This document shows, piece by piece, positions 1 through 14,026 of a DNA stretch of 14,026 nt. The position numbers and the translations under genes are program-made. The stretch covers positions 1 through 14,026 of the forward strand of contig JANMKN010000339.1 of NCBI GenBank assembly GCA_031372065.1. The letters are read 5' to 3'. Numbering within the stretch: the first letter of the stretch is position 1; each line of letters opens with the position of its first letter. The notes under the pieces were generated by a model. It saw only the letters and a program-made list of their open reading frames with translations. It did no database searches and was not told the origin of the DNA. The DNA is from Abditibacteriaceae bacterium. GTDB taxonomy: Bacteria > Armatimonadota > Abditibacteriia > Abditibacteriales > Abditibacteriaceae.

Positions 1-1
1 C

Positions 2-478
2 TGCGCGAACACGCTGCTAAAAATGGCAAAGAAGCGCGCGCAGATTGATGCGGTTTTGAGCGCAACGGGCGCCAGCGGCTTCTTTGAGGATGAAGACGAA
101 GTAACACCCGCGCAGCGCCCACAAAACACATCGCAAACCACACAGAGAGCGCCACAGCGCGGCCAGAATGCGCCAGAGCGTAACGCACCGAAGTCTGGGC
201 CACCGGCGCCCCTAACCGAAGCGCAGGAGCGTGAAATCGCAGATTTAGCGCACAAAGCGTATGGCGCGAATTGGCCTGAAACGTTGGGTGAATGGCAAGG
301 CATGGAGATCGAGCAATACAGCGAAGCCCGCGCTGCCAATGTCATCCTGAAACTCCAAGAAAAAATCGCTGCTGATGGAGAATCTGGCGGCTCTGGCCGC
401 GCAGACGGCGAGTTCGTAGAGGCGTCAATCCGCACCCAAACAGCGCAGGTAGTTGATCCCTTTGGCGATGAAGACTAA
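2..478 (+). CDS. 5'-truncated phage protein, probable single-strand annealing/recombination protein (C-terminal part)
   Basis: The frame is open from base 2 (CANTLLKMAKKRAQIDAVLSATGASGFF...), so ATG 23 is probably internal. The NTxLKMAKKRA..DAVL..T.AS..F helix recalls proteins found upstream of phage initiators. It is followed by a Q/P-rich linker and an acidic tail (DPFGDED). Function is inferred from motif and position. Confidence 0.5.
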   Translation, partial: CANTLLKMAKKRAQIDAVLSATGASGFFEDEDEVTPAQRPQNTSQTTQRAPQRGQNAPERNAPKSGPPAPLTEAQEREIADLAHKAYGANWPETLGEWQGMEIEQYSEARAANVILKLQEKIAADGESGGSGRADGEFVEASIRTQTAQVVDPFGDED

Positions 479-493
479 TAGGGAATTGACCTA

Positions 494-1597
494 ATGCGCG
501 TCAAACCATTTACCGATCAGGGGCACTACACCGAAGTTCATAATTTGGCCTTCGATTACATCATGCCGCGCGTCTCCGGCAGCGCTTGGAAGGTGCTGTG
601 TTTCATCATCCGGCAGACGCGCGGCTGGGGTAAAAAATCAGAGTTCCTGCCGTATGAAGCCATCAAAACCGGAACAGGAATTAAGACCGATGCAACAGTC
701 AGTAAAGCCTTGCAAGAGTTAATGCATGAGGCCAATTGGGGCAGCCCAATCATCTTAAAACAGGACGCTGAAACACGCGGAGTTTCCCAGCGCGAGCCGA
801 CCCGCTATGCCCTGAATCGTGCCTTTGAAATCCGCACGCAGGGCGAACTCGTCCTTCAAAAAATGAAGGACGAAAACAGCGAAACTCGTTCTTCAAAAAA
901 TGAAGGACGAAATGAAGTTCGTCCTTCAAAAAATGAAGCGTCTCGTTCTTCAAAAAATGAAGGACGAAAAACCGCTCCCTATAAGGATACGCGCGGTTTT
1001 ACCGAAGAAAGAAGCGAAGAAAGTTATTATGTAAATGAAGAGGAAGAAGAACGCGTGCGCGAAGACATTTCTTCCTCTTCTTCGCCATCCTCTTCATCCT
1101 CTTCGAGTTCAAATTCTGATGTTTCAAATTTGCTTTCGCCCCTACCTTTGCTTTCAAACCCACCAGTTTTTGCCGCGCTGTGCGATGTCTGCAAATTCTC
1201 ACCAGACAGCGTGACGCCGAAAAATTTAGAGCGGATGCCGCTGCTCATCAAATGGCTTCGCGAAACCGAAGGTGGCTTTTCCGATGATGAAATCGCGGCA
1301 AAAATTCGCGCTTATTTCGCGCACTGGGATTTGGAAAAACCGCCCCATTTGGCGCAAATCCGTAGCGAGTGGCGGCGCATGAAATCTTTGCACGAAAAAC
1401 GAACTGTGCTGCAAGCGCAACAAGAAAACCAACCGGACAAAAACCAAAATGGAAGCTATCCAAAACCTGATTACACAAACGGGATTCGAGAATCCGCTGC
1501 CGAGCGCCGCAGCCGCGAAAAGGGCGATATCTACGAAGACCTCCAGCGCCGTGAACGAGAACTCAATGAGCGCAAACAACGGCTCGGAATTACTTGA
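494..1597 (+). CDS. Phage replication initiator, lambda O-like (N-terminal winged helix, internal origin)
   Basis: N-terminus YTEVHN...SGSAWKVLCFIIRQTRGWGKKSEFL..EAIKTGTGI...TVSKALQEL matches the replication protein O N-terminal pattern. The central repeated peptide SSKNEGR is encoded by iterons. Confidence 0.85.
   Translation: MRVKPFTDQGHYTEVHNLAFDYIMPRVSGSAWKVLCFIIRQTRGWGKKSEFLPYEAIKTGTGIKTDATVSKALQELMHEANWGSPIILKQDAETRGVSQREPTRYALNRAFEIRTQGELVLQKMKDENSETRSSKNEGRNEVRPSKNEASRSSKNEGRKTAPYKDTRGFTEERSEESYYVNEEEEERVREDISSSSSPSSSSSSSSNSDVSNLLSPLPLLSNPPVFAALCDVCKFSPDSVTPKNLERMPLLIKWLRETEGGFSDDEIAAKIRAYFAHWDLEKPPHLAQIRSEWRRMKSLHEKRTVLQAQQENQPDKNQNGSYPKPDYTNGIRESAAERRSREKGDIYEDLQRRERELNERKQRLGIT
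849..967. repeat. Four palindromic iterons, putative replication origin
   Basis: TCGT(C/T)CTTCA-AAAAA-TGAAGGACGA at 849-873, 886-910, 919-943 (right arm degenerate) and 943-967. Each is a hyphenated inverted repeat with an A-tract centre, inside the initiator gene as in lambda ori. Confidence 0.85.
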
Positions 1598-2339
1598 TTT
1601 GCCGGCTGATTTACAAGCCACTTTACAAGCCACGCGGCTTGCCGAACAAGTGCGCCGCGAAGAGCATTTGCTCGCTTGCGAAAAAGCCGTGGCGCTGGTG
1701 GCCGAGACCTATGGGCGCGACTGGGATAAACGCGAACGAGCCATCAAAAGCGAGGCGTGGCATCTGGCGCTGGGCGATGTGCCCTCGGACGTGATTCCCC
1801 AACTGACCGTTGAGGTTTTGAAAGCGCGCACGAATCCGTTTCCACCAGTGCCCGCTGATCTGCTGGCCCTGCATTTTGGTGAAGATTGGGCCGAAGGTGA
1901 CGGTGGCAAAACCGAGCGCGTCGTAGTAGCCAACCCACAGGCCTATCAACCGCTATCGCCGACGCAAAACGAACTGATTGCCAAAGGTGTATTGCAAGCG
2001 CCGGAAACTCAAACGCCAGCAGAGCCATTGCCTAAACCGCTGTGGAAGTCGAAGACCGATACGCCCGCTACTCAGTCATTGCAACAACGCGATTGGGAGC
2101 CAGAATCGCCCGAAGAAGCCGCCGTGTTTCAAGCACTCAACGAAGCTCTGTGGCGTTTTTGCGGCATGACAACCTTTTCCATTTCAAAGCGCGCCCGCTA
2201 CGACTTTGCCCGCTATTTGCTGGCCCGCTTCCCCGTTTCGCAGTGGTCACAAGAATTGGGGCAAGCCCAGTGGCACCTGTGGCAGCAAGAACAGGCAATG
2301 CAGGAAAAGGAATTAAGTGAAAAGGAGGCAAGTCTTTAA
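1566..2339 (+). CDS. Putative replicative helicase loader/inhibitor (G39P / lambda P-like)
   Basis: Directly follows and overlaps the initiator. EAWHLALGDVP...VEVLKARTNPFPPVPADLL resembles the W..L.D...FPP..A.l motif of phage helicase loaders. Start placed at in-frame ATG 1566 rather than 1449, which would overlap the initiator by about 150 nt; start uncertain. Confidence 0.6.
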   Translation: MSANNGSELLDLPADLQATLQATRLAEQVRREEHLLACEKAVALVAETYGRDWDKRERAIKSEAWHLALGDVPSDVIPQLTVEVLKARTNPFPPVPADLLALHFGEDWAEGDGGKTERVVVANPQAYQPLSPTQNELIAKGVLQAPETQTPAEPLPKPLWKSKTDTPATQSLQQRDWEPESPEEAAVFQALNEALWRFCGMTTFSISKRARYDFARYLLARFPVSQWSQELGQAQWHLWQQEQAMQEKELSEKEASL

Positions 2340-2572
2340 TGTGCCGATTCTATGGACGTGGGCTTGACCGCTATTATCGCCTTTGCTGTCGCAAGAAAAA
2401 CCGGCAGGGCGAACACGTTTTCTGGGCGGAAGGCCGCGCCGATATTAGGCGTCGGATGAGTGGTAATCGCTGCGTTCCGCTGCGTCAATTGCCACGCGCT
2501 AAACAGAAGTCGCTCTTTTCTGATTACAAAAAATCTCTGTCTCAGGGGAAATGCACAGCAGGAAATGCTTGA
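2339..2572 (+). CDS. Small basic hypothetical protein
   Basis: TAATG stop/start overlap with the upstream gene and AAGGAGG about 10 nt upstream; no recognisable domain. Confidence 0.45.
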   Translation: MCRFYGRGLDRYYRLCCRKKNRQGEHVFWAEGRADIRRRMSGNRCVPLRQLPRAKQKSLFSDYKKSLSQGKCTAGNA

Positions 2573-2606
2573 ATTATTTGGCGCCAAATAATTGGGGAAT
2601 TGACAA

Positions 2607-2675
2607 ATGGGTCAATTTTGCGTTTTTTTGCCCACATCAACGAGCTTATGGGTCAATTTTGCGTTTTTTTGCCCA
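2607..2675. repeat. Perfect 28-bp direct repeat (ATGGGTCAATTTTGCGTTTTTTTGCCCA x2)
   Basis: Identical copies at 2607-2634 and 2648-2675; the second encodes the C-terminus of the minus-strand RHH gene. Confidence 0.95.
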
Positions 2676-2855
2676 TTCGCGGAGCGCTTCACAAAGCACA
2701 TCTCCCTTGCTGCGATTCGTTTTTTCGCAGGCGGTGCGCAGCAAAGCGACACATTCAGCATCGGCATAAAACGACTCGGTTTTACTGCCTTCGGCTTCTG
2801 GTTTTGGAGGCCGGCCACGCGGCCTTTTTTGCTCTGGTTTCACGTCAGCTTTCAT
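2646..2855 (-). CDS. AT-hook + ribbon-helix-helix (CopG/Arc-like) transcriptional regulator, 69 aa
   Basis: MKADVKPEQKRPRGRPPK (GRP AT-hook), then a TESFYAD strand, helix A and the SKGDVLCEALREW helix B typical of RHH proteins. It is the only convincing minus-strand gene and is divergent from 2987. Confidence 0.75.
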   Translation of the reverse strand: MKADVKPEQKRPRGRPPKPEAEGSKTESFYADAECVALLRTACEKTNRSKGDVLCEALREWAKKRKIDP

Positions 2856-2863
2856 GTTGAAAA

Positions 2864-2926
2864 ATTCTAACAGAATAATTCTAAAATGGGTAGCCAAGCG
2901 GTATTTATTCTGTTAGAATAAATACC
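2864..2926. promoter_or_regulatory. Divergent promoter/operator region
   Basis: 15-bp inverted repeat ATTCTAACAGAATAA (2864-2878) / TTATTCTGTTAGAAT (2905-2919); perfect 12-bp-arm palindrome 2900-2926. Rightward TAGCCA(2891-2896)-N17-TAGAAT(2914-2919) with extended TG. The mirror TGnTAGAAT on the minus strand (2872-2864) faces the RHH gene. Confidence 0.7.
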
Positions 2927-2935
2927 AGAACAAAA

Positions 2936-2972
2936 CAAAAGCGCGCCCACCGTGGAAAGTAGCGCGCTTTTG
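2936..2972. terminator. Stem-loop (11-bp stem CAAAAGCGCGC/GCGCGCTTTTG), terminator/attenuator-like
   Basis: Arms 2936-2946 and 2962-2972 with A/T tracts at the base, immediately before the AAAGGA RBS of gene 2987. Confidence 0.5.
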
Positions 2973-2986
2973 AAAGGAACAACAAA

Positions 2987-3568
2987 ATGTTAGTCAAACA
3001 AAATCCCGCTGTAAAAACAAATGTCCGCAAAAGTGGCTACAACGCGCGCAAGATTCGCCGGTGCGTTCGCCGCCACGATGTGACTCCCGCTGGTCAAGTG
3101 ATCCATCTGACCAAATCCTTCACCAACGAACAGGCCATTTACCATCCCACTGTGGATGTAAATACCGGCTATGTGGAATGCGATTGCAAGGATTTCGAGT
3201 TTCGCGCCTCCAAGCACAACCCCCACGTTTTGAGTGCGCCCGCGCATTTATGCAAGCACTCAATTGATGCGATTTTAGGTTGCGTGCGGCGCGGCGAATT
3301 GGAACTCACCAGAGAGCAGATCACCGCTTTAAAGCAAGAGCGCTTTCGGAAGGCTGGCTTTTCCAAGCAGGACACCGCGCCTGCCCAGCGCCGTTGCTCA
3401 CTCTGCGGCCACACCGGAGAAACGGGAACCGCAACCTTTGAAATGAGCGACGAGCAAGGTAGGCCGATTGCCGGAGAAGTCATTTGCCTTGATTGCGTTC
3501 AAGCCTGTGCCAATGCCCCAAAGATTGATGCTCCCGTTGTGGACTACGTGAATATGTTTGAGGATTGA
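2987..3568 (+). CDS. SWIM zinc-finger protein with a second C-terminal CxxC...CxxC zinc finger
   Basis: VECDCKDF...LCKH (CxC-x(n)-CxH SWIM signature); CSLC...CLDC near the C-terminus; RBS AAAGGA. Confidence 0.8.
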   Translation: MLVKQNPAVKTNVRKSGYNARKIRRCVRRHDVTPAGQVIHLTKSFTNEQAIYHPTVDVNTGYVECDCKDFEFRASKHNPHVLSAPAHLCKHSIDAILGCVRRGELELTREQITALKQERFRKAGFSKQDTAPAQRRCSLCGHTGETGTATFEMSDEQGRPIAGEVICLDCVQACANAPKIDAPVVDYVNMFED

Positions 3569-3576
3569 GAGACAAA

Positions 3577-3605
3577 GGCGCCGGATTCTAAGTGAATCCG
3601 GCGCC
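3577..3605. promoter_or_regulatory. Perfect 12-bp stem-loop GGCGCCGGATTC-TAAGT-GAATCCGGCGCC abutting an RBS
   Basis: Seen directly; followed by AAAGGAG and ATG 3620. There is no U-tract on the + strand, so it is not a classical forward terminator. Confidence 0.55.
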
Positions 3606-3619
3606 AAAGGAGCAAATTC

Positions 3620-4021
3620 ATGGAAACCTTAACCAACCAAACCTTAACTGAGATTTTTGGCGAACCAATTCACGTTTATACGCGCGCTCAGGCCATCGCC
3701 GACGGCGTTTTAGTTGACTTGAATGCGGCTGCTCCCGACGTGTGCCGCCAGCATTACAAATACCCCATGGCCTGCACCCCTGCTGTCTGGGCAATGATTG
3801 AGCGCGCCGTCGAAAATGGGGCCGATATTCCGGGCACCGTTCACGATCTCTTGTGGATGAGCCGGGTTTACATCAGTCGCCGATTCGACGACAGCGCCAT
3901 TTTATTCGAATGCGCTTTGATGAATGAAGGCGATGCCAAAGTCCACACCTTCAAAATGATCTGTGGCCCCGGTGATGAAGGGGAACCCGTAATTACCTTG
4001 ATGCTGCCGGACGAGGATTAA
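3620..4021 (+). CDS. DUF6573-like protein
   Basis: IHVYTRAQAIADGVLVDL...CGPGDEGEPVITLMLPDED matches the YTRAQA..DGVLVD family seen on mobile elements; strong RBS. Confidence 0.8.
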   Translation: METLTNQTLTEIFGEPIHVYTRAQAIADGVLVDLNAAAPDVCRQHYKYPMACTPAVWAMIERAVENGADIPGTVHDLLWMSRVYISRRFDDSAILFECALMNEGDAKVHTFKMICGPGDEGEPVITLMLPDED

Positions 4022-4081
4022 TCATAACTCCGGTAGACCAAAATCTTACTCTGGTCTACTGGGGTTGGTTGGAGCAAACCG

Positions 4082-4273
4082 ATGATAGCAGACGGATTAC
4101 AACGCATCGAAGGGCCAGAAGATGAGGCATCCTGCTACAAAACCTGCCCGAAGTGCGGCGGCGATGGCTTCTTTTGCTTGACGTGCCAAAAGTGGATGTC
4201 GCAGTGTGAATGCGAAGAAATGGATCCGCTTCATTGTTCAACGTGCCTTGGCACTGGAGAAATTGAGGCCTGA
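4082..4273 (+). CDS. Small cysteine-rich zinc-finger protein (CxxCxGxG repeats)
   Basis: CPKCGGDG...CLTC...CEC...CSTCLGTG; GGAG RBS at 4071-4074. Confidence 0.65.
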   Translation: MIADGLQRIEGPEDEASCYKTCPKCGGDGFFCLTCQKWMSQCECEEMDPLHCSTCLGTGEIEA

Positions 4274-4340
4274 GGAAGGAGGCTGAGGAAGGAGGAAAAA
4301 ACGACAATTAACACCACAAAGATTGACCCCACAAAAAGAA

Positions 4341-4373
4341 AAACGGCGCTCTGTTAGAGCCAGAGCGCCGTTT
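4341..4373. terminator. 13-bp stem-loop AAACGGCGCTCTG/CAGAGCGCCGTTT, terminator-like (better U-tract on minus strand)
   Basis: Perfect inverted repeat preceded by an A-rich tract (4333-4343). Confidence 0.55.
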
Positions 4374-4426
4374 GCGAAACCCACCGAGAAAAAACATAGG
4401 GAAATTTCCCGACAAGGAATCAAGCA

Positions 4427-4858
4427 ATGAACAATTTAAACAATGAAGGCGCATCGCGCAAGGGCAGCAAAGAAGTTGTTGCTGTGCTGGTGCTGGACAC
4501 ACGCCAAGAATTTTTTCAGCACGTTAGGGATGGAAAGTCAGATAGAAAGGCTTCGCGCAAAACCGTGTTTCTGACTGCCACGCCCGAACCGGCGCTGCTG
4601 CCCGCTTTGCGCGGCGTGCCGGGCGCGGTTTACACGGTCTTGACATTTAACGCTGGCACGCCAAAAGCGCCGTCTGTTGCGTTTTATGTTGAGGAAATCG
4701 AAGGCGTCTCCGAAATGGAATGGGTCAGTGACTTTCCCCTCAAAAGCGGCAAAACGGCGCGCCAGACGGTTGAAGCGGCTTTAGTCGAACTGAGCGATCA
4801 AATCACCGAAGTTGGTGCGACGGTGCGACGTGGACGCTGGGAACTGGTTGAGGTTTAG
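4427..4858 (+). CDS. Hypothetical protein
   Basis: 143-aa ORF with AAGGA RBS, ending 3 nt before the next gene; no recognisable motif. Confidence 0.7.
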   Translation: MNNLNNEGASRKGSKEVVAVLVLDTRQEFFQHVRDGKSDRKASRKTVFLTATPEPALLPALRGVPGAVYTVLTFNAGTPKAPSVAFYVEEIEGVSEMEWVSDFPLKSGKTARQTVEAALVELSDQITEVGATVRRGRWELVEV

Positions 4859-4861
4859 GCG

Positions 4862-5911
4862 ATGGGAAGCGCGTTAGATGCCCGCTTTGATCTCAGCACG
4901 GCACGGCAACATTATGTGCGGATTCAGCCCAAAAAGCCAAAGCCCCTCGTCGAAGATTTGCAGCGCGATTTAAAGTCCGGTTGGCTTTTGCCGTATTTAT
5001 TCCAACTGGACGATTGGGCGTGGGGCCGCTGGAGTTACTGGGCTGATTTGCAATGGAGCGGCGACCTGCCGGCGAAGCCGATTCCCGCCATTGATTTTTG
5101 CTCGCACAATGGCGACTCGCCGTGGGCGCGCAAAATGTGGGAGCGCTGTTTAGATGGCATCGGGCGCAATGGCAGCGGCTCGTGGGCCGGTTGGAGCAGT
5201 TGGGTTTATGTGGATTATTTGTTCGATTGGCTCTTGTATGGTTTTGGGCATGGTGGGCAAAAAGAATTGCCCGCTGAGCCAAAAGGCTGCGAAGGCGCTT
5301 CGATGCGGCTTTACCAATTGTTCGACTTATCGCCTCTGGTGCTTTGGCCGTATGACCACTTGGCCGAACTGCTGGCCGAAACCCATCATGGAAGAGGAAA
5401 CGGATTCTTTCCGACGCCGCACTGCGTGGTGGAAATGATGGTGAGAATGACGATGAGTGAGGGCGATCACCGCGCTGAGACGGTGTGCGATCCATGCGTG
5501 GGCAGTGGCCGGATGCTGCTTCATGCCTCAAATCACAGTCTGCGTCTTTACGGACAGGACATTGACGCCACGCTCTGCAAGGCGACCCTTATCAACGGTT
5601 ATCTGTGGGCGCCGTGGCTGGTGCGCCCGATTGCATGGCTTGACCGCGAAGCTGTGGTCGTCACGGAAAGATTGCAATCGAATGATGAATTCTCTGGTGA
5701 GGATGAGGAAGAAAAAACAGCAGCGATTGCAGTAGCCACCGGCCTGAGTGACCACGCGACAGAAATCGCACCGCTGCACTATCAAGCGCGACTTTTTGAT
5801 ACGGAATTTGACGCCGAAGGGACAAGGAAAACAGCGCCGATTTTGAAACGAAGGAAGCGTGCTGGGGCATCAGAAACACAAACTGAGCAATTGAATTTAT
5901 TGGAGGTTTGA
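4862..5911 (+). CDS. N6-adenine DNA methyltransferase-like protein (SAM-binding half; catalytic NPPY/F motif not seen)
   Basis: GFFPTP (motif X), VCDPCVGSGRML (motif I) and LYGQDID (motif II), as in HsdM/N6_Mtase-type enzymes; no (N/D/S)PP(Y/F) anywhere in the ORF. Confidence 0.75.
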   Translation: MGSALDARFDLSTARQHYVRIQPKKPKPLVEDLQRDLKSGWLLPYLFQLDDWAWGRWSYWADLQWSGDLPAKPIPAIDFCSHNGDSPWARKMWERCLDGIGRNGSGSWAGWSSWVYVDYLFDWLLYGFGHGGQKELPAEPKGCEGASMRLYQLFDLSPLVLWPYDHLAELLAETHHGRGNGFFPTPHCVVEMMVRMTMSEGDHRAETVCDPCVGSGRMLLHASNHSLRLYGQDIDATLCKATLINGYLWAPWLVRPIAWLDREAVVVTERLQSNDEFSGEDEEEKTAAIAVATGLSDHATEIAPLHYQARLFDTEFDAEGTRKTAPILKRRKRAGASETQTEQLNLLEV

Positions 5912-5999
5912 AGACGAAATTATTTGGCGGCAAATAACAATGGTTTGTGGATTTTACGCCGCGCGCGACGGCGAAAAACAAACGCGCGAGAGGAAACAA

Positions 6000-7964
6000 A
6001 TGGCAACGAAAACAAAAAAGAAAACAGGGGAGCAAATGGTTGATAACGTTCCCGATGTGGTTGTCGGTGAACCCGCAAAAACCGCGCAAGTCGCTGTCAA
6101 GGACGGCTTTGAAGCCGTTCCTGAAACGCCAGCCGTGCCCGTGTATGGAGACCCGAAACCGTTTGCTGAGGCGCTTTTAGCACCGACGGGCAATCCCTTG
6201 GAGTGCGACCCCAACGAAGTCGAAACCAATCCGTGGCAGCCGCGCACAATTTTCGATGAATCCGAGATGGAAGATTTGACGGCCAGCGTCAAAGAACACG
6301 GTTTGATTCAGCCGGTTTTGCTGCGATTTTTGCCAGGCGGCCAAAAGCAACTAATCGCCGGCGGTAAGCGCCACGAGGCTTGTCGCCGCGCTGGTGTGCC
6401 GTTGCGCTATTTTGTGCGTGAGGCGACAGACAGCGAATCGGCGGAACTGGCGCTCATTGAGAATTTGCAACGCAGCGATTTGAAGCCAATGGATGAAGCG
6501 CGCGCCTATGACCGCTTACTAAAAGAATTCAAAATGACGCAGGAGGAGCTGGCAAAGCGCGTTCATCGCTCACAGCCGATGATTGCTAATGCGCTGCGCC
6601 TCTTGCATTTGCCCGCCGATGTGCAAAGGCAAATCGGCTTTGGTTTGTCGGCATCGCACGGCTTGGCATTGTGCGCTTTGGATGATGAAACGCACGTTTT
6701 GAATTATGCGTTGCGTGCTGTTGAAGGCGCTTGGTCAGTCAAATCGCTCGAAGCAGAAATTGCCGCGTTTCGACAGGCAGAGGCCGAAAAACAGCAGCCG
6801 TCTTTGCCCGATGAAGGTGAAGAAAGCCGCATTGAACCAGCGCCCGCTAATGCGGTGGATACAATCGAGAACGACAAGCGACTGGTGCTGGCCGTCTTGA
6901 AGCCAGAAGGCGCACTCTGGGGTGCAGTAGTCCATGCGATTGGTATCAATCGTTTTCGCTGTGATAGGGCAATGCGGGAATTGGTCGAGGAAGGCAAAGC
7001 CAAGATCGAAGGCGAGCGCTGGTTTTTAATCCCCTCCTCATCCCAGATCGGCGACCACGACACGCCCAGCTCTACTGAAAAGCGCATCGAAACAACCGAA
7101 CCAGAAACCAACAGGAAGCCCGAAGCTCGAACCGAAGCTGAAACCGAAGAATCCCCGGTTTGCCGTCAGTGTGGAAAAACCGAAGCCGCGGTTACGGCCA
7201 GCGGCGCGCACATGACAAAATTCGATTTGTGCAGCGCGTGCGATCCCGAAGCGCAAGCGGCAACGACAGAAACGGCAACGACAGAAACGGCAACGACGCA
7301 AAAAGATGGCATGGTGTCGGCGATGGATAAAGCGCACGGCGATGTCAGCAAAGTCGCTAAGAACGACTTTGCCATCGGCGCTGGCGTGCAGTGGAATGAT
7401 GGTAGCAAGCCGAAAACCGGCATTATCGCCGAGGTGGGCAGCGCCTTGTATTTCGTGCAGCCGACTGGCACAAACGAAGCCAAGCATCGCAAGACTTTCC
7501 AAAAGAAAAATTGCATCCTGAAGGCGTGGGACAAAAAAAGCGTGCCTGAAATTGGTTCGCAAAATGCGTTTTCTAAAGCTGCGGGAGACGCTAAAACTGC
7601 GGGAGATGCTAAAACAACTGAAATGCCAAGCGTTCCCGAAGGCAAGGTTTGGATTCTGGCTGATGAGAAAGCCCTTTTTGACTGTCAGGATGCCGGGCTT
7701 GGCATTGATGATGTGTTCGGCATCGTGGCGCAATTAGCGAAGATCGGCGCGCCTTTTGGTTTGGGTGTGCCCGATGTTCTAACGACCATCGAAGGTTATT
7801 TCGGCGTGGCGGATGCCTCGGTGGCGGATGTCTCGGTGGCGGATGTCTCGACGGCTGATGAGGCGACAAGCGAAGCCGCTGAAAGCGAAGCCGCTGAAAG
7901 CGAAGCTACCGACGAAGTTGAAAACGAAGCGGAGCCAACCGCCCAAAGCGAAAGTGAGAATTAA
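6000..7964 (+). CDS. parB: ParB/RepB/Spo0J-family protein (PRTRC-associated) with long multi-domain C-terminal extension
   Basis: NPWQPR.IFD...L.ASVKEHGLIQPV...IAGGKRH, ENLQRSDL, HTH TQEELAKRVHRSQPMIANALRLL. Start placed at ATG 6000 after the GAGAGG RBS. Confidence 0.9.
   Translation: MATKTKKKTGEQMVDNVPDVVVGEPAKTAQVAVKDGFEAVPETPAVPVYGDPKPFAEALLAPTGNPLECDPNEVETNPWQPRTIFDESEMEDLTASVKEHGLIQPVLLRFLPGGQKQLIAGGKRHEACRRAGVPLRYFVREATDSESAELALIENLQRSDLKPMDEARAYDRLLKEFKMTQEELAKRVHRSQPMIANALRLLHLPADVQRQIGFGLSASHGLALCALDDETHVLNYALRAVEGAWSVKSLEAEIAAFRQAEAEKQQPSLPDEGEESRIEPAPANAVDTIENDKRLVLAVLKPEGALWGAVVHAIGINRFRCDRAMRELVEEGKAKIEGERWFLIPSSSQIGDHDTPSSTEKRIETTEPETNRKPEARTEAETEESPVCRQCGKTEAAVTASGAHMTKFDLCSACDPEAQAATTETATTETATTQKDGMVSAMDKAHGDVSKVAKNDFAIGAGVQWNDGSKPKTGIIAEVGSALYFVQPTGTNEAKHRKTFQKKNCILKAWDKKSVPEIGSQNAFSKAAGDAKTAGDAKTTEMPSVPEGKVWILADEKALFDCQDAGLGIDDVFGIVAQLAKIGAPFGLGVPDVLTTIEGYFGVADASVADVSVADVSTADEATSEAAESEAAESEATDEVENEAEPTAQSESEN
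7258..7906 (+). repeat. Four in-frame tandem repeats in the ParB tail
   Basis: 15-bp x2.7 (7258-7297, ATTET), 18-bp x2.4 (7573-7615, AGDAKT), 15-bp x3 (7806-7850, VADVS), 15-bp x2.6 (7868-7906, SEAAE). Confidence 0.9.
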
Positions 7965-7967
7965 ATC

Positions 7968-8159
7968 ATGGCAACTGCCAAACCACGCATTTTTATGTTT
8001 GAGGGCAAGCGTCTTCCTGACCTTGACCCATCCAAATCGCCGCAGGAAATCAAAAACCTGCACGCCGCGCAAATTCCAGCGCTGACAACCGCAACCTTTA
8101 AATTTGACCCGGCCAAAAACGAATATGAATTCGTTAAGTCGGCGGGCGTGAAAGGCTAA
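7968..8159 (+). CDS. PRTRC system protein C-like prokaryotic ubiquitin-like protein
   Basis: RIFMFEGKRLPDLDPSKSPQEIKNLHAAQIPALTTA...YEF..SAGVKG-stop: the R.F.f.g..LpDp.p..s.eei...ya...P.L.tA pattern and terminal GxKG of protein C/Prok_Ub. Confidence 0.9.
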   Translation: MATAKPRIFMFEGKRLPDLDPSKSPQEIKNLHAAQIPALTTATFKFDPAKNEYEFVKSAGVKG

Positions 8160-8160
8160 G

Positions 8161-8484
8161 ATGGCGCGCCAAGTGAAAGAGAGTAAGCAATCATGCGAAT
8201 CCAAACCCCAACAAGCGCCTCCTCAATCAATGCTGGGCGCGGCCATCGCAGCGGCCAAAACAGAAGAAGCGGAGCCGTTGCATCCGTTGGCGCTGGCCAT
8301 CTCAGAGGCGCTCGGCGCGAAGTTGAAGCATTACAACGGCTTTCGCCATCGTCCACCGTGCGAAACTCTCGGCGGCGCCCTGAAGCTGGTCGCCGAGAGC
8401 CGCATGGGGCGGCGGGGCGGCTATCCCGCCAATCGTCGCTTGAGCCGACCTTCGCCGTCGGCGATGCTGCCACCCCTTCCGTAG
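8161..8484 (+). CDS. Hypothetical protein overlapping the 5' end of protein F in another frame
   Basis: ATG 1 nt after the protein C stop (TAAGATG); helical-looking PLALAISEALGAKLK. It overlaps ORF 8193 by 292 nt, so it is uncertain. Confidence 0.45.
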   Translation: MARQVKESKQSCESKPQQAPPQSMLGAAIAAAKTEEAEPLHPLALAISEALGAKLKHYNGFRHRPPCETLGGALKLVAESRMGRRGGYPANRRLSRPSPSAMLPPLP

Positions 8485-9620
8485 AACGGCAAATCATTCG
8501 GCAAGTCGTCGCGCCCGTTTGTGCGATGCCACTTCCAAAACTAATAGGCGTGCCCCCACTTTTGAAGTGGGGGCAAAGCCTTGAAGGGCCAAACCGCGCC
8601 GCGATTGCTGAAGGCTTAGTCGCAGCGGGAATGCTGACCGAAAACGATTGGTCGGGCACTCTCAATGCCTCCATTGATTGCGCCCTGCTGCGTTGGATTA
8701 TGGAATCGGGTATTCATCATTCCAATCATCTTGACCTCACTTTGGGACTGCACGCCACACAGGACTCTATCGCGTGGAACACCGATGATTGCGTGCGTCT
8801 TGCCGAGGGCATTGGTAGCGCCGGTGCATTTTTCTTCAAGTTCGATCCTTACGGCGGTCTGCCTTCGTGCCAGTGCGGGCGGCGCGTTTTAGAATTGGAA
8901 GATTTGCACGACGGCGTTGGCTTGGCAGTGCTGGGCATTGTCTGCGAGGCGTTGGAAGAATTTGAAGGCGCCACACCGCGCACCGCATTTGATAAAGCCT
9001 GCCAATGGTGGGATCCCTCAATGGAAGACGAAGAAATTGATTATGAATCGGAGGAGCATCAGCATTTCTTGGGCGAATTACGCCCGCAGGATTTTTACGC
9101 CACGGTGCCCAAAGAAGTCGTCGAATGCAAATCCAACCCTAAACTTTTGCGCAAAGTATTGCGTTCGATTGGCTTTGAAATAGACGGGCCAGAAGGCCGC
9201 ATTTTGCAAGAAGCCCTTGAACTGCATAAAGCATTGCAAACAGTTTCAAAGCGGTGCGGCGCCGGTGGCGATTTGCACCGCGAAGACAACTATTTGCACA
9301 TTCAGGCGCACGCGCTTTATCCCTTTGTTTTGCATTGGAACGAAAGCGACGCGGTGTGGCGCGTTGTGGATGATGAACTGGAAATGCTCTCGCAAATTCC
9401 CGAAGAATGCTGCAATATCGCGTGGCTTTCCAGCTTCACTGTTGAGGACACAGATTCGATTCGCATCGCTGCCGAGCGCCTCAAATCAACCGCGCCGCTT
9501 TTGGTGCATCTCAACGCGCTTTTAAAGGCGTTGCATGATGAGCGTCCGTTTGGCGAAAAAGGCACGCTGTTGAATGTTTTTGAGCGCGAGGAACGGCAGC
9601 AAGTTCGCGCAGCGGTTTGA
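8193..9620 (+). CDS. PRTRC system protein F-like
   Basis: Position between protein C and protein B; MPLPKLIGVP, GRRVLELEDLHDGVGLAVL and LHWNESDAVWRVVDD segments resemble protein F. The true start is uncertain (8193 or later). Confidence 0.75.
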   Translation: MRIQTPTSASSINAGRGHRSGQNRRSGAVASVGAGHLRGARREVEALQRLSPSSTVRNSRRRPEAGRREPHGAAGRLSRQSSLEPTFAVGDAATPSVERQIIRQVVAPVCAMPLPKLIGVPPLLKWGQSLEGPNRAAIAEGLVAAGMLTENDWSGTLNASIDCALLRWIMESGIHHSNHLDLTLGLHATQDSIAWNTDDCVRLAEGIGSAGAFFFKFDPYGGLPSCQCGRRVLELEDLHDGVGLAVLGIVCEALEEFEGATPRTAFDKACQWWDPSMEDEEIDYESEEHQHFLGELRPQDFYATVPKEVVECKSNPKLLRKVLRSIGFEIDGPEGRILQEALELHKALQTVSKRCGAGGDLHREDNYLHIQAHALYPFVLHWNESDAVWRVVDDELEMLSQIPEECCNIAWLSSFTVEDTDSIRIAAERLKSTAPLLVHLNALLKALHDERPFGEKGTLLNVFEREERQQVRAAV

Positions 9621-9661
9621 AGGCGGTTTGAAGACAATCAAAAAAGCTATACAAGGAAACT

Positions 9662-10429
9662 ATGCTCATTGAAACAAATTTCGGTGGCAGCGAAGGCGTG
9701 CAAATGACACTGCGCCATGCGATTCTGCTTTACGGAAACGAATCTACCACCGTTGCCACGCTGCACAGCGTCAAAAGCGAACCGGGATTTCTCGAACCCG
9801 AATTGCTCGAAGGTGCCCCTTTGGAGCGTAAGGACTTTATGGAAATTGCGCGGCGTCTCACGCAAGAAAAAGTCACCGGCTCCGCGCGGCGATTGCTCGA
9901 AACCAATGTGCTTTTGGCCGATGGCGACTTGCTTTGTTGGTATTGGCCCAGCGCGCGGCGCCGTTGGTTTTTCAAAACCGGCAATAACGATTTGGATGCC
10001 TTGAATGGGCGCGAGGCGCTGCACCCCACACTGCTGTTTGTCGCCAAAGAACCGCGCGATTTATATGTGTTTGCTTTGGCTTCGAGCGAGCGCCCGACAC
10101 TCAAAGCGCCGCTTTATCGCGCGCCGTATTGGAACATTTGGAAAAGTGGTCACCTGTGCGAAGGTGCCTTTAAGCTGCCAGAGAACTTCTCGCCCTCTGG
10201 CATCGCCCGTTGGGAGAGCGCCTTTTTCGATACGCACTTTTCGCACCCGGCGGGTGGGGTCGGCGCGCTTTGCAAATACCAAGGCGGTCATACGGCGCTG
10301 TGGCAAGCGATGGCAGCCAGCGGGCGCAAGGCAATGAAACGATTTCCAGCGGAGTGTTTGATTCGGGAATCGCGCGACACGAAAAATGGCGGCAAAAAGC
10401 CGCTGACACTGGGGATGGTGATTGACTGA
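9662..10429 (+). CDS. PRTRC system protein B-like, prokaryotic E2 (family D) ubiquitin-conjugating-like enzyme
   Basis: HPTLLF...LYVFAL...RPTLKAPLYRAPYWNIWKSGHLCEG...WESAFFDTHFSH; candidate catalytic Cys166 (codon 10157-10159); AAGGA RBS. Confidence 0.9.
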   Translation: MLIETNFGGSEGVQMTLRHAILLYGNESTTVATLHSVKSEPGFLEPELLEGAPLERKDFMEIARRLTQEKVTGSARRLLETNVLLADGDLLCWYWPSARRRWFFKTGNNDLDALNGREALHPTLLFVAKEPRDLYVFALASSERPTLKAPLYRAPYWNIWKSGHLCEGAFKLPENFSPSGIARWESAFFDTHFSHPAGGVGALCKYQGGHTALWQAMAASGRKAMKRFPAECLIRESRDTKNGGKKPLTLGMVID

Positions 10430-11346
10430 TGACGCGTAAATCACTCCTAAAACTGCCGGAACAAAAAAGCCCAATTCACGAATGTGCGCCCGCCCTCAAA
10501 CAAGGCGTTATCGAATGCGTTGTCGTTGGCTGTGGCGGCAACGGCGCGCAAATGCTGACCAAATTGGCGCGGCTGGATTATGCCTTGCGTGCCTGCGGGC
10601 ATCCGGGCGGCATTCATGTGAGCGCCTTCGACCCGGATTTCGTCAGTCCGGCCAACATTGGGCGTCAAACCTTTTCGCCGTCGGATGTTGGCCAAAACAA
10701 AGCCGTGCTGCTCATTAGTCGCATCAATGCCTTTTACGGTTTGGATTGGCGCGCCCGCCGTGAGGCGTTTTGCGAGGAAACTTTCGGCGGCGAATATCAG
10801 TTTCCGCGCCACCTGCTTGTAACTTGTGTGGACACCGCTAAAACCCGCCGTGAACTTCATCGCCTGCTCAACGAGGCTGCCACCAAACCGGCGTATTGGC
10901 TGGATTTGGGCAACAACAAAAGCGACGGGCAAGTAATTCTCGGACAGCCCAAAGGCAGTATTCCGATGACTTCGATTCGCAGTGGCGGCAAGATAAAAGG
11001 CCTTCCCTTATCGGCGCGCGAAGCCATTGAAGCGCATCGCTTGCCAGTGGTGACAGAAGTGTTTCCCGAATTGCTTGATTCCAAATACAAAGAAACTGAT
11101 GCGCCATCTTGTTCGGTGGCCGATGCGTTAGCCAAGCAATCGCTTTTTACCAATGACCACATAGTATCGTGGGCGGCGGAGCTTCTCGATCAACTTTTGC
11201 GTAGCGGCCAGATCGCCTATCACGGTGCTTTCATCAATTTGGAAACGGGACGCGTTAATCCGCTGAGTGTGCCAATGCCGGAGGCAGCGAAAGAAGAATC
11301 CAAACAAACAGAGAAAGCGACGAGGATGAGGAAGGTGGCCGCATGA
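10429..11346 (+). CDS. PRTRC system ThiF-family (E1-like) activating enzyme
   Basis: VVVGCGGNG nucleotide-binding loop, DPDFVSPANIGRQ, NKA, CVDT, YWLDLGN, PSCS...QSLFTN (candidate thioester Cys228); TGATG coupling to protein B. Confidence 0.93.
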   Translation: MTRKSLLKLPEQKSPIHECAPALKQGVIECVVVGCGGNGAQMLTKLARLDYALRACGHPGGIHVSAFDPDFVSPANIGRQTFSPSDVGQNKAVLLISRINAFYGLDWRARREAFCEETFGGEYQFPRHLLVTCVDTAKTRRELHRLLNEAATKPAYWLDLGNNKSDGQVILGQPKGSIPMTSIRSGGKIKGLPLSAREAIEAHRLPVVTEVFPELLDSKYKETDAPSCSVADALAKQSLFTNDHIVSWAAELLDQLLRSGQIAYHGAFINLETGRVNPLSVPMPEAAKEESKQTEKATRMRKVAA

Positions 11347-11570
11347 CGCAAGGCTACATCATCATGCGCGGTGGTCACTTGTGGTTTTTGGATGAGGATG
11401 GCCTGCTTTCCATCGCCGAGAACAAAGTGCCGCCCTCGCTGTTTATTTCTTACAGCGCCGCACGAAACGCGGCGCGGCGCACCATCTACGCGTTTAAAAA
11501 GCTGCCACACGGCGGCCCGAACGTGAAAACGGGTGACTTCAAGATTATTCGCCTGGAGGTGGTAACGTGA
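11343..11570 (+). CDS. Hypothetical protein
   Basis: ATGA overlap with the ThiF stop and GTGA overlap with the MTase start; GAAGGTG RBS. Confidence 0.7.
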   Translation: MTQGYIIMRGGHLWFLDEDGLLSIAENKVPPSLFISYSAARNAARRTIYAFKKLPHGGPNVKTGDFKIIRLEVVT

Positions 11571-12928
11571 TTTTGGGTAGCGACCTTTTCTGTGGCGCTG
11601 GTGGATTTAGTGCAGGGTTGTTAGGTGCCTGTAACGACTTGCAAAAGCCTGTCGAAATTTTGGCCGTCAACCATTGGCCGCGCGCCATTGAAACGCACTC
11701 ACTCAATCATCCCGAAGTGCGGCACCTTTGCGAAAACCTCGATAATGTTGATCCGCGCAAAGTGCATCCGGGCGGCAAATTAAACATCCTGCTGGCAAGC
11801 CCTGAGTGTACTCATCACAGCAATGCCAGAGGCGGCAAACCGCGCAGCGACCAAAGCCGGTCTTCGGCGTGGCACGTTGTGCGCTGGGCCGAGGCACTTC
11901 GCATCGAAAACATCATTGTTGAAAACGTCAAGGAATTTCAAACGTGGGGGCCACTTGACCGCAACGGCAAGCCGATTCAATCCAAAAAGGGTGACGTGTT
12001 TCGCGCATGGTGTAACGCTTTGGAAGCGCTGGGTTTTTATGTTGACTTTCAAGTTTTGAACGCAGCGGATTATGGCGGCGCGACGGCGCGGCACCGCTTG
12101 TTTATTTTAGCTTCGCGCAAACGGCGCCCCCGCTGGCCTGTTAAAACGCACGGCCAAAAAGACCATCTGTTTGCGCTGGGCCATCGGGCCGCGCGCGAAA
12201 TCATTGACTGGTCACTTGAAGGCAATAGTATCTTTGGACGTAAACGCCCGTTAGCCGATAAAACATTAGCGCGCATTATGGCCGGGCTGCGCAAATTTAA
12301 CGGTTTGGATTTTGTCTTGGGACAGCAAAGTTGCTCTGCGCCGCGAACTGTGAACAATCCTTTGCCCACTATCGCCACCGCAGGCGCCATCTCGCTGGTG
12401 CAGCCATTCTTGGTTATCTTTCGCAACCACGCCGACGCGCGTTCGGTTGAGAGTCCTCTTCCGACGATTACCACGAGCGGCAAGCACGTTGGACTTTGTG
12501 AGCCATTCATCGTGCAATTTCATGGCGACAGCGCCGGGCGCAGCGATGGTGTGCGGCGCGTTTATTCGCTGGATGAACCGCTGCGCACACTGGACACATC
12601 GAACCGTTATGGGCTGGCCGAGCCGTTCATTACCGTTTTTAACGGCGCCTCGAAGACGGCGACTTGTGACGCCCCGCTGCCAACGGTGACAACCAAAGAC
12701 CGCTTTGGCTTATGCCAACCGGAGCCGATAGCGATTTTTGAGCGTGACGGCGAAACCTATGGCTTAATGGATGTTAAATTTCGAATGCTCGAACCGCATG
12801 AGTGCGCGGCGGCGATGGGTTTTGGAAATTACGCATTCACTGGCACAAAGAAGGACAAAATGAAGATGATCGGCAACGCGGTCTCTGTCGAATGCGCGCA
12901 GGCACTGTGCAAGGCGGTATTACAATGA
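11567..12928 (+). CDS. Phage-type DNA (cytosine-5) methyltransferase
   Basis: DLFCGAGG (I), ASPECTHHS (IV variant), ENV (VI), TARHRLF (VIII), RMLEPHECAAAMGF (IX), IGNAVS (X); GTG start after GGAGGT. No adjacent restriction endonuclease gene is seen. Confidence 0.92.
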   Translation: MILGSDLFCGAGGFSAGLLGACNDLQKPVEILAVNHWPRAIETHSLNHPEVRHLCENLDNVDPRKVHPGGKLNILLASPECTHHSNARGGKPRSDQSRSSAWHVVRWAEALRIENIIVENVKEFQTWGPLDRNGKPIQSKKGDVFRAWCNALEALGFYVDFQVLNAADYGGATARHRLFILASRKRRPRWPVKTHGQKDHLFALGHRAAREIIDWSLEGNSIFGRKRPLADKTLARIMAGLRKFNGLDFVLGQQSCSAPRTVNNPLPTIATAGAISLVQPFLVIFRNHADARSVESPLPTITTSGKHVGLCEPFIVQFHGDSAGRSDGVRRVYSLDEPLRTLDTSNRYGLAEPFITVFNGASKTATCDAPLPTVTTKDRFGLCQPEPIAIFERDGETYGLMDVKFRMLEPHECAAAMGFGNYAFTGTKKDKMKMIGNAVSVECAQALCKAVLQ

Positions 12929-13812
12929 AAATTCCTGTCGGGACTCGAAGCGTGCTTTTTGGCGCGCATTGCTTTTGGATTCACCCGTGGTTTGTGGCGG
13001 CGGCGTGGTGGAAGCTGTTTGGCTTTCCGCGCGATTGGAGGCTTTGGGTTGCCTTCTTCGTTCACGATCTCGGCTATGTCGGCAAGCCTGATATGGACGG
13101 CGACGAAGGCGAACGGCACGTCGAATGGGGCGCTAATTTGATGCACCACTGGTTTGATAAGGGCGTGGCGACAAAAACGGTTTTAATACATGGGCATTGG
13201 GAAAAGGCTGTGGATAGCGATGGCGTAATGGTTCATTCGCGTTGGTCAATCCCCAACGCCAAAGGCGAATATCTTTTCACCAATCATTATCCCGGCACAG
13301 GCTTTGGATACGCGGCGGTTGAATCAATGAACCGCGAATGGAACAAAATCAAAAAGATGCCGTGGGAATTAGGGCCGGGCCATGAAATCCCAACCTACAT
13401 AGAAGAAACGCGGGAAGTGCCTGATACAACATGGCGCGATTTCTGTTTGTATCACTCACGCTTTTATGCCAAACGCGACGGCGTGAAGCCTTCGATGTTG
13501 TGCATCGCTGACAAATTATCCATCGCTTTGGAGCCGTGGTGGTTATACCTGCCGCGCGTGATTGCATCCGGCGAAATCAAAGAATATATGGCACGGGCTG
13601 GCGGCACCGATAACAGCAAATACAACGGCGAGCCGATTGTCTCCAAATATCTGTCAATGGGCATCAGAACTCGCACGAAACGCCAGTGGCACAGCGACAT
13701 GACCGAGTATTTGCGCAAGTGGGTCGAAGCGCACAAGGGCGGAGGTGAAGACACATGGACACCTGCACCAACGACACCTGCACCGACAACAGCGCCATCA
13801 GCGACGAATTAA
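12925..13812 (+). CDS. HD-domain-like (metal-dependent phosphohydrolase fold) phage protein
   Basis: H(IHP)...VHDLG...ERHVEWGA...LYHSR...IADKL spacing matches the H..HD..H..H..D signature. Start ATG 12925 overlaps the MTase stop (ATGA); the 12802 start is unlikely. Confidence 0.65.
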   Translation: MKIPVGTRSVLFGAHCFWIHPWFVAAAWWKLFGFPRDWRLWVAFFVHDLGYVGKPDMDGDEGERHVEWGANLMHHWFDKGVATKTVLIHGHWEKAVDSDGVMVHSRWSIPNAKGEYLFTNHYPGTGFGYAAVESMNREWNKIKKMPWELGPGHEIPTYIEETREVPDTTWRDFCLYHSRFYAKRDGVKPSMLCIADKLSIALEPWWLYLPRVIASGEIKEYMARAGGTDNSKYNGEPIVSKYLSMGIRTRTKRQWHSDMTEYLRKWVEAHKGGGEDTWTPAPTTPAPTTAPSATN

Positions 13813-14026
13813 AAGCCGCCGTTGAAGCCGTGGACGCGCTCAACAGTTGGGTGCGCTCGGCCTCGTTTAGCCACAGTTTGCGCAACCCACGGCACGCGAT
13901 TTACTGGCTCAAACGCTGTGCTATTGAAGCGGCGCATAACGCCGGACTCGCGCGGCACAAACGCGTTGGAGTCATCGCCACCTGCCGTGATTGCGGCGGC
14001 GCGGGGCGCTATGTTGATAGTTACGG
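13755..14026 (+). CDS. 3'-truncated hypothetical protein with CxxCxGxG motif (absent from the ORF track)
   Basis: GGAGGTG at 13741-13747, ATG 13755, frame open to the window end: MDTCTNDTCTDNSAISDELKAAVEAVDALNSW...AIYWLKRCAIEAA...TCRDCGGAGRYVDSY. Confidence 0.7.
   Translation, partial: MDTCTNDTCTDNSAISDELKAAVEAVDALNSWVRSASFSHSLRNPRHAIYWLKRCAIEAAHNAGLARHKRVGVIATCRDCGGAGRYVDSY

What the first reader, a model, noticed from the sequence alone, without database searches (positions are those of the whole stretch)
6000..11346. Reduced PRTRC ubiquitin-like conjugation cassette (Ubl + E2 + E1 + F + ParB) on a phage-type replicon
Seen: five co-oriented, closely packed genes with motifs of ParB, a 63-aa Ubl ending GVKG, protein F, an E2-like protein with GHLCEG and an E1/ThiF with PSCS. 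Established: this is the PRTRC (ParB-related, ThiF-related cassette) family, mostly described from plasmids and integrative elements, with unknown function; other bacterial E1-E2-Ubl systems (CBASS Cap2, Bil) act in phage defence. Inference: here the cassette sits in the early region of an element with a lambda-O-like initiator and origin, so this may be an element-encoded ubiquitination-like pathway that tags host defence/replication proteins, competing phages or its own ParB/F protein.
Basis: partly seen in the sequence, partly recalled or inferred. Interest (0 to 1): 0.88.

Follow-up and report, generated by a model that had tools for sequence, protein, structure and literature searches.

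The report
Prophage ubiquitin-like cassette with hidden gene
A tailed phage, likely integrated in its host, carries a catalogued but never-tested gene set predicted to attach a ubiquitin-like tag to proteins; this copy lacks the usual tag-trimming protease and holds an overlooked sixth gene, written in a second reading frame under its neighbour, that recurs in related gene sets.

Summary
Observation confirmed. ParB, Ubl, F, E2 and E1 are intact; E2 and E1 pass the PRTRC cut-offs, C166 and C228 are the conserved cysteines, and no JAB or protein E is present. The contig is one branch of an assembly bubble in a tailed temperate phage (terminase, tape measure; integrase and tRNA-Asp att core elsewhere); the other branch lacks the cassette. 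Phage-borne PRTRC is not new (phage Dina in RefSeq, AB2 in print), and this scan has reported JAB-less phage cassettes on other DNA. The new part is a sixth gene, X (8161-8484, 107 aa), starting 1 nt after the Ubl stop and overlapped by F in another frame. An X-like ORF follows the Ubl in 104 of 118 related loci and shows coding-type substitution. It resembles the C-terminal tail of long protein C (hhalign E 4e-6) and is fused to F in a few records. Extensions after the terminal Gly occur in 19 of 81 JAB-bearing loci and 0 of 51 JAB-less ones. Best reading: a ready-made tag, E1-to-E2 relay, F-X as likely adaptor, probably irreversible tagging at replicating DNA. Targets untested. New variant of a known kind.

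The parts
5940..7964 (+). ParB/Spo0J-type protein (start 5940, 6000 or 6036); ParB_N + HTH, long linker, and a small C-terminal domain shared with the ParBs of related cassettes
   Evidence: PF02195, PF17762, TIGR00180 over cut-off; TIGR03734 under
7968..8159 (+). Ubiquitin-like protein (PRTRC C), 63 aa, ends at Gly63 followed directly by the stop
   Evidence: PF14454 44.3 bits, over cut-off
8161..8484 (+).
   Evidence: no Pfam, NCBIfam or PHROG family
8193..8484 (+). Dual-coding stretch: F's N-terminal extension (-1 frame relative to X) runs under X
   Evidence: (F frame open in 0.94% of 5000 synonymous resamplings of X)
8193..9620 (+). Protein F (alpha-helical PRTRC protein), 475 aa from ATG 8193; folded core begins near 8526
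   Evidence: TIGR03742 E 5e-8, under cut-off; iterative profile links it to the F of Dina; model pLDDT 80.9
9662..10429 (+). E2-like protein (PRTRC B, Prok-E2_D); C166 and downstream H195
   Evidence: C166 in 157 of 157, H195 in 156 of 157; top structural rows are UBC-fold E2s, Z up to 4.7
10429..11346 (+). E1/ThiF-family adenylating enzyme; GxGxxG loop, D68, R79, K91, D135, C228
   Evidence: (C228 in 124 of 125)
494..1597 (+). Context: lambda-O-like replication initiator
846..969 (.). Context: four 30-nt repeats with internal dyad symmetry inside the initiator gene (iteron-like origin, inferred)
   Evidence: D1, I3, I4
4862..5911 (+). Context: N6 DNA-methylase-like gene directly before ParB
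   Evidence: PF02384 30.8 bits
1..141 (.). Context: exact overlap with the end of contig C203 (early region of the phage)
13886..14026 (.). Context: exact overlap with the start of contig C145 (terminase, tape measure)

Best explanation
This is an intact six-gene, JAB-less PRTRC cassette in the early region of a tailed phage, predicted to attach its ready-made ubiquitin-like tag to proteins, most likely ones working on the phage's replicating DNA. Shown: the gene set, the terminal Gly63 with no extension, the conserved catalytic residues, and gene X under F. Inferred from E1/E2 chemistry (Bil, eukaryotic systems): E1 adenylates Gly63, takes the tag on C228 and passes it to E2 C166. Inferred, weaker: F with X bound acts as the E3-like adaptor, and the overlap of X and F couples their synthesis; ParB loads on element DNA and brings the machinery there in place of the missing protein E. 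With no JAB the tag needs no trimming and is probably not removed. The cassette is accessory: a sister version of the same phage region lacks it.
For: Cut-offs passed by E1, E2 and Prok_Ub. C166 in 157 of 157 and C228 in 124 of 125 distinct relatives, while none of the other three E2 cysteines is conserved. 23 of the top 25 rows for the E2 model are UBC-fold chains, over residues about 79-236. Extension after the terminal Gly in 19 of 81 JAB-bearing and 0 of 51 JAB-less loci. X is conserved and coding, occurs fused behind the Ubl and fused in front of F (L067; P0035, P0059). ParB lies within 120 nt of the Ubl in 9 of the 11 loci of this group, and protein E was found in none of the 11. Neighbours are replication genes here and in relatives: primase/helicase (L060, L027), initiator (L069). 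Protein E of other lineages often ends in clamp-motif-like peptides such as QPELF and QASLF.
Against: No conjugate, target or expression was observed. E2 structural matches are weak (best Z 4.7, rmsd 4.1 over 99 residues; Foldseek none at E <= 0.001). F has no clear solved relative, so the E3-like role is only a guess. No canonical clamp motif was found in any of the six cassette proteins (one search scanned five of them plus X; only a QPSL-type peptide after the ParB core). A related phage record has E2 and E1 with no Ubl, F or ParB nearby and no Prok_Ub match (L027; record 50% complete). 62 of 81 JAB-bearing loci also end at the Gly, so a ready-made tag does not itself predict JAB loss. X-F fusions are few and could be frameshift errors.
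Confidence: 0.55

Rival explanations
1. The cascade conjugates the tag, but to host defence proteins, as phage counter-defence during early infection or induction.
For: Early-region position beside two DNA methylase genes; accessory and swappable; an irreversible tag would suit inactivation (inference).
Against: The same cassette is common on plasmids (209 plasmid records match the E2) and is kept with ParB; no anti-defence evidence of any kind was found.
Confidence: 0.15
2. A lysogen-expressed defence like Bil, tagging proteins of competing phages.
For: Bil uses Ubl, E1, E2 against phage (passages of 10.1101/2023.09.26.559546 and PMC11601596); prophages often carry defence cargo (own knowledge).
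Against: It sits co-oriented within the lytic early operon, not as an opposite-strand moron; PADLOC gives only weak E1-domain matches (E >= 7e-5) and none for the other five proteins.
Confidence: 0.12
3. The Ubl relay ends on a non-protein acceptor (DNA, RNA or a small molecule), with F as the enzyme.
For: F keeps acidic residues (D393 in 80 of 81; E/D at 276, 386, 394); Iyer 2006 suggested that the helical protein may be an enzyme; weak, repeated resemblance of an F subdomain to HPF/RaiA nucleic-acid-binding folds (best Z 5.2).
Against: The HPF resemblance is below the level the tool calls meaningful; a conserved E2 cysteine fits amide or ester transfer to protein better (inference).
Confidence: 0.1
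4. Inactive cargo: a cassette decaying after loss of A and E.
For: F, C and ParB fall under their NCBIfam cut-offs; the sister branch lacks the cassette; L027 keeps only E2 and E1.
Against: All six ORFs are intact, catalytic residues are kept, and the same A-less, E-less layout recurs across several families of the phylum.
Confidence: 0.08

Closest known systems
PRTRC system (NCBIfam TIGR03734-03742) = operon type 6d of Iyer, Burroughs and Aravind 2006 (PMC1779556)
   Same: Ubl with terminal Gly, alpha-helical protein F, E2 with Cys and downstream His, E1/ThiF, ParB upstream; order C-F-B-ThiF; mobile-element location; function untested in the papers seen.
   Different: No JAB (A), E or D; ParB is a different subfamily placed directly before the Ubl; gene X is in neither the 2006 description (section 14 and Table 1 row 6d read) nor the NCBIfam set.
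PRTRC cassettes of phages Dina (NC_055026), BgVeeders33 and AB2 (PMC13366799)
   Same: Phage-borne cassette; AB2 is a lambda-like temperate phage integrated at a tRNA gene.
   Different: Dina and AB2 keep A and E; Dina's protein C is 129 aa with a 62-aa tail after the Gly, where this phage has a stop and a separate gene X.
Plasmid PRTRC of Burkholderia sp. IDO3 p1 (NZ_CP028965)
   Same: N6 methylase, ParB, then C, a 72-aa hypothetical (WP_059888121.1) that matches the X profile (E 2e-6 among 6 test sequences), F, B, ThiF.
   Different: Conjugative plasmid; keeps E and A; Ubl has a 3-residue extension after the Gly.
BilABCD (bacterial ISG15-like) defence system
   Same: Ubl, E1 and E2 with catalytic cysteines; the model for the predicted chemistry.
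   Different: Bil has a two-lobed E1 with CYS domain and a DUB that trims the Ubl; no F, X or ParB; this E1 is a single ThiF domain; no Bil chain appears among the PDB sequence matches of E1 or E2.

Membership tests
PRTRC / operon 6d | ThiF-family E1 (TIGR03736) | tested here: met
   278.9 bits vs 144.75
PRTRC / operon 6d | E2-like protein B with Cys and downstream His (TIGR03737, PF14460) | tested here: met
   163 vs 131.45 bits; C166, H195 conserved
PRTRC / operon 6d | Small Ubl with terminal Gly (protein C) | tested here: met
   PF14454 44.3 vs 25; TIGR03738 41.7 vs 45.95, just under, E 9e-11
PRTRC / operon 6d | Alpha-helical protein F | tested here: met
   TIGR03742 full-length match E 5e-8 but under cut-off; iterative profile from this protein reaches Dina F at E 8e-11 in round 2; same position
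PRTRC / operon 6d | JAB peptidase (protein A) in the cassette | tested here: not met
   E2 and E1 overlap by 1 nt; no hit in the window; the genome's two Prok-JAB matches lie on other contigs, one beside a cysteine-synthase-like ORF
PRTRC / operon 6d | Protein E (and D) | tested here: not met
   No NCBIfam hit; iterated E profile finds none; ParB C-terminal domain vs E profile probability 0.1
PRTRC / operon 6d | PRTRC-type ParB (TIGR03734) | tested here: not met
   89.3 vs 278.6 bits; a generic ParB (TIGR00180 over cut-off) takes the place
PRTRC / operon 6d | Covalent Ubl transfer through E1 and E2 | not testable with these tools
   Needs biochemistry; untested for the family in the papers seen
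UBC-fold E2 | Structural match to solved E2s | tested here: inconclusive
   23 of top 25 rows are UBC-fold chains but best Z 4.7, rmsd 4.1, 99 aligned; Foldseek none at E <= 0.001
Tailed temperate phage | Terminase and tail genes joined to the region | tested here: met
   141-nt exact overlap to C145; TerS E 7e-11, TerL E 2e-24, tape measure E 2e-11. Portal and capsid candidates have no family match
Tailed temperate phage | Integrase and att sites flanking the element | tested here: inconclusive
   44-bp core on C203 equals the 3' end of tRNA-Asp on C231, next to a PF00589 integrase; the path from C145/C37 to C231 is not joined
Bil / CBASS Cap2 defence systems | PADLOC profiles for the components | tested here: not met
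   Only weak E1-domain matches (E 7e-5 to 9e-4) to E1-E2 models; none for the other five proteins (library of 2023)

The most novel reading that the evidence does not exclude
PRTRC has a hidden core subunit. Gene X, encoded under F in a second frame, is a cofactor that is made free, released from the Ubl by JAB, or fused to F, and the F-X pair is a new bacterial E3-like ligase of unknown fold. In this phage lineage a dedicated ParB delivers it to DNA, so the phage tags replication or partition proteins irreversibly. Earlier or future reconstitutions built from annotated genes alone would fail for lack of X.
Probability: 0.3. Interest if true: 0.75.

Novelty: new variant of a known kind. Interest (0 to 1): 0.5.

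Why it matters
PRTRC is a widespread bacterial E1-E2-Ubl class with no tested function in the papers seen. This copy is a compact, apparently self-sufficient version: no protease is needed to mature the tag, so conjugates should accumulate, and a sister phage region without it is a natural control. The sixth gene changes the parts list. It overlaps F, is annotated in some records and not in others, and would be lost by recoding or by cloning only the named genes. The phage setting and the JAB loss alone are not news.

Tried and rejected
Programmed +1 frameshift at the Ubl stop: suggested because X lacks a downstream start in 17 loci, all in the +1 frame; rejected because all 17 have an in-frame ATG/GTG/TTG within the last 90 nt of the Ubl gene, 15 of 17 with a Shine-Dalgarno-like site of -5 kcal/mol or better, against 12 of 79 control loci (kin not independent), and this window's X has its own ATG. 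Stop read-through into F: a second stop lies 8 codons on. ParB-E fusion: no profile similarity. Host JAB acting in trans: not supported, not excluded. Conjugative context: no relaxase or T4SS family among the 62 flank proteins scanned. F fold: no match at E <= 0.001 in PDB or BFVD (best viral row an uncharacterised phage protein, E 1.7e-3), VIA best Z 5.2, no PDB sequence match; the Atlas listed only type III secretion gatekeepers at 0.82, within the range of shuffled proteins. The X profile found no Ubl-fused protein among 113 representatives at E <= 0.001 (judged by length and match position; 12 were read) and does not match the sphingomonad ORF at the X position (E 0.21). Viral scan with the E2 found no relative. 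No RNA holder listed. N6 methylase, DUF6573 and two other upstream ORFs were found in no other locus. The E1 tree is a quick tree only.
Full report
1. Observation. E1 and E2 pass their PRTRC cut-offs, the Ubl passes Pfam Prok_Ub and just misses TIGR03738, F matches TIGR03742 over its whole length but under cut-off, and ParB is a generic ParB rather than the TIGR03734 type. C166 and C228 are at the stated places and are the conserved ones: 157 of 157 and 124 of 125 distinct relatives. No JAB (A), E or D gene is present; E2 and E1 overlap by one base where A normally lies.

2. Context. The window is the whole of contig C186. Exact 141-nt end overlaps give an assembly bubble: C203 leads to either C186 (14.0 kb) or C185 (6.9 kb), and both lead to C145. 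C203 carries a repressor-like gene, an excisionase-like gene and the start of the ORF that runs into the window; C145 carries a resolvase, small and large terminase and a tape-measure protein. Portal and capsid candidates have no family match. A 44-bp stretch of C203 equals the 3' end of a tRNA-Asp on C231, beside a tyrosine integrase, which suggests a prophage, but C231 is not joined to the rest. C185 has a different initiator with a DnaC-like loader, related dcm and HD-like genes, and no cassette gene; tblastn finds no second copy of Ubl, X, F, E2 or E1 in the genome. In run X1 the window's contigs have depth 5.5-9.1, pieces that differ like the other branch 8.9-9.8 and the flanks 14.8-17.6, which fits two versions at similar abundance; strain alleles or two prophages cannot be told apart. 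The cassette is therefore accessory. Same-phylum loci reappear under Armatimonadota titles. Ten of 401 genomes of the phylum, this one included, have an E1 over cut-off; none of the 26 other genomes of its family does.

3. How unusual is the layout? Loci were gathered through the E1: 21 and 46 from IMG/VR, the best 80 of 129 genome and the best 80 of at least 538 metagenome matches, 12 same-phylum regions and phage Dina. The set is rich in sphingomonads and Acidobacteria-like contigs, so counts are not independent. Of 133 loci with a distinct Ubl in view, 51 have no JAB and 82 have one. JAB loss is thus common. Residues after the terminal Gly occur in 19 of 81 JAB-bearing loci and 0 of 51 JAB-less loci (L095 dropped as a frameshifted read, L069 recounted because the parser cut at an inner Gly). 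The 11 loci closest in layout (window, L060-L065, L067, L069, L075, L196) lack A and E; ParB lies within 120 nt of the Ubl in 9, somewhat further in L064, and only its C-terminal part is on the cut contig of L063; all 11 share a small C-terminal ParB domain by alignment. A quick E1 tree puts the window with most of these in a group of support 82. Their neighbours are phage-type replication genes or integrases where tested.

4. Gene X. ORF 8161-8484 starts one base after the Ubl stop and is overlapped by F from 8193. A rule written after seeing the first loci (ORF ending 150-345 nt after the Ubl stop in a Pro-rich motif) finds such an ORF in 104 of 118 loci whose Ubl has no long tail; one pick (L164) is wrong, and the 14 misses include L067, where X runs in frame into F. 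Evidence that it is a gene: substitutions are highest at its third codon position in 6 of 6 groups of relatives; it nearly always has a start next to the Ubl stop, and where it has none (17 loci) a start with a Shine-Dalgarno-like site lies inside the Ubl's 3' end; a profile of 39 members finds 113 cluster representatives at E <= 0.001, mostly 65-100-aa stand-alone proteins; of 10 looked up, most are unnamed or hypothetical. RefSeq calls it as a hypothetical in a Burkholderia plasmid cassette and omits it in a Sphingopyxis one. Evidence of homology to the tail of long protein C: profile-profile probability 86.9, E 4.2e-6, 65 columns against 7 fused tails; 40 column shuffles reach at most score 10.4 against 31.5, and E is 0.0012 without the Pro-rich end; over 25,331 reading-frame segments the X profile gives 62 hits at E <= 0.01, of which 53 end 100-500 nt after a Ubl stop (these include the training members and duplicates), 7 lie on loci with no Ubl in view, 1 is a fused tail (L202, E 6e-4) and 1 lies 609 nt on. 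Against: the match is moderate, Dina's tail aligns poorly, about half of the long tails are unrelated to X, and the sphingomonad ORF at the same place is not matched (E 0.21). Four fused tails sit inside a supported clade of split loci, so fusion can be the later state; I do not claim a direction.

5. Dual coding. In 9 of 9 loci examined of this group (window, L060-L065, L075, L196) the F frame has an ATG 3-43 nt after the Ubl stop and stays open under X (L060 read, as the automatic call took a wrong frame). Given X's protein and local codon use, the F frame is open in 0.94% of 5000 resamplings; the reverse test gives 26%. ATG 8193 has a weak ribosome-binding site and ATG 8526 none. I infer that F is translated from 8193, coupled to the Ubl stop, with a poorly conserved extension.

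6. Structures. The F model (pLDDT 80.9, pTM 0.81) has no clear solved relative. The E2 model (pLDDT 89.1) returns UBC-fold chains in 23 of the top 25 rows, at low Z (4.7, rmsd 4.1, 99 aligned). The E1 profile matches UBA6, UBA1, UBA3, ThiF and UBA5 over the nucleotide-binding part. Binding between X and F could not be tested.

7. Mechanism. Shown: genes, residues, terminal Gly, overlap, phage linkage. Inferred from Bil and eukaryotic chemistry: adenylation of Gly63, thioester on C228, transfer to C166. Inferred more weakly: F-X as adaptor (co-translation, fusions), ParB as DNA-localising partner, replication proteins as targets (gene neighbourhood; clamp-like tails on protein E in other lineages, a lead first met in this scan's notes). 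This cassette has no E and no canonical clamp motif, so the clamp idea is not supported by its own sequence.

8. What is in print. PMC1779556: section 14 and passages including Table 1 row 6d read; it describes Ubl, helical protein, E2, JAB and E1, says a JAB is always fused or adjacent, and mentions no X-like gene in that text. Its supplements are held cut (file 1 gave 19,865 characters), and I did not see the 6d listing, which may hold JAB-less operons or small ORFs. PMC13366799: section 13 read; PRTRC in temperate phage AB2, function unstudied. bioRxiv 10.64898/2026.10.01.756045: passages; PRTRC B is a mutation hotspot in a gut prophage. PMC3318190, PMC11601596 and 10.1101/2023.09.26.559546: passages. 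Two Burroughs papers were not held. Six searches showed no functional study of PRTRC in their listings; none was aimed at X, which has no name, so its absence from print is not established. This scan has reported phage-borne and JAB-less PRTRC cassettes on other DNA several times; two notes mention a sixth gene or an 'x', and a word search for an overlapping or split-tail ORF found nothing.

9. Verdict. Real, correctly identified, and less surprising than scored. It fails the JAB, E and PRTRC-ParB criteria, so it is a reduced variant that works like PRTRC, not a canonical member. The added value is gene X, its overlap with F and the tail-implies-JAB rule. Interest 0.5.

Noticed in passing
G000 contigs C185 (L004) and C186 (window): The two bubble branches swap the whole replication module: O-like initiator with internal repeats plus an orphan 296-aa ORF here, HTH initiator plus DnaC-like loader and DUF5131 there.
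   Followed up: partly
L027:8801-10912: A phage with a similar portal-like gene carries E2 and E1 only; its E2 has a different N-terminus and no Ubl, F or ParB was seen nearby or by Prok_Ub search of the 50%-complete record.
   Followed up: partly
window 6793-6807 (ParB residues about 285-289) and ParBs of L060, L061, L067, L196: A QPxL/M peptide follows the ParB core (QPSLP here, QPKLF in L061); it resembles the QPELF/QPALF ends of protein E and might replace them.
   Followed up: partly
window 4862-5911: The N6-methylase-like protein ends in QLNLLEV, close to a clamp-binding motif; an N6 methylase also precedes ParB in the Burkholderia plasmid cassette (L278), though the two show no blastp match.
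   Followed up: partly
window 9662-9895 (E2 residues 14-78): The E2 model has an N-terminal beta-beta-beta-alpha part outside the UBC fold, with weak matches to COMM domains (Z up to 3.7), possibly a dimerisation module.
   Followed up: no
window 2607-2634 and 2648-2675: Two identical 28-nt repeats in the AT-rich gap before a divergent ribbon-helix-helix-like ORF (2646-2897, minus strand); also a 20-nt inverted pair at 2574-2593 and 5918-5937, the second just before ParB. Possible operators or parS-like sites.
   Followed up: no
L005:703-9078 (C145): PAPS-reductase-like gene, ParB-like gene, ABC-ATPase/GNAT protein and formyltransferase just before the terminase, suggestive of a DNA-modification cluster.
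   Followed up: no
L003:1415-6411 (C203): ParB-HTH protein, N4/N6 methylase and GmrSD-like protein between the att core and the repressor: likely defence cargo of the prophage.
   Followed up: no
L220, L213, L226, L071, L078: Long Ubl tails unrelated to X; L220 has both a tail and a separate X, so JAB-bearing loci tolerate arbitrary extensions.
   Followed up: partly
sphingomonad loci, e.g. L138, L279: F's first ATG lies about 70-75 nt after the Ubl stop, in the middle of the X-position ORF and in a different relative frame than in this window, so the overlap arose or shifted more than once.
   Followed up: partly
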